Assembly: GCA_964348415.1 (NCBI GenBank)
Contig: CAYGCR010000004.1
Location: 21,651-85,650, forward strand
Length of the DNA stretch: 64,000 nt
Direction of reading: 5' to 3'
DNA from: an uncultured Ignavibacteria bacterium
Lineage (GTDB): Bacteria > Zixibacteria > MSB-5A5 > SM1-73
In this document: positions 1 through 64,000 of the stretch, piece by piece
Position numbering within the stretch: the first letter of the stretch is position 1
Layout of the letters: each line of letters opens with the position of its first letter
The notes under the pieces: model-generated
Told to the model about the DNA's origin: nothing
Databases searched by the model: none
The model's input: the letters and a program-made list of their open reading frames with translations, nothing else
Program-made: the position numbers and the translations under genes

Positions 1-304
<304 letters not shown>

Positions 305-348
305 AATCAGTAAACAGTCTACGGTTTACAGTTTACGGTCTGCAGTTG

Positions 349-425
349 AAAGGCGACCGATGGTTGGTGGGCGCCTTTTCTTCTAAAAAGAATCGGCCAG
401 GCAAAACCTGGCCGATATCTTGAGA
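349..425. terminator. Two adjacent hairpins between convergent genes. The first (aaaggcg..cgccttt plus TTTTCTTCT) is a rho-independent terminator for the + gene ending at 304. The second (tcggccagg-caaaa-cctggccga, followed on the minus strand by TTCTTTTT) is the terminator for the minus gene 466..1146.
   Basis: Inverted repeats and flanking T-runs read directly from the sequence. Confidence 0.55.
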
Positions 426-465
426 CTTCTCAAAACTAACGCTTGCCCACAGGCAAGATAGGGTC

Positions 466-1146
466 CTACATCTTCTCACACATCTTCTTCAGCTTGTCCA
501 GCTGCTCTGGAGTCAGCAGCGCCTTGGCGTTCCGGCAGGATTTGATGCAGGAGAGCTTCATATCCGTCCTTATCTTGGCGACAGACTTCAGCTTGGCCTC
601 TATATCCTTGACGCTGGCCTTCTCGTCGTGCATCACGCTTTTCAGTTCCAGCTGGGCTATCTTCAAGCTGGCCTCGGCCTCGATGCTTCCTCGCATAAAG
701 TTCATCTTGATGGACTTGAGCTCCTCCACCTGCTCATCAGTCAACTCCAGTTCCTTCTCGCAGCAGATGAAGAAGTCCTGTTGGCGGCAGCCCATCATGC
801 CGCCACACATCCCCATCCCACAACACATCTGGCCGCATCCCGTCATGCCGGCACACATCCCCATCCCACAACACATCTGACCGCATCCCATCTGGTGCAT
901 CATGCCTGAACCCATTCCGCAGCATCCTCCCTGATGCATCATACCTGCACCCGTGGAGCCGCATCCCATTTGATGCATCGTCTCTCCGCAGTGGTGTCCC
1001 AATGCTTCCTGGTGCATCATCTCGTCGCCCATCACCTTGATCACCTTCTTGCAACCCTTTCCTATGTCCATCTGGGCGAAGGACCAGGTGAAGGCCAGAA
1101 GCACCAAGAGGACAACTGCACCTCCTGCTAAACCAAGCTTCCTCAT
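466..1146 (-). CDS. Secreted or periplasmic Met/Cys/His/Gly-rich protein with a C-terminal Spy/CpxP/ZraP-like LTXXQ domain. It is a putative metal-binding periplasmic stress protein.
   Basis: There is an N-terminal signal peptide. The middle has repeated MMHQ(x)GCG and GQMCCGMGMC motifs. The C-terminus carries LTDEQVEEL and LTPEQLDKL motifs (LTXXQ) in a helical region, as in CpxP/Spy/ZraP. Confidence 0.6.
   Translation of the reverse strand: MRKLGLAGGAVVLLVLLAFTWSFAQMDIGKGCKKVIKVMGDEMMHQEALGHHCGETMHQMGCGSTGAGMMHQGGCCGMGSGMMHQMGCGQMCCGMGMCAGMTGCGQMCCGMGMCGGMMGCRQQDFFICCEKELELTDEQVEELKSIKMNFMRGSIEAEASLKIAQLELKSVMHDEKASVKDIEAKLKSVAKIRTDMKLSCIKSCRNAKALLTPEQLDKLKKMCEKM
790..900. repeat. Tandem direct DNA repeat of about 54 nt (..catgccg[c/g]cacacatccccatcccacaacacatctg[g/a]ccgcatcc..) encoding the MMHQ/GCG repeats.
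   Basis: Near-identical adjacent copies are visible at about 795-845 and 846-895. Confidence 0.6.
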
Positions 1147-1363
1147 AAATCACCTCCTTCGAGTTTGAGGGACAATATACATATATACTAATATACGGAT
1201 TTAACTCGGATCGATTGTAGGAAGTCCCGTTCTGCGCGCGGAATTTGGCCAGATGCCACAGCCTCTCAGTCTCGGGCGTGAAACCCACCGGTACAGAAGC
1301 CGTAGAAGAATAGTATAGACGGACCTTAATCAAAGGTAACGTTGAAACAAAGGAGATTTCACA

Positions 1364-2062
1364 ATGTCTTTACTCAAAACGGTAGCAGCCATTTCCCTGA
1401 TCAGCTTTCCCATTTCTGTAGTGGGACAGACCTTGCCGATCGCTCAAGCGGCGGAATCCGCAGGCCGATCTTCTTCAGGATCACTTCGAGGTAAACATGG
1501 TATTGAACTGACTATGGGACTTCTCAGTGGGGTCAGCTCCACCACTGAAGTGTCTCCGGGTGATGTAAGGACGAAGAGCGAGGCGAATGGTCTTATCGGA
1601 TCTATTGGCTATACCTACTGGCTTGAAAACGATTGGGCCATCAATGTCAGTACAGGGGTGGTAGACGCAGACGCTACGGTATGGGCGGGTGGTGGCGGCA
1701 CTTATGTTGAATCTGCCGCGGTTGTCCCCATGTTGTTCGGGGTGAAGTATCAGCCCTCTAGACTCATCGACAGCGACGTGGTTCGACCCTATTTGTCTGC
1801 ATCTGTCGGACCCTACCTTGGGTTTGCCTCAAACGTCTGGACAGGGACGGCCGCTTCAGTGGAGTCTCGCGCGGAAACAGCCCTGGGTTCGCGTCTGGCC
1901 ATGGGCGCAGATATTTCCCTCAGCAGATTGTTCAGGCTGGGTATTGGGGGCGGTTATCATTTCGTCACCGATTTTGAAAATCGTATCGGGTCGGAGAAGA
2001 ACCACACCAGTCCCGAGTTTTCCATCTCTTTTGGAATCGTCTTTGGCAAAGGAAGAAAGTAA
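1364..2062 (+). CDS. Hypothetical secreted protein, probably an outer-membrane beta-barrel.
   Basis: It has a signal peptide, alternating hydrophobic beta-strand-like segments and a Gly/aromatic-rich C-terminus (..FSISFGIVFGKGRK). Confidence 0.4.
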   Translation: MSLLKTVAAISLISFPISVVGQTLPIAQAAESAGRSSSGSLRGKHGIELTMGLLSGVSSTTEVSPGDVRTKSEANGLIGSIGYTYWLENDWAINVSTGVVDADATVWAGGGGTYVESAAVVPMLFGVKYQPSRLIDSDVVRPYLSASVGPYLGFASNVWTGTAASVESRAETALGSRLAMGADISLSRLFRLGIGGGYHFVTDFENRIGSEKNHTSPEFSISFGIVFGKGRK

Positions 2063-2134
2063 CCTCGGTGGTACCAGCCACTGGATCTATCTCTTTTCTG
2101 TCAGGATCTACTCCCCTCTACGCCCCAGCCCTCA

Positions 2135-2235
2135 GCGGGTGTGACCTGACAGGTGAAGATTAATTGGGTTGTGATCGGAAGGGGTGCCAGGTCACACTCA
2201 TGGCGTACCATGAGCAAGACCTGACACAACGTGTA
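2135..2235. repeat. REP-like intergenic hairpin element of family 1: GTGTGACCTGACAGG...CCAGGTCACAC...CAAGACCTGACACAAC.
   Basis: A perfect 10-bp inverted repeat gtgtgacctg/caggtcacac is present. Related copies lie at about 30415-30485, 33655-33735 and 35862-35940. Confidence 0.55.
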
Positions 2236-2368
2236 AAAACGGTCATCGCGAGTAGTCCCCGTCCGGGGAGACGTGGCGATCTGCTGTCGGCGATAGGACG
2301 GGGAGGAAGAGATTGCCGCGCTCCTGTTAGTCGTTTGTAATGACAGTATCTAATTCTTCGCGGACGTC

Positions 2369-3844
2369 TTAACGTGCAAGTAGTTCTTCGATCTTCCCCG
2401 CGACCGTTCCTGCGGCTCCATCGTAATTGGCCATTACCGCTACCGTATAACCGCTGTCCAGATACATATCCAGCTTGGCATTGATGCCAGGCGCTCCACC
2501 GCCATGCCCCACGATGCGGTGGCCGTTTACGTTTCGATCCTGAAACAGATAGGCGTACATGCTTTCAGGGCCCATGTGCGCCTTGCCAGTAGTGAGGGTG
2601 TCGAAGGATTCCCTGCTGATAAGCTTGTTGCTGCGCAGGGCAATATCGAACCTTAGCAGGTCTTCTACCGTAGAGAACCCGCCTCCGGCTGGACCGCCTT
2701 TGACAACGTGCATGAAAAGGTTATTGCGCCACGCGCCGCCTGGGCTGCGGCTTCCGTCATAGTCTATCTTGGTATAACCGATGGCTAGATTCGGCACCGG
2801 CGTATCCATCTCGTAGCAATCGGTGTTGATCATTCCGGCGGGCTGGTAAATGTGCTCCCTGATATAATCATAATAGTCCTGCCCGGTGACCTTTTCGATG
2901 ATCATGCCCAGGACGATGGGGCCGGAATTGCTGTAATGAAAATCAGTCCCCGGCTCAAAGAGCAGGCTGTCATCGAAGATCAACTCCGCCAGTTGGCCGA
3001 CGGTCTTGATCTCCCACCAGTGGGCGTCAAACACCTCGTCCCAGTAATCCTGCATCCCCGAGGTGTGAGTAAGCAGGTGGTGAATGGTCACCTTTTCTGC
3101 AATCTCCGGTTGCGGCAGGTCAGGTAGATATTTCCCTACGGGGTCGTTGAGAGAGACTTTCCCTTGTTCCACTAGCTGCATGACGGCCACCCCGGTGAAC
3201 ATTTTGTTCATCGATCCTAAGTTGAACTTGGTGTCCAGCCGGTTGGGGATGTTATATCGCTTGCTGGCTAATCCATGTACGCGGGTGTAGAATGGCTTTC
3301 CATCTTTAGCGATCAGGACCGTTCCGGAGAATCGGTCTTTGGATACCAAGTTATCCAGGTAACGATCGAGGAAATCGACTATCTGCTCCTGCGTCAGATC
3401 ACCTTCCGGCGCCTCAAATCCTGGTTCCTCTCCCGGTCGGATAGAAAGCATATCCAGCTTATGCGGAGGAAGAGTATCGGCCTGTACCCTTAGCATCACC
3501 CACTCAATGGGGCCGCTGGGTCTCTCAGCCTTCATCAGCCCGGAGATGGAGTAGTTACTTGAGTGCTCGATGCGGTGAAGAATAAAGCCGCCCACGTCGG
3601 AGTAGACCTGTTTGAACATGTTCAAGCGGTTTTCAAACTTTCCTTCGCGCTCCTTCCAGTGGTTGTTGATGAAATCGGTCCACTCTTTCTCTTCACCGGA
3701 GTTGAACGCCTCAATAAGGCGAACTAACAACTTGCCTGCAGGCGTGTCTGGTATCTCAGGCGGCGCCTGCTGGGCCCACGATGGAAAGGCCAGGGCACAT
3801 ACCAAGATAAGCGGAACAATCTTCCAGCGCACTCCGTTCTGCAT
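2369..3844 (-). CDS. Secreted serine hydrolase of the beta-lactamase/PBP (class C-like) family with an extra N-terminal domain.
   Basis: It has a signal peptide and an S-x-x-K motif (GSMNKMF) in a beta-lactamase-like fold context (..LLTHTSG..). Confidence 0.75.
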   Translation of the reverse strand: MQNGVRWKIVPLILVCALAFPSWAQQAPPEIPDTPAGKLLVRLIEAFNSGEEKEWTDFINNHWKEREGKFENRLNMFKQVYSDVGGFILHRIEHSSNYSISGLMKAERPSGPIEWVMLRVQADTLPPHKLDMLSIRPGEEPGFEAPEGDLTQEQIVDFLDRYLDNLVSKDRFSGTVLIAKDGKPFYTRVHGLASKRYNIPNRLDTKFNLGSMNKMFTGVAVMQLVEQGKVSLNDPVGKYLPDLPQPEIAEKVTIHHLLTHTSGMQDYWDEVFDAHWWEIKTVGQLAELIFDDSLLFEPGTDFHYSNSGPIVLGMIIEKVTGQDYYDYIREHIYQPAGMINTDCYEMDTPVPNLAIGYTKIDYDGSRSPGGAWRNNLFMHVVKGGPAGGGFSTVEDLLRFDIALRSNKLISRESFDTLTTGKAHMGPESMYAYLFQDRNVNGHRIVGHGGGAPGINAKLDMYLDSGYTVAVMANYDGAAGTVAGKIEELLAR

Positions 3845-3939
3845 AACTCCTCCTCGTCAAGGTTACAGAAGGTACCGAATTTGCGTGACATCCTATTCAT
3901 ACTTCTTATCCGGTTCTTTACGCAGACTAAGGGAATGTC

Positions 3940-4032
3940 GTGCGGTGCGTCTTTGTAGAGCCACTCGGCCAATCTCCTGAATCGGCCGGCCAGGGCCAAT
4001 GGCCCGAGCTCTCTTATCAGATCCACGTGCAA
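3940..4032 (-). pseudogene. Remnant 5' fragment of about 30 codons of a MarR-GNAT regulator gene. It is a duplicate of the N-terminus of the gene at 42508..43518.
   Basis: The translation MHVDLIRELGPLALAGRFRRLAEWLYKDAP matches HVDLIRELGPLALASRFRRLAEWLYKDGP of the 43518 gene. The reading frame then diverges and overlaps the serine-hydrolase gene. Confidence 0.5.
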
Positions 4033-4039
4033 GCCTCCA

Positions 4040-4115
4040 TTGTCTGAACATGAGTTGCCATTCTCCGAATTTATGTAAGTACTTACGCATCGTCAACCGA
4101 TTTGTTTCACAAATC
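4040..4115 (-). promoter_or_regulatory. Duplicated MarR-type promoter and operator region. It has a 12-bp palindrome gtaagtacttac (4075..4086) and a tttgtttcacaaa element.
   Basis: It is about 85% identical to 43520..43585, upstream of the intact MarR-GNAT gene. A perfect palindrome is present. Confidence 0.5.
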
Positions 4116-4406
4116 CGAGCTTCTGATCGCCGGCACAATTTGTGAACGGCGATGCCCGTCGAAATCACTCGCTGCTGATTATGCCCCTTGCTTTCTGTGA
4201 GATCTTGCCCACCCCTGCACGCGTAACCTGGCATGTATGACCAGGCAGCCCAGCTGTCAAGTGTAAGGTCGCACTTATGCCAGGCGGTCGGCAAGGCCTG
4301 ACGCAACCGCGAAGGCCTTGGAATGATGGACCTGGTCATCCTGACTAACTCTTGTGACTTAACCGACCCATCCGTTCTGCTTTTTGTTGACTTGCCCTCG
4401 GAGAGG

Positions 4407-5747
4407 TTACTCCGCTAATCCTGGAGCTTCCACCGGCGCACCGGGCGAAGGCGCAAAACAAGGCTCTTCTGTGTGGGGCAGACAATCTTCGGGTTTCATA
4501 TTCTTAAAACTGGTACGCAGCCCCCAGTTAGTACAAAAATAGAGCAGTGGATGAGCGTAGCTATGAAAGAATCTGGAAAATATCGAGGCTTTGGCGAAAA
4601 AATTTCTCCCCAACCACAGAAAACCTTCCGCCAGTTCTTCCGGGGTCATACTCTTGGGTCTGAAAACCACGGTTCTGTGGTTGTAGTCCTGCCAGTTCTG
4701 GCTTAGGAGCCTTCCTTCCTTCTTGAATCTGTCGAAAATGGTGGTGCCCGGGTAAGGGGTCAGAATATTAAAGGTTGCGCTGGTGATTCTGTTGTTCTCC
4801 AGAAAATTCAAGGTTTTTTCGAATATGCTCTTGTCGTCATGGTCGAAGCCGAACACCAGTGAGGCATGGAAGAGGATCCCGGAATCCCGAATGATCTTGA
4901 TAGCCTGGCTATATTCTTTGGCATCGTCTGGAGCTTTACGGAGCCTTTTTAGATTGTCAGAGGAAACCGACTCTATTCCGATGAACAAGCCGACACAACC
5001 AGATTCCTTCGCCAGCCTCAGTAAAGCCTGGTCCTTTGCCGAAGATATGGATGCCTGGCCGACCCACCAGCGAATTTTCGAATCCAAAAGAGCAGTAAAT
5101 AACTCCCTGGCAAATCTGGCATCCCCCATGATATTATCATCCAGAAAGAAGATCTTCTTACCTTTTCTTGCAGCTATTTCCCTCACGATGTCTCGAACTG
5201 CCCGGTGTCTTATCTTCTTACCATAAAGATGAGTAACCGAACAAAATTCGCAGTTATAGGGACAACCTCTGGTGCACAGGACGGGGCTCACGTGAAAGGG
5301 GGTATGATTGTGGTTAAGCTTGGCTACGGGGAATTTGGCCAGATCGGAATCAAAAGACCGGTAAAATCTTCGTAGCCTATTCTCTCTGAAATCTTCCAAA
5401 AGTTCACCCCAACATCCTTCTGCTTCGCCCATAACTACAGAGTCGCAGTGGGCGATGGCCTCGTCGGGCATGACCGTGGGATGAATCCCTCCCAAGACCA
5501 CCTTGGCACCCTTTTTTCGGAAAGCAGAGGAGAGCTGGTAAGCCCGAGGAGCGGCTGCGGTCATACAGGAGATTCCCACCAGATCGTAGTGTCTGTCAAA
5601 ATCGACCTCCTCGATCTCCTCCTCAACCACATCCACCTCAATCTCGGGCGGAGTCAAAGCAGAGATAACACCCAGGGTAAGCTGAGGCATTCTCAGAAAT
5701 CGGCTCCGCTCTTTGTCCAAAGAAGGAGCTATCAAAAGAATCTTCAT
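4407..5747 (-). CDS. B12-binding-domain radical SAM protein.
   Basis: It has an N-terminal B12-binding-like Rossmann region and a CTRGCPYNCEFC (CxxxCxxC) radical SAM motif. Confidence 0.8.
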   Translation of the reverse strand: MKILLIAPSLDKERSRFLRMPQLTLGVISALTPPEIEVDVVEEEIEEVDFDRHYDLVGISCMTAAAPRAYQLSSAFRKKGAKVVLGGIHPTVMPDEAIAHCDSVVMGEAEGCWGELLEDFRENRLRRFYRSFDSDLAKFPVAKLNHNHTPFHVSPVLCTRGCPYNCEFCSVTHLYGKKIRHRAVRDIVREIAARKGKKIFFLDDNIMGDARFARELFTALLDSKIRWWVGQASISSAKDQALLRLAKESGCVGLFIGIESVSSDNLKRLRKAPDDAKEYSQAIKIIRDSGILFHASLVFGFDHDDKSIFEKTLNFLENNRITSATFNILTPYPGTTIFDRFKKEGRLLSQNWQDYNHRTVVFRPKSMTPEELAEGFLWLGRNFFAKASIFSRFFHSYAHPLLYFCTNWGLRTSFKNMKPEDCLPHTEEPCFAPSPGAPVEAPGLAE

Positions 5748-5800
5748 TTTTTCTTTCGATGTGGGCCTAATCCGGCCACATGTTGGGAAGGTGAGTCCCT

Positions 5801-6007
5801 CTACTCGCTGACTCTCTTGACGCCGATAGCCTGAGGACCCTTCTTGCCCTTGACAATACTAAATTCCAGGTGGTCTCCCTCCTGTAATTCATCGAAGTCC
5901 ACGTCCTGTACTTCTGAGCGATGAAAAAATACCTCCCTTCCATCCTCCGCGGAGATGAATCCAAATCCGCGTTCTCTCATTATCCGCTTTACCGTTCCCT
6001 TGGACAT
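5801..6007 (-). CDS. Cold-shock protein (CspA family).
   Basis: The motifs GFGFI and VFFHRS are present in a protein of about 68 aa. A long AT-rich 5' leader (6008-6400) is typical for csp genes. Confidence 0.9.
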   Translation of the reverse strand: MSKGTVKRIMRERGFGFISAEDGREVFFHRSEVQDVDFDELQEGDHLEFSIVKGKKGPQAIGVKRVSE

Positions 6008-6496
6008 ATTTGTGTTCTCCTTTCAAGGAAGATGTACTGTCCTCTGAAAGTAATTGTTCCTCTTCGGCCCGGTCAGAAACTAATCGGGCTTGAGACTACT
6101 TTTCCTGAATCTCAATCATTGCACAGAGATTCCTATGGTTTGTGATATAACCTTTTATTTCTAAATGTCAAGGTCTATTTACGTTTTTGAATAATTATTT
6201 GAATAGCCAGAGTTATACCGAGCTAATCGACTGATCATTTCTTTGTCTATTGTTCGGAAGATAGACCGGGGTTGGGCTGGCCTGGGATAGAAGAAATGCC
6301 AAGGAGTTTGAATGACTGTTTTTCCTGATTACAGCCGCAGAGGACAAACCTTTTTGGCATGAATGAGATTGAGTTTCCCCAGTCAGCAGGATGCCCCAAG
6401 CCTAATCCAGGCCAGTGAGTAATCCAAGATTCAATAGATTCGGTTCCTGCAAAGAGGGATTGCAGTGCATTTTTTTGGATTTTGCGCCGGACACGC

Positions 6497-6718
6497 TTAC
6501 TGGTCGGGTGGCGACGGCTGGATAGGCGGTTCCCCGCGAGCCAGGTAGACCATCAGGGCATCCGTCTCATCAACCTCGTCTCCGCTTCCCGAATCACTTC
6601 CAGGGTTGCTGAACAATCTGTTCAAAAGCAACTCGAAGTGCTCCTTTTTCATTTTGGTGAAAGCCACATTGTATTTGTATCTTAGCAACTCCCAATCTGC
6701 CCTTTTGAGTTTACTCAT
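6497..6718 (-). CDS. Hypothetical small protein with an acidic Ser/Gly/Asp-rich tail.
   Basis: A strong RBS (AAAGGAGGTG) lies 6 nt upstream of the ATG. It is immediately downstream of the kinase gene. No family was recognised. Confidence 0.4.
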   Translation of the reverse strand: MSKLKRADWELLRYKYNVAFTKMKKEHFELLLNRLFSNPGSDSGSGDEVDETDALMVYLARGEPPIQPSPPDQ

Positions 6719-6786
6719 TCACATCACCTCCTTTTTTTGATTCTCTTTTGCAGTGCCCTCTCAGCAGGAACCAAATCGGTGGAGTT

Positions 6787-9588
6787 TCAGAGTTCTTCCA
6801 ATCGCTTCTTGGCATCTGTCAACTGCGGCAGGTCTTCATCTGCATCCTCCCATATTTCGATAAATTTCTGGAAATGTTGCCTGCTCTTCTTGTCTGTGCC
6901 TTTTTTCTCGTAGAGCAGACCAAGTAGATAATGAGTTTGTGCATAGCTGGGATTAGTTTTAAGCACAGCTTCAAATTGTTCTACCGCGGCATCCCACTCC
7001 CCCATTTTGTAATGGGCTTCTCCCAGGGTATTAATAAAAAATGCGCGGTCCAATATAGGGATGCTGGCTGCTTTGTTGAAGTTTTCCAGTGCCCTTTGGT
7101 GTAGGCCTCTGCTGAGCCAGAACTCGCCCAGAAGGTGATAATAATATACCTTTGGCTCGTCAGCCTCCGTTTTTTTCATCAGCTCACTGATCGCCAGGGT
7201 CTCGATTTCAGCCTGGCTGAACATTGTCTTCTTAATCAATGCTAACCCCAGCATCCAATGGGCCTGTGGCATCTTGGGGTCGAGTCTCAAAGCCTGGCGA
7301 GATTCCTGAACAGCCTCCGTGTAGTCATTCTTCAGGTACTTGAGCTTACCCAATAGAAAGTGAGCGTCCGCTTTCTCAGATTCACTAGTGGATAAGGCAA
7401 GATATCTTTCATAAGAACGCAGCGCTTCGGCATACCTCCCTTTGGCCAAATAAATGTCTCCCAGGCATGCGTGAGCGTCAACAAAATCGGGTTTTGCTTC
7501 CAAAGACTGCTTTAAACGTGCTAGCGCCTGGTCATAATTGCCAACGATGAGATAGAACTCGCCCAAGCAAAGCAAAGGTAAAGGCTGGTTCGGAGATAAA
7601 TCAACGTGCGTCTTGAACGCCGCCTCGGCTTTGCCCAATTCTCCTTTGCGGAGGTAAGCGTAGCCGAGCACCTTGTAGGTAAAGTCGACGACGCGCGGTT
7701 TCATTCCTTGCGGGTCAAGCTCTAACACCTTCTTGAACTCGGCAATGCCTTCATCGTACATCTTTTTCTTTTGGTAGTACACCATACCCAGGTCGATATG
7801 GGCGCGCACGTTTTCCGGATTCATGCTGGTGATCTTTCTTAAATAGGCCACCGCCAAATCCCAATGTTCCTTAATCAGGGCTTCCAACACAAGGACCTCC
7901 AGCAACTTCTCCTGAGTTGCCCTTGTAGATTGGGTAGCAATTGTCTTCAGCTTTTCACAAACTCTCAGAGCTTTCTCGCTCTCGCCAACGGTATAATACT
8001 GCCGCACCAGAGCATCGTAAGCTTCTATGAAACTGGAATCTAAGGCCACCGCTTTCTGCAGATCGTCGATGGCCTCTTGGTTGTAACCTGCGGAACCAGC
8101 CTCTTTTCCCATGACGAAATACCTGTATGCTTCTAAAGAGGTGGTGGTAAGTTCCGTTATGTTCTTCTGTTCTTGTTGGATCTCCCGGGCAGAAATCTCC
8201 ATGTCTTTTTTGATCCTGTCGGTGAGATCATCCACCAAATGTCCCAGTATGCTATTTTCGCCCTCGCCCGTCTCCGTTTGGGCTGCTATAAGCTTTTTCG
8301 TATCCACGTTGAGCACCTGGGTATTTATCACGAAAGTCTCTCCGCTCTTGGCGAGACTTCCCATAACCATCACACGAGCACCGGCCGATTTGCACAGTTC
8401 AAACCCGACAGAGGCATCGATGATTTCGACATCCCCATAGCCCATCGATTGGAGGAGATCGAACATCCGGGGGAAACTCATGACCTGCAGATACCTCGAC
8501 TGGCTGAGATCTGTGATCAGCATGTCAGCTAATGCCTTGCGCAGGTAGTCGTATTTTTCTTCGTTGGTTTGGTTGTCGAAAAACATCACCCCCACAGAGG
8601 TTTTGGAGATCTCTTCCGGGAAAAATAGTTCATGAACTAGCCTGTATAGCTCCTTCCGCGCGAATAAAACCGCTAACACCGTAGCCACAACCAAAGCCGC
8701 GGCAATGAAGAGCGACAGGTTTTGGAGTCTGTAACCTCTTCTTCCAATCGGGAGTTCCTCGGTTATTGACTCCCCTTTCTTTACCGCCTGTAAATCAGTC
8801 AGCATCTGAGCCATAGTCTGGTATCTCTGGGCAGGGTCCTTTTTCAGAGATTTGTGGATAATCGCATTCAAACCTCTCTGGGCCTCCTTCCTCAATCCAG
8901 TGGCAGGCTTTGGCTCTTCATTCAGAATGCAGTGTATCACCGCCCCGTCATGCTCTCCCCCAAAGGGCAGCTGACCGGTAAGCATTTCATACAAGACAAC
9001 GCCCAGTGACCAGATATCGGTGCGTTGATCCAAGGTCTTTCCACGCGCCTGTTCTGGCGACATGTACGCCACCGTGCCCAGCTTTGTGCCGGTCTGAGTT
9101 ACCTGCGTGACTCCCCTGAGCTTGGCTAAACCGAAGTCCATTATCTTGCCAAGGTTCTCACTGGTGAGCATTATGTTGTCTGACTTGATATCACGGTGAA
9201 CGATACCTTTTTGGTGAGCTTTGGATAATCCTTCCGCTATCTGAATGGTCAGATCCAGCATCTTACTCGAATCCCAACCTTGAATCTGTCCCTCCTTGAT
9301 CAGCTGTTTTAGGGACTTGCCTTCGACGTACTCCATGGAGATGAAACATTCACCTTCTACTTCATCGATTTCATAGATTGTGGCTATATTGGGATGATTT
9401 AGTGCTGAGGCGGCTTTGGCTTCACGGACGAATCTTGTCCTGGCTTCTTCATCACACAGCAGATGCTTTGATAGGAACTTGAGGGCCACGACCCGATCCA
9501 ACTTGGTGTCCCTGGCTTTATACACCACCCCCATTCCGCCGCGACCCAGCTGCTCCAATATCCTGTAGTGGGAAACAGTTCTGTCCAT
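6787..9588 (-). CDS. Membrane-anchored Ser/Thr protein kinase with C-terminal TPR repeats.
   Basis: The N-terminus has Hanks-kinase motifs (GRGGMGVVYKA, HRDIKSDN, DFGLAK). A transmembrane segment follows. There are more than eight TPR-like repeats. Confidence 0.85.
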   Translation of the reverse strand: MDRTVSHYRILEQLGRGGMGVVYKARDTKLDRVVALKFLSKHLLCDEEARTRFVREAKAASALNHPNIATIYEIDEVEGECFISMEYVEGKSLKQLIKEGQIQGWDSSKMLDLTIQIAEGLSKAHQKGIVHRDIKSDNIMLTSENLGKIMDFGLAKLRGVTQVTQTGTKLGTVAYMSPEQARGKTLDQRTDIWSLGVVLYEMLTGQLPFGGEHDGAVIHCILNEEPKPATGLRKEAQRGLNAIIHKSLKKDPAQRYQTMAQMLTDLQAVKKGESITEELPIGRRGYRLQNLSLFIAAALVVATVLAVLFARKELYRLVHELFFPEEISKTSVGVMFFDNQTNEEKYDYLRKALADMLITDLSQSRYLQVMSFPRMFDLLQSMGYGDVEIIDASVGFELCKSAGARVMVMGSLAKSGETFVINTQVLNVDTKKLIAAQTETGEGENSILGHLVDDLTDRIKKDMEISAREIQQEQKNITELTTTSLEAYRYFVMGKEAGSAGYNQEAIDDLQKAVALDSSFIEAYDALVRQYYTVGESEKALRVCEKLKTIATQSTRATQEKLLEVLVLEALIKEHWDLAVAYLRKITSMNPENVRAHIDLGMVYYQKKKMYDEGIAEFKKVLELDPQGMKPRVVDFTYKVLGYAYLRKGELGKAEAAFKTHVDLSPNQPLPLLCLGEFYLIVGNYDQALARLKQSLEAKPDFVDAHACLGDIYLAKGRYAEALRSYERYLALSTSESEKADAHFLLGKLKYLKNDYTEAVQESRQALRLDPKMPQAHWMLGLALIKKTMFSQAEIETLAISELMKKTEADEPKVYYYHLLGEFWLSRGLHQRALENFNKAASIPILDRAFFINTLGEAHYKMGEWDAAVEQFEAVLKTNPSYAQTHYLLGLLYEKKGTDKKSRQHFQKFIEIWEDADEDLPQLTDAKKRLEEL

Positions 9589-9884
9589 GATTTCCCCTTT
9601 ATAACGGGCGTTCCCTTTATGTGTAATTAAACCGCAAATTTACTATTTGTCAACCAAAAAAGTGGATAGACAGGGTAAGAGGACGCTGCCGGATTGCTGC
9701 ACGTGGATTCCTAGATCAAGCTCTCGAATATCTTCGCGCTCAGGAAGATCTGGATGTCTCATTGTAAGTAAAAGTCTTGGAGTAGTCCTGTAACTTCCGC
9801 GTGGATCGATTCTGAGCCCCGCTGCCGGGATGTCAAGGCGTTCTTTGCCCGCAGGATTACTCTAATGCTGAGAGGACGCTGATT

Positions 9885-11156
9885 TCAGAAGTAGATACGA
9901 AAGGAAGTGAAGTAGAAATCGGGATAGCCACCGAATTCCGAGCGCAGCCTTAAGAAAGGGCCATAACCATAGTTGACCAGATATTCCGCGCTCTGGCCCA
10001 ATCCCAGGTAAACGCCAGCTGACAGGTAGATGTCCTCAGCGATGTTGTACTCAACTTGCGGCATCAAGAAGGCTGAAGGGTCGGTGACATTGACCAGCGC
10101 CTCCCCATTAAGGATAATAAGCGGTGTGATATGATAAGAAATTCCCGGGGCCAGATAATGCTTCCCCAGAAGATAGACCGAACCTTCTGTGTAGGCTGTC
10201 TTCTCGAATTGGGAGAGATAGTTGTCGGGTTCGCTTGCCCCGGCCTGATTGAAATGATACTCGGCAAAAAGGTAGGTGCCGTCCCCTAGGCTGTAGTCTA
10301 AGCCAATGCTGCCGCGGAAATAATCCTGTTCACCGTTGTGCTCATCCGACTTCAGGGCATCAACGAAAACGTACGCCGCTTCCAGCCAGAATCCCGCTCC
10401 ACCGATGGAGCGGGTTAGGTCAAGCCCGGTCAAAAGATTTTCCCGGAAGCCAATCACCATTGACGAAATGTCGGTGCGGCGATAGTTAAGTCTGCTTCTT
10501 AAAAACATGGCACTGTTCTCGAACTCGAAATCCTCCCCGAACACGTAGCCCGCGTCCATCTCGCCCATGAAGCCCATGGGCACCCGTACTCTAATCGCAT
10601 CTACGCCGAGACGGTCCTCCACGTCCAGTTCGTTGAAGGCATAAGGCACCAGGACATCCGTAGGATTGATCACACGAGCCGAGCCCCAGGCGATAGCTTG
10701 CCTGCCGAGGTAGACGTCGGCCAGACTGCTGTTTATGGTAACATATGCGCGGTCTAGGTTCTGGAAGATGGCGAAGCTGCTTGCCGGTTCACTCCCGTTT
10801 GGATATAGGCGGGAATCAAGATCGGAAACACGATAGGTTTGTGGGTTAAAACCAAGGTTTAGGGCCTGCTCTTCAAAGAGTGAGTTGTCTTGTATCCGGG
10901 GAGAGAAGTCGTAGGCCAGAGTCAGTGACATCCATTCGCTGATCCTGCCAGACACTCTGAATCTCAGCCGGTTGTTGACTGCGCCGATGATCGGTTGACC
11001 GGTTATGCCCGGAAGGTTCCTCACATCTGGCCGGTCCAAAGCCACGAAGTAATTCTTGTAATAACCGCCGATTGAAACCCGATCCGAAGCCGCTGAACAG
11101 AGCGGCCAAAACAGCATTAAAGCCACCGCCAAAATGAGTATACTCAGCCACCTCAT
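9885..11156 (-). CDS. Hypothetical outer-membrane beta-barrel protein that is the distal gene of an ABC export operon.
   Basis: A signal peptide begins at MRWLSILILAV. The sequence has beta-barrel character and ends ..FTSFRIYF. The ORF extends upstream to 11210. Confidence 0.45.
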   Translation of the reverse strand: MRWLSILILAVALMLFWPLCSAASDRVSIGGYYKNYFVALDRPDVRNLPGITGQPIIGAVNNRLRFRVSGRISEWMSLTLAYDFSPRIQDNSLFEEQALNLGFNPQTYRVSDLDSRLYPNGSEPASSFAIFQNLDRAYVTINSSLADVYLGRQAIAWGSARVINPTDVLVPYAFNELDVEDRLGVDAIRVRVPMGFMGEMDAGYVFGEDFEFENSAMFLRSRLNYRRTDISSMVIGFRENLLTGLDLTRSIGGAGFWLEAAYVFVDALKSDEHNGEQDYFRGSIGLDYSLGDGTYLFAEYHFNQAGASEPDNYLSQFEKTAYTEGSVYLLGKHYLAPGISYHITPLIILNGEALVNVTDPSAFLMPQVEYNIAEDIYLSAGVYLGLGQSAEYLVNYGYGPFLRLRSEFGGYPDFYFTSFRIYF

Positions 11157-11206
11157 CTTCTTTGACCAACCTTTGTCGTCAGAGGACAGATCCAGACGAT
11201 CTTCTC

Positions 11207-11911
11207 TCAACTCCTGATCTCGTCGCTGTCGATTATACCATCCTTCAGAGTCACCAGCCGCCTGGCTCGTTCCATTATCTGTTTATCGTGGGTGGAGAAG
11301 AGGAAGGTGATTCCACTCTTCTGGTTGAGTTGGCGCATCATGTCCAGAAGCTCGGCACCGGTCTTCGAATCCAGATTGGCGGTCGGCTCATCGGCCAGAA
11401 TCAGGGAGGGGCGGGAGACCATTGCACGCGCGACCGCGACCCGCTGCTGCTGTCCTCCCGAGAGTTTAGTTGGCAGCCTATCGGCAAAACCCTCCAGACC
11501 CAGTTCGGTTAGGATCGCCTCCACTCGGCGGTGTCGTTCAAGCTTCGGCACGCCTTGCAGCAACATTATGTACTCTATGTTCTCCTGCACCGTGAGTACT
11601 GGGATCAGATTGTAGGCCTGGAAAATGAAACCGATGTGGTCCCGGCGAAAATCGGATAGTTCCTTACCGCTCATAGCCGAGATCTCTTTGCCTGCCAGCC
11701 ACACCTCGCCGTCGCTGGGCGCGTCCAGGCCGGAAATTATGTTAAGAAATGTGGTCTTGCCGGAACCGGAGGGACCCACGATAGCAGTAAATTCCCCTTG
11801 CGTGATCGTCAGATCGATTCCTCGTACGGCCTCCACCGGCACCTCATCGTCACGGTACACTTTCTTGACCGACTTGGTTACAATCAAGTCTTCGGCACGG
11901 ACTTGTGACAT
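11207..11911 (-). CDS. ABC transporter ATP-binding protein (LolD/MacB-type).
   Basis: It carries Walker A GPSGSGKTT, the signature LSGGQQQRVAVARA and Walker B ILADEPT. Confidence 0.85.
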   Translation of the reverse strand: MSQVRAEDLIVTKSVKKVYRDDEVPVEAVRGIDLTITQGEFTAIVGPSGSGKTTFLNIISGLDAPSDGEVWLAGKEISAMSGKELSDFRRDHIGFIFQAYNLIPVLTVQENIEYIMLLQGVPKLERHRRVEAILTELGLEGFADRLPTKLSGGQQQRVAVARAMVSRPSLILADEPTANLDSKTGAELLDMMRQLNQKSGITFLFSTHDKQIMERARRLVTLKDGIIDSDEIRS

Positions 11912-11923
11912 TTGAACATCCTC

Positions 11924-13150
11924 CTAAAAGCTCCGCCGCATGGCCTTGGCTGGCGACATCTTTGCTGCAAATACAGCAGGATAGAGCCCCATCAGCACGG
12001 TGAATAGGAAAACCGCGAACGGGTAGATGACGAACTGATCCGCCTGCAGCACCGGGTAAAGTAACTCCCGAAAGGTCACGCCCGAGAACTCTATGCCGGT
12101 ATAGTCGATTCCGATTTTAGCAGTTATGGAAGTTGCCAAGAACCCCAGGACCGTGCCCAGAAGGATGCTTAAACCTGCTAGAGCGCCGGCCTCGAATATG
12201 ATCAGTCGCGCCATGGCGGATGAACGTGTACCCACCGCCCTTAAGACTCCGAACTCAAACATACGTTCGTGCAGCGACATGAACAAGGTATTGATGATAC
12301 CCAGAGCCACCACGCCAAACAGTATCAAGCCGACGATCCAGGTCATGAAGTGCGATAGCTCGAAGGCTGCCTCGAGCTCGGGCAGAAGTACGGTCCAGCT
12401 CACAGCTTCGTTGCCCTCCCGCGAGTAGCGTTGCCAGAAGGGCAGGCTCTGGTCGCGGGCGTATTCGCCGCGAGAAAAACGCAGGGCGATCTGGTGGACC
12501 TCATCGTCCAGTGCCAGCATCTGCTGCGCCTGGGGGAGGCGCACGAAGACCATTGCCCGATCCATTTCCTTTATGTTGAAATGATAGATTCCCGAAACAC
12601 GAAACATCTCCTGTGACAGGTCGCCGGAGTGCGCCTGCGCCACCGTCAACACCACCCGGCTGCCTATATCGACCTCCAAGATTTCGGCCAGCTTGCTGCC
12701 GATGATGATGTCGTGCTTTTTGTCGCCAGCAAAGTAGCTGCCAAGAGTTATTGCTTCGTCTATCTGCGATAGATATCGCTCTGAAGCGGGATCTATTCCC
12801 ACCATGCTCACCGAACTGAGATTGGCCGGAGAGGTGACCATGGCAAAAGACATGACGCGACGTGTGAAATGGCTGACTCTCTCTTCTTTTTTGAGCCGAT
12901 CGACCACTTGCGTCTGATTCGCGATTGTGCTTTCAACGGCGAAAGACTCACGGAAGCCCTCAAGATGAATCTGGCCCTCCCCCAAAAACGATTCGGTGGC
13001 GGAAGCGACCATGTTTTCTTCCATGCCTATGATCAGGGCATCTGTGAAAATCAGAGCCGCCAGGCCGATACCGATTGCGGTTCCGGCGATGAAGGTCCGC
13101 CGCTTATTGCGGAAGAGGTTTCGAACTGCCAATTTCAAGTATAACCGCAT
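11924..13150 (-). CDS. ABC transporter permease, FtsX-like (LolC/E family).
   Basis: It has four transmembrane segments with a large periplasmic loop and a C-terminal FtsX-type helix bundle. Confidence 0.8.
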   Translation of the reverse strand: MRLYLKLAVRNLFRNKRRTFIAGTAIGIGLAALIFTDALIIGMEENMVASATESFLGEGQIHLEGFRESFAVESTIANQTQVVDRLKKEERVSHFTRRVMSFAMVTSPANLSSVSMVGIDPASERYLSQIDEAITLGSYFAGDKKHDIIIGSKLAEILEVDIGSRVVLTVAQAHSGDLSQEMFRVSGIYHFNIKEMDRAMVFVRLPQAQQMLALDDEVHQIALRFSRGEYARDQSLPFWQRYSREGNEAVSWTVLLPELEAAFELSHFMTWIVGLILFGVVALGIINTLFMSLHERMFEFGVLRAVGTRSSAMARLIIFEAGALAGLSILLGTVLGFLATSITAKIGIDYTGIEFSGVTFRELLYPVLQADQFVIYPFAVFLFTVLMGLYPAVFAAKMSPAKAMRRSF

Positions 13151-13163
13151 TATTCACCTCGCG

Positions 13164-14381
13164 TCAATGCGTGCGCAGCGCGCGCGCCGGAGCGATTCGG
13201 GCTGCTTTTATGGCCGGGAAGATACTTACCATCATGGCCGACAGAGCCACAGCCAGTGCCGGTATATAAAGACTGTGGGCATTCACCTCGGCGTAGTAAT
13301 GAGTGAACTCCACACCGCCATAAGTGAAGCTCTGGGGCATGGGAATGCCGTGCTCGGACAAGATATAGTTGGCTAAAAGGCTTAAGCCGAAGCCGATAAC
13401 GATGCCTACAGAGGCCATCAGCGCCGTCTCCCAAAGCACTAGCCGGAGAATCTGCTGCGGTCGGGTGCCGAGCGCTCGCAGAACTCCGTATTCCCGGGTC
13501 CGTTCCAGCACGGTCATAAGTACCGTATTGAGTACGCCGATTGCCACGATCAGGATCACGATGAAAAGCATTATCCAGGCCCCCTGCTTGTCCGCCTGCA
13601 TGGCCACGTAAAACGATCTGGCAAATTCCTGCCAGGGGGCGACGTCTAGCTGGCGGTCGTTTAGCGCCTCGCGAATCCGCTTGGTCAAGCCAGTTACCTG
13701 ATCAAGCCTGTAGGCAATCACGGCTATCTCATGGATCATACCTTCAAGCACCAGCAGTTCCTGGGCGTCCCGCAGGTGGAGATAGAAAGCACTTTGGTCC
13801 AGAGCGGCGTCGCCACTCTCGAGAATGCCCACGATGGCATAAAGATCATTGGCGATAGATCCGTCAGCGCCCTGGGAGACGACCACAATTTCATCACCGA
13901 TCGCAGCTCTCAGTGTCTTGGCCACACCCTTTCCCAAGATCACCTCGTGGGACGGCACTTGCGAGAAGCTTCTTCCCTCGATGATTTTCTTCTCAAATCT
14001 GGTGGCGACCGATTCGTGCTCTGGATCAATGCCGATGATCCGAACTCCCGCGCTTTTCTCGCCGACAGAAGCCAGCCCTGCCGAGTACAGTCGAGGCGCC
14101 CAGGCCTCGACACCCCGAATCTGTTCGATCTTTCGTACGATTTCCTGGTAGTTCGCAATATTTTTGTAAAGCGAGGGCTTATCGAGATATCCTTTGGCGT
14201 GCACCTGGATATGGCCAAGTCGATTGCGAGTAAACATGTCGATGATTCGGTTATAAGTCCCGTCGGCCCAACCGATGGAGATCGCCGACAGGGTGAAGCC
14301 GCCGAACATGGTCAGTACGGTCAATGTGGTTCTTCGCTTCTGCCTGAAGATGTTGCGCCAGGCTATTCTCAGGGTTAACAC
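13164..14381 (-). CDS. ABC transporter permease, FtsX-like (second copy).
   Basis: It is a paralogue of the upstream permease with the same topology. Confidence 0.8.
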   Translation of the reverse strand: MLTLRIAWRNIFRQKRRTTLTVLTMFGGFTLSAISIGWADGTYNRIIDMFTRNRLGHIQVHAKGYLDKPSLYKNIANYQEIVRKIEQIRGVEAWAPRLYSAGLASVGEKSAGVRIIGIDPEHESVATRFEKKIIEGRSFSQVPSHEVILGKGVAKTLRAAIGDEIVVVSQGADGSIANDLYAIVGILESGDAALDQSAFYLHLRDAQELLVLEGMIHEIAVIAYRLDQVTGLTKRIREALNDRQLDVAPWQEFARSFYVAMQADKQGAWIMLFIVILIVAIGVLNTVLMTVLERTREYGVLRALGTRPQQILRLVLWETALMASVGIVIGFGLSLLANYILSEHGIPMPQSFTYGGVEFTHYYAEVNAHSLYIPALAVALSAMMVSIFPAIKAARIAPARALRTH

Positions 14382-14393
14382 CGTCGCACTCCT

Positions 14394-15161
14394 TTAGTCC
14401 GTGGCCCGTAGGTTGCGGAGTGAGAAAGTCTCGTCACTCACTTTCTTGTCGAATTCCAGTTCGAGGTAACGGATGACGGTCATGTGCCCTTCCTTGGTCT
14501 GGGGAATCATCTCCATGGTGGCGGGGATGATGCGGTCGTCAAATTCCCTGACGTCGCCGTAGTCGAGAATCCGCATCAGCTTGCCCTCCTCGTCATAATA
14601 CTTCTGCCAGATTGGGATAAAGTCTTCTTTTCTTACCGCGATTACTATGTTACCCCAGACTACTGGCAAGTCCTCGCGCGGAATACAGTTAATGTAAACG
14701 GTGTCCTCACTGCCGCCTTCGGGCTGGATCTGCTCATAGCTGAAATCCTCGAACAGGGAAAACTCCTTGACCAGATCGTCATTGGTGAAATCGGATCCCA
14801 TCCAGGAGCTCATCATCATCGAGGGCGGAATTTTGATCACCTTGTTGGTCTTGGGCAGGTAGTTCCACATTTCATTCTCAATGCGCAGCGTGGCCACTCC
14901 TTTGTCCTTTTTGGGAGAGGTGATGCGGATGAAAGTCTTGTCCATCCCCATGGTCCACGCGTTCATGGAGAGAGTGCGTTGCCAATGCGGCGTCACTATC
15001 TCCATCTCCAGTTCGGAATAGCTGGACGAAGAACGGTACAGCTGATCCACCTGGCGGATGATCTCTTCCACGTCAACCGGTGTCGCCATTTCCGATGCTG
15101 CAGGCCGTATCGATAACACGACGATTAGCAGGAACCAGATTTCCAGTTTGATTCTCATCAT
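14394..15161 (-). CDS. LolA-like periplasmic lipoprotein-sorting or outer-membrane lipoprotein carrier-like protein.
   Basis: A signal peptide starts at MMRIKLEIWFLL. It belongs to the LolA-like/DUF4292-type family that commonly accompanies FtsX permease operons. The ORF extends to 15236. Confidence 0.5.
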   Translation of the reverse strand: MMRIKLEIWFLLIVVLSIRPAASEMATPVDVEEIIRQVDQLYRSSSSYSELEMEIVTPHWQRTLSMNAWTMGMDKTFIRITSPKKDKGVATLRIENEMWNYLPKTNKVIKIPPSMMMSSWMGSDFTNDDLVKEFSLFEDFSYEQIQPEGGSEDTVYINCIPREDLPVVWGNIVIAVRKEDFIPIWQKYYDEEGKLMRILDYGDVREFDDRIIPATMEMIPQTKEGHMTVIRYLELEFDKKVSDETFSLRNLRATD

Positions 15162-15252
15162 GTTTCTATCCTTTCGGGCGCTCCCCCTTGTGCTGCAGGC
15201 GAACTTTCTATCCTCAACTGTGATCACTCGCAGCACATAAGAAATAGGAATG

Positions 15253-15867
15253 CTACAGTCTCATTTCGAAAGAACCTTCCTTTATGCCAAGTACTCTAGC
15301 CACGCATTGTTCAACAGTAATACGAGCCTTTTCAATCTGTTCAGGGTCACTCATTACTTCGGGATCATGGAATAGCCCGCCAACGCCCAGAAGAAGAAAC
15401 CTGGCGGTCTGCGCCGGGTGCTCAACTGTGAATACTCGTTCGGATATTCCATCCTGAATAATCTTCGACAGGATAGGGACGATCCTGGCGGTGGTGATCC
15501 TTCCAAGTCTCTCATGAAGGATCAGATTGCTCTCTTGATGGATGAAGCGCACTAACCCGGTACTCAGGCTGCCAAAGCTTACCAGTGCTCTGTAAAACTC
15601 ATTTAGTCTCGCTACTGCATCGGTATCCTTCCTGTCGGCGATCAGCTGAATCTTCTCGACAAGCGAAAGGATGGACTTTTTTACTGCTTCCTCAAGGATC
15701 TCGGTCTTTGACTTAAAGTGGTAATAGAATGTCCCCTGCGCTACATTGATCTCGTTAACAATATCGCTCACCGGTGTCTGTTCATAACCTTTGGCGACGA
15801 AAAGCCTCTTAGCGGCCTCTATCAATTCCTCTCTTCGTTTCTCCGGATCTTTGGAAATCCGTGCCAT
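15253..15867 (-). CDS. TetR/AcrR family transcriptional regulator.
   Basis: The HTH motif is GYEQTPVSDIVNEINVAQGTFYYHFKSK. The start was chosen at MARISK. The ORF extends to 15912. Confidence 0.8.
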   Translation of the reverse strand: MARISKDPEKRREELIEAAKRLFVAKGYEQTPVSDIVNEINVAQGTFYYHFKSKTEILEEAVKKSILSLVEKIQLIADRKDTDAVARLNEFYRALVSFGSLSTGLVRFIHQESNLILHERLGRITTARIVPILSKIIQDGISERVFTVEHPAQTARFLLLGVGGLFHDPEVMSDPEQIEKARITVEQCVARVLGIKEGSFEMRL

Positions 15868-15890
15868 TTGCGAGTTCCCGTTGTTGATAA

Positions 15891-15909
15891 CTGACTGACG
15901 ATCAGTCAG
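15891..15909. promoter_or_regulatory. Candidate TetR operator: the perfect palindrome ctgactga-cga-tcagtcag just upstream of the TetR start.
   Basis: The inverted repeat is read from the sequence. The position fits autoregulation. Confidence 0.35.
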
Positions 15910-16411
15910 CATTCATTTCGAGTTACGTTCTTTGTTTACTATCTGTTTCAGAACAAGGGAAAAATACAATCGTTCCCTATTATTTGTGGATGATATTGCT
16001 CCGGATGACGGAGAACCTTATTGGTGAGCCGCCCACTTTCGACCTTATCACTGGTGACAGAGCAGTGGAAACGACGAGGACGAGCGCATTGGCTGGAGTG
16101 TTATATCGCGTCAGTTTTTCCTCAAACTGCGATACCTGTTTCAGCTGTACCGCGGGGCCAATCACGCGGCCTGAACTGACCTGCGCTGGATTGGTGACCG
16201 CTCCATGCAGAACTAACGTGACAACTGAGGATCTATATGCTCAAGATAAAATGATTGGACTGTTTCTGAGCATTCTGTCCGCTCTGCGTTCTTGCGCGTT
16301 CGGGATTAAAAGCTGAGTTTTGGCCGAAACTGAAGACAAAGAAGACTCTGATCGAGCCAGAAGCGGGGTGGCTGTGCATTTGCCCCGCAGACCTTTCGAA
16401 GAAAATCTTGA

Positions 16412-17164
16412 TCAAAACCTCCTGCCGATGCCAAAAACCAAATGCCTCGTCCTTATGTCCGTCTCCGCATGTCCGTTCTGAATCTTGGCATCCTTTACCT
16501 GGACATAGGTGTATTTGTATTCTATTGATAAAGCCAGACTGTGCGCTATTCCGACTTCAGTTGCGGCAGCTAACTGGTACGCGGGCCCGTGAATTTCATA
16601 CTGTTCTTTTTCCTCTCCCTCGATGGTACTTTCGGTATGCGGAATTAGGGGACCAATCCCCACTCGCCCGTAAAGCTCGACTTTGTTCCAAGAATCACCT
16701 TCGTCCCTGAGAAGTCCCAATCGACCCACCAGGTTGAAAAACAGAAAATTCAGGCCGTGACTCATGGAAAAACCCTGAACTATGTCTCCGAGCCTGATGG
16801 TTGAATCGACCAATTCTCCCCTTTTTGTTCCTGAAACATGAACTCCCTGTTCAGACTTGGAATACATCTTGGCGTGGATAAATTCGGCTTCCAAGCCAAA
16901 ACTAGGATAACGGTTAGGGAAGTAATTCACCCTTAAACCATAATACAAAGGAGTTTTCAATGATCTGTCATCATATTTAATATCGTGGAACACAAGATGA
17001 GTTTCCCTTGAAGGCTGTTCGATTCTTAAGTCGCTGTTAGAGCTGGAGGCTTTTCCCAGATAAGCTTCCAATCTCCATTCGGCGCTCGCAGGAACGGTTA
17101 GTATGACAAAGAGGTTCAGGGCTATCCAGATGATATTGGACAAGAATCGCATCCGAGACTCCAC
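16412..17164 (-). CDS. Outer-membrane beta-barrel protein (OmpW/PagL-like size class).
   Basis: It has a signal peptide and an amphipathic beta-strand pattern. The C-terminus is ..VFGIGRRF. Confidence 0.5.
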   Translation of the reverse strand: MESRMRFLSNIIWIALNLFVILTVPASAEWRLEAYLGKASSSNSDLRIEQPSRETHLVFHDIKYDDRSLKTPLYYGLRVNYFPNRYPSFGLEAEFIHAKMYSKSEQGVHVSGTKRGELVDSTIRLGDIVQGFSMSHGLNFLFFNLVGRLGLLRDEGDSWNKVELYGRVGIGPLIPHTESTIEGEEKEQYEIHGPAYQLAAATEVGIAHSLALSIEYKYTYVQVKDAKIQNGHAETDIRTRHLVFGIGRRF

Positions 17165-17432
17165 CCGTGATTATTCTAGTATTTTTTGTTTCCCAGTCAA
17201 GTAGTTTTGTTTCGATCTCAAAGGAACGCCTTCCAATCCACAGTATGTCCAGCTTCAACCTTGTTTTGCAAATAGACTGCCACAAAGCCTCTTACGTTGA
17301 CTTCTAGGCGATCCGGCGACCGTTAGCCTTTTGGGCGAAAAGCAATATCAAAGTTCTTGCACTTCGCTGCCCCAATCTCTATCTTGTGCTAAAAGGGCGT
17401 GGGTAAAACGTGGAAAGGAAAAGGGATTAATT

Positions 17433-18689
17433 ATGGCACATCTGGCAGGGAGAGACATTTATCGGAAGCTCGGCAAGAAGATTGACAATCTGACCATGAG
17501 GGCACCCTGGAATCAAACGTTTCATGCCATTTTGAAGGAGCTTTACTCTGAAGAGGAAGGAGAGGTTGTAGTCAAAATGCCTTTCGGCTTGTCTAATCTG
17601 GATCAAATTGAAAAGACCACCAGGTATGAGCGTGCTAAGTTGCAGAAAATCCTTGATAGTCTGTGTTCAAAGGGTCTGGTCATGGACCTCTGGTTACGCG
17701 GGGAGTATCACTATTCGCCTTCTCCCATGATCATCGGGATATTTGAGTTCACTATGATGCGGACACGGGGCGAGCTCAACATGAAAGAGTGGGCAAAGCT
17801 TTTCCACGAGTATTTCGACAGCGAAAACAACTTCTACTGGGCGAATTTCAGGCATGGTGAGAAAATCTCTCCTTTGCGGGCGCTGCCGCATGAGGGTACA
17901 GTGGATCCATCAGAATACGTTGAAGTCTTGGATTATGAGAAAGCGACGTCGATCGTGGAGGAAGCTGAGAAATTCTCCCTGGGCATATGCTCCTGCCGGC
18001 ACGAGAAGCTGCATGTTGGCGAGAAGAAGTGCGACGTGCCGCTTGAGACCTGTTCCTCCTTCGGAGCTGCCGCCGACTTCATGACCAGACACGGTTTTGC
18101 GAAAGAAGCTTCCAAATCCGAGATGCTGGAAAACCTTGAACGTTCGAAAGAGATGGGGCTGATATTTTGCGCAGACAACACGAAGCAGGGCGTCTCCTTC
18201 ATCTGTCACTGTTGTGGGTGCTGCTGCAACGCCCTTCTGGGTGTAAGCAAATTCGGATATCCCGGCATGGTGGTCACGTCCAACTTCATCGCACAAAGCG
18301 ACGAAGAGGTGTGCACTGAATGCGGGACGTGTGCCCAGTCCTGCCCCATCAATGCCATCGAGACGGCTCCCCAAGCCAGCCCCAGGATCGACGCGTCCAT
18401 GTGTTTGGGTTGCGCGGTGTGTGCGCTGAAGTGTCCGACCCAAGCCATGAAGCTGGTAAAGCGGAAGCAGCGAGTGCTCCATCCGGAGGACACCTTTGAA
18501 AGGGTTATTCTGCAATGCCTGGAGAGGGGAACCCTGCAGAATTTGATGTTCAACAACCCCCAGAGCCGGACCCACGCATTCGTGCGCGGGTTCGTGGGCG
18601 GATTTTTAAAACTGCCGCCGGTGAAGAAGGCCCTCATGAGCGATATGCTCCGTTCTTCATTTCTGGGGATGATGAAGAGGGGGGCCTGA
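17433..18689 (+). CDS. Fe-S protein with a 4Fe-4S dicluster ferredoxin domain plus a Cys-rich CHCCGCCC segment.
   Basis: Motifs CTECGTCAQSCP and CLGCAVCALKCP are present. The start at MAHLAGRD is preceded by a purine-rich RBS. The ORF is open from 17331. Confidence 0.5.
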   Translation: MAHLAGRDIYRKLGKKIDNLTMRAPWNQTFHAILKELYSEEEGEVVVKMPFGLSNLDQIEKTTRYERAKLQKILDSLCSKGLVMDLWLRGEYHYSPSPMIIGIFEFTMMRTRGELNMKEWAKLFHEYFDSENNFYWANFRHGEKISPLRALPHEGTVDPSEYVEVLDYEKATSIVEEAEKFSLGICSCRHEKLHVGEKKCDVPLETCSSFGAAADFMTRHGFAKEASKSEMLENLERSKEMGLIFCADNTKQGVSFICHCCGCCCNALLGVSKFGYPGMVVTSNFIAQSDEEVCTECGTCAQSCPINAIETAPQASPRIDASMCLGCAVCALKCPTQAMKLVKRKQRVLHPEDTFERVILQCLERGTLQNLMFNNPQSRTHAFVRGFVGGFLKLPPVKKALMSDMLRSSFLGMMKRGA

Positions 18690-18886
18690 AAACAGATGAG
18701 GGGATCGATTTCATAAAAATCAAATGGTGTTGTGAGGCTGGTTTAGCACTCGGAAGGTGAGCTCAGATGGCTTATCATTACACGTGGAAACCTAAGAGCG
18801 GTTTAGTTTTCTTATCACCTTTGGTGGTCGACAATCGTATAATGATTGGGAGCTTGTGAAATAATTCACTAACGGAATGGTGATCT

Positions 18887-20452
18887 GTGTTGAGGAAAAG
18901 CATTGGAGCTAAACTGATTCTGGTGGTGGGGTTCATCCTGATGTTGTCCATCGGGATCTATGCATACGTCAACATAGCATCTCAAAAAAGACAGCTGACC
19001 GGTGAGGTGATGCGGGGGGCTCTGAGAATCAGCGAGACGGTTAGAAGAAGCACCAGGTTGGACATGCTGAAGAACCTGAGGGAAGACCTGCACCAGATGA
19101 TCGAAACCATCGGACAGCAGGAAGGTCTGGAGAAGATCAGGGTCTTCAACAAGGACGGTCAGATAATGTTCTCCTCTGACAAAACCGACATTGGAGAGAT
19201 GGTGGACAAAAGGGCTGAAGCCTGCTACGCCTGCCACTCAGCCGAAAAGCCGTTGGAGAGACTGAACATCCCGGACCGCTCCAGAATCTTCACCTCCAAG
19301 GACGGCCACCGAGTGTTGGGGGTAATCTCCGCAATCTACAATGAACCAGACTGCTACACGCCCGAATGCCACGCCCATCCCCCGGGACAGAAGGTTCTGG
19401 GGGTATTGGATATTGGAATGTCGCTGGCGGACGTGGATAAAGACGTAAAAGGTGCCCAGAACAAGATGATCGTTTTCGCCGTAATTGCCTTTCTGATCAT
19501 TTCGGTGACCATAAGCATCTCCATCAATCGGTATGTCACTCGTCCGGTCAGGGAGTTAGTCAAAGCGACCAGAAAGATCGCCGAAGGGGACTTAGACTAT
19601 TCCATACCTGTCAAAACTGAAGGAGAGATCGCCCAGTTGGCTTCTTCCTTTAGCCAAATGACCTTGGATTTGAAAAAGGCGGACGAAAAGCTGGTCGAGT
19701 GGGGAAAAACGCTGGAACAGAAGGTGCGGGAGAGGACCGAGGAGTTGAGAAAGACCGAGAATCAGCTGATTCAGTCGGACAAGGTGGCTTCTCTGGGTAA
19801 GTTGGCTGCCGGGGTTGCCCACGAGATCAATAGTCCCCTGACCGGGATTCTTACCTATTCGTCGCTTTTGTTCAAAGCCAAGTCAGATGGAGACCCGGAC
19901 AAAGAGGATTTAGAGGTTATCGTAAATGAAACCAATCGGTGCAAGAAGATTGTCAAAGGCCTTCTGGACTATGCGCGGCAAACCGAACCCCAGAAGACCC
20001 TGTCGGACATCAATGAGGTGATCGGCAAATCCATAGACTTGATTTCGCATCAGGCCAGTCTGCAAAATGTGAAAATCGAGAAGAAAATGAAAGCGGACTT
20101 GCCCAAGATAATGGTGGATGTGAGCCAGATTCAACAGGTCTTCATCAATATCTTACTTAATGCCATTGAGGCCATGCCAGAGGGGGGAGCTTTGACTGTA
20201 TCCTCTGAGGCCGAAGGTAGAATGGTAGCTGTTCGGTTTGCGGATACCGGCATCGGAATTCCGGAGGAGCTCCTGCCGAAAATCCTGGATCCTTTCTTTA
20301 CAACCAAGACGCAGGGCAGGGGGACTGGTCTGGGGCTGTCTGTAAGCTACGGCATAGTCGAGAGGCACAGAGGCAAACTGGAAGTGAAAAGCCAGGTCGG
20401 AAAAGGCACCACCCTTACGGTAAAGCTGCCCATAAAGGAAGGGCTTTCCTGA
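18887..20452 (+). CDS. Sensor histidine kinase with a periplasmic domain carrying a c-type haem-binding motif, plus HAMP, HisKA and HATPase domains.
   Basis: It has a GTG start and two transmembrane segments. The periplasmic region contains CYACH (CXXCH) and [12 protein letters not shown] domain and an H-box ([14 protein letters not shown]) follow. N/G boxes are present. Confidence 0.8.
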
Positions 20453-20474
20453 ATTGCAGAAGGGGTAAAAGCAA

Positions 20475-21872
20475 ATGATCAAAGCCAGGATACTGGTAGT
20501 GGACGATGAGGAGATCGTACTGAAAAGCTGCCGCAGGATACTGGAGGAAGGCAAGCATGAGGTCTTTGCGGCACTATCCGGTGAGGAAGCTTTTGAGCTT
20601 CTGGCGAAAGAGCCTATCGACATCGTCATCACTGATGTCAAGATGCCGGGAATGGACGGCATGGAGGTTCTGGAAAGAATCAAGAAGGAATACCCGGACA
20701 TCTTGGTGATCATGATCACCGGCTACTCCACGGTCCAATCTGCGGTTCAGGCCATGAAACTGGGAGCTTTTGACTACATTCCCAAGCCTTTCAGCCCGGA
20801 CGAGGTTCTGATCGTGGTCGAGAAGGCTATGGAAAAAAAAAGCCTGATCTGTGAGACCATCTACCTGCGGAAGGAGCTACAAGCCAAGTACGGCTTTGAG
20901 AATATCATCGGCAACAGCCCCAAGATGCAGGAGGTGTATAAGCTGATTCGTAAAGTCGCTCCGACGGAGAGCACCGTTCTGATTCGGGGAGAAAGCGGGA
21001 CGGGCAAAGAACTCATCGCCCGGGCAATCCACTTCAATAGCCCCAGAAAGCAAAAGCCCTTCGTTCCGGTCGACTGCGGGGTTTTTGCCCAGGAACTTTT
21101 GGAATCTGAACTTTTCGGCCATGTAAGAGGATCGTTCACGGGGGCAATAGTGACCAAGCCCGGGCTGTTTGAGATAGCCGATGGAGGATCGATCTTCTTA
21201 GACGAGATCGGGGATACAAATGCCAATTTCCAGTCCAAGCTACTGAGAGTGATTCAGGAAAGAGAGTTTACTCCGGTGGGGGGAGTGAGGCCCAAGAGAG
21301 TGGATCTAAGATTTATCGTGGCCACAAACAAAGACCTGGAGAAGCTAGTGCAGGAGGAAAAATTCCGGGAGGACCTTTTTTACCGATTGAACGTGGTCAG
21401 CATCAGCGTGCCAACCTTGAGAGAAAAGAAAGACGACATTCCCCTTTTGGCTTATCACTTCCTGAGAAAATACGCTGAGGAGATGAAAAAGAACATCAAA
21501 AGCATTTCAGTCGACGCGATGAATATGTTAATTGTCTATAGCTGGCCCGGAAATGTCAGACAACTGGAGAACGTGATTGAACGGGCTGTTGTCATGGCCG
21601 AAGGGAATACCATCACCACCGAACACCTCCCCTTTGTTGTGGGAGCTGAGGCAGCGCATCCCGACACCCCTATTCCCAAGACTTCAGAGGAGTTGAAGGA
21701 CACTAAGAAAAAGCTGAGGGAATTTGCCGTTGAGAGCGTTGAGAAATCGTTCCTTCTCGATGCGTTGACCAGAAACGACTGGAATGTGACCAAATCCGCC
21801 AAGGACGTGGGAATGCAGAGGTCGAATTTCCAGGCTCTTATGCGGAAATACAATATAAAGCTACAGAAGTAA
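20475..21872 (+). CDS. Sigma-54-dependent response regulator (NtrC/AtoC family).
   Basis: It has a receiver domain, an AAA+ sigma-54 interaction domain (GESGTGKE, GAFTGA) and a C-terminal Fis-type HTH. Confidence 0.9.
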   Translation: MIKARILVVDDEEIVLKSCRRILEEGKHEVFAALSGEEAFELLAKEPIDIVITDVKMPGMDGMEVLERIKKEYPDILVIMITGYSTVQSAVQAMKLGAFDYIPKPFSPDEVLIVVEKAMEKKSLICETIYLRKELQAKYGFENIIGNSPKMQEVYKLIRKVAPTESTVLIRGESGTGKELIARAIHFNSPRKQKPFVPVDCGVFAQELLESELFGHVRGSFTGAIVTKPGLFEIADGGSIFLDEIGDTNANFQSKLLRVIQEREFTPVGGVRPKRVDLRFIVATNKDLEKLVQEEKFREDLFYRLNVVSISVPTLREKKDDIPLLAYHFLRKYAEEMKKNIKSISVDAMNMLIVYSWPGNVRQLENVIERAVVMAEGNTITTEHLPFVVGAEAAHPDTPIPKTSEELKDTKKKLREFAVESVEKSFLLDALTRNDWNVTKSAKDVGMQRSNFQALMRKYNIKLQK

Positions 21873-21897
21873 GTGGAGATCGTATATAAAAAAGATT

Positions 21898-21920
21898 CGG
21901 TGTATATTTCGTGTATACAC
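21898..21920. promoter_or_regulatory. Candidate enhancer or UAS: ggtgtatatttc-gtgtatacac with a 10-bp perfect palindrome gtgtatacac.
   Basis: The palindrome lies about 190 bp upstream of the sigma-54 promoter at 22107. Confidence 0.3.
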
Positions 21921-22106
21921 AAACTAAAATTGCTAAGTCCTTATTTATGAATGACTAAGTCTCATCACCCCGCATAATTCTTTCATTCACCAAGTTGCTC
22001 AACTTGCCAAGACCTACCGATTCTGGATTTCCCTGCAGTCGTTAAGCTTTTCTATTTCAATTCCTTAGCTGGCTCGCTGATGAAATTTGTGAAAAAGTTC
22101 ACAATG

Positions 22107-22122
22107 TGGCACGCTTGTTGCA
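22107..22122 (+). promoter_or_regulatory. Sigma-54 (-24/-12) promoter TGGCACG-N4-TTGCA.
   Basis: The sequence is an exact match to the RpoN consensus. It lies about 40 nt upstream of the RBS and ATG at 22163 and immediately downstream of the sigma-54 activator gene. Confidence 0.7.
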
Positions 22123-22162
22123 CTGACGGGCGGTGTTTGGAAAAGAAAGGAAGGTGAGAAAG

Positions 22163-23179
22163 ATGGGGTACAGAGCAAATGTGCTGGTGGTGGACGATGA
22201 GCAGATAGTGTGCGATAGCTGTAGAAAGGCGTTAAGTCAGCACGGGCACAATGTTCAGACTGCTCTAAACGGCAGGGAAGCTCTGAGAAAGGTGGAACAG
22301 GACAAATATGACGTGCTTATTGCCGATTGGAAGATGCCGGAGATCGACGGCATGGAGGTCTTGAGAATCGTAAAGAAGAATCACCCCGACATAGTGGTAA
22401 TAATGATAACGGGGTATCCATCAGTCGAGTCTGCAGTAAAAGCGATGAGATTAGGTGTCTCCAACTATGTTCCAAAACCTCTTGACCCGGATGAGCTAAG
22501 TCGAACCCTGCAAAAGGCCCTGGAGGAAAGGAAAACCGGGGAAAATGACCTGTTCTATTATCAGAAATACATCTGGGCGCGCATGTTGGAGGATGGAACG
22601 GTCGAAGTCGGAGTGAACAACCTGTTTCGCGAATCCGTGGGGGACATAATGTACGTTGACTTGCCTTGTCACGAGACCAGGGCGGAACACGGAAGGCTCT
22701 TTGTCAGGATTTTGGCTGCGGACAAGCAGATGCACAAGCTCTGTGTTCCTATTCGGGGACGAGTGGTGGGGATCAACCACGAGATCAACTTCAATACCGA
22801 TTTGATAAACAAAGATCCATTCGGGAAAGGCTGGATCGTCCGACTGGAACCTTTCAATTTGGAGGGGGACCTGAAGAACTGGTCAGGCAACATCTCGATT
22901 TTCTCCGACGGTAGACAAGCGGAATTGAATTCTCAGAGCAGAGTTATCACCTCGGATTCCACGCCGACCACCGCAACCGGAACTGAAAGAGAGGAAAAAA
23001 TCAAAGAGCACTTAACCCAAAAGCCGGGAAGAAGACTGTCTGGCTTTAGGTTTCCCCTTGGGAAGTTCTTCCTATCTGCGCTTGAATCTCGGCTTTTCTT
23101 CTTGGCTTTGTTGCCCATATGCTTGGGCGCGATATCCAGAGCAGTACTTTGCCAGGTTAGCCCCCAGGGGGCTGACTGA
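22163..23179 (+). CDS. Response-regulator receiver domain fused to a GcvH-like (lipoyl-carrier fold) domain with a C-terminal hydrophobic tail.
   Basis: The receiver has the phospho-accepting Asp region (DWKMPEIDG). The downstream region aligns with glycine-cleavage H protein (..DGTVEVGV..GDIMYVDLP..LAADKQM..PIRGRVVGIN..DPFGKGWIVRLEP), and the Lys is at the lipoyl position. A strong RBS precedes the start. Confidence 0.65.
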   Translation: MGYRANVLVVDDEQIVCDSCRKALSQHGHNVQTALNGREALRKVEQDKYDVLIADWKMPEIDGMEVLRIVKKNHPDIVVIMITGYPSVESAVKAMRLGVSNYVPKPLDPDELSRTLQKALEERKTGENDLFYYQKYIWARMLEDGTVEVGVNNLFRESVGDIMYVDLPCHETRAEHGRLFVRILAADKQMHKLCVPIRGRVVGINHEINFNTDLINKDPFGKGWIVRLEPFNLEGDLKNWSGNISIFSDGRQAELNSQSRVITSDSTPTTATGTEREEKIKEHLTQKPGRRLSGFRFPLGKFFLSALESRLFFLALLPICLGAISRAVLCQVSPQGAD

Positions 23180-23184
23180 AAGGG

Positions 23185-23853
23185 GTGATTGACATGAAAC
23201 GCCGAGCCAATGTGCTGGTGGTGGACGACGAGAAGACCGTATGCAACAGTTGCAGAAAGATTCTGACCCGGGAGGGATACAATGTGGATGTGGCCCTATC
23301 GGGAGAGGAGGCGCTAAACAAGGTCAGAGGTAACGGGTTCGACGTGGTGATCACCGACTGGAGAATGCCCGAGATCGATGGCTTTGAAGTAACCCGAAGG
23401 ATAAAGAAAGAGAAGCCCCAGGTTGTGGTAGTACTGATCACTGGCTATCCTTCAGTTGAAAACTCGGTCAAGGCCATAAGATCGGGGGTGTCCGACTACC
23501 TGACCAAGCCCTTCACGCCGGAGGAACTTTCTGACGCCGTGCTGAGAGCCCTGGCGAAGGGTCAAGCTGTCCCGGCAGATTTAGCCCTGGATCGATTGGT
23601 TGAGGAAGGGATCGTGGCCCCGAGGCCGAAACCCAAGGAGGCGGAAGCCGTCGTGGACAAAGCCGCCATTGCTCCGGCAGCGACTCCGGTCCCTGCCGAA
23701 GAGGAAAAGGCTGGCCCGGCAAGATTCGTGTTGAAGTCTGTGTTGGCGCCCGTTTTTGGCAGGTTGTTCTTCATCGCCCTGGGTCCCATAGTCATTTTTT
23801 CCATCGTCAGCGGCGTTTTCAAAGCAGTTCTTGGAAAGAAGCCTGTGAGTTAG
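23185..23853 (+). CDS. Single-domain response-regulator receiver protein with a C-terminal transmembrane segment. It is a paralogue of 22163 and 23981.
   Basis: The receiver consensus has a VCNSCRK motif. An Ala/Pro-rich linker follows, then a hydrophobic tail LFFIALGPIVIFSIVSGVF. Confidence 0.7.
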   Translation: MIDMKRRANVLVVDDEKTVCNSCRKILTREGYNVDVALSGEEALNKVRGNGFDVVITDWRMPEIDGFEVTRRIKKEKPQVVVVLITGYPSVENSVKAIRSGVSDYLTKPFTPEELSDAVLRALAKGQAVPADLALDRLVEEGIVAPRPKPKEAEAVVDKAAIAPAATPVPAEEEKAGPARFVLKSVLAPVFGRLFFIALGPIVIFSIVSGVFKAVLGKKPVS

Positions 23854-23980
23854 CAGCCCCCTTGCGATTTTCGGAACGGGTTTAGGTAGAGATCTTTGTA
23901 ATGGAGATGAAGCTAAAGCAGGTTGAACAGAAGACAGCAGCCATGAAAAGAACGACAACAGATAACGAAAGGAGTAACAA

Positions 23981-24511
23981 ATGGTAGCTTTGTTGGTGGT
24001 ATTGACCTTCATAGTGGCGCTGGCAATTGACGCTCTGGTCAGACGAGGCAGAAAGGTGGAACACACGGCAGAATTCTCGGCAGTTACAAGACCAGCTGTT
24101 GCAACGGCTGCCGCTAAACCCGTACCCAACGTCTTGGTGGTGGACGACGAGAACACCGTATGTAACAGCTGCAAGAAGATACTGACCCAGGGAGGTTACA
24201 ACGTGGATGTGGCCTTGTCGGGACAGGAAGCATTGAACAAAATGAAGGGAAGAGGATTTGACGTGCTGATAACCGACTGGAAGATGCCGGAGATCGATGG
24301 GCTGGAGGTAACCAAAAGGATAAAGAAGGAAAATCCCAATGTAGCGGTGATAATGATAACTGGTTATCCTTCAGTCGAGTCCTCCGTCAATGCCATAAGG
24401 TCCGGGGTATCCGACTATGTGCCGAAGCCCTTTACCCCGGACGAGCTCAATGACGCTGTGATCAGGGTGTTAGAGAAGGCTGGTCGCATTCCTGCGGCCG
24501 CGCGAGCCTAA
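23981..24511 (+). CDS. Receiver-domain protein with an N-terminal transmembrane anchor (third tandem paralogue).
   Basis: The N-terminus is MVALLVVLTFIVALAI. The receiver is highly similar to the two upstream paralogues (VCNSCKK..DWKMPEIDG..ITGYPSVESSV). Confidence 0.7.
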   Translation: MVALLVVLTFIVALAIDALVRRGRKVEHTAEFSAVTRPAVATAAAKPVPNVLVVDDENTVCNSCKKILTQGGYNVDVALSGQEALNKMKGRGFDVLITDWKMPEIDGLEVTKRIKKENPNVAVIMITGYPSVESSVNAIRSGVSDYVPKPFTPDELNDAVIRVLEKAGRIPAAARA

Positions 24512-24654
24512 CCTTGGTCGGGAACCTGCCGGAAACCGTCTGTGAGCGGAACCTCTCACTGTTTCGGGCCGGCGGCCAGGGAGAGGCTCGGACCTAAATC
24601 CCTGATGGAATCGATTGCAATAAGAGAGCAAGAACAGAATCAAGGAGCAATTCA

Positions 24655-25419
24655 ATGACAAAACCAAAAGCGCTCTTAATTGATATCACCAAATGCATCG
24701 GCTGTCAGGCCTGCGCATTGGCCTGTAAGGAAGCCAACGGTCTTCCCGGGGAGGAGGAAGAAGAGCTCTCCGCCACAGCCTATACCGTGGTGAAGGAGAA
24801 AGACGACGTGTATTATCGTCGCCTGTGCATGCACTGCAATGACCCCACCTGCGCCTCGGTTTGTCCGGTGGGAGCGTTCGAGAAGACTCCGGAAGGCGCC
24901 GTTATCTATCAGGCATACAAGTGCATAGGGTGCCGTTACTGCATGCAGGCCTGTCCCTTCGGCGTGCCCACCTATGAATGGAAAAAGCTTGCGCCCAAGG
25001 TGAGGAAGTGCATTATGTGTTACCACAGACTGAAGGAAGGCAAGATAACCGCTTGCGCCGAGGCGTGTCCTACCGAAGCCACCATTTTCGGAAAGCGGGA
25101 CGAGCTTATCCAGGTGGCGAGAGGACGCATAAAAGAAAATCCTGATCTGTACGTGGATCACATATACGGCGAGAAGGAAGCTGGAGGGACCTCGGTTCTG
25201 ATTTTATCAAGCCTGCCATTTGAGGCGCTTGGATTCCCCACCAACCTTGGTGAACGCCCTCTGCCCGAACTGACCTGGGCGGCCCTGAAGAAAGTTCCCA
25301 GCATCATCGTTTTTGGCGGCGCAGTCCTTTACGGGATATGGTGGATTATCGACCGTAGAATGGAGTTGGCCGAATACAGAAGAAAAGAGGCGGACTCTGA
25401 GTTAAAAGACAAGATATAA
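24655..25419 (+). CDS. 4Fe-4S ferredoxin-type subunit (HybA/NrfC/PsrB-like) with a C-terminal transmembrane anchor.
   Basis: It has four Cys clusters (CIGCQAC..C, CMHCNDPTCASVCP, CIGCRYCMQACP, C..C). The C-terminus has the hydrophobic helix VPSIIVFGGAVLYGIWWII. Confidence 0.7.
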   Translation: MTKPKALLIDITKCIGCQACALACKEANGLPGEEEEELSATAYTVVKEKDDVYYRRLCMHCNDPTCASVCPVGAFEKTPEGAVIYQAYKCIGCRYCMQACPFGVPTYEWKKLAPKVRKCIMCYHRLKEGKITACAEACPTEATIFGKRDELIQVARGRIKENPDLYVDHIYGEKEAGGTSVLILSSLPFEALGFPTNLGERPLPELTWAALKKVPSIIVFGGAVLYGIWWIIDRRMELAEYRRKEADSELKDKI

Positions 25420-25469
25420 AAATGCAGTCACACGCCGACTACGAGGTTGATGACTGAAGGGAGATTACG

Positions 25470-26657
25470 ATGAGTATCAAACTACCGTTCAAGGTGACTT
25501 TCTGGAAAGTGGTTTTGCTGTTGATTTGGCTGGCTGGCCTGGTGGCGACAATCGTGCGCTTTGGTGGCGGATTAGGAGCCGCAACCAATCTGAGCGACAA
25601 GTTTCCATGGGGGCTGTGGATTGGTTTCGACGTCATATCCGGAGTGGGACTATCTGCTGGCGCATTCACCATAGCCGCGGCAGTCTACGTGTTTCACGTA
25701 AAGCGCTTCTATCCCATCCTGAAGCCCACTATCCTAACTGCCTTCTTAGGCTATCTTCTGGTCATCGTGGGGCTTTTGTTTGACGTGGGACGTCCGGACA
25801 AAATCTACAATCCACTTTTCATGGGCAACTTCCACTCGGCGCTATTTGAAGTAGCCATGTGCGTCATTTTTTACACCACGGTTTTGTTTTTCGAATTCAG
25901 CCCCAATCTTTTCGAGCGTTTAGGCTTGAGGGGACCCAAAAGATGGATAAGCAGAGTGACCATCCCCTTGGTGATACTGGGGGTCATCCTTTCCACCATG
26001 CACCAATCCTCTTTGGGCTCGCTGTTTTTGATCGTCCCCGCCAAGCTGTACGTCTTCTGGTATTCAGCCTCCCTGCCGCTTTTGTTTTACGTCTCTGCTA
26101 TTGCCGTGGGATGCGCTATGGTGATCTTCGAATCCCACCTGAGCTTCAGGGCTTTTGGTCACCGTCTGAAAGAGGACGTGCTGGCGGACATAGGAAGAAT
26201 TCTTCTGGTCGTTCTGGTGATCTATCTGCTGATGAAAGCTTATGATTTTTACATGCGGGGAGTGTGGTCGGAATTCTTCCTGCCTCGCATGGAGACCTGG
26301 CTTTTCTGGCTGGAAATCCTGTCCGGGATGGTCGCTCCCATCGTTTTGCTCTCTATACGAAAGATAAGGCTCTCCACCGGGGGATTGTACTATGCCGCGG
26401 TATGCACCATCGTGGGGTTCCTGCTAAACCGATTAAATGTTTCCACCACCGGTTTCGTGGCTTCGTCCGGCGTGAACTACTTCCCGTCCTGGATGGAAAT
26501 CGCCATTACGCTGGCTTTGGTATCCACCGGCTTTTTTATCTTTGCCATGGCGGTTCGTTATTTGCCTATCTTTGAGCATCCGGAAGCGGGTGCGGAGCCA
26601 GAAGCAGTTGGAGTCCGCGAGCGGGTCTTTGATGTTGCAGCATTGCGTAAATCGTGA
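25470..26657 (+). CDS. NrfD/PsrC/HybB-like polytopic membrane subunit (quinone-interacting).
   Basis: It has about 8-10 transmembrane helices and is adjacent to the FeS subunit, as in NrfCD/HybAB modules. Confidence 0.65.
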   Translation: MSIKLPFKVTFWKVVLLLIWLAGLVATIVRFGGGLGAATNLSDKFPWGLWIGFDVISGVGLSAGAFTIAAAVYVFHVKRFYPILKPTILTAFLGYLLVIVGLLFDVGRPDKIYNPLFMGNFHSALFEVAMCVIFYTTVLFFEFSPNLFERLGLRGPKRWISRVTIPLVILGVILSTMHQSSLGSLFLIVPAKLYVFWYSASLPLLFYVSAIAVGCAMVIFESHLSFRAFGHRLKEDVLADIGRILLVVLVIYLLMKAYDFYMRGVWSEFFLPRMETWLFWLEILSGMVAPIVLLSIRKIRLSTGGLYYAAVCTIVGFLLNRLNVSTTGFVASSGVNYFPSWMEIAITLALVSTGFFIFAMAVRYLPIFEHPEAGAEPEAVGVRERVFDVAALRKS

Positions 26658-26795
26658 GTTAATGGAATGGTGGATGCGATAAGAAAAGATTAGCCCCCAA
26701 CGAAAGGGGAAGGGTTCAGGTTCCCTTCTTAAGTATTACCCTTCCCCTTCCCCCCTTTATCGACTGCAAAATAGTCTAGCGGCTGACAAATAGAA

Positions 26796-26830
26796 GCGGC
26801 AGGAACGCGGGGCTCCTGACCTACTTGTCT
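26796..26830. repeat. REP-like element of family 2 (..GGGGCTCCTGACCTACTTG..).
   Basis: The motif recurs at 27718-27752, 28838-28900, 28950-28985, 33100-33130 and 34978-35035. Hairpins of the type GTCAGGAGC/GCTCCTGAC and GTCAGGTGC/GCACCTGAC are present. Confidence 0.5.
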
Positions 26831-27007
26831 GGGCCAGACCTGCCAAAGCCTTCAAGACTCCTGTAAGTTCCTAAGTTGGTATACCATGCAAATGATTCTC
26901 TGCCCACCATCTTATCTGAAACGAAAACGGCGAACCAGTACCACCTGGAGACCGTATAGACTTAAGGTAAAGGGTACAACATAAAAGATCAGGAAAGGAG
27001 CCATAGA

Positions 27008-27676
27008 ATGAAAATTGGAAGCTTCTCTGAACAAGACGTGCTGAAGTTGGCTAAGAAGGCATACACTGAAGGAGACGCAGGATTTGAAATCAAACCGAAC
27101 AAATGTGCCCTCTTAGTTATTGACATGCAAGATGAGTTCGTCAAACCTCATTGGTCTCCTGGTTGGGTGCCGGAAGCGACAAAGCGAGTTCCCCGAATTA
27201 AGACGCTAATTGAACACTGCAGGAGTAAGAATATCCCGGTAATCTACACAGTCTACTCAAACACACATAATTACCTGGACCGTCCGAAAACCCTAAAATT
27301 CATGCCACTGCTATATTCTGAACTGGATATTGATTTCTCGATATTCTTTGTAAACGGGCAAGTTTGGCACGAACTTGCTCCTCGGGAGGATGAGATAGTA
27401 ATCAAGAAGTCGTCTTACGGAGCATTTTATGACACACCTTTGGAGACAATTCTAAAGAATAGGGAAAAAGACACGGTGATAATATGTGGAACGATTACCA
27501 ACTGTTGCTGCGGCACAACAGCACGACAGGCATATGAAAGGAGCTTCAAAGTAATCTTCGGAAGCGATGTAACGGCGCCTGATGATCCGGAAACGCAGGA
27601 ACCGGAATTGAAAGTCTTAAGGAAAGGTTTTGCCAGGGTCCTGACGGCAGAAGAAATAATCAAGGCGCTAAGTTGA
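27008..27676 (+). CDS. Isochorismatase-family cysteine hydrolase (copy 1).
   Basis: The motifs LLVIDMQDEF and ICGTITNCCCGTTAR (catalytic Cys region) are present. A near-identical paralogue lies at 31792..32460. Confidence 0.8.
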   Translation: MKIGSFSEQDVLKLAKKAYTEGDAGFEIKPNKCALLVIDMQDEFVKPHWSPGWVPEATKRVPRIKTLIEHCRSKNIPVIYTVYSNTHNYLDRPKTLKFMPLLYSELDIDFSIFFVNGQVWHELAPREDEIVIKKSSYGAFYDTPLETILKNREKDTVIICGTITNCCCGTTARQAYERSFKVIFGSDVTAPDDPETQEPELKVLRKGFARVLTAEEIIKALS

Positions 27677-27685
27677 ATTTTCTTA

Positions 27686-27958
27686 TTGTTCTGTCGGGAG
27701 CTGCTTCTGACAGAAAGATGTCAGGAGCACGGGGCTCCTGACCTACTAGCTTTAATGGAAATCGTCTTGCCGTATGTATGTAAAGGCTATGTAAGTAAAA
27801 CAATGAGATTTGTTGAAGATTGGTTAAGAGAGAATTGGTGGGAAATCAAGAGGATATTTCTTGACACGATTATTCCCGAATATAATGGTCGGTTTTACGA
27901 GAAAATGGGGACAAAAAGATTGGTGAAGGTAAACGCATATTTCAAGATTTGCAACTAA
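27686..27958 (+). CDS. Hypothetical small protein. It is doubtful, because the start lies inside a REP element.
   Basis: Only an ORF is seen. It may start later, at MRFVEDW. Confidence 0.2.
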   Translation: MFCRELLLTERCQEHGAPDLLALMEIVLPYVCKGYVSKTMRFVEDWLRENWWEIKRIFLDTIIPEYNGRFYEKMGTKRLVKVNAYFKICN

Positions 27959-28012
27959 AAGTAGTCAGACTTCAGTTTTGAGGGGATTAGCCTCGGAAAG
28001 GAGGCACCAGAC

Positions 28013-28828
28013 ATGCGTTACGGAAGTCAAAGCATGATCGATCAACTCAAGGTAGTCTTGGTCCGTCGTCCGGACGCTTCATTTGCGCCGGCGCAGCCAA
28101 ACCTATCGATTGCACAGCGGGAACACGATAAGTTTGTCGGTTTGCTCAGAGATGCAGGCGTGAAGGTCCTTTATCATGAAGAGGTTCTGGTTAATTGTTC
28201 AGCTGCTATCTTTGTGCGTGACCCTGCCATGATAATCTCTGATGGCGCGATTATCTTTCAAATGGCAAAAGAACACCGGCGCGGTGAAGAAGATGGAATC
28301 CGCAGATGTCTGGAAAAGCTGGATATTCCAATTCTCCATCAGTTTTCTGGGGACGTATTTATTGATGGCGGGGATTTGGTCTGGATTGATAAACATAATT
28401 TAGCGGTCGGGCAAGGTCCACGTACTGGAAAGGCGGGACTTTATCTGTTAGAAGAAGTTCTGTCTCGCCACGGAATTCGTGTGCTCCCGGTTCCCTTTAC
28501 GAACGCGCTACACCTAGGGTCGGTTTTTTGTATTGTCCATCAGAACATTGCGGTTGTCATGCCACAATATCTTCCCAAGTCGTTCTCCATATTTCTTGAA
28601 GAACGAGGATTTCATCTCATTACTCTGCCGCAGGAGGAGGATGATTCGCTTGGAATCAGCATATTGACATTATCGCCGGGCAAGTGTATTATGCTAGAAG
28701 GTAATCCTATCACGATGCAACGACTGAAATCGGCTGGTTGCGAAGTTATGACTTATCAAGGAGATGAAATATCTCTTAAAGGAGGAGGAGGGGCACTTTG
28801 CTTGACGCAGCCTCTCCTGCGTGAGTAA
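28013..28828 (+). CDS. Amidinotransferase-superfamily enzyme (dimethylarginine dimethylaminohydrolase or arginine-deiminase-like).
   Basis: The C-terminal motif GGGGALCLTQPL (a Cys nucleophile following Gly residues) is typical of DDAH/ADI-like enzymes. Confidence 0.65.
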   Translation: MRYGSQSMIDQLKVVLVRRPDASFAPAQPNLSIAQREHDKFVGLLRDAGVKVLYHEEVLVNCSAAIFVRDPAMIISDGAIIFQMAKEHRRGEEDGIRRCLEKLDIPILHQFSGDVFIDGGDLVWIDKHNLAVGQGPRTGKAGLYLLEEVLSRHGIRVLPVPFTNALHLGSVFCIVHQNIAVVMPQYLPKSFSIFLEERGFHLITLPQEEDDSLGISILTLSPGKCIMLEGNPITMQRLKSAGCEVMTYQGDEISLKGGGGALCLTQPLLRE

Positions 28829-28837
28829 GTTCGTGGG

Positions 28838-28990
28838 TCAGGTGCCCTGAGCACCTGACAAATGAAGGTCTCAGAGCACGATTCTCCTGACCTACTGCTA
28901 AGTTGAATTTTCTTATTGTTCTGTCGGCAGCTACTCCTGACAGAAAGACATGAGGAGCTCGGGGCTCCTGGCCTACTGGCTGGTGCGGGT
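28838..28990. repeat. Cluster of REP family-2 hairpins plus a remnant of the isochorismatase 3' end (gctaagttgaattttcttattgttctgtcgg).
   Basis: A 30-nt string identical to 27657-27690 recurs at 28893-28922. Confidence 0.5.
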
Positions 28991-29448
28991 GGTCAGGGCC
29001 AAGGGGGGACGCCGCGAGTCCGACTACGTGACGCTGTTTGACAAGCATCGGCGCCTGCGATGAGCCATATTGAAACTGGCAGAAGAGATACCATAGGAAG
29101 AGGACTCTTTGGGTTTTTCCACAGCAGAGCTGTAGAGCACCCCGGGATCAATATAAACAATGTTAAACGCAAGACATAAGGACAGAATGCCATGAAAGAT
29201 GTTTTGAATAATCAAACACAAGTCGGTCGTGTGGCCAAATAACTATTGCCGACAATCAAGAATCACTCTGTTGTGAGAAGATATGTCATTCCTCTCGTTT
29301 TGGTCTCTTTTGTATTGATGTTAGATCTTATCATTATTCGTTCAGGGTCGGCAGGAGGGGATGGTCTTTCCCCATCAAAAACAACGAGGCAACTGGCGAA
29401 TTCATTGTTTTCGCTTCAAATCGAGATGGCAACCTGGAAATCTATAGG

Positions 29449-30213
29449 ATGAACACCGAAGGTAACGATTCGAAGCGACTCACCAGCCATACCGGAAATG
29501 ACAGGTTTCCCTCCTGGTCGCCTGATGGTAAACAGATCGCCTTTGTTTCAGATCGAGACGGTAATGATGAATTGTATCTCATGAATCACGACGGGACTGA
29601 AACAAAACGATTGACTCATACTCCCGATAGGGAAGGTTCGCCCTCGTGGTTCCCTGATGGGAAAACAATATATTTGAACTCGGATCGGGACGGCGGAGGA
29701 AACATCTATAGCTTTGACATTGACAGTGGTCAAATTCAAAGGTTGTCATTTGTCGATGGTGACGCATGGCATCCTGCCTGTTCACCTGACGGAAAATGGA
29801 TTGTATTCGATATGATAAAAGAGGGAAAACGTGACATTTACGTCATGGATAGCAACGGTCGAAATATCAGGCAAGTGACTAAAATTGGGCAAGTGGGAGG
29901 TCCGTGTTGGTCGCCTGATGGGTCGAAGATTGTATTTGATGCGTTTCTCAATGACAATATTGATATTTATACGATCGATGCAGATGGAAGCAATTTAAAA
30001 CAAGTCACCCGTTCAGAAAAATATGACGAATATCCAACCTGGTCTGCAGATGGGAAACAGATCGTTTTCACTTCCAGGCGTGACGGGAATGAAGAGATTT
30101 ACAAAATAAATGTGGATGGAAGTCATCCGATACGATTAACCAATCATGTCGCAAGTGATTTTCTACCTAGCTGGCAACCAAAACCTACTATGCAACCTAA
30201 ACAAAGAAAATGA
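29449..30213 (+). CDS. TolB-like PD40 beta-propeller repeat protein, apparently 5'-truncated.
   Basis: It has repeated DGKxIxF..DRDGNxEIY motifs. In-frame upstream codons encode ..FIVFASNRDGNLEIYR, another PD40 repeat. However, there is no start codon or signal peptide. Confidence 0.6.
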   Translation: MNTEGNDSKRLTSHTGNDRFPSWSPDGKQIAFVSDRDGNDELYLMNHDGTETKRLTHTPDREGSPSWFPDGKTIYLNSDRDGGGNIYSFDIDSGQIQRLSFVDGDAWHPACSPDGKWIVFDMIKEGKRDIYVMDSNGRNIRQVTKIGQVGGPCWSPDGSKIVFDAFLNDNIDIYTIDADGSNLKQVTRSEKYDEYPTWSADGKQIVFTSRRDGNEEIYKINVDGSHPIRLTNHVASDFLPSWQPKPTMQPKQRK

Positions 30214-30414
30214 GGTATAGTAATCGCCTGATAAACATATTCAGTTGAAGAATAAGACTCGGGATCTTAATCTAAATTGCTTCTTCAATATTATGTATAA
30301 AGCGTGCAACACGGGTAGCAACGAGATGCGCCTTAGAACGCCTCGGGCTCTCCGAACCCTTCGGCGACCGACGCATCCCGTCTTAGGGGTCTTCCCAGTT
30401 CTGTCGGGTCTTGC

Positions 30415-30485
30415 TCGCACTGGCGCGTGACCCGACAGCCGAGCAAGCAGGTGGCAGGTCACACCCGTAGGGCAAGACCTCGCAT
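30415..30485. repeat. Copy of the REP family-1 element.
   Basis: The sequence gcgtgacccgacag...caggtcacacccgtagggcaagacc is present. Confidence 0.45.
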
Positions 30486-30497
30486 AACTTTGAGTGG

Positions 30498-31562
30498 GTG
30501 TTTCAAGGACATCTTATGAAACCCTATGAAGAACTAACCTATCTTGGCCGGGTACGGAGATTTCGACAGTTGGCCGCTGCAGCACTTGCTGACTATCGGT
30601 TATCTGAAGCGCACTTCAAACTCTTCAGACAAGCTGGGAATACACTTTTCCGTGTGGCCGCATCAGACCCTACTCCCATGAAAGAATGGGACGATCGGTA
30701 CGAGAATGGTCAATACCTGTTGCGGATTCACCACCCTGGCTACCAGTCCGCAGAGGCGATTGAACTGGAGTTAGCCTGGCTTGCTGCGATGTGCCGAGAC
30801 GCCAATCTACCGGTGCCGCATCCCGTCCCAACCACTGACGGCAGGCTCTTGACGCAGGTCTCCATACCCGGGATACCGGGGAAACGTAACTGCTCACTTC
30901 TTCGCTGGTTGAAGGGACGATTTCTTACCAAAGTGATCAGACCTCACCACTACCGAGCACAGGGGAGATTGATGGCACGATTGCATGATTATGCAGCACG
31001 CTGGCGACCTCCTCCGGGTCTTACCAAACGGCGTTACGACTGGAAAGGGTTGTTCAAAGACGATTCGGGCACGGGCATGCCGGCGAGTGAGGCTTGGGCG
31101 CTTTTGCCGCAATCCCACCGCGAGCCCTTTGAAATGGTGGCCGGGCGGGTAAAGAAGGTGATGAACGAGTTAGGTGAAGGCCCTGATGCTTTCGGGCTGA
31201 TCCACGCTGATCTTGGCGTAGATTCGAACGTGCTGTTCTGGCGAGGAGAGGCTCGCGCCATCGACTTTGACGAATCTGGTTTCGGCTACTGGGTGTACGA
31301 CTTGGCCATCGCATTGGAGCATTGCCGGGAAGATGCCGAATATCCTGAATTTCGGGACGCCCTGCTGGATGGATATACCCAGATCCGCTCCCTGCCGGAG
31401 GGGCACCTGGAACATTTAGATCTCTTTGCAGCGGCCTTTGACGTTTATTGGACTCTCTGGGCCACTGCGGCAACACGTCTCTCTCCGAGCAGTCGAGAAA
31501 AGCTTCGCCCCCGGATGGAAAGGGCCGCGAGGCTGGCAGGAGGCTACCTTACCGGCCGCTGA
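30498..31562 (+). CDS. Phosphotransferase-family enzyme (APH / homoserine-kinase-type II-like).
   Basis: Catalytic-loop and Mg-binding motifs LIHADLGVDSNVLF and IDFDESGFGYWVYDLA are present. Confidence 0.65.
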   Translation: MFQGHLMKPYEELTYLGRVRRFRQLAAAALADYRLSEAHFKLFRQAGNTLFRVAASDPTPMKEWDDRYENGQYLLRIHHPGYQSAEAIELELAWLAAMCRDANLPVPHPVPTTDGRLLTQVSIPGIPGKRNCSLLRWLKGRFLTKVIRPHHYRAQGRLMARLHDYAARWRPPPGLTKRRYDWKGLFKDDSGTGMPASEAWALLPQSHREPFEMVAGRVKKVMNELGEGPDAFGLIHADLGVDSNVLFWRGEARAIDFDESGFGYWVYDLAIALEHCREDAEYPEFRDALLDGYTQIRSLPEGHLEHLDLFAAAFDVYWTLWATAATRLSPSSREKLRPRMERAARLAGGYLTGR

Positions 31563-31659
31563 TGCTCCCGAAATGCAAATTCCCGAGGCTGACTGTCATC
31601 GAGGTTTCTCCCGCCTCTGGCGGGATCTTGAGATTAATGCCGACGCATGAGGAAATCCC

Positions 31660-32465
31660 CTAATTGCCCACCCACGTGATTTTCTGCCCAGCATCGTATC
31701 TGAGACGAAAACGGGGAACCGCTACCGTCTGGAGACCGTATAGACGTAAGGTAAACGGTACAACAAAATAGATCAGGAAAGGCGGTATGCAATGAGAGTG
31801 GGAAGTTTCTCCGAACAAGATGTGCTCAGCTTGGCTAAGAGAGCGTACAATGAAGGAGACGCAGGGTTTGAGATCAAATCGGATAAATGCGCCTTGTTAG
31901 TCATTGACATGCAGGATGAATTTGTGAAACCTCATTGGTCTCCTGACTGGGTGCCCGAAGCCACAAAACGAGTACCCCGGATTAAGATGCTGATTGAACA
32001 CTGCAGGAGTAAGAATATCCCGGTAATCTACACGGTATACTCAAACACACATAATTTCCTGGACCGTCCGAAGACCGGGAAATTCATGCCAGGACGATAT
32101 TCGGAGCTGGACATTGACTTCTCCATATTCTTTGTGAATGGACGAGTCTGGCACGAACTTGCTCCTCGAGAGGATGAGATAGTGATCAAGAAGTCGTCCT
32201 ACGGAGCGTTCTATGATACACCCTTAGAGACAATTCTGAAGAACATGGGAAAGGACACGGTGATTATATGTGGGACGATAACCAACTGTTGTTGTGGTAC
32301 AACAGCACGACAGGCGTATGAAAGGAGCTTTAAAGTAGTCTTCGGAAGCGATGTAACGGCGCCTGATGATCCGGAAACGCAAGAGTCAGAGCTGAAGGTC
32401 CTAAGGAAAGGTTTTGCGAGGGTCTTGAGCGCGGAAGAAATAATCAGGGCTTTAAGCTAAATTGT
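31660..32465. repeat. Segmental duplication of about 0.8 kb. It comprises isochorismatase gene copy 2 plus about 130 bp of upstream leader, and is a duplicate of 26880-27690.
   Basis: DNA identity is about 85-90% in the leader (..ctggagaccgtatagac..taaggtaaa.ggtacaaca..gatcaggaaagg..) and in the CDS. Confidence 0.7.
31792..32460 (+). CDS. Isochorismatase-family cysteine hydrolase (copy 2).
   Basis: It is about 90% identical at the amino-acid level to 27008..27676. Confidence 0.8.
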   Translation: MRVGSFSEQDVLSLAKRAYNEGDAGFEIKSDKCALLVIDMQDEFVKPHWSPDWVPEATKRVPRIKMLIEHCRSKNIPVIYTVYSNTHNFLDRPKTGKFMPGRYSELDIDFSIFFVNGRVWHELAPREDEIVIKKSSYGAFYDTPLETILKNMGKDTVIICGTITNCCCGTTARQAYERSFKVVFGSDVTAPDDPETQESELKVLRKGFARVLSAEEIIRALS

Positions 32466-32635
32466 CCTGTTGGCTTTCACGCTGGATGGCTTGGGGATTA
32501 GAAATTCCCGAGGCTACGCGGCATCGGCATTTCCGAATGCCGATGCATCACGAGAGAAGTTGCCTTTGGCGCTTCGACCGGTTAGCCTAGATATTTGGGC
32601 TCGTTCACTGAAACTAAGTAAGGGAGGACCTATCT

Positions 32636-33034
32636 ATGATCGGTGAGCAACGTCAATCGGTTTCGAGCGGCAGTCCATATGAGCCGCTGGTCGGTATTTC
32701 CAGAGCGGCGCGTGTCGGCCAAATCATTGCGGTCTCTGGAACGGCACCGTTGGATCCAGACGGCAAGACCGTGGCCGTGGGTGATGCCGAACAGCAGGCC
32801 AGACGCTGCCTGCAGATTGCCCAAGAGGCGCTTGAGAAACTGGGAGCCTCCTTAAAGGATGTGATTCGTACCAGAATCCTCCTCACCAGAATCGATGATT
32901 GGGAGAAGGTAGCGAGAGTCCACGGCGAGTTCTTCTCGCAAATCCGACCGGTTAGCACCGTCGTACAGGTGAGCCGTTTTGTGGATCAGGATTGGCTGGT
33001 CGAGATCGAAGTCGATGCCGTGCTTCGAGAGTGA
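32636..33034 (+). CDS. RidA/YjgF/TdcF-family reactive-intermediate deaminase.
   Basis: It matches the family fold across about 130 aa, with AVSGTAPLDPDGK and the C-terminal motif ..RILLTRIDDWEKV..LVEIEVDAV. Confidence 0.75.
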   Translation: MIGEQRQSVSSGSPYEPLVGISRAARVGQIIAVSGTAPLDPDGKTVAVGDAEQQARRCLQIAQEALEKLGASLKDVIRTRILLTRIDDWEKVARVHGEFFSQIRPVSTVVQVSRFVDQDWLVEIEVDAVLRE

Positions 33035-33147
33035 AGCCTGGAAAAAGTGTCATGAGCCAGGGCGGCTACCTGCATGCTTGCAGGGCATCTGCTCAGATGT
33101 TCCTGTCTGAGCTCCTGACCTACTGGCTTCATACCAAGGAGTCAAAC

Positions 33148-33630
33148 ATGAATTTCAGAGTAAACATATTGAACACAATGTTGATTCTATTTTCAATAGC
33201 TTTACTCGGATGTCATTCACGACCAGATTTTGAAGCATTAAGGTCGGAGATACTTGAACTTCATAAATCAACAATTGAAGCACACCTGAGTAACAATGTT
33301 GATTTTCTCGTTCGAAATTTGTCTGGCGATTTCATGTCGGTTTCCAACGGAGAGATAGACTATCCAACGAAAGAAGAACTCAGATCGGAATTCAGCAGCT
33401 ATCTCAATAATACTGAATTTTCGGAATACACAGATCTCCGTGAACCGATAATCGGTTTCTCAAAGGATGGCTCAGTTGCCTGGTCTGTGGTACAAGTGAA
33501 GGTAACGGGAAGGCGTACGATGGACGACGGGACCCAGAGGGATTTGGATTTCACTTGTGCATGGATCACGCTATATGAAAGGGAAGGCAGTCGATGGATA
33601 AAATTGGCAGAGGTGTCGAATTTCAAGTGA
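33148..33630 (+). CDS. Lipoprotein with an NTF2-like/SnoaL-like (DUF4440-type) fold.
   Basis: It has a signal peptide and lipobox (LLGC). The CDS is AT-rich (about 38% GC). The ORF is open from 32992. Confidence 0.45.
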   Translation: MNFRVNILNTMLILFSIALLGCHSRPDFEALRSEILELHKSTIEAHLSNNVDFLVRNLSGDFMSVSNGEIDYPTKEELRSEFSSYLNNTEFSEYTDLREPIIGFSKDGSVAWSVVQVKVTGRRTMDDGTQRDLDFTCAWITLYEREGSRWIKLAEVSNFK

Positions 33631-33654
33631 TAGCTTGCGTTCCGTCGGGTCCGG

Positions 33655-33735
33655 CCCCAGGTGGCTGGTGTGACCCGACAGCTGACTAACCAGGTGTTAG
33701 GTGACGCCCGTTGGGCAAGACCTGACACGACCTCA
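33655..33735. repeat. Copy of the REP family-1 element.
   Basis: The sequence ggtgtgacccgacagctgac...gacgcccgttgggcaagacctgacacgacc is present. Confidence 0.5.
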
Positions 33736-33754
33736 GCGCAGCAAGGAGATTCAT

Positions 33755-34921
33755 ATGTCAGCGTTTCCCTACGAGACCCCAGTCGAACCCGAATCGGTGA
33801 ATACAGATCCAGGTAGACTGGCGAGAGTTGTTGAACGCTTTCAAAGGCAGCAATCATCCGGTTCGTTTCCCGGCGGACAGCTTGTTTTAAGGCGTGACGG
33901 GAGGCTCGTACTCAATAAAGCTATAGGGATCGCTCGTGGATTCCGATCCAATGAGTCCATGTCACCTGTGCCGGTTGAATCCCAAACTCCATTTCCTGTT
34001 CTTTCTGCTGGCAAGCCTCTCGCTGCAACTACAATCGCCATGCTGGAGGATCGAGGGATACTGGATGTCGAGGCTCCTATTGCTGAAATCTTCCCAGAGT
34101 TTGCACGACATGGCAAAGAACGTATTACCACGCTGGACGTCTTGACCCACAGATCCGGAATGTTGATGCCAGGTTTTGTTAAGAATATGCATTTATGGGG
34201 AGATATAGAAGCCATTCGGAAAGCGCTGATAGAGACGGTGCCTTCTTACCCTCACGGTACATTGGCCTACCATCCCCATGAATACGGATGGATTCTTTCG
34301 GAAATCGTGCAGAGGGTAGATGGAAGGAGCCTACCCGATTTCTTTGTGGATGAGATTGCGACCCCTTTACGGTTACCTGCGCTTCAGTTTGGGTTGGCAG
34401 GCCGAGATATAAATTCATTAGCTTTTTCTTATTGGTTAGGGAAGGAAAAGGTCATTGTAGCTGGAATGAACGTTGCTGAAGATTTTGAGGGACAAAACTC
34501 TGTGCAGTTTTTCAATGCCAGGAATCCAGCAACCAGTTTGGTCACTGATGCTTCTAGTCTCGCGGTTTTTTATGATTTTCTCGTAAATGGGGGGAAGACG
34601 CCTGCCGGGCAGCGATTGATTTCGGAAAAAACGGTATGCCGGTATACCTCACGGCATGTTCTGTCGTGGGACAGGAACCTAAGAAACCCCTTGGCAGTCG
34701 GTAGAGGATTTGTTGTGGGAACGCTATTTCCCTCAAGTTTCGGGTGGTGGAACACAAGCCAATGTTTTGGGCACCCTGGAGGATTTTCTTGCCTGGCCTT
34801 TGGGGACCTTGGGACAAACATCTCAGTGGCCATTGTCACCAATGGAAACAGAAGCATCAATGATTTTGCCAAACGATTCTTACCTCTTGCTCACGGACTC
34901 CGCAGAGCGTGCAAAAGATGA
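33755..34921 (+). CDS. Serine hydrolase of the beta-lactamase family (class C / EstB-like).
   Basis: It has an S-x-x-K motif (LSAGKPL), LTHRSG, and GHPGGFSC near the C-terminus. Confidence 0.7.
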   Translation: MSAFPYETPVEPESVNTDPGRLARVVERFQRQQSSGSFPGGQLVLRRDGRLVLNKAIGIARGFRSNESMSPVPVESQTPFPVLSAGKPLAATTIAMLEDRGILDVEAPIAEIFPEFARHGKERITTLDVLTHRSGMLMPGFVKNMHLWGDIEAIRKALIETVPSYPHGTLAYHPHEYGWILSEIVQRVDGRSLPDFFVDEIATPLRLPALQFGLAGRDINSLAFSYWLGKEKVIVAGMNVAEDFEGQNSVQFFNARNPATSLVTDASSLAVFYDFLVNGGKTPAGQRLISEKTVCRYTSRHVLSWDRNLRNPLAVGRGFVVGTLFPSSFGWWNTSQCFGHPGGFSCLAFGDLGTNISVAIVTNGNRSINDFAKRFLPLAHGLRRACKR

Positions 34922-35087
34922 TCTCAGTTGAGAATATACCTTTCAGGGGCAGGGCAGTGGCAAACTAGTAGCAGTAGACCGTAGGTCAGGTGCCCTGCGC
35001 ACCTGACAAAAGAAGGTGTCAGGAGCTACTCGCGACGGAAGGCCGCAGCTGATGCCAGTCGTCGTTATGCAGCAGAATCGAGGGCTT

Positions 35088-35858
35088 ATGGTGAACTACT
35101 TCGGTGATGGAATGGACGCCAGACGTTACGCAAGGGCGCGTCCGAACATCCATCCAACTGCTGTCGAGAGATTCCGACGGTTTGCGCAGATAGATACGCG
35201 GCTTTCTCTGGCGCTAGATGTAGGTTGCGGCACGGGTCAATCCACGGTCGCCCTTACGGAGGTGGCGGAACAGGTCATCGGGATCGACCCATCTGTCGAC
35301 ATGCTGAGGCACGCTGCACGCCACCCGAACGTCGAGTATCGGCAGTCAGCAGCCGAGCAGACTCCGTTCTGCGATAGTCAATTCGATCTCATCACTGCGG
35401 CGCAAGCGTTTCATTGGTTCGATCATGACGCGTTTCTTGCCGAGTCGCACCGCCTGCTGCGAGCGCCTGGCTGGCTGCTGGTCTACACGAGCTGGTTCAC
35501 CGGCGAGATGAAGGGCGAGCCCACCTTCTGTGATTGGTTCAAGGACCAGTATCTTTGTCGCTACCCAACTCCACCCCGCGACCGAACTCCCATCACGAAA
35601 GAACTCGCCCACAAACATGGTTTTGTATTCCGCCGAGAAGAGGAGTTCTCCAACGAAGTGGGTATGACGATTAACCGGTTCACAGATTACCAGCTATCAA
35701 CGACCAATATCATCGCGGCGGTCAAGCGGGGGACATGCTGCTTTGACGATGCTGCTGAATGGATACACAGTTCACTTAAGCCCTTCTTCTCGGATAGGCG
35801 CGAGAGAGTGTTTCTGTTCGGCGGGAAGATATGGTACTTAGAGAAGGCTGCTGCATAA
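35088..35858 (+). CDS. Class I SAM-dependent methyltransferase.
   Basis: Motif I is LDVGCGTGQST. It resembles methyltransferase types 11/12. The ORF is open from 35016. Confidence 0.7.
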   Translation: MVNYFGDGMDARRYARARPNIHPTAVERFRRFAQIDTRLSLALDVGCGTGQSTVALTEVAEQVIGIDPSVDMLRHAARHPNVEYRQSAAEQTPFCDSQFDLITAAQAFHWFDHDAFLAESHRLLRAPGWLLVYTSWFTGEMKGEPTFCDWFKDQYLCRYPTPPRDRTPITKELAHKHGFVFRREEEFSNEVGMTINRFTDYQLSTTNIIAAVKRGTCCFDDAAEWIHSSLKPFFSDRRERVFLFGGKIWYLEKAAA

Positions 35859-35861
35859 CTA

Positions 35862-35940
35862 GCGAGTGTGAGTCGACAACCGAGCAGTCAGCTGTCAGGT
35901 CGCACCCGTAGGGGAAGACCTGACACAACCTGCAAAGGTA
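35862..35940. repeat. Copy of the REP family-1 element.
   Basis: The sequence cagctgtcaggtcgcacccgtaggggaagacctgacacaacctg is present. Confidence 0.5.
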
Positions 35941-35959
35941 TGAGTTGGGCGGGAGAAAA

Positions 35960-36835
35960 ATGAAGATCGAATATCGTAGCGGGTACTTTAACGATCCTGA
36001 TGCGAAAGCATCGTTCGAGCGCTACGCAAAGAAAATCTTCGGACTCGATTTCAGTCGATGGAAAGCCCGGGGACTTTGGGATGATCAGTACAAGCCCTTT
36101 TCCGCTTTCATCGGCGGAGAATGTGTCGCCTCCATTTGTGTCTATCCTTCGGACATGAGAGTCGATGGTTTGAAGAAGAAAGGTGGCCAACTTCTGACGG
36201 TAGGAACTCTGCCCGAGGATCGATCGCAAGGCATACAAAGAGAGATTTGGAAAAGAGTCTGGGCTTGGATACAGCAGGAGTGCGATTTCGCTTTTCTATT
36301 CACCGACGAATCGGCGGCAGACTTTTACGAAAAGCTGGGTTTAACAAGACAACCAGAGCATTTCGATGTGGTGAGCTGCCCGCAGCTAACAAGCCAAGAT
36401 GAGTTGCGATTCAAGAGGCTAAATTTAGAGCTTGACCGCGAATATGCGATTGTTGAGCGTTTGGCGAGAGAAAGAGAGATGGTCTCCGATCGGCTTGGTT
36501 TCTTCAATCCCAACCTGCTTTTGTTCATGTTTCTCTATGTTTACCAGAGCTGGTCCTATTATCTTGCGGATATCGATACTGTAGTTGTCGTCGAGGAGAC
36601 AGAAGACCGATTGCGGATTCACGACATCGTGGCCAAGAAGATGCCGAAGCTATCCGATATCGAGATCTTCCTTGCACAGTTCAGGAAGGAGGAAATCGAA
36701 TTCCTGTTTTGCACGGATCGTCTGGGACTAATTCAACCTACGAAGAAGAAGAGGGTGGAAGAAGATGTGTTGTTTGTCAGCGAGGATTTCGAGTTAGACG
36801 GCCGGTTCGTTTTTCCTTACTCGATTCGTGCATAG
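35960..36835 (+). CDS. GNAT-like acetyltransferase domain protein with a C-terminal extension.
   Basis: The N-terminal approximately 150 aa have a GNAT-like pattern. An RBS (GGGAGAAAA) lies before the ATG at 35960. Confidence 0.4.
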   Translation: MKIEYRSGYFNDPDAKASFERYAKKIFGLDFSRWKARGLWDDQYKPFSAFIGGECVASICVYPSDMRVDGLKKKGGQLLTVGTLPEDRSQGIQREIWKRVWAWIQQECDFAFLFTDESAADFYEKLGLTRQPEHFDVVSCPQLTSQDELRFKRLNLELDREYAIVERLAREREMVSDRLGFFNPNLLLFMFLYVYQSWSYYLADIDTVVVVEETEDRLRIHDIVAKKMPKLSDIEIFLAQFRKEEIEFLFCTDRLGLIQPTKKKRVEEDVLFVSEDFELDGRFVFPYSIRA

Positions 36836-36958
36836 AATGGAGACCCGCTAAATCACTGCGTGTTCTGTCAGGGGATACTCCTGACAGTCACGTCAGATCT
36901 GAGGACCTGACGGAACAAGAATACTCACGCCCTCTTGGCTTCATTTTGGCACTTCATC

Positions 36959-38203
36959 TTAATATATCTGGCGGAGCGTGATAACTACGCCATTTAGCAC
37001 TTGATCTTCTCGCGAGATATCGAGTGTAACCTGTTTTCCTTCATCAGAAAGAATTGACCTGATCTCTCCGGCTTTGTACTCTGAAGGTTTCACTCCATTG
37101 ATATGTGTAATGACGTCATTCACTCTAATGCCTGATTCGTCTGCAGGAGATTTGGGATAGACTCTGGTGACTCTCAAATTGCCAAGTTGGTCAGGTAATA
37201 GCTCCATCCCCGTCATGTTGACCTTAAATGGATCATTAAACGCTTTTGACGGTTCAAGAATCAGTCGGCTATTGAAGTAATCGAAGGTGACATTGAATCT
37301 CTGCAACAAAGGAAATCCTATCATGGTATTTCCATAAACGTCGGTTTCTTTGTCAACCAAGGTGAACGCGGTCTCTACATCATTCAGAATATATTTTCCC
37401 AGTTTTATGCTTTCTACTCTACCCAGGAATCCTTCATGAAGAGAGAAAGCTGTGCCCAGACCTGATTTTGCAGCGTTTTTCGGAAGTCGGATACTGTCGT
37501 ATTTCCCGATGGGCAAATAAAGAGGGTAAATTCCGCCGAGATCAACGAGGAGATCGATCGAGGTTTGAGAACCATCCTGCATTTTTATATCGGCCCGAAT
37601 GGTCCTTGAGTCATGGGGACCTGGTTTCATGGTCATGGCCTGCCCCTTACCCGAATCATCGAATTCTGCCGGGGGCATTAATTCGATTACAGACTCGTCA
37701 AAGTTGATCCTCACAACGAAATGCTTGAAGAAGGTTGCGCTCACCTGTCCATCAATTCCCTCCCACAAATTGGGCAGACGGGGGTCATATCTTGTTACTA
37801 TGGCCGTTTGTTCGGTAAAAACGACATCCTTGAAATCAAGCGAAACATTCGGAGCGACATCGGCTCGTATGGGATTGGCGACATTGGAATCACCGATCAC
37901 GGTTTCTCCGGTATATTTCAAGGCTAAAGAATCCGTTTTGGGGCTCCCAAAGAAAAGAAGTTCATCCCAAAGTGAACCATTATCGATCGACAAATGACAG
38001 TCCCGGCCATTGACTTTCGCTGTCATCCGGATTTTATCTCTATACAGCTCAAAAGGAATCGTGATCTTTCCGTCTTCCGTTAATACCTTGTATTTGCCGG
38101 GCAGGGTCTTTTCAGGTGAAGAGTCTTGTTGCGAAAATGACACAGAACAGATGGTGAACGTGAATAATAGGAACAGTGAAATCAAGATACATCTGGGATT
38201 CAT
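36959..38203 (-). CDS. Secreted two-lobed retropepsin-like (clan AA) aspartyl-protease homologue with a C-terminal PDZ domain. Its active-site motifs look degenerate.
   Basis: It has a signal peptide and two aspartyl-protease-like domains with DNGS and DLGG in place of DTGA. A C-terminal PDZ domain is present (LRVTRVYPKSPADESGIRVNDVITHINGV). It is a paralogue of 55479..57335. Confidence 0.5.
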   Translation of the reverse strand: MNPRCILISLFLLFTFTICSVSFSQQDSSPEKTLPGKYKVLTEDGKITIPFELYRDKIRMTAKVNGRDCHLSIDNGSLWDELLFFGSPKTDSLALKYTGETVIGDSNVANPIRADVAPNVSLDFKDVVFTEQTAIVTRYDPRLPNLWEGIDGQVSATFFKHFVVRINFDESVIELMPPAEFDDSGKGQAMTMKPGPHDSRTIRADIKMQDGSQTSIDLLVDLGGIYPLYLPIGKYDSIRLPKNAAKSGLGTAFSLHEGFLGRVESIKLGKYILNDVETAFTLVDKETDVYGNTMIGFPLLQRFNVTFDYFNSRLILEPSKAFNDPFKVNMTGMELLPDQLGNLRVTRVYPKSPADESGIRVNDVITHINGVKPSEYKAGEIRSILSDEGKQVTLDISREDQVLNGVVITLRQIY

Positions 38204-38380
38204 GTTTCTTCCTATCCCGGTTCAATCAGTTGGATTTCTCGACGAGCTTGCCATTAGCCAGTTAATTGCCTATCACAAGCGTTCGCACAGCAAAGAAGCG
38301 GAATGTTTTTTACCTATACTCGCGGTGCAGCACAGGGATTTAGATTCCATTGCGTTCCCGTTGTAAGGACTCCTCGTCGA

Positions 38381-40864
38381 CTATTTCAGCAGCAACATCT
38401 TCTTTACCTCGACGTGATCGCCGGCTGCCACGCGGTAGAAATAAACGCCCGTAGCCAGTTCATGGCCGTTATCGCCCCTGCCGTCCCATTGGATTGCGTA
38501 AGGGCCAGCTAACTGCTCACCGTCGACAAGTGACCGGACCCGCTGACCCAAGAGATTAAAGATCTCAACGGTCACATGGGCGCGTTCAGGCAGGCTATAT
38601 TCAATCAATGTCGAAGAATTGAACGGATTGGGGTAGTTTTGTCGGAGAACGAAATCTTCCGGAAGGACTGAGCCATTGTCATCTTCAACATCGCTACCAC
38701 TGATGATAACAAGCGTTAGGTGCTGGATATCTGCCAGCGGCGGGTTACTGCTGTCCATAACCCGAACCGTGAAATGGGCTGTGTCTAAACCGGTAGGTAG
38801 ACCGGAGATAACGCCTGTTGGGCCATCCAGCGTAATGCCTTCCGGCAAACCTCCAGCCGTAAGATCCCAGAAGTAAGGCGGGGTCCCGCCGACTGCCTGC
38901 AAAGTCTGGTCATAGTACCGTTCCAGGCTGGCGTGGGGAATAGTCAGGGTAGTGATTTCGACCACTGGCTCGGGTTCCTGGATGACCACAACCCGGATGT
39001 CGAAATTGTGGCCTTCGGGATCCAGGTCGTCGAAGAGAATCCACTCGCCGTTGTACATCAAGCTGCTGCGCATAGGCAGACTGTCCACCCTCACACCGGA
39101 GTGCATATCAACACGTTCCCCCGGTTGCAGGTTCACAGCGGTGAATCCTACGTGGAAATCCTCCCCTGGGAAGAACTGCAGTCCCAGTTCGGACACATCC
39201 ACCCAGGTCCAGCGGCCTATGTTGGCGGGATCCAACTGGACATCAATTGAATCTATTTTGTCTGTCGGAAACGTACCATCACTGTTCCAGACGTAGATTC
39301 GACAGGTCGGTGCTCCGCCCCATGGATTAGCTAGCATCAGAACTGCTGATAGCGAACAAGACTCATCAGCGGTGAATCGGGTGTTAAAGAGGTCCATGCC
39401 GTTGTCGTTCGGAAGGCAGACGCTGGAGCCTCCCCACTCGTTATCATATTGAATCATCCGCGAGTTTGATTTTTCCTGTATTCTCAATGTTGGATCGCCC
39501 AATAGGGTTAATCCGTAATAGTAACATTCTTCCCACTCCCAAAAACCGCCCGCCGCCTGGGCTAGAAACCAGTCCATATATGCATCGCCAATCGGCTTTT
39601 GATAGCCCAGGGACGGATAAAAATCATGACAGTATATCATGGCCCCCAAAGTTGTGTTTCCAATAGCCGCCAAGCCATAACTCGGGCTGAAAATATACCA
39701 TCCAGCCATGTAATCGGAAGCAGTATACCTGGCATTGGAGCAGGCACACAGGATGTAGAAATAGACTCTGGGATCGACGGCAGGTATTTCCCAGCTGTAA
39801 GTAAAGCTCCACTGGCCGGCGGGATTGGTAAAGCCGTGGCTTACCGGGTCGGAATGAGCATACAATTGAATTAATTCGTGAGGCTCGGTCAGAGTGTTTT
39901 CGTAGTGGGCATCCCAGGTTGTCCAGGGGTCATTTACGGCCGTGCATCCGCCAATGAATTCAGACTGGAGCATATTCAAATGGTAAGTCAGGAAAATACA
40001 ATCATCATCGAGATAAGCCAGCCCCCGATGCGCCAACGGCGCCAGGCCACTCCGGTATAAGTGATTCTTGCGAAAATAATTCTCGAGCAGTTCAATTTCG
40101 GACAAACCGCCTGCAATCAATGGCGAGGCGGTCAGTCGTCCGATCCAAATCTCAGGAGCCCTATCGCCGGTGTGAAGATCGTACAGGCCGTCAGCGTCCG
40201 TGTCGTGAAACAGACCGTTTAAATCCATATAAAAGAAATCGCAGGGGAATTCGAGGTGAAAAGGAAAGGGCGGATCATAGCAACCGTTCGTCTCATACCA
40301 GGCGATCGGCAGATCGCCGACAAAGATGGCACCTTTCAACCCCTCCGCGTACAGACTCTGCAACAGACCGCGCAGTTCTTCCGGGGTCCCGCACGATACG
40401 GTATAGATGTCAACGCTGAAGCCCTCACCGGCCAGATCAAGCGCGTGAAGTTCCAGACTGGCTTGGAGACGTTCCCACAGGTCAGCATTCACCATGACGG
40501 CTACGCGGGAACTACTCAGAACGGAGCCCAGCGGATATGCGGAGTGCACATGCTCGTATCGAAGCGGCTCCGGGGCATCCCGGCCGGCTTTCCAGTCATC
40601 GTAGGTGGAGCGGTCAGCCCCCTCAAGGTGAATCCCTCGAATCAGATCGTGGTGATTTGGGCTGACAACCGCCCGAGCGCTTGATGCCTCCGAAGAATTG
40701 CCCGCGTTTGAAACCGGAAAAGTGTTCTCTGTGCTCAGGGTGCTTCCAGAGGCGATGCTTAGCCAGAGCAATACCTGGATGACAACCGCCACGATGCGCA
40801 CTCGGGCCCTCTGGTCTGTCCGCGACGCAGGAAACAGCCAAACATGACTCCGTCGTCGATCCAT
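38381..40864 (-). CDS. Large secreted protein with a clan-CD (peptidase C25 / gingipain-like) catalytic region, a putative Ig-like domain and a T9SS-type C-terminal sorting domain.
   Basis: An H-G ... A-C dyad context is present (YAHSDPVSHGF ... YILCACSNARY). There is a He_PIG-like Ig segment (GGTPPYFW). The C-terminal approximately 80 aa read NYPNPFNSSTLIEYSLP...GVYFYRV..., typical of Por/T9SS CTDs. Confidence 0.55.
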   Translation of the reverse strand: MDRRRSHVWLFPASRTDQRARVRIVAVVIQVLLWLSIASGSTLSTENTFPVSNAGNSSEASSARAVVSPNHHDLIRGIHLEGADRSTYDDWKAGRDAPEPLRYEHVHSAYPLGSVLSSSRVAVMVNADLWERLQASLELHALDLAGEGFSVDIYTVSCGTPEELRGLLQSLYAEGLKGAIFVGDLPIAWYETNGCYDPPFPFHLEFPCDFFYMDLNGLFHDTDADGLYDLHTGDRAPEIWIGRLTASPLIAGGLSEIELLENYFRKNHLYRSGLAPLAHRGLAYLDDDCIFLTYHLNMLQSEFIGGCTAVNDPWTTWDAHYENTLTEPHELIQLYAHSDPVSHGFTNPAGQWSFTYSWEIPAVDPRVYFYILCACSNARYTASDYMAGWYIFSPSYGLAAIGNTTLGAMIYCHDFYPSLGYQKPIGDAYMDWFLAQAAGGFWEWEECYYYGLTLLGDPTLRIQEKSNSRMIQYDNEWGGSSVCLPNDNGMDLFNTRFTADESCSLSAVLMLANPWGGAPTCRIYVWNSDGTFPTDKIDSIDVQLDPANIGRWTWVDVSELGLQFFPGEDFHVGFTAVNLQPGERVDMHSGVRVDSLPMRSSLMYNGEWILFDDLDPEGHNFDIRVVVIQEPEPVVEITTLTIPHASLERYYDQTLQAVGGTPPYFWDLTAGGLPEGITLDGPTGVISGLPTGLDTAHFTVRVMDSSNPPLADIQHLTLVIISGSDVEDDNGSVLPEDFVLRQNYPNPFNSSTLIEYSLPERAHVTVEIFNLLGQRVRSLVDGEQLAGPYAIQWDGRGDNGHELATGVYFYRVAAGDHVEVKKMLLLK

Positions 40865-41089
40865 CCGAGATTCCCCATATAAGGGTTTCAGAAACACTGT
40901 CTACCCCTTTCAACGTGTGAACAACGGAGAGGTTTCTTCGAATTGTCAATGATCTGGTCGTTTCACTGAGTGATCGCTTCTATGAAGAGAAAAATCCGGG
41001 CCTTTTGCCGTTCAGTGCCCGTCGGATCCCCCGACCCGATCAGGCAGAACGCGGGACCAGGCCAGGGGACCTTGCAGGCACAGAACAGT

Positions 41090-42487
41090 CTATTTGTCGC
41101 GCTTGTTGCCGTCTGTTCGACCACTGTCATACTGCCCGATCATCTCGTTGAACTCCCCGCTGGCGTCCGCCACGAACTGAATTCTGAAATAGTCTAGTCC
41201 GTCCAGCATAAACCTGTGATCCCCCATCGGTATGAGGGCATACTTAGGTCTGTCTTCACGCTGGTAGTACAGTGTGCCGTCTTCAACCCAGAACTTCCTG
41301 GGGCCGAATCGGCCTGTGTACTTCTGTAGCTGGCTCAGCTCGACCGTGAGAGGGTTAAGCCTCACATTCTTGCCCTCTATGGCCCACTTGTACTGCGCCT
41401 TGCGGTCAGGGTCGTCGGTTTTCTCCTCCAGCTTCTTGAGAGCCTCCAGATGCGCCACATCCAGTGCCTGCTCCTGAGGCACGGCGATGTGGGGAGCGAT
41501 CCCCGTACCCTCCCAGTTGGTTCCGGTGACCGGGTTCACGGCACGGCCGAAAGGCAGCGACATGCCGATATTCAGGTTGGCAAACGGCTTGATCTCGATG
41601 GGATGGGCCCCGCCGCCGGTAGTGTCGCCTATTATTGTGGCTCTCTCCATGTTCTTGAGATTGTAGGTGAACTCCTCCGCCCCGGAGAAAGTGTAGCTGC
41701 TGGTGAGCACATAAAGATCGACATCGGTCATTCGAGGACCCTGAACGGATGCCTGAGTCCAGAACTGGTGGGTCGAATCGGTTTTGCGAATGTAAAAACT
41801 GTTTAGAAGAACCGGCTCCGGGAAGAAATAGCTGGAGATGAGCTGGATCATGCTGGGAGAGCCGCCGCCATTCTGGCGCAAATCGAAAATGATGGCATCC
41901 GTATGAGCCAGGAAATTCATTGCAGCAATTGCCGTGGGACCAGCATCGGTGGCTTCGGAGAAGCAGCGAAGATCAACATAACCGATGTTCCCCTCCAAGA
42001 GTTTCACTTCCTTGAAGCAGAAGTTGTCTCTGCGCTTCTCTTCCAATTCGCGCTGTTTAGCTTCGTCCGTCAAGGTATCTCCCATAAATTGGGCTAGCAG
42101 CTCATCGGGTGCGAACCTCACCCACAGGTGCCTGTCGTGGCTTATCTCCTGCAGATCTTCGGTCAGCTTTTGGGCGAATTGGCTCAGGCTGGTAATGTCT
42201 TTGTATGCTTTCTTCTTGTACTGTTTCCGAAGATGCTTCTCCATCTTCTTGGCCACGTCGGGGAAGACATAGATTTCGTTTAGCGCCTGGGTCACACTGT
42301 CGATCATTTCCGCCTGCATAGAGGCATCGATCACCTTGTCTGGTGGTTGCCCCGCGGGTGCCTGTGCCCAGGCGCTGGCAGGGGAAAGCCAAATCAGCAC
42401 CAGCAACGTGATCGAAAACACTAGCAACCGTGCTCTCGTCCCAGAAGAGCAAGCTGCCCGAGCACTGCAAGAGGATGCCTTTTGCAT
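41090..42487 (-). CDS. S41-family (C-terminal processing / tail-specific-type) serine peptidase.
   Basis: It has a signal peptide and S41 catalytic-domain motifs (..IIFDLRQNGGG.., ..TSSYTFSGAEEF..). Confidence 0.65.
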   Translation of the reverse strand: MQKASSCSARAACSSGTRARLLVFSITLLVLIWLSPASAWAQAPAGQPPDKVIDASMQAEMIDSVTQALNEIYVFPDVAKKMEKHLRKQYKKKAYKDITSLSQFAQKLTEDLQEISHDRHLWVRFAPDELLAQFMGDTLTDEAKQRELEEKRRDNFCFKEVKLLEGNIGYVDLRCFSEATDAGPTAIAAMNFLAHTDAIIFDLRQNGGGSPSMIQLISSYFFPEPVLLNSFYIRKTDSTHQFWTQASVQGPRMTDVDLYVLTSSYTFSGAEEFTYNLKNMERATIIGDTTGGGAHPIEIKPFANLNIGMSLPFGRAVNPVTGTNWEGTGIAPHIAVPQEQALDVAHLEALKKLEEKTDDPDRKAQYKWAIEGKNVRLNPLTVELSQLQKYTGRFGPRKFWVEDGTLYYQREDRPKYALIPMGDHRFMLDGLDYFRIQFVADASGEFNEMIGQYDSGRTDGNKRDK

Positions 42488-42507
42488 AACACCTCCTGGT
42501 TGGATGT

Positions 42508-43518
42508 TTATGGTTTCTTTGTCTTCAAGTTCAAGCTCATAGCTATTGAGTCTCGCTTATAGGGAGTGGCCCACGGTTGTGCGATGGATATCTCAACGAA
42601 GCCCAGCGAGCGATAGAGATTACACGCGGCGGTCATTTTAGGGCTGGTGAGCAAAACCAACTGCCTGGCACCAATCTCTCTTGCCCGTTCGACCGCGGCC
42701 AAGGCGAGCTTGCGTCCCACCTGATGACCCTGGGCTTTCCTGGTGACCGCCATCTTGGTCAACTCGAGGGTATGCTTATCATGTTTGACCAACGCCGCGG
42801 TGCCGACGATCTTCCCGTCAACTCGGGCGAAGAGCACGAACCCTCCGGCCTTGATGATTTTTCCATATGGGTCGGACAGCAGTCTGGTGTCCTCGTCCTC
42901 CACAGCGAAGAACTTCTGGAGCCATTCCAGGTTGAGCGACTTGAAATGCCGTTTGAACCGGGGTTTGTAGTCGATGATCTCAACTCTCTCCAGTTCGCGC
43001 GACTTGACTAGACGCATCACCCGCTCATACATCCCGGCCTTATTCAATGCTTCATCAAGCCGTCCGAGCGAGGCCAAGAGATCGCCACCAGCCTCATTCA
43101 AAAGTTCGCTGGCAGCAGTAGCTATATCCTCCCACACCGGTTCTAACGACGATACCGCATTCTTTCCTTTTCTGGTCAGACGTAAAAGATGCTTACGTTC
43201 ATCTTTCTTGTCCTTAATTGATTCAAGCAACCCTTGCCTGGCCATCTCGCCAGCAATCTGATTGATCGCCGGATGGCTGTAGCCCAGAGCTGCTCCTGCT
43301 TCGGTTACAGGTACCGGCCCAGATTCCTTCAGAAGATAGAAGAGAGGGAACCAGCGGGGCTCGAAATCGGCAGACCTTTCGCGGTAAATGCGCGGTCCGT
43401 CCTTATAAAGCCACTCGGCCAACCTCCTGAATCGACTGGCCAGGGCCAACGGTCCAAGCTCTCTTATCAGATCCACGTGTAAATCTCCATGGCTGAATAC
43501 GACCCGTCCCTTCCTCAA
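42508..43518 (-). CDS. MarR-family winged-helix regulator fused to a GNAT N-acetyltransferase.
   Basis: It has a MarR-like wHTH (..LLRLTRKGKNAV..) and a GNAT motif (..HQVGRKLALAAVERAREIGARQLVL..). It lies 20 nt upstream of the S41 peptidase gene, so the two are probably an operon. Confidence 0.75.
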   Translation of the reverse strand: MRKGRVVFSHGDLHVDLIRELGPLALASRFRRLAEWLYKDGPRIYRERSADFEPRWFPLFYLLKESGPVPVTEAGAALGYSHPAINQIAGEMARQGLLESIKDKKDERKHLLRLTRKGKNAVSSLEPVWEDIATAASELLNEAGGDLLASLGRLDEALNKAGMYERVMRLVKSRELERVEIIDYKPRFKRHFKSLNLEWLQKFFAVEDEDTRLLSDPYGKIIKAGGFVLFARVDGKIVGTAALVKHDKHTLELTKMAVTRKAQGHQVGRKLALAAVERAREIGARQLVLLTSPKMTAACNLYRSLGFVEISIAQPWATPYKRDSIAMSLNLKTKKP

Positions 43519-43519
43519 A

Positions 43520-43585
43520 TTTATGTAAGCACTTACGTATTGTCAAGCGATTTGTTTCACAAATCTGACCGTCTGATCAGCATCA
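43520..43585 (-). promoter_or_regulatory. Promoter and operator region of the MarR-GNAT gene. It contains gtaagcacttac (a near-palindrome) and tttgtttcacaaa.
   Basis: It is conserved with the duplicated copy at 4040-4115. Confidence 0.45.
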
Positions 43586-43754
43586 CAGATGCGTCAAATG
43601 GAACACTGTCGTCCTGGACGTTCCCCTGATGAGAATGGCATACTCCACATCAAATGCAGTGAGGCCAAACAGGCCCCTGGCTCGTATTTGCTTGCATTAT
43701 TCGGGGATTTGATGTAAGATAAGCACGGTGCCCGGGATTCGAAAGGAGGAGCGC

Positions 43755-45215
43755 ATGAGGCCGGTGGTGAGATTCCTGAGTGATGAACTCGTTGAGAGGA
43801 TAATCTCGGAGGGCAGGGAGGTTCTGTGCAGACTGGGCGTGGAGATTCACAACCAGAGAATTCTCTCTCTTTTGCAGGAACATGAAGCGAGAGTGGATAT
43901 CGGAAGAAACCACGTCCTTTTTACTGACGAGATAATTGACCAGGCATTGAAAACGGCTCCTTCCTCCTTCGGTCTTTATGACGTTCTGGGCGATGAAACT
44001 CATGATTTCTCAGGATATAACGTCTATTTCACTCCCGGCTCCGCAGCGCTGAATATCCTGGATTATGAGAAAAACCGGATTCGGAAGCCAACGACGCACG
44101 ACTACGTCGAATATGCAAAGCTGATGAGTCGGCTCGATAATATTGCTTCCCAGGCCACGGCGTTCATACCGGCCGACGTCCATGAAAAAATCTCAGACAG
44201 CTATCGACTCTACCTTTCGCTTCTTTTCTGCGAAAAGCCCGTCGTCACCGGTGCCTTCACGGTCGAAGCATTCGATATCATGCGCGACCTCCAGCTTGCC
44301 GTTCGGGGCACAAGAGAGGAACTGGCTGCCAAACCTCTTGCTGTATTCTCCTGCTGTCCGACTTCGCCTCTGAAATGGAGCGATGTCACATCCCAGAATC
44401 TTGTTGACTGTGCTGAATACTCAATTCCGATTGAGTTCGTGTCAATGCCGCTGTCGGGTTTCATGGCGCCGGTGACCTTGGTCGGGACTCTTATTCAGCA
44501 TACTGCGGAGACCTTAAGCGGGGTGGTGATAAGCCAGCTTGTCAATCCCGGCACACCGGTTCTGTACGGCGGCTCACCGGCCATATTCGACGTCCGATAC
44601 GAAACTACCCCAATGGGCGCGGTGGAGACGATGATGATAGACTGCGCATACAACGAGATCGGAAAGTACCTGGGCATGCCTACTCAGGGTTACATATCGC
44701 TCAGCGACGCCAAGCAGCTGGATGCGCAGTCGGGACTGGAATCTTCCATGGGGGCAACCTTGGCTGCCCTTTCGGGCATAAACAACATATCCGGCCCGGG
44801 GATGCTCGATTTCGAAAGCTGCCAGAGCTTGGAAAAGCTTGTTTTGGATAACGAAATCTGTGGAATGACCCTTCGCATGATACGGGGCATCGAGCCTAAA
44901 GAGGATTTTCCGTCGCTTGCCAGATTCGAGGAGCTTCTTAAGGATAAGCACTTGCTGATATCAAATCACACCTTGAGATATTTGAAAGAGGAGTTTTATC
45001 TTCCCGGGCCGGCAATCGACCGAGCAACCAGAACAAGATGGCAGGAGGAAGGCAGCTTAACGCTTTCGGAAAGGGCACACGCTGAAGTGGAAAAACTGGT
45101 TAACGAGTATGTGCCCTCCAGACTGCCGCACAGCGCAAAAAAGGAGTTAACAAAACTGATGGAGGCGGAGGTTCGTCGCTACGGGATGGATAGTCTTCCT
45201 AGGATAAATTCATGA
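43755..45215 (+). CDS. MttB-superfamily methyltransferase (trimethylamine/glycine-betaine:corrinoid methyltransferase family, non-pyrrolysine type).
   Basis: It shows full-length COG5598-like similarity (TIM-barrel MttB family). There is no in-frame TAG. A strong RBS (AAGGAGG) lies before the ATG at 43755. Confidence 0.75.
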   Translation: MRPVVRFLSDELVERIISEGREVLCRLGVEIHNQRILSLLQEHEARVDIGRNHVLFTDEIIDQALKTAPSSFGLYDVLGDETHDFSGYNVYFTPGSAALNILDYEKNRIRKPTTHDYVEYAKLMSRLDNIASQATAFIPADVHEKISDSYRLYLSLLFCEKPVVTGAFTVEAFDIMRDLQLAVRGTREELAAKPLAVFSCCPTSPLKWSDVTSQNLVDCAEYSIPIEFVSMPLSGFMAPVTLVGTLIQHTAETLSGVVISQLVNPGTPVLYGGSPAIFDVRYETTPMGAVETMMIDCAYNEIGKYLGMPTQGYISLSDAKQLDAQSGLESSMGATLAALSGINNISGPGMLDFESCQSLEKLVLDNEICGMTLRMIRGIEPKEDFPSLARFEELLKDKHLLISNHTLRYLKEEFYLPGPAIDRATRTRWQEEGSLTLSERAHAEVEKLVNEYVPSRLPHSAKKELTKLMEAEVRRYGMDSLPRINS

Positions 45216-45955
45216 GAACGATCATCGAGATTCCAGCAGATGAAGTAAAGGCTGAGAGCGAGGATGTCTTGAGGTTACAAAGCATTCCTCCGGAAAAGGA
45301 GCCATCTGAGGAAATGAAGATGCTCTTGCTGAAGACAGTGGATCTATTCCTCAAGTTCTCTCGGCCTAAGGGTATCATCTCGGACATATCGATTCCCGAA
45401 TTTGCGATTGTGTACAACGGTGAGGGGCGCAATGAAAAGACAACGCCTCTGGAAGAAGTCTTCAGTAAGGCAGATAATCTGGCTCTGTTTGCCCTTACGT
45501 TAGGGGAGAGGGTGTCGGAGAAAATAGATGAGTTGTTCAGAACAAGTGAGTTTGCTTTGGCAAGCATGCTAGACTCGGTTGCTTCAGCCGCAGCAGATAT
45601 GGCGGCGGATACGGTCGAAAAGCGTTTTCTTGGCTTACTATGTGACAAAGGAGAAATTGCTCCATCAAAAGCCATGTTGAGATTCAGCCCGGGCTATTGT
45701 GGATGGCACATGAGCGGGCAGAAGAAACTGTTCGAATTTCTGCGTCCAGAAGACATTGGCATCAGATTGCTTGATAGTTTTCTGATGAAGCCTTTGAAAT
45801 CAATTTCTGGTGTGATAGTTGCTGGAGACAAAGATATCTTTGCCTTTGAAGACTCGTATCCGTTCTGCAGCGAATGCAGAACTCGTTCTTGTCGTGACAG
45901 GATTAATGCGCTGTTTGAAGAATCGAGACGAAACAACAAGAAAGGTGTAACGTAA
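45212..45955 (+). CDS. Protein with a MetH-like AdoMet-binding reactivation domain.
   Basis: The RFSPGYCGWHM motif resembles the RxxPGYPA region of the methionine-synthase activation domain. It overlaps the upstream stop codon (ATGA coupling). Confidence 0.55.
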   Translation: MRTIIEIPADEVKAESEDVLRLQSIPPEKEPSEEMKMLLLKTVDLFLKFSRPKGIISDISIPEFAIVYNGEGRNEKTTPLEEVFSKADNLALFALTLGERVSEKIDELFRTSEFALASMLDSVASAAADMAADTVEKRFLGLLCDKGEIAPSKAMLRFSPGYCGWHMSGQKKLFEFLRPEDIGIRLLDSFLMKPLKSISGVIVAGDKDIFAFEDSYPFCSECRTRSCRDRINALFEESRRNNKKGVT

Positions 45956-46593
45956 TGGACATTCTGGAAGAGATTTCACAGTTTCTACAGCAGGGTCATG
46001 ATGAAAAGATATCTGAGCTTACCAGGCAGGCGATAGAAGAAAAAATACCCCCAAAGGAGATACTGGACAAGGGGCTTATCGGTGGCATGAATATAATCGG
46101 CGAAAAGTACAAGGCGCACGAAATCTTTCTTCCGCAGGTTCTGCTTGCTGCAAAGGCGATGTACACGGGGATGGACCTGCTGAAGCCTATGTTCGTCGAA
46201 GAGGGGATGCCGACGATGGGAAAGGTCATCATGGGATCAGTGCAGGGTGATCTGCACGATATAGGGAAGAATCTCGTAGCCATAATGTTGAAGGGCGCTG
46301 GCTTTGAGGTCATTGACCTGGGAAATGACGTTCCACCCGAGAGATTCGTGCAGACCGCGAAAGATGAGAGCGCCGCTATCATAGGTATGTCCGCTCTTCT
46401 TACCACCACCATGCCGGTGATGAAGAGGACGGTGGATATTCTCAAGGAGCAAGGTTTGGATGGAAAGATAAGGACCATAATCGGTGGTGCGCCCGTTTCT
46501 GAGGAATTTGCCCGGGAGATCGGCGCGGACGCCTACGGTTATGATAGTGCAAAGGCAGTGGACATCGTAAAGGAACTTGTCAAGAAGGTTTAA
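45955..46593 (+). CDS. Corrinoid (cobalamin-binding) protein of the MtxC/MetH B12-domain type.
   Basis: The DxHxxG motif (GDLHDIGKNLV) and a B12-binding Rossmann segment (GMSALLTTTM) are present. Confidence 0.85.
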   Translation: MDILEEISQFLQQGHDEKISELTRQAIEEKIPPKEILDKGLIGGMNIIGEKYKAHEIFLPQVLLAAKAMYTGMDLLKPMFVEEGMPTMGKVIMGSVQGDLHDIGKNLVAIMLKGAGFEVIDLGNDVPPERFVQTAKDESAAIIGMSALLTTTMPVMKRTVDILKEQGLDGKIRTIIGGAPVSEEFAREIGADAYGYDSAKAVDIVKELVKKV

Positions 46594-46594
46594 C

Positions 46595-47482
46595 ATGAAA
46601 GCACTGCTTGAGAGGCTAAAAGACGGTGAGATCCTTGTCGCCGATGGTGCCATAGGGACCCTGCTCTGGGATTACGACCTCAAGCCCGGTGAGCCGCCGG
46701 AGTCTTTCAACCTCACCCGCGCTGAAGTTCTTGAGGAAATTGGCCGTGAGTATGTGGATGCCGGTGCGGACATGATTCAGACTAACACGTTCGGAGCATC
46801 GCCAACTAGACTTTCGCTCTTCGGGCTGGACCGTGAGATCGACGAAATAAACCGTAACGCGGTCCTGGCCGCGCGAAAAGCAGCTGGCGATCGCACCTGC
46901 GTCGCCGCCTCTTGTGGGCCGAGCGGGAGGCTCTTGGAGCCATATGGAGATGCTGATCCCGAACAGATCCGCGTGGGTTTTGTAAAGCAGATAAAGGTTC
47001 TGGTTGAAGCTGGCGTTGACGCCATATCCGTGGAGACCATGACCGATCTGGTCGAAGCCACGCTCGCCGTCAAAGCTGCAAAAGAGGTTTCGCCGTCAAC
47101 CCCTGTTCTGGCGGAGATGACTTTTGACAGGACCCCTAAAGGTTTCTATACCGTTATGGGAGCAAGCGTCGAAGATGCCGCAGGAGCGCTTGAAGAGGCG
47201 GGAGCGGACGTCATAGGTTCGAACTGCGGGAACGGTATTGAAAATATGATAAAGATTGCCGTAGAATTCAAAAGGCACACCGAGCTCCCAATCATAATCC
47301 AATCCAATGCGGGTCTTCCGGAGATGCAGGGTGATAAACCTGTATATCCTGAGACGCCTGAGTTCATGGCAGAGAAAGCGAAACAACTGGTCTGGACAGG
47401 CGTATCAATCATTGGAGGCTGCTGCGGAACAACGCCGGAGCATATCAGAGCTATCAGGAGGATGGTTGACCTGCAGAGATGA
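46595..47482 (+). CDS. Homocysteine-binding S-methyltransferase domain protein (MetH N-terminal module / BHMT-like).
   Basis: It matches Pfam S-methyl_trans, with a zinc-ligand Cys triad context (..ASCGPSG.., ..IGGCCGTTPEHI..). Confidence 0.75.
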   Translation: MKALLERLKDGEILVADGAIGTLLWDYDLKPGEPPESFNLTRAEVLEEIGREYVDAGADMIQTNTFGASPTRLSLFGLDREIDEINRNAVLAARKAAGDRTCVAASCGPSGRLLEPYGDADPEQIRVGFVKQIKVLVEAGVDAISVETMTDLVEATLAVKAAKEVSPSTPVLAEMTFDRTPKGFYTVMGASVEDAAGALEEAGADVIGSNCGNGIENMIKIAVEFKRHTELPIIIQSNAGLPEMQGDKPVYPETPEFMAEKAKQLVWTGVSIIGGCCGTTPEHIRAIRRMVDLQR

Positions 47483-47664
47483 TTTTCTCCGCATAAGAAT
47501 TCCATTTGATTCCCCACGTCTCTGGGTCATGATTGAATTGATCTTCTCTGTGCTGGTAAGATGGTTTGCCATTTCTTCACAATCCTCAGATCACACAATT
47601 GGTGCTTTCGGATTTCAGTGTGTAGGTTCCAGACAAATTCATCGTTTTTACCAAAGGAGGTGAT

Positions 47665-47988
47665 GTGATGTCGTCCGAGATGCCCAAGTGTAAAATCACT
47701 GTGCTCAAAAGGACCGTCAACCAGAATCTGATTGATGAATATCTGGATGACGAAAACAAGAGTGCGAAACCGTGTGAGCATTTCAGAGACGGCCAGGAAT
47801 TCATACTGGATCGTTACTACCGAGCGCCAGAGGGCTTTTGTGACTGGGCTTGGGCAGACATCCGTTATGACATACTGGCTGTTGCATACGGTGGCAATAT
47901 GCCCGGGATGAAGCAGCCCGGTACCATCATTGCCGGCTGTACGGATTGGTTCAGGCCGGTGATCTTTAAGGTGGAGAGGCTGGACTGA
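47665..47988 (+). CDS. Small Cys-containing hypothetical protein linked to the corrinoid methyltransferase cluster.
   Basis: An RBS (GGAGGTG) is present. The protein is 107 aa and contains the cysteine spacings CKITVLK-x15-C, CEHF-x18-CDWAWADI and CTDWF. No family was recognised. Confidence 0.45.
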   Translation: MMSSEMPKCKITVLKRTVNQNLIDEYLDDENKSAKPCEHFRDGQEFILDRYYRAPEGFCDWAWADIRYDILAVAYGGNMPGMKQPGTIIAGCTDWFRPVIFKVERLD

Positions 47989-48023
47989 AACGTTTGGATC
48001 TTTAAAAAGGAAAGGAGAAAACC

Positions 48024-49496
48024 ATGAAAAAGCCAAATCTAATGGTCTGTGCAATGTTACTTTCGGTCGGCGCTATTCTGCTTATGGCAATCGGCTGCGG
48101 GGCCCCGGAGCAGGACGGCAAAATGCCGATTACCACGAAATCTGAAAAAGCGCGGGAAGATTATCTGCAGGGGCGTGATTTGCAGGAGAAGCTGCGGGGT
48201 CAAGACGCCCGCCCATTCTTCGAAAGAGCCATTGCCGAGGATCCGGACTTTGCCCTGGCCTATCTTAACCTGTCCTTCGTTGTGCCCAGCGTAAAGGAAT
48301 TCTTCGCGAATCTGGACAAAGCAAAGGCGTTGGCGGATAAGGTCTCGGAAGGCGAGCGGTGGTGGATTCTGGGGGTGGAAGCAGGGGTCAACGCTTACCC
48401 CATGGAGCAAAGAGACTTGTACCAGAAACTGGTTGAGGCCTACCCCAACGATGAGCGGGCTCACAATCTACTGGGCAATAATTACTTCGGTCAGCAAGAT
48501 TGGGAACTGGCAATAGAGCAGTACCAGAAAGCAACCCGAATCAACCCGGACTTTTCGCAGCCTTATAATCAAATGGGTTATGCCTACAGATTTTTAGAGC
48601 GATATCCGGAAGCAGAAGAAGCCTTTAAGAAGTATATCCAGCTGATTCCGGACGATCCGAATCCATACGATTCTTACGCTGAGCTGCTTATGAAAATGGG
48701 CAAATATGATGCGTCCATAGAATCCTACCAGAAGGCTCTGGAGCAGGATCCCAATTTCGTTGCCTCTCATATTGGCATTGCCACAAACTTGAATCTCAAG
48801 GGCCAACACGGGAAGGCCAGGGAGCAGCTTCAGAAGCTGATGGATGTGGCTCGCAATGATGGCGAGCGACGCGCGGCACTCTTTGCCATGTCGGTCTCTT
48901 ATGTGGACGAGAAAAACTTCGATGCCGGCCTGGAAGAGCAGGAGAAGGCGTACGCATTGGCAGAGAAGATCAATGACGCCGCCTCCATGGGCGGAGATCT
49001 GGTGGCCATGGGCAATATCCTCCTGGAAGGTGAAAGGCTGGATGAAGCCCAGGCCAAGTACGACAAGGCAGTGGAGATCGTAGAGGCATCCAATCTCTCT
49101 GAAGCGGTCAAAGACAACACTAGGCGTCTCTATCTTTACAACAGCGCACGCGTTGCCCTAGCGAAAGGGGACTTGGAGACGGCAGAGCACAGGGCGCAGG
49201 AGTTTCACCAGGAAGTCAAAGCGATAAACAATCCGTTTCAGATTCGATTAGCGCATGAACTGGCGGCACAGATTGCACTCGAAGAAAAAGAGTACGACAA
49301 GGCTCTGGAAGAACTCCAGCAGGCCAACCGGCAAAACCCGTACAACTTTTACAGAATGGCGCTGGCCTACCAGGGCAAAGGGGACAAGTCAGAAGCCAAA
49401 GAGCAGCTCAAGGTCGCTGTGAACTTCAATGCACTTAATAACCTAAACTACGCCTTCATCAGACAGAAAGCCAAGCAGATGCTGGATTCGATGTAG
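48024..49496 (+). CDS. TPR-repeat lipoprotein.
   Basis: It has a signal peptide with a lipobox (MAIGCG) and about 10 TPR-like repeats. Confidence 0.75.
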   Translation: MKKPNLMVCAMLLSVGAILLMAIGCGAPEQDGKMPITTKSEKAREDYLQGRDLQEKLRGQDARPFFERAIAEDPDFALAYLNLSFVVPSVKEFFANLDKAKALADKVSEGERWWILGVEAGVNAYPMEQRDLYQKLVEAYPNDERAHNLLGNNYFGQQDWELAIEQYQKATRINPDFSQPYNQMGYAYRFLERYPEAEEAFKKYIQLIPDDPNPYDSYAELLMKMGKYDASIESYQKALEQDPNFVASHIGIATNLNLKGQHGKAREQLQKLMDVARNDGERRAALFAMSVSYVDEKNFDAGLEEQEKAYALAEKINDAASMGGDLVAMGNILLEGERLDEAQAKYDKAVEIVEASNLSEAVKDNTRRLYLYNSARVALAKGDLETAEHRAQEFHQEVKAINNPFQIRLAHELAAQIALEEKEYDKALEELQQANRQNPYNFYRMALAYQGKGDKSEAKEQLKVAVNFNALNNLNYAFIRQKAKQMLDSM

Positions 49497-49544
49497 GTCG
49501 TGTAGGTCAGGCGCGTCCCTGGGCGCTGCTCGACGCAGAAACCG

Positions 49545-50099
49545 ATGGAACCTGCAGAATCGGTTTTCATCATCATATTGGTGGCAGTTAATCTGGCCGC
49601 AGGATTTGCTTTTGCTGTTCCCATTGCCAGACTGCTAGGCGAAGTCACCGGCAAACCGGGGAGATTTCTTCGCCATTTCGCAGCGCTTATCGGCATATAC
49701 TTCCTTGAGTGTGTGGCTTTTGCTGCAGGAATGGCAACACAGGTCTTCAGCATCGGACTGGCATTCGTATGGGGCGTTGTTTTCGGCCTGTGGCTCCGTG
49801 ATCGGCCCCCATTTCGAAAGATTGTGAAAACAGGATTTTGGGTGGCTCTCTATACAAGTGCCCCCACAACCTTTTTTGGCGTCCTGCTTTTGCTCGGCAA
49901 ATTGCTGGATGGGAGCAACGTTCTCAGCATAGACCAGGCGACCGCGTTCGGCATCCCGGACTTTGTTCCCTGGCCGCTGAGTACAATACTGGGTTTCTGC
50001 ATGGCTCTGGTAATGGGCACGGTCGTATCCAAGGCCGCAATAACAACCGGGGAGCTCAGCCTGCTTGTTCATCTGGGAGAAAAATCCCAGGGCGTGTAG
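49545..50099 (+). CDS. Hypothetical integral membrane protein (4-5 transmembrane segments).
   Basis: Hydrophobicity pattern only. Confidence 0.4.
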   Translation: MEPAESVFIIILVAVNLAAGFAFAVPIARLLGEVTGKPGRFLRHFAALIGIYFLECVAFAAGMATQVFSIGLAFVWGVVFGLWLRDRPPFRKIVKTGFWVALYTSAPTTFFGVLLLLGKLLDGSNVLSIDQATAFGIPDFVPWPLSTILGFCMALVMGTVVSKAAITTGELSLLVHLGEKSQGV

Positions 50100-50172
50100 A
50101 TACAAAACGTCCGCAAGACTTTTGACTTGGAAAGCCTGTAGTCGAACCGTTAACCACCGAAGGGAGAGTGAA

Positions 50173-50988
50173 ATGAGAAGCACCGTCGGCAGGTCTATTG
50201 TGTTACTCTTTATGTTGGCCGTCTGTATTCTTTGGGTTCACTGTGGGAAAGACAAATCCTCCGGTCCAGACGACAAAGTCAGCAATACCGATTTCGTGGC
50301 AAAAGAGTCTTTCCGGTTTGCAGTCGACGCAGAGGATCACACGGGACTAAGCTTGGAAGGCATAAACGGCAACGTGACCATCACCGGTTTGTCCGGAGCG
50401 GATTCAGTTATTGTTGCAGGCGAAAAGCGCGTTGGCTCAGAGAGCATGCAGGATGCCGAGGAGCACCTGCAGGACCTTCAGGTTAACGTGTGGGGCGTGC
50501 AGGGCGTGGTGTTCGTGAAAACCACCCAGCCTGACCAAACGCAGGGTCGGGCCTATGTGGTTGATTACGATATCACTCTCCCGAAAAGCCTGCAAGTGTT
50601 GGTCATTAACGTCAATGGAGCTGTGACCATAGATTCGATCAACAGTTTCATTTCCGTTCAGAATGTCAACGGGCCGGTCACATTGGAGGAGATCTTCGGC
50701 AGCGTTTCTGTCCAGTTAGTCAATGGCCAAATCCAGGCTGAGGTGACTTTGCCGCAAGCCGGCTTAATCACTATGTCCGCCGTGAACGGGGGTATCGAAC
50801 TTGCCGTCCCTCAGAACACGTCGGCGGAATTCTCGGCCAGCGTAGAAAACGGCATAATTAGTATGTCTAATCTTGTCCTTCAAGATTTGAGGAGTACCCC
50901 CAATTCCCTGACCGGCACATTGGGAGATGGTCAGGGGACGATTTCTTTGACTACGGTCAACGGCAGCATAAGTGTGTGGGGATTCTAA
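50173..50988 (+). CDS. Secreted protein with DUF4097-like (putative adhesin / all-beta repeat) architecture.
   Basis: It has a signal peptide and lipobox-like VHCG. Repeated segments of the type INGNVTI..VNGAVTI..VNGPVTL..VNGQIQA..VNGGIEL..VNGSISV are present. An RBS (AAGGGAGAG) is present. Confidence 0.5.
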   Translation: MRSTVGRSIVLLFMLAVCILWVHCGKDKSSGPDDKVSNTDFVAKESFRFAVDAEDHTGLSLEGINGNVTITGLSGADSVIVAGEKRVGSESMQDAEEHLQDLQVNVWGVQGVVFVKTTQPDQTQGRAYVVDYDITLPKSLQVLVINVNGAVTIDSINSFISVQNVNGPVTLEEIFGSVSVQLVNGQIQAEVTLPQAGLITMSAVNGGIELAVPQNTSAEFSASVENGIISMSNLVLQDLRSTPNSLTGTLGDGQGTISLTTVNGSISVWGF

Positions 50989-51080
50989 AACCCGATTCAT
51001 CGTATCGATCTCGGTGGAATACGCACTTCTTTGGGATTGCTGGATAAAGGCTGGTGATCGCCGGACAGGAGAATGTTGGA

Positions 51081-51854
51081 ATGCCGAAAGCACATGATAT
51101 TCAACTCAGAATCAAGCATTTCCTTGATTCGAGTGGAATATCATTGACGGGAATAGCTTCCGTGGGTCCACTGCCTGGGGTTCCGGAGCATTTCTCACCG
51201 CCGGCCTTGCTGAAACAGGCAAGGTCTGTCATTTGTTATGCGGTGCCGATCCCCAGGGGAATTGTCTTCGCAGACAGCAAAGATCTGGACCTATACTGGC
51301 GTTTCTCTAACATGGCATACAGATCTCTTGATGCAACCTCCAACCGGCTCTGCCTGATGTTAGAAGAGGGAGGTGCTTCAGCCGTTCCGATCTATGGATG
51401 CTTTCCCTGGAAACTTTTGGACGGTGAGTTCTGGGGACTTTTGCCTTTGGTCTATTGGGCTGAGCAAGCAGGTTTGGGTAAGCTCACAAGAAGCGGTTTA
51501 CTTGCCAACCCCAGAAATGGAACCAGTATTCTATTGGGCGGTGTCGTAACGACATTGGATCTGGAGCCGACCGGGAGGCAGAACGACGAGCCCTGCCCTC
51601 CGGGCTGTTTTGACTGCATCGAGGCTTGTGCTGTCCACGCCATTGGGAGGACCGGGAAGGTAAATCACAACCTGTGCCTACGCTACTCGACTTCCAATCC
51701 CCTTGCCGCACACCTGGCTCGAGACCTTAAGACAAGGGACAGCCTGACATTTGAAAGACTGTTGAATACCGTCGGAGTTGATGATCACGCCAGCTATCTG
51801 TGTTTCAAGTGCTTGAAAGTATGCCCATTGAACAATAGAACCAGCCCTAGCTGA
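51081..51854 (+). CDS. Fe-S cluster protein with ferredoxin-like Cys motifs (QueG-like / uncharacterised).
   Basis: The motifs CPPGCFDCIEAC and CFKCLKVCP are present. The family assignment is uncertain. Confidence 0.35.
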   Translation: MPKAHDIQLRIKHFLDSSGISLTGIASVGPLPGVPEHFSPPALLKQARSVICYAVPIPRGIVFADSKDLDLYWRFSNMAYRSLDATSNRLCLMLEEGGASAVPIYGCFPWKLLDGEFWGLLPLVYWAEQAGLGKLTRSGLLANPRNGTSILLGGVVTTLDLEPTGRQNDEPCPPGCFDCIEACAVHAIGRTGKVNHNLCLRYSTSNPLAAHLARDLKTRDSLTFERLLNTVGVDDHASYLCFKCLKVCPLNNRTSPS

Positions 51855-51872
51855 GAAGATCAAGTTCGAGGA

Positions 51873-52358
51873 ATGAGAATGGGGAAAGGTGATCTAGAAA
51901 GAATCGAGATGAAATCTATAGGACTCGTGAGCCGAACTTCACCCGATGAAGACGTCAAGGACAAAAGTCTTGTCTCGAGAATTGTGCTCAGGAAGGATCT
52001 CACCAAAGCCCTTGATGGAATTGAAGACTTCTCTCACATCCTTGTTATCTATTGGTTGCACAACGTTAAAGGCGCTGAAAAACCCATCTTGCATCATCCC
52101 AGCCAAAAGAGAGAATCACAGCCTTTGGGGATATTTGCTACGAGGGCTCCAATTCGCCCCAATCCTATCGGGTTGACTTTGGTGGAGCTTGTCTCACGCG
52201 ATGAGAATGTTCTTGTGGTGAGAGGTCTTGACGCAGTTGATGGCACCCCTGTTCTGGATATTAAGCCGTACCCCGACTGGGAGCAAGGGCGCCCCATCAT
52301 CGTGACGGATTTCAAAGTACCCAAATGGCTGACAAGAACTGACGACCAACACTTGTGA
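51873..52358 (+). CDS. trmO: TrmO/TsaA-family tRNA (m6t6A37) methyltransferase-like protein.
   Basis: The family signature ..TRAPIRPNPIGLTLVELV...GLDAVDGTPVLDIKPY is present. The start may be at 51909. Confidence 0.7.
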   Translation: MRMGKGDLERIEMKSIGLVSRTSPDEDVKDKSLVSRIVLRKDLTKALDGIEDFSHILVIYWLHNVKGAEKPILHHPSQKRESQPLGIFATRAPIRPNPIGLTLVELVSRDENVLVVRGLDAVDGTPVLDIKPYPDWEQGRPIIVTDFKVPKWLTRTDDQHL

Positions 52359-52362
52359 AAAA

Positions 52363-52884
52363 ATGATTGAAACCAAACGGGTCATCTTACGCAAGATGAC
52401 CACTGGTGATCTGGACGATCTTTTGCGCATTTTCTCCGATCCCAAGGTCATGGCATCCTTCGGCGGAATTCTGTTCGATCGGGAGAAGATGCGGCATTGG
52501 GTCCAACGCAATCTCGATCACCAGGAGCGATACGGTTACGGCATTTTTTGTGCCATTCTGAAGGAGAACGGTGAGCTCGTGGGTGCATGTGGGTTGCACC
52601 ATGTGGAAGCCGACGGATTGCCGCAGGTCGAGCTGGGATATGATTTTCGCAGCGCATATTGGGGCCGCGGCCTGGCCACCGAGGCAGCAGGAGCTCTGCG
52701 CGATTATGCATTCGGGCAGCTCGGGCTGCAACGAATCATAAGTCTGATCCGGACTCACAATAAGGCATCGATGCGAGTGGCGGAAAAGATCGGAATGGTG
52801 CGAGAGAAAGAGTGGACAAGAGGGGATATCAAGTACTATATTTACTCGCAATCTCGTCAAAAGAGGACGCCCGGAAAAAGCTGA
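52363..52884 (+). CDS. GNAT-family N-acetyltransferase (RimJ/RimL-like).
   Basis: GNAT motifs A/B are present (..YWGRGLATEAAGALRDYAF..). Confidence 0.75.
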   Translation: MIETKRVILRKMTTGDLDDLLRIFSDPKVMASFGGILFDREKMRHWVQRNLDHQERYGYGIFCAILKENGELVGACGLHHVEADGLPQVELGYDFRSAYWGRGLATEAAGALRDYAFGQLGLQRIISLIRTHNKASMRVAEKIGMVREKEWTRGDIKYYIYSQSRQKRTPGKS

Positions 52885-52908
52885 GGGTTTACGAAGCTGG
52901 AGGTGTAG

Positions 52909-53823
52909 ATGGGTCAGGAAAACTCGTCGGAGAACTGGACGCTAACGCGGGTGCCCGGCGTATTGGTGGGGCATTGGACTGATGAGGCCAAAAGCACCGG
53001 CTGCACTGTGCTTCTTTTCCCGGATGGAGTACGCTGCGGAGCAGTACAGCTTGGCTCAGCGTCAGGCACGCGGCAGATGGGAGTGTTTGATCCGGCTCAT
53101 ATCTCGGGTAAGGTGCACGGAATGTGTCTTTCCGGCGGCTCGGCTTTCGGCTTGAGTACCGCAGATGGTGTGGTCGAATTCCTGGAGTCAAAAGGCATTG
53201 GTTTTGACTCCGGGTTTGGCAAGGTGCCGATTGTTCCGGCGGCGATTATTTTTGATCTGACTACGGCCAAGACCAGGCCAAATGCAGAATCAGGGCGATT
53301 GGCCGCTGAAGCGGCAAGCTCTGAGCCGGTGCAGCAGGGGCGGGTTGGGGCAGGCGCCGGCGCGACTGTGGCCAAGTGGGGCGGTGGGCGAATTCCCGGA
53401 GGTTTAGGTAGTTCGGCTCAGGATGTCGGTGACTACGTCGTTGGGGCGTTAGCCGTAGTGAATGCTGCAGGCTCGATTAGAGACCCGGAAACAGGAAAAT
53501 GGGTTGCAGGTGACGGCAAGGCACATACGGAGCCTCCAAAGATTGGTGCCGACTGGGCAGGCAACACCACCTTGGTTTGCGTAGTAACTAACGCTCCTCT
53601 TGACAGTGTGCAGCTAATCGTTCTCGCCCGCATGGCCAGCGCCGGCATTGCCAGAACCATATACCCGGCTTTCACGCCGTTTGATGGAGATGCGGTTTTT
53701 GCGTTTTCAACTGGAATTGGGGAAGAAGTAGACCGCACCAAACTGAGTCACGTGGGTAGTGTAGCCGCGCAATCAGTGGCCAAGTCGATATCACGTGCTG
53801 TCGGCGAGCTACGCAAAGTGTAA
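52909..53823 (+). CDS. P1/S58-family peptidase (DmpA / L-aminopeptidase D-Ala-esterase-like, Ntn-hydrolase).
   Basis: It shows full-length similarity to DmpA/ArgJ-like proteins (GVLVGHWTD, GSASGTR, ..VVTNAPLD..). Confidence 0.6.
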   Translation: MGQENSSENWTLTRVPGVLVGHWTDEAKSTGCTVLLFPDGVRCGAVQLGSASGTRQMGVFDPAHISGKVHGMCLSGGSAFGLSTADGVVEFLESKGIGFDSGFGKVPIVPAAIIFDLTTAKTRPNAESGRLAAEAASSEPVQQGRVGAGAGATVAKWGGGRIPGGLGSSAQDVGDYVVGALAVVNAAGSIRDPETGKWVAGDGKAHTEPPKIGADWAGNTTLVCVVTNAPLDSVQLIVLARMASAGIARTIYPAFTPFDGDAVFAFSTGIGEEVDRTKLSHVGSVAAQSVAKSISRAVGELRKV

Positions 53824-53854
53824 GCGCGAGCCAAGAAAGAGGAATATCAGGGTC

Positions 53855-54682
53855 ATGAGCAAGACAGGAGAAGGAAAAGGGCCAAAGAAAAGGATTACGC
53901 AACAGGAGCTGCAGCGAAAGTTGCAGGAGTCACTCAAAAGGGTGACACCAGGAGACATGCAGACGCTCAACCAGGTGTTATTCCAACACCTCAAGTTCTA
54001 TGCGGATAACTACGACGCCTTAGACTCTGAGGCTAAGAGACGGCTTGATGATGCGATGAGGGGGATTCAGACTGACTTACCTCAGGTTCTGGAAAAGGTC
54101 CCGGATAGTAAAGATAAGAGAGTTCTGAAACGCTTGCATCGCGGCATGCTCGGACAGCGCGTGATGGTTGATCTATTGTTAGAGGAGTTGGGCACCGCAT
54201 CAACGTTGGAGGACGATAATAGTGCGGAGTCCCAGAGACTGCTCATCGAGGAATTGCAGAAGGTCACTGATTTCTTTTGCGATATATGTGATAACACATT
54301 GCGTGGTCCTGCCACTTTCGGGCAGATCAGCCTTTTAGGGCTGTGCGTAACTGAACTGATGGTAGGGCTACACCTAGCGCGACACTATTACACGAATCAA
54401 GCATATTCCCACATAAGGACTGTAATCGAACATGTGGACAAGATCGAGCTGTTCAGGCGGGAACCAAAGTGGGCTGACCTATGGTGCAGCGGTGATGATG
54501 TGGCAATTTCGAAAGAGCTTTCGCCGATGAAGGTTAGGATGAAGCTGGGGAGACACAAGTATGACGCTGTGTACGGTTTCTTCAGTGGGCTTGGGCCACA
54601 TGGCAGCTTTCAGGCGGCACAAGCTAGGACATACCGAAGTCTTGAGCAGTCTTCCAAGGGGAATCTTCAAATCCGTCAGTAG
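53855..54682 (+). CDS. Hypothetical protein.
   Basis: It is an ORF of 275 aa with no recognisable motifs. The ORF is open from 53795. Confidence 0.4.
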   Translation: MSKTGEGKGPKKRITQQELQRKLQESLKRVTPGDMQTLNQVLFQHLKFYADNYDALDSEAKRRLDDAMRGIQTDLPQVLEKVPDSKDKRVLKRLHRGMLGQRVMVDLLLEELGTASTLEDDNSAESQRLLIEELQKVTDFFCDICDNTLRGPATFGQISLLGLCVTELMVGLHLARHYYTNQAYSHIRTVIEHVDKIELFRREPKWADLWCSGDDVAISKELSPMKVRMKLGRHKYDAVYGFFSGLGPHGSFQAAQARTYRSLEQSSKGNLQIRQ

Positions 54683-54718
54683 TTAGGGGGTTGCCCGGCA
54701 GAGCACCATATCATTTTC

Positions 54719-54946
54719 GTGTATGGCGGGATGTTCTATGCCCTTCATTTGTTGTTGTTGCAGGTGGTCAAGAGCTTTGGTCATTTTCTGAATCCTGAGG
54801 AAACGGAGGAGGTCCTGCAGCAAAACGCAAGCAAAACAGCCGAGTATCTGCGGCGCTACTTCTTGCCCTGGGCAAAGGATAATAGCTTGGATGTTATAGA
54901 ATTGGAACAACGTTTGGAAAGCAACCGGTGGGGGAAATCAGAATGA
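54719..54946 (+). CDS. Hypothetical small protein.
   Basis: Only an ORF is seen. It could be a fragment. Confidence 0.2.
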   Translation: MYGGMFYALHLLLLQVVKSFGHFLNPEETEEVLQQNASKTAEYLRRYFLPWAKDNSLDVIELEQRLESNRWGKSE

Positions 54947-55267
54947 TCCTTGAAGATTTCGCTTTCTCTTTGAAATTCCTCAGTAATAAGAATCTATTGG
55001 TTTAGTTCCTTGTTCGCAGCGAAATCTTCAACCACCCTTCGGGGTGGTTGGCATACAGAAGTTTGGATTCTCTCGTATCATTTTTGGTGAACGGTGGTCT
55101 CGGGTCCAAGTATCGGGTTCAGGTCATTGCCCCGAGGCGTCAGGACTGCCATCGCGCAATAATCCAGCCTGCTGGAGCGCCAACCTGTGTGAGACACCGT
55201 TCACCTCTATTTATGTGCGCTGCCAGGTTCTGTTTACCCCGGTGGGTGGGTGTGGCCTGGCAACTTC

Positions 55268-55358
55268 GAAGTTGTAGCCGCAATCTTTAGATTGCACAAA
55301 TGTCAGGAATTGAGCAGATTTTGATCGTAGGCTGAAGCCTGCGGCTACAAAAACCCCA
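55268..55358 (+). ncRNA. Conserved structured element (candidate cis-regulatory RNA or MITE) upstream of a secreted-protease gene. Its second copy is at 61333-61421.
   Basis: The two copies are 80-90% identical. The element has nested inverted repeats (gtagccgca...tgcggctac, gcaatct-N2-agattgc, aggctNaagcct) and ends in ctacaaaaacccc. Confidence 0.4.
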
Positions 55359-55478
55359 CTTTCGGTTCATCCTCCTCCCATACCGGAAACTATAGACGGC
55401 AGTCGATTTGTATTTGACGGAACCTAAGTGCAGACATATCGTAGAATACTATGAAACTCAAAAGCGAGGAGGTTTGAC

Positions 55479-57335
55479 ATGTTTTCCAAAAGATGCTTAG
55501 CTTTGGCCATCGCTGCCATCATGCTTGTTGGTGGTTGGCAAGGCCTGAATGCTCAGACTCTGGAGGATGTTCTGAGCAAGTATGCGGAGGCTCTGGGCGG
55601 GAGAGAAGCTCTTGAAGCCCTGAGGAACTCTGTGGCGGAGTATGAGATCACAGTTCCCGGTGGGCTAACCGGCACGCAAAAATCCTATTTCAAGTATCCC
55701 GACAAGCTCCGGTCCGAAATGGATTTCAAGATCATGCAAAGCCTGACCGTTTTTGACGGCGAGAAAGGATGGACTAAAGATCCCAACGGCCAGGTGCGTG
55801 AATTGGCCGGCGCAGAACTGGAGAACGTTCAAAGGGAACTGTACTTCAGTCTCTACGCACACCTGTTCCCGGAAAGAGCTAATGGAGAGGTCAAGTACCT
55901 GGGACGAGAGGAGGCAGACGGCATCAACTACTATGTTATCCAGATAACTCCTGAGGGAGTTGAACCGGTGAAGATGTACATAAACCCCGACACGTACCTG
56001 GTGGACAGAACGGTTATGCAGGAGGATATCATCGAGGTGACCAGTTACTATTCGGATTACCTTGATTTCGCCGGAATCAAGATGGCTACCTCCTATCGTA
56101 TGAGCACAGGCGATACCGCCTACGATATGAGATCAACTGTGACCAGCATCGAATTCAATAAACCGCTGCCCGACGAGCTGTTCACTATGCCTGTGGCAGC
56201 GGAGAAGGATTACAGGTTTCCAGCCGGAAAGAACTTTGTCGAGATTGCATTTGTGCTGAACAGCAATCATATCCATTTTCCGGTCGTGATCGGTGACGCA
56301 AAGCCGCTCAACTTCATCCTGGATACCGGCGCGGGCGGGCCGGTGGTAGACACGGACGTCGCCAAGAGCTTGGGTCTGGAACTGCTCGGCAAGATCGAGG
56401 CTCGCGGCGCAGGTGAAGGAACCCAGGAGGCTAATCTCATAAGCATGCCCAATGTAAAGTTCGCCGACCTGGTCATAGACAGCGTCTCCGGCGCAACCAT
56501 AAGTCTTAGTCCCTTGAACAAGTACGAGGGAATGCCGGTTGAAGGGATATTGGGCTATGACATCTTCAGCAGGTTCGTGGTTAAGATCGATTATTCGAAT
56601 CAGAAGCTGACTCTGTACGAGCCTTCAGCTTTCAAATATGAGGGCAAGGGCGAGATTCTACCCATCACGCTTGAGAGAAATCATCCCCACGTTAAAGCCG
56701 TCGTGGACGGGCAATACGAGGGGACTTTCGTAGTCGACTGCGGAGCCAGAAGCAGCCTGGCTCTTCACACGCCTTTTGTGGAGAAGCATGATCTGCTGGC
56801 AAAGACCGGCAAGAAGATCGAGGTATTTGCCGGGGTAGGTGTTGGGGGGAAGGTGATGGGCAAGGTCACCCGGGTCAAGAATATACAGATAGGCAGCTTC
56901 AAAATACCTGCTCCTCTCACAACCTTAGCTTCGGCTGAGGCGGGCGCGCTTGCCAGCGAGAGGATAGACGGTAACATCGGCGGCGGCATACTGAAAAGGT
57001 TTACGGTCATCTTCGATTATACCAATAGCCGGATGATCCTGGAGCCCAACGCCGATTTCGGCTACGAAGACAACCTCGACATGGCCGGTTTATGGTTGAC
57101 CAAGGAGAATGATACGACCAGGGTCGATTTTGTGATCGAGGATTCACCTGCCGGCAGGGCTGGACTCAAGGAGGGGGATGTGGTGCTGAAGATAAACGGC
57201 CAGTCCAGCAAAGACCTTCTCCTGGGGGATATGCGCGATATGTTAAAAGCCGGGGAAGGGAAGAAGGTGAGCTTGATAATCAGCTCGGAAGGGAAAGAGA
57301 AAAACATAGATCTTAAGTTAGAGAAGTTGATTTGA
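55479..57335 (+). CDS. Secreted tandem retropepsin-like aspartyl protease with a C-terminal PDZ domain.
   Basis: It has a signal peptide. It carries DTGAG (..NFILDTGAGGPVV..) and a second DCGA lobe, plus a PDZ (..DFVIEDSPAGRAGLKEGDVVLKINGQ..). Confidence 0.6.
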   Translation: MFSKRCLALAIAAIMLVGGWQGLNAQTLEDVLSKYAEALGGREALEALRNSVAEYEITVPGGLTGTQKSYFKYPDKLRSEMDFKIMQSLTVFDGEKGWTKDPNGQVRELAGAELENVQRELYFSLYAHLFPERANGEVKYLGREEADGINYYVIQITPEGVEPVKMYINPDTYLVDRTVMQEDIIEVTSYYSDYLDFAGIKMATSYRMSTGDTAYDMRSTVTSIEFNKPLPDELFTMPVAAEKDYRFPAGKNFVEIAFVLNSNHIHFPVVIGDAKPLNFILDTGAGGPVVDTDVAKSLGLELLGKIEARGAGEGTQEANLISMPNVKFADLVIDSVSGATISLSPLNKYEGMPVEGILGYDIFSRFVVKIDYSNQKLTLYEPSAFKYEGKGEILPITLERNHPHVKAVVDGQYEGTFVVDCGARSSLALHTPFVEKHDLLAKTGKKIEVFAGVGVGGKVMGKVTRVKNIQIGSFKIPAPLTTLASAEAGALASERIDGNIGGGILKRFTVIFDYTNSRMILEPNADFGYEDNLDMAGLWLTKENDTTRVDFVIEDSPAGRAGLKEGDVVLKINGQSSKDLLLGDMRDMLKAGEGKKVSLIISSEGKEKNIDLKLEKLI

Positions 57336-57496
57336 GCGCGCTCGATGGTTTAACGCCGCGGGCGGTCGACGGTCCGAGTTTAGGTCGAGTCTTGCCCCCC
57401 TCACGGGCAAACTTTATCGGTCAAGCATGTCCTTCAAGGACTGCTTGACACAAGAAACTGGCAACGACCTTTCGAGATGGTCGAGCTACCGACTTA

Positions 57497-57524
57497 TATC
57501 GAATGTGGCGGGATTTCATTCCCG
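57497..57524. terminator. Perfect 11-bp stem hairpin (atgtggcggga-tttcat-tcccgccacat) between convergent genes. It is probably a bidirectional terminator.
   Basis: The inverted repeat is read from the sequence. It lies between the 55479..57335(+) gene and csp(-). Confidence 0.45.
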
Positions 57525-57599
57525 CCACATTAAGTCTCCGAGACCAAGGGAGGCCCCGGAAAGACCAACGATATAGTTTAGAGACTTGTTTTCTCTAGA

Positions 57600-57803
57600 T
57601 TATATCTTTTGGACATTTTTTGCCTGAGGTCCTTTTTGCCCCTGTGCTTCTTCGAAGCTAACTCCTTCACCTTCACGAAGGGTCTTGTATCCTTCTTCCT
57701 GTATTTCAGAGAAGTGTACAAACAGGTCGGCTCCTCCGTCTTCCGGAGTGATGAATCCATACCCTTTGGATTCATTGAACCATTTTACCGTACCATGCTT
57801 CAC
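57600..57803 (-). CDS. Cold-shock protein (CspA family).
   Basis: The motifs [12 protein letters not shown] (RNP1) and VFVHFS (RNP2) are present. It has a long structured 5' leader (57804-57990) with an 11-bp hairpin. Confidence 0.9.
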
Positions 57804-58163
57804 AGAATCACCTCCTTTCCGTTATAGAAAAAAGCCACGAAAGTCTCATCAAAATAAGCTTTCGTGGCTGCATAACTTCGAGCTAACAAAAACCTATCTT
57901 AACTTTCCTCTCTGTACTTCGGTATCTATACGCACCATTCTTGTTATTTAAGAAGATTTTCACATAATTATGTCATCGGTTTTGAAACCGTGGACACCTC
58001 TCTTGGGCGTTTTTGCGGGTGTTACCTCGTAGCCGGATGTGCCTTGCACCTAACGCAGGACCGGCCATGTCAAGAGAAAAGGAACCGTCAAGCCTACAAG
58101 TCGTATACAGGAATAGCATGTCTTTATTTTGCGGCATGTACCATATTTCGGGAGTCAGCAGTT

Positions 58164-58934
58164 ATGGTAGAGCTTACACCTACCAAAGCAAACATAGTCA
58201 GACTAGCCAGAGCGTTTAAAGGAAATAAACGGGTTGACCTCTCTATCGATTGTGCGATTGAAGGGCAGATGGGCAAAGCATACGCGGATGATCCGAGAGC
58301 CCCGAAGGCGTTTAAGATACAGGTGGGACCCTTCTTGTATCTGGCAGGGGATGCGAGAAGTCCGGGTGGATATGAGATGATGAGAGAACTCCGGCCTTAT
58401 ACCCTGCTCATGCCGTCGCCTGTTGAATGGATCAATGTGGCAAAAGAGATTCACGGCGAAAGGCTGGTCCCGTTTTTGCGCTATAGTTTCTCGTCAAAGA
58501 ATTTATCGGCTGACCGTCTAAGCGGTTTGCTGGATAGTTCACCATTCAAGGATGCGATAAAGCGCATTGATACGGCCGCTGCCACGGAGGCGCTCGCAGT
58601 GCAGGATGGTGTCTTAGACCTTTCCGCTTTCGATTCGGCGGAAGATTTCCTGGAGCGAGGGATAGGCTTCCGTGTGATGAGCAGCGAGACCATAATGGGG
58701 GTGGCTTATTCCTCGCTGGTTTGCAGCAAAGGCATCGAGGTCAGCATCTTCGTGTTCCCGGAGCATCGAAGAAAAGGAATAGCTACGGCCTTAGCAAGCG
58801 CCTTGTTGAAGTGGGGTCTGGAGCACGGCATGGATCCTCACTGGGATGCAGCCAACCCGGAATCGTGCACCTTAGCCGAGAAGCTGGGGTACGTTCAGAC
58901 AGAAACGTATGACGCTTATTACCTGAGACAATAA
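58164..58934 (+). CDS. GNAT-family acetyltransferase-like protein.
   Basis: The C-terminal GNAT motif ..FVFPEHRRKGIATALASALLKWGLEHG.. is present. The ORF is open from 57990, and the ATG at 58164 has an RBS-like GGGAG. Confidence 0.55.
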   Translation: MVELTPTKANIVRLARAFKGNKRVDLSIDCAIEGQMGKAYADDPRAPKAFKIQVGPFLYLAGDARSPGGYEMMRELRPYTLLMPSPVEWINVAKEIHGERLVPFLRYSFSSKNLSADRLSGLLDSSPFKDAIKRIDTAAATEALAVQDGVLDLSAFDSAEDFLERGIGFRVMSSETIMGVAYSSLVCSKGIEVSIFVFPEHRRKGIATALASALLKWGLEHGMDPHWDAANPESCTLAEKLGYVQTETYDAYYLRQ

Positions 58935-58999
58935 CATTGCCCAGCCTTGATCACTTCAGGCGGCATTCATCCTGCGTAGTCCTTTGAGAAAGGAAAGCT

Positions 59000-59281
59000 A
59001 TGTTACCGGAAAAACAAAAAAAGGCATTTGCCGATTTCTATGATTCGGCCCGGCATAATGACATACTGGAGCCGAAGACAACGCTTTTGATCCACCTGGC
59101 TACGTCCATGGCGGTTAACTGTCATCCCTGAATGGCGAGTTACTTTGGCGTGGCCAAAGAACAGGGGATAACCGACGACGAAATCGGTGCTGTGCAGTCT
59201 ATAGTAATGGCCGTTTCTGCAGGCAGAGTTCAGGCTCAGTTTCGCGAAGCTCGAGTCGCAAGCAGAAAGCAGAACAAGTAA
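59000..59281 (+). CDS. AhpD-like / carboxymuconolactone-decarboxylase-family protein. It is a candidate selenoprotein with an in-frame TGA (59129..59131) in a C-x-x-U motif.
   Basis: An RBS (AAAGGAAAG) precedes the ATG at 59000. The translation ..TLLIHLATSMAVNCHP[TGA]MASYFGVAKEQGITDDEIGAVQSIVMAVSAG.. matches the CMD/AhpD core (LxxLxSxxNGCxYCxxxH..A...G..deel) on both sides of the TGA. The TGA sits at the position of the second Cys of CxxC. A 7-bp-stem hairpin ctttggc-gtg-gccaaag starts 11 nt downstream of the TGA. Confidence 0.55.
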
Positions 59282-59539
59282 AACACAGCGCTCAAATAAT
59301 TTGTACTCAACACTGCGGCTCTTCACACAGAGTCGACCGCAGACCGTCGGCACATCGTTTCATGATCTACCAGATCTCGAGTGCTCAGGCGGGTGTGATC
59401 TGATGCCTGATCATGGGACCGAGTACTACTTGAACTCTCACGTTCTCCAAACGGAACTATTCACGTCGGCAACAAGTATAACCATATAAGGTTCTAGTAC
59501 CATGTCACTAGTGCTATTAAATGCTCACGGAGGGGAAAC

Positions 59540-61279
59540 ATGAAAGCAATACTGTTGTCGGCTCTTGCCGCTATTTTGCCGCTCGCAGTCTCTATCTTCG
59601 CTGCCGAGATACACGATGCAGCAGAGCAAGGCGATCTTGCCGCAGTGAAGAGGCTGGTGTCAGAGAGTCCTGATCTGCTGGATGCCAGCAATGAGAGAGG
59701 GAGTACGCCGCTGCACAACGCATCATTCGGGGGCCATCTGGAGGTCGTCAAGTTCCTGCTGGAAAAAGGAGCGGACATCGAAGCCGTCAATGGCAGAGGT
59801 TTCACGCCGCTACACTTTGCAGCTTATAGAGGCCACCGGGACGTTGTACAGCTCCTGCTCGACAAGGGCGGGAATATTAACGCAATGAATGAACAGATGG
59901 ACATGACCGCTCTTGATTTCGCTTTCCTCAAGGAAATCCAGGCACGTAAGCTGGATATCGCCCCCTTGCTGATTGAGAAGGGAGCAGAGTTCGAAGTAAA
60001 CAAGAAGAACCAGTTCGGGTACACCACCCTGGATATGACCATAGTGTTCGGGCATACCGAGGGAGCCGAGTACTTGCTGGGATTTGGACCGGATATAAGC
60101 AGTATGAGAGAGAAGGACGGGAAGACTCCCCTGATCAATGCCATACTCCGTGGCCGCCCGGAAATCGCCATGCTGCTGATAAAAAAAGACGCTGATGTCA
60201 ATGCGCCGGATAACGAGGGACAACCTCCGGTCTATTGGGCAGTGAAGAAAGGTCTTCCTGATATCCTTCAGACTCTCCTGGCCAAAGGCGCAAACACAGA
60301 TTTTGTGGATAAAGACAACGGAAGAACCATGCTTCATATAGCTGCTCTGCAAGGTCACCTGGGTGTGATGGAAATACTGTTGGATAGCAAAACGGATGTC
60401 AATACAAAAGACAACGGTGGCAAGACCCCGCTCTTTTATGCGGGCAAGTACGGTCACAAGATGGTTGCTGAGCTTCTGGCCAAACACGGCGCCAAGAAAA
60501 CCGGAGACGTGGTGGAAAACTATGGTAAGTCGCCTCATCTGACACGCAACTTCAAGGACCGCGAGGCGGTTGTCTGGTATCTGGCTCACCGGGGTTGGGC
60601 GGTCAAGACAGCGAACCATGTGCTCATATTCGATGCCGAGGAATTCGGAGTGACGCGGCCGACCGAACCATCGCTTGCCAACGGCTTCCTAACGACCCAT
60701 GAACTGGCTGATCAGGACATCTTTGCCATCTACACGTGCTATCACGGGGAACCGGGCGAACCTGCGTATGTCCACACAATAGAGGACTCAATTGCCAGCA
60801 TCACCTACGTTCACAATGAGGGTGATCGCTGGAGAGGATCAGAGGGGACCGTCTACATGAAGCCGAGAGAGGAGAAGAAGCTTGACGATATGAGGATTGT
60901 CTCGGCATTGACACCGGGAAACATGCCAATGATGGCATATCTATGCGATCTGGATGGATTGACCATCTTCTATTCGGGCTTCCGGCCGCGGGACATCGAG
61001 AAATACAAAGAGGAGATCGATTTCCTTACCCAATACACCACCAAAGTAGATCTTGCCTTCCTCCCCATAGCCGAAGCCGACGCGGAGGATAGTGCATCAA
61101 TATATCTCTGCGAGAAACTCCACCCCAGGTACGTTTTTCCGCTGGATCCCGATCGCCGCGAACATCTTTACCCTGATGTGGCCAAAATGACTGCGGAGAA
61201 AGGCTTCAAGACCGAAGTCTTGTGCGCCGAAAATCCAGGCGATCACTTCATCATCATGCCGGGCTCCAAAACAAGGTAA
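59540..61279 (+). CDS. Secreted ankyrin-repeat protein with a C-terminal MBL-fold-like (Lactamase_B_3-type) domain.
   Basis: It has a signal peptide and at least seven ANK repeats (..GSTPLHNASFGGHLEVVKFLLEKGADI.., ..GFTPLHFAAYRGHRDVV..). The C-terminal approximately 250 aa form a globular domain. Confidence 0.7.
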   Translation: MKAILLSALAAILPLAVSIFAAEIHDAAEQGDLAAVKRLVSESPDLLDASNERGSTPLHNASFGGHLEVVKFLLEKGADIEAVNGRGFTPLHFAAYRGHRDVVQLLLDKGGNINAMNEQMDMTALDFAFLKEIQARKLDIAPLLIEKGAEFEVNKKNQFGYTTLDMTIVFGHTEGAEYLLGFGPDISSMREKDGKTPLINAILRGRPEIAMLLIKKDADVNAPDNEGQPPVYWAVKKGLPDILQTLLAKGANTDFVDKDNGRTMLHIAALQGHLGVMEILLDSKTDVNTKDNGGKTPLFYAGKYGHKMVAELLAKHGAKKTGDVVENYGKSPHLTRNFKDREAVVWYLAHRGWAVKTANHVLIFDAEEFGVTRPTEPSLANGFLTTHELADQDIFAIYTCYHGEPGEPAYVHTIEDSIASITYVHNEGDRWRGSEGTVYMKPREEKKLDDMRIVSALTPGNMPMMAYLCDLDGLTIFYSGFRPRDIEKYKEEIDFLTQYTTKVDLAFLPIAEADAEDSASIYLCEKLHPRYVFPLDPDRREHLYPDVAKMTAEKGFKTEVLCAENPGDHFIIMPGSKTR

Positions 61280-61332
61280 CCGATCCCATGCCCCCGATGT
61301 GACGTCCCGCAGATAAAACATTGACATGCTCT

Positions 61333-61421
61333 AAGTTGTAGCCGCAATCTTCAGATTGCGTAAACGTAGGGAATTCGGCAGAGAATCATCGCAGGCTAAA
61401 GCCTGCGGCTACAAAAACCCC
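61333..61421 (+). ncRNA. Second copy of the conserved structured element seen at 55268-55358. It lies upstream of a secreted-protein gene.
   Basis: See the 55268 copy. The same nested inverted repeats are present, with sequence changes that keep the hairpins. Confidence 0.4.
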
Positions 61422-61633
61422 TTTTTTCCTTTCTGCCAGGTCTTGTCCAGTTAGGGGGCTGGCGGATTTGGGATTCTCGACACGCTATGGTTGCGTGTTC
61501 CGCGCAACATTCGATACTACCTCCACTACGTACTTCCGCGAAGGGAACATTCCAAGTGATGGCACGTACACTTGGGTAGCGTTTCGCTATCTGGTAACCC
61601 GAACCTTCTGGATTCATGGTTAAGGAGGACGAG

Positions 61634-63508
61634 ATGAACCCAAACATCCTGAAGCTAACGGCAGTGTTTTTTCTCTGCCCTTTGCTGTTTATGGCAAGTG
61701 CAGTGGCCCAAGAAGATATCATCGACTTCGAGTCTGATCGTTGGGATGCGACGAATGCGGAGATAGTTCAGCATATGGAAAGAAAGTGTCTTATCGGAAA
61801 CGCCTTCTTAAGGGACGTAGAATTCGAGAACGGCGTCATTGAGGTGGATATTGCGTTTGCAGCGCGTTCACGCTCTTATCCAGGGATCGTATTCCGAATG
61901 GAGTCAGAGGGGAATTATGAGAGGTTTTATATCCGTCCGCACAGATCGCCCTATTACTCCGATGCACTCCAGTATACGCCTGGGTTCAACGGCATCGACG
62001 GCTGGCAGCTGTATAACGGCGAAGGATACACTGCCGCGGCAGATATCCTCCCCGACCAGTGGATTCACCTGACGATGGAAATCTCCGGCAAGCAGGCCAG
62101 GGTTTTCCTGGATGATGCCCCCCAGCCTGCTCTGGCGATAACTGATCTCAAGCGCGGTGTGAGCAAAGGGACCATTGGTCTGATGGGGCCAAGGGACAAG
62201 ACGGCCTACTTTTCGAATTTCAAATATAAAATCGATAACCAGCTGCAATTCGATCCTCCTCCCGAGATTGAAACGCCCCTGGGCATGATCACCGAATGGG
62301 AATTGTCTCAGCCCTACGACTTTACCACGATCGACTTGGAGCGTACGCCGGAGCAGCAAGGCATAACGGACATCACCTGGCAGAAGGTGAAAAGCGATCC
62401 CACCGGTCTGGTAGACATATCGCGCTACACCGGAAGGACCAGCCGAATCGGCGACTGTGTATTTGCGAGAACCACGATTCAATCAGACCGGGATACAGTT
62501 CTGAATCTGAAATTCGGATACAGTGACGCGGTATTCGTATTTATAAACGGCGATCTGATATTCTTCGGCAACAGCGCATACCAGCACAGGGATCCATCTT
62601 TCCTGGGCATCATCGGACTGAATGACGCCGTCTACTTACCATTGAAAAAGGGCGAAAACGAGCTGCTCTTATTGGTTGCGGAGTCATTTGGAGGCTGGGG
62701 ATTCATCTGCCAGGACGGCAATGCCTTCTTCCAGCACGAAAGCCTGACCAAATCATGGGAATTGCCCCGCAAGTTCAGATTTCCGGAATCCGTAGTCTAC
62801 GACAGAAGACGGGGTCTGCTGTACGTCTCCAACTACTTCCTACCAGGGAGAGGATTCATATCAAAGGTCAATCCGAACGGTGAAGTGAAGGAGCTCGAAT
62901 GGATCACCGGTCTGAACCGTCCGGCAGGTTTGTGGATATTCAAAGATAAGCTGTACGCGGTCGACAGAGCCGACCTGATTGAGATAAACGTAGACTCCGA
63001 TTCGATAGAAAACAAATACCCGGTGCCAGGCGCGATGTTCATCAATGACGTTGCTTTTGACTCCGAAGGAAACGCCTACATCACCGATTCCCGGGCCAGT
63101 GCCATTTACAAGTTCACCAACGGCGAATTCGAGGTCTGGCTGCAAGGCAACGAAATCAACGATCCAAACGGATTGCTGGTTGACAGGAACAAGCTGGTCG
63201 TGGGGAACTCCGGCGACGGGTGTTTGAAGGCCGTCGATCTCGAGGACAAGAAGGTCAGCACCATAGTCTGCCTGGGCAAAGGATCCATTATGGACGGAGT
63301 GAGACCGGACGGAAAGGGTAACTACATCGTTTCGGACTTCAATGGGAGAGTTTTCCTTGTTACGCCGTCCGGAAAGAAAACAGAACTTCTTAATACGAAA
63401 ACCCCTCAGCTGTTTTGCGCTGATTTGGAATACATCCCGGAACAGAAGCTGCTGGTTATCCCCACGTTGTACGACAACAGGATTATGACATATAGGTTCA
63501 ACAGGTAG
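61634..63508 (+). CDS. Secreted protein with an N-terminal DUF1080 (concanavalin-like lectin/glucanase fold) domain and a C-terminal NHL/SMP-30-like beta-propeller.
   Basis: A perfect RBS (AAGGAGG) and a signal peptide are present. The N-terminal domain has a DUF1080-like pattern (..GVIEVDIAF..GIVFRMESEGNYERFYIRP..). The C-terminus has repeated beta-propeller blades (..NAYITDSRASAIYKF.., ..NYIVSDFNGRVFLV..). Confidence 0.55.
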   Translation: MNPNILKLTAVFFLCPLLFMASAVAQEDIIDFESDRWDATNAEIVQHMERKCLIGNAFLRDVEFENGVIEVDIAFAARSRSYPGIVFRMESEGNYERFYIRPHRSPYYSDALQYTPGFNGIDGWQLYNGEGYTAAADILPDQWIHLTMEISGKQARVFLDDAPQPALAITDLKRGVSKGTIGLMGPRDKTAYFSNFKYKIDNQLQFDPPPEIETPLGMITEWELSQPYDFTTIDLERTPEQQGITDITWQKVKSDPTGLVDISRYTGRTSRIGDCVFARTTIQSDRDTVLNLKFGYSDAVFVFINGDLIFFGNSAYQHRDPSFLGIIGLNDAVYLPLKKGENELLLLVAESFGGWGFICQDGNAFFQHESLTKSWELPRKFRFPESVVYDRRRGLLYVSNYFLPGRGFISKVNPNGEVKELEWITGLNRPAGLWIFKDKLYAVDRADLIEINVDSDSIENKYPVPGAMFINDVAFDSEGNAYITDSRASAIYKFTNGEFEVWLQGNEINDPNGLLVDRNKLVVGNSGDGCLKAVDLEDKKVSTIVCLGKGSIMDGVRPDGKGNYIVSDFNGRVFLVTPSGKKTELLNTKTPQLFCADLEYIPEQKLLVIPTLYDNRIMTYRFNR

Positions 63509-63575
63509 CAGGGATCGTTGTCGGCGTGCGCCGAGGTCGGTTGAGACGTCAGGTTGAAGAAGGGGAGACATAAGC

Positions 63576-64000
63576 TTGCCCATAGATTCTTCAGAAGTAA
63601 ATAAGATTATTGATGATCGCGACGAGAAGCAGCCCTTCTCCGGGGTTGTCCTGGTTCAGGAAAAAGGGGAGACCGTTTTCGAAAAAGCCTGGGGCCTGGC
63701 CAACAGGGCCGAATCGATACCGAACACTTCGAAGACGAGATTTCAGGTGGCTTCGGGCTCCAAGATCTTCACCAGCGTGGCCATATGCCAACTGGTACAG
63801 AGAGGTTTGATTTCCTTCGATACGCCTCTTGAGCATTGTCTGGACATCTCATTTCCTGAATTCTCACCGGCGATCACCGTGCACCATTTGCTGACACACA
63901 GCTCCGGCATCACCTCTTATTTTGAGGAAGACGTTAATCCCGACTATGAGGCCCTATGGAAAGATCGACCCATGTATGAAATTCGCACGCCTGGAGACTT
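63576..64000 (+). CDS. Serine hydrolase of the beta-lactamase family. It is 3'-truncated by the window edge.
   Basis: A TTG start follows an RBS (AAGGGGAG). An S-x-x-K motif is present (VASGSKIFTS). The ORF continues to the window end. Confidence 0.55.
   Translation, partial: MPIDSSEVNKIIDDRDEKQPFSGVVLVQEKGETVFEKAWGLANRAESIPNTSKTRFQVASGSKIFTSVAICQLVQRGLISFDTPLEHCLDISFPEFSPAITVHHLLTHSSGITSYFEEDVNPDYEALWKDRPMYEIRTPGD

Follow-up and report, generated by a model that had tools for sequence, protein, structure and literature searches.

A palindromic element found twice in an uncultured bacterium is very probably a heterodimer of GTAG-tagged REPs, with matching units flanking RAYT genes in related contigs

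The 64,000-nt stretch of DNA analysed here (the window) carries two copies of a compact palindromic element, each of which is very probably a head-to-head heterodimer of GTAG-tagged REPs (REPIN/BIME-type), a non-autonomous kind of mobile DNA linked to a RAYT. Elements of this known kind are small selfish DNAs that a domesticated RAYT transposase spreads. This identification draws on the anatomy of the copies, the family to which they belong, the covariation in the hairpins, the indifference of family members to orientation and the linkage of the units to RAYT genes in related contigs, all of which are seen directly; that the source genome encodes a RAYT of its own, and how the unit is cleaved, are supposed by analogy with other systems. 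On the model of E. coli TnpA_REP and IS200/IS605, the genome would encode, outside the window, a single-copy RAYT (HUH/Y1 transposase) that binds the folded hairpin together with the GTAG foot on single-stranded DNA, cleaves nearby and rejoins the strands, and this cleavage and rejoining may copy or move the doublet into intergenic DNA. The original prediction, made from the window alone, had offered a cis-regulatory RNA, a small RNA gene or a MITE as possible identities. For annotation, a false lead is thereby removed: such sequences are REP/REPIN elements and not riboswitch-like regulators of secreted proteins.

As first described, the window holds two copies of about 90 nt that are 80-90% identical: 75 of 91 nt (82%) agree without gaps, and the 22-nt and 29-nt halves of the element each occur exactly twice in the window, compared with 0.00 matches expected from 100 shuffles. 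The flanks of the two copies are unrelated and the likeness goes no further than the element edges. Run over the 64 kb with filters off, a covariance model made from relatives retrieves both copies and no third one, the next match scoring 9.9 bits (E 2.7). The copies and their parts are:

55268..55358, + strand: copy A, whole REP doublet core including the flanks GAAGTT and AAAAACCCC; covariance-model score 84.9 bits, E 3.7e-19
55274..55296, + strand: REP unit A1, GTAG head (55274-55277) and hairpin CGCAATC-TTTA-GATTGCA, with a C.A mismatch as outermost pair
55297..55325, + strand: 29-nt spacer of copy A, CAAATGTCAGGAATTGAGCAGATTTTGAT, of the length most frequent in the family
55326..55348, - strand: REP unit A2, inverted, reading GTAGCCGCAGGCTTCAGCCTACG on the - strand, with one G.T wobble in the stem
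55349..55357, + strand: conserved 3' flank of copy A, AAAAACCCC; AAAAA[C/A] is usual in the family
61332..61422, + strand: copy B, whole REP doublet core; covariance-model score 88.3 bits, E 5e-20
61338..61360, + strand: REP unit B1, GTAG head and perfect hairpin CGCAATC-TTCA-GATTGCG
61361..61389, + strand: spacer of copy B, TAAACGTAGGGAATTCGGCAGAGAATCAT, 29 nt, akin to the family consensus TAAGT..TTGGAATTCAACA...CGATTT
61390..61412, - strand: REP unit B2, inverted, reading GTAGCCGCAGGCTTTAGCCTGCG on the - strand
61413..61421, + strand: conserved 3' flank of copy B, AAAAACCCC

Read on the + strand, the doublet consists of a (G/T)AAGTT flank, GTAG-CCGC, hairpin 1 (CGCAATC-TTYA-GATTGCR in the two copies), the 29-nt spacer, hairpin 2 (CGYAGGC-TRAA-GCCTGCG), G-CTAC and the AAAAACCCC flank; its termini are GTTGTAGCC...GGCTACAAAAAC, and the outer stem of both copies is GUUGUAGC/GCUACAA(C). 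The 3' half is GTAGCCGCAGGCTTYAGCCTRCG when read on the - strand and the 5' half is GTAGCCGCAATCTTYAGATTGCR, i.e. a single unit type in inverted arrangement, composed of a GTAG(CCGC) foot and a 7-bp hairpin with a 4-nt loop, with the GTAG feet pointing outward. All four units in the window start with GTAGCCGC followed by the hairpin. The nested inverted repeats of the original prediction, an outer stem and two hairpins, are present, and as + strand RNA the copies fold with z-scores of -3.9 and -4.2, the stems of copy A being weakened by two transitions (A at 55296, T at 55328). The substitutions between the copies that had been taken as hairpin-preserving prove to be changes in the loops (TTTA/TTCA and TGAA/TAAA), none of which makes a compensatory pair.

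Both copies lie inside one 6-kb stretch and share the strand of their flanking genes. Copy A is 586 nt away from the previous long ORF and 121 nt before the start of a protease gene, and copy B starts 54 nt past the stop codon (61279) of an ankyrin-repeat gene, with a propeller gene about 200 nt beyond it. The two downstream genes encode signal-peptide-like N-termini and have GGAGG ribosome-binding sites, as had been noted; in the second, the propeller is recognized by Pfam (an NHL/SGL-type beta-propeller) while the DUF1080 domain named together with it goes undetected. Directly upstream of copy A, some 240 nt (55025-55267) hold no convincing ORF; they match the corresponding DNA of the relative L158 at 93% identity, where the protease gene reaches 90% and an S58 peptidase gene 84%. 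This stretch folds strongly on the - strand (z -4.9, with the long hairpin GGTGAACGGTGGTCTC...GAGACACCGTTCACC), has no Rfam match, and could be another palindromic element or a new ncRNA. A second GTAG-headed REP family, built from GTRGGTCAGGWGC plus a hairpin (e.g. GTAGGTCAGGAGC-CCCGT-GCTCCTG), gives 8 matches in the window against 0.3 expected (26812, 27734, 28833, 28883, 28964, 33111, 34981 and 49502), so that the genome has at least two REP families. Other dispersed repeats, several with palindromes, are one of 66 nt in three copies (30425-30490, 33668-33733 and 35866-35931) and one of 85 nt in two (27667-27751 and 28897-28981).

The element belongs to a widely distributed family. A scan of 185,579 species genomes with the pattern GTAGCCGC-N45-75-GCGGCTACAAAAAC yields 36 loci from at least six phyla, among them Zixibacteria, Ignavibacteria, Nitrospirota/Thermodesulfovibrionia, Desulfobaccales, Gemmataceae, Verrucomicrobiota and others. 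The matches in Pedobacter and Deminuibacter fall inside long ORFs and look like chance, and those in Pseudomonas look like the REPs of that genus itself. As this pattern fixed the outer 8+14 nt, the conservation of the feet in the 36 genome loci is partly by construction, whereas the metagenome scan fixed one unit only (GTAGCCGCAATCTTYAGATTGCG) and gives at least 119 contigs. In these, the 5' flank GA(A/G)GTT and the 3' flank AAAAA[C/A] recur although the pattern did not require them; among the 101 dimers of the matches listed, which were not chosen for their flank, the 3' flank is AAAAAC in 52 and AAAAAA in 18. The inner parts, left free by the genome pattern, follow a common plan with different stems (AATC/GATT, AAAC/GTTT, AGGC/GCCT, GGGC/GCCC and CCCG/CGGG, for example). 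Genome and metagenome matches listed together comprise at least 297 units with the hairpin in 151 sources, and the unit pairs among them are head-to-head in 102 cases, tail-to-tail in 11 and head-to-tail in 10. The spacer has its modal length of 29 nt in 57 of these 102 head-to-head dimers, and 92 of 95 oriented head-to-head pairs among the matches listed are heterodimers, most commonly of AATCT with AGACT. One Zixibacteria MAG carries at least five doublet copies on five contigs; judging from such relatives, the copy number in the source genome may be high, although the window of 64 kb itself holds only two copies.

Several family members show further structure. L108 (1487-2128) has a clustered or amplified REP array, in which a 137-nt unit is repeated 4.7 times in tandem with 96% identity between the repeats; every repeat holds a single window-type REP unit together with two further hairpins whose loops are CTTTAG/CTAAAG. 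In relatives from Zixibacteria and Ignavibacteria (L002, L009, L020, L032 and others) the doublet is surrounded by outer inverted arms, CCCCTCTCC-N4-GAGG-TGTGTCA-TAAT... and ...TGACACACCCTC-N4-GGAGAGGGG, which bring the element to about 170-190 nt; in the window copies such arms are degenerate and not significantly detectable. One orthologous intergenic site between DprA and ObgE is represented in three genomes (L006 1328-1407, L021 7174-7253 and L008 3470-3546), where all but hairpin 2 is conserved: two genomes have CCCCGCCAGAGGCGGGG here and the third has CACCCGTACGGGTG, which points to replacement of the whole hairpin module, perhaps by gene conversion between copies.

The hairpins covary across the family. 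In an alignment of 25 sequences, 93% of the pair cells hold standard pairs and eight pairs show double-sided changes; the covariation score is reached by none of 500 shuffles, RNAalifold agrees, and when the partner columns are slid by 1-3 positions pairing falls to 27-40%. The loops of the two units are mutually reverse complements (TTYA in unit 1, TRAA in unit 2), and wobble-compatible mismatches are split 6 vs 6 between the strands among the matches listed, numbers that are small but give no hint of selection acting on one transcript strand. Reverse-complement loops and wobble pairs free of strand bias indicate a symmetry at the level of DNA, and such loops fit one protein that reads one hairpin on either DNA strand.

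Of the hairpin covariation and the fixed placement relative to genes that further copies had been expected to reveal, only the former is found. Among the matches listed, 51 dimers have clear neighbours, and their arrangement is +E+ in 24, -E- in 13, convergent (+E-) in 8 and divergent (-E+) in 6, so that in 21 of 51 (41%) the element is followed by a gene on the opposite strand. The doublets are intergenic and sit amid unrelated housekeeping genes (ObgE, DprA, phosphopentomutase, class V FBPase, PstS/PstC), to which the recurrent ORFs of about 330-390 aa beside the copies also belong. For the family as a whole there is no association with secreted-protein genes, and the placement of the two window copies before such genes is incidental. 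That the neighbours are unrelated housekeeping genes also rejects an association of the IS110 bridge-RNA, integrase, TnpB or retron type, for which a conserved partner gene beside family members was sought and none was found. CRISPR or tracrRNA-like and omega-RNA readings were likewise rejected, as there are no arrays and no adjacent effector genes.

These contexts bear on the proposal of a cis-regulatory 5'-UTR RNA, a riboswitch or leader acting on the downstream secreted-protein genes. The position of both copies a short distance 5' of signal-peptide genes with strong ribosome-binding sites on the same strand, the stable fold and the covariation in the family would all suit such a regulator, but the mixed orientation in some 50 family members and the unrelated housekeeping neighbours speak against it, and reverse-complement loops have no rationale in an RNA read from one strand. 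Rfam 15 gives no match at gathering score anywhere in the window, and only chance-level matches at E <= 10 around the element and its upstream region. The sole promoter-like site in the promoter scan, 55414-55442, is located downstream of copy A, and a terminator scan finds no intrinsic-terminator signature at either copy.

The corresponding loci in close relatives point in the same direction. Protease homologues at 65-76% identity are labelled Zixibacteria, which makes this phylum the probable source of the window, and nearer ones allow the fate of the element to be followed. In L158, where the protease is 90% identical, copy A is intact in the matching place and an extra copy is found 300 nt further upstream. 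In L159 (protease 87% identical) copy A is without its 3' unit and its foot is mutated to GTAC, and L161/L162 (80% identical) give no covariance-model match at all. Where L159 corresponds to copy B, the 3' unit and all DNA downstream are homologous to the window, and the spacer is the canonical one of the family, while the 5' unit is of a different type (CCCGTACGGG) and the upstream gene is not that of the window; synteny between the window and L159 thus breaks inside copy B. The 100-200 nt from the element to the start codons, including the promoter-like 55414-55442, are conserved in L158, L159 and L161/L162. Since this stretch is conserved while the element decays, the promoters of the downstream genes likely lie 3' of the element. 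With an element half-deleted or absent in relatives that keep the protease upstream region, a cis-regulatory RNA appears extremely improbable. Judged from these comparisons, the element behaves as dispensable, decaying and recombining DNA. Relatives whose protease is 87-100% identical to that of the window have copies, decayed in one of them, and the 80% relative has none. A search for a clean pair of filled and empty sites found none, gene order being rearranged in the relative without the element. Indeed, near both copies (window 53795-61279) the genes stand in a different order from that in L158, L159 and L161: those for the ankyrin, cold-shock, GNAT and propeller proteins have changed places or are absent, and at least one junction falls on an element, copy B. 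The Logan ERR2564004 contig L037, from an independent short-read assembly of the window's own organism, corresponds to window 55266-62304 with 20 differences in 7039 positions; it begins 2 nt 5' of copy A, where the repeat probably broke the assembly. Such repeats may both break short-read assemblies, as in L037, and mark rearrangement junctions, as in copy B compared with L159.

In E. coli, REPs are reported to act as RNA hairpins that stabilise upstream mRNA 3' ends, attenuate read-through or insulate. It is conceivable, although unlikely, that the two window copies, being REP doublets by origin, were exapted as RNA in one of these ways: carried on the 3' end of the upstream transcript or on read-through across the intergenic DNA, they would keep the preceding gene's mRNA stable, dampen read-through or insulate the gene that follows, which would add to the REP-doublet explanation and not exclude a REP origin. 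Both copies are co-oriented with the flanking genes, copy B follows the ankyrin stop codon closely, the RNA folds are stable, the co-directional class of placement is the commonest (24 of 51 among the matches listed), and it is argued in PMC3733652 that many REPs are transcribed. On the other hand, the copies have no intrinsic-terminator signature, the wobble pairs show no strand bias, copy A is distant from the previous long ORF, and in the relative with the 87% identical protease copy A is half-deleted with no sign of compensation.

What decides for REP doublets is that related contigs carry identical units directly beside RAYT genes, a REPtron arrangement. The E. coli RayT (NC_000913) was used as query and recovered a homologue in L035 by phmmer; with the L035 ORF added as query, a second round recovered more homologues in metagenome loci and a fragment in L003. 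The RAYT-like ORFs and the units beside them are:

L100, 7275-7790: RAYT-like ORF with units at 7059(-), 7102(+), 7196(-) and 7851(-)
L147, 192-728: RAYT-like ORF with three units on either side
L124, 3833-4309: RAYT-like ORF with units at 3763(+), 4284(-) and 4383(+)
L156, 128-475: RAYT-like ORF with three units immediately 3'
L154, 5257-5637: RAYT-like ORF with a single unit at 5809(-)
L035, 665-1243: RAYT-like ORF with a doublet 5' and a lone inverted unit 3'

Among the metagenome matches listed, the units flanking the ORFs of L100, L147, L124, L156 and L154 include the exact window-type unit GTAGCCGCAATCTT[T/C]AGATTGCG, while the RAYT loci of L035 and L003 carry a Verrucomicrobia sister-type unit. 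The same five ORFs reach the gathering score of Pfam Y1_Tnp, L156 barely; the L035 ORF gives no Pfam match at E <= 0.01 despite its phmmer match to E. coli RayT. All of the RAYT-like proteins have HUH, WQ and YIxxNP(V/L) motifs, and the only match of the L100 ORF in the PDB at E <= 1 is 4ER8, the E. coli TnpA_REP ('TnpArep'). In the approximately 1.1 Mb of sequence examined, well under one RAYT would be expected by chance. The 64 kb window itself contains no RAYT detectable with E. coli RayT, the L035 ORF or a 9-sequence profile as queries, and a 1.6-kb extension of the source contig past the window holds no copies of the element. The REPtron arrangement is known for GTAG REPs and RAYTs (PMC3733652, PMC6006769).

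The RAYT linkage also weighs on the remaining two of the identities first put forward. An independent small RNA gene would agree with the compact, stable structure and with an TGTCATAAT motif resembling an extended -10 box about 20 nt 5' of the doublet in relatives. That motif, however, belongs to an inverted repeat whose other side is TGACACA and is degenerate in the window copies; moreover, there is neither a terminator nor an Rfam match, orientation is mixed, the element is decayed or missing at orthologous sites, and the element is multicopy with interchangeable hairpin stems and flanking RAYT genes, all of which leaves a small RNA gene with an extremely slim likelihood. The MITE proposal was right in part, as the element does appear to be non-autonomous mobile DNA, but not in the sense of a miniature DDE insertion-sequence derivative. 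Bacterial MITEs (Correia, ERIC, RUP) stem from DDE insertion sequences and have terminal inverted repeats and target-site duplications; the window element resembles them in being small, non-autonomous, palindromic, intergenic and multicopy, and differs in that no target-site duplication or parent insertion sequence is seen. A classical MITE, i.e. a deletion derivative of this kind, or an integron attC site would fit a short, dispersed, palindromic intergenic repeat and, in relatives, the extra outer inverted arms. Yet no target-site duplication abuts the core, the outer boundary being uncertain given the extra arms of relatives, and the only recurrently adjacent transposase is the Y1/HUH RAYT and no DDE enzyme. 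As for attC, no core sites (RYYYAAC...GTTRRRY), cassette array or integrase are found beside the copies, which stand singly between ordinary genes. A MITE or attC identity is therefore very improbable.

Most descriptions of REPIN-RAYT systems present them as lineage-specific and inherited vertically. The units of the present REP family are alike across several phyla, sometimes together with the spacer and outer arms, and a more speculative reading, rather improbable in our estimation, is that a unit/RAYT lineage with GTAGCCGC and the CTTYAG loop moved horizontally between distant phyla (Zixibacteria, Ignavibacteria, Nitrospirota, Desulfobacterota, Planctomycetota and Verrucomicrobiota), its stems being swapped as modules between copies. 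Examples of stem swaps are seen at the orthologous sites of L006 and L008 and between window copy B and L159. The likeness across phyla may alternatively reflect convergence on a foot constrained by the RAYT, or mis-binned MAGs. If true, horizontal spread of unit and RAYT would contradict a strictly vertical, lineage-specific picture, and the multi-phylum spread and apparent swapping of hairpin modules offer a usable test of vertical REPIN-RAYT inheritance.

Compared with known systems, the subterminal hairpins of IS200/IS605 offer an analogy in combining a hairpin with a guide tetranucleotide for a Y1 HUH transposase that acts on single-stranded DNA. Unlike these elements, the doublet is only about 80 nt long with no transposase or TnpB between its two hairpins, and the associated enzyme matches TnpA_REP and no IS200/IS605 structure. 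The E. coli REP/BIME system (PDB 4ER8; PMC3479197, PMC8266576) is closer, sharing the GTAG foot, the hairpin substrate and the Y1/HUH gene flanked by REP pairs; TnpA_REP binds the GTAG foot plus hairpin and needs them for cleavage (PMC3479197, PMC8266576). The E. coli REP stems, however, are long, imperfect and bulged, whereas the present family has short, perfect stems of the kind seen in the 'perfect palindrome' group of PMC8266576, and E. coli RayT is only distantly related to the RAYTs found here (E 1e-7 to 1e-16). The closest counterpart is the head-to-head dimer of GTAG-tagged REPs (Di Nocera, De Gregorio & Rocco 2013, PMC3733652), also named REPIN (Bertels & Rainey 2011, PMC3116915). 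According to PMC3733652, GTAG REPs occur predominantly as head-to-head dimers, with conserved spacers of 20-100 bp and with heterodimers among them; they are located between ORFs that are unidirectional or convergent, and REPs flank the RAYT genes. The present family is like them in having GTAG as the foot of a hairpin of 6-9 bp whose loop is very short (GTAG REPs are characterised by a GTAG or GTRG foot and a stem of 5-13 bp with a short loop, and the window stems have 7 bp and 4-nt loops), in its outward GTAG, in its conserved spacer within 20-100 bp, its heterodimers, its REPtrons and its dispersed intergenic placement with mostly unidirectional or convergent neighbours. It is unlike them in the spread of very similar units over at least six phyla and in the extra outer inverted arms of relatives. 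In the accessible text and supplements of PMC3733652 and in the searchable literature the unit GTAGCCGC + NNNC-TTYA-GNNN-GCG does not appear, nor do Zixibacteria and the other scanned phyla in the accessible part of that GTAG-REP survey. The window unit thus appears to be a so far undescribed unit of the GTAG-tagged REP/REPIN class. For the REP field, this adds a clearly delimited family from uncultured phyla that have been little studied, its REPtrons identified and its traits being heterodimers, a conserved 29-nt spacer and perfect short stems.
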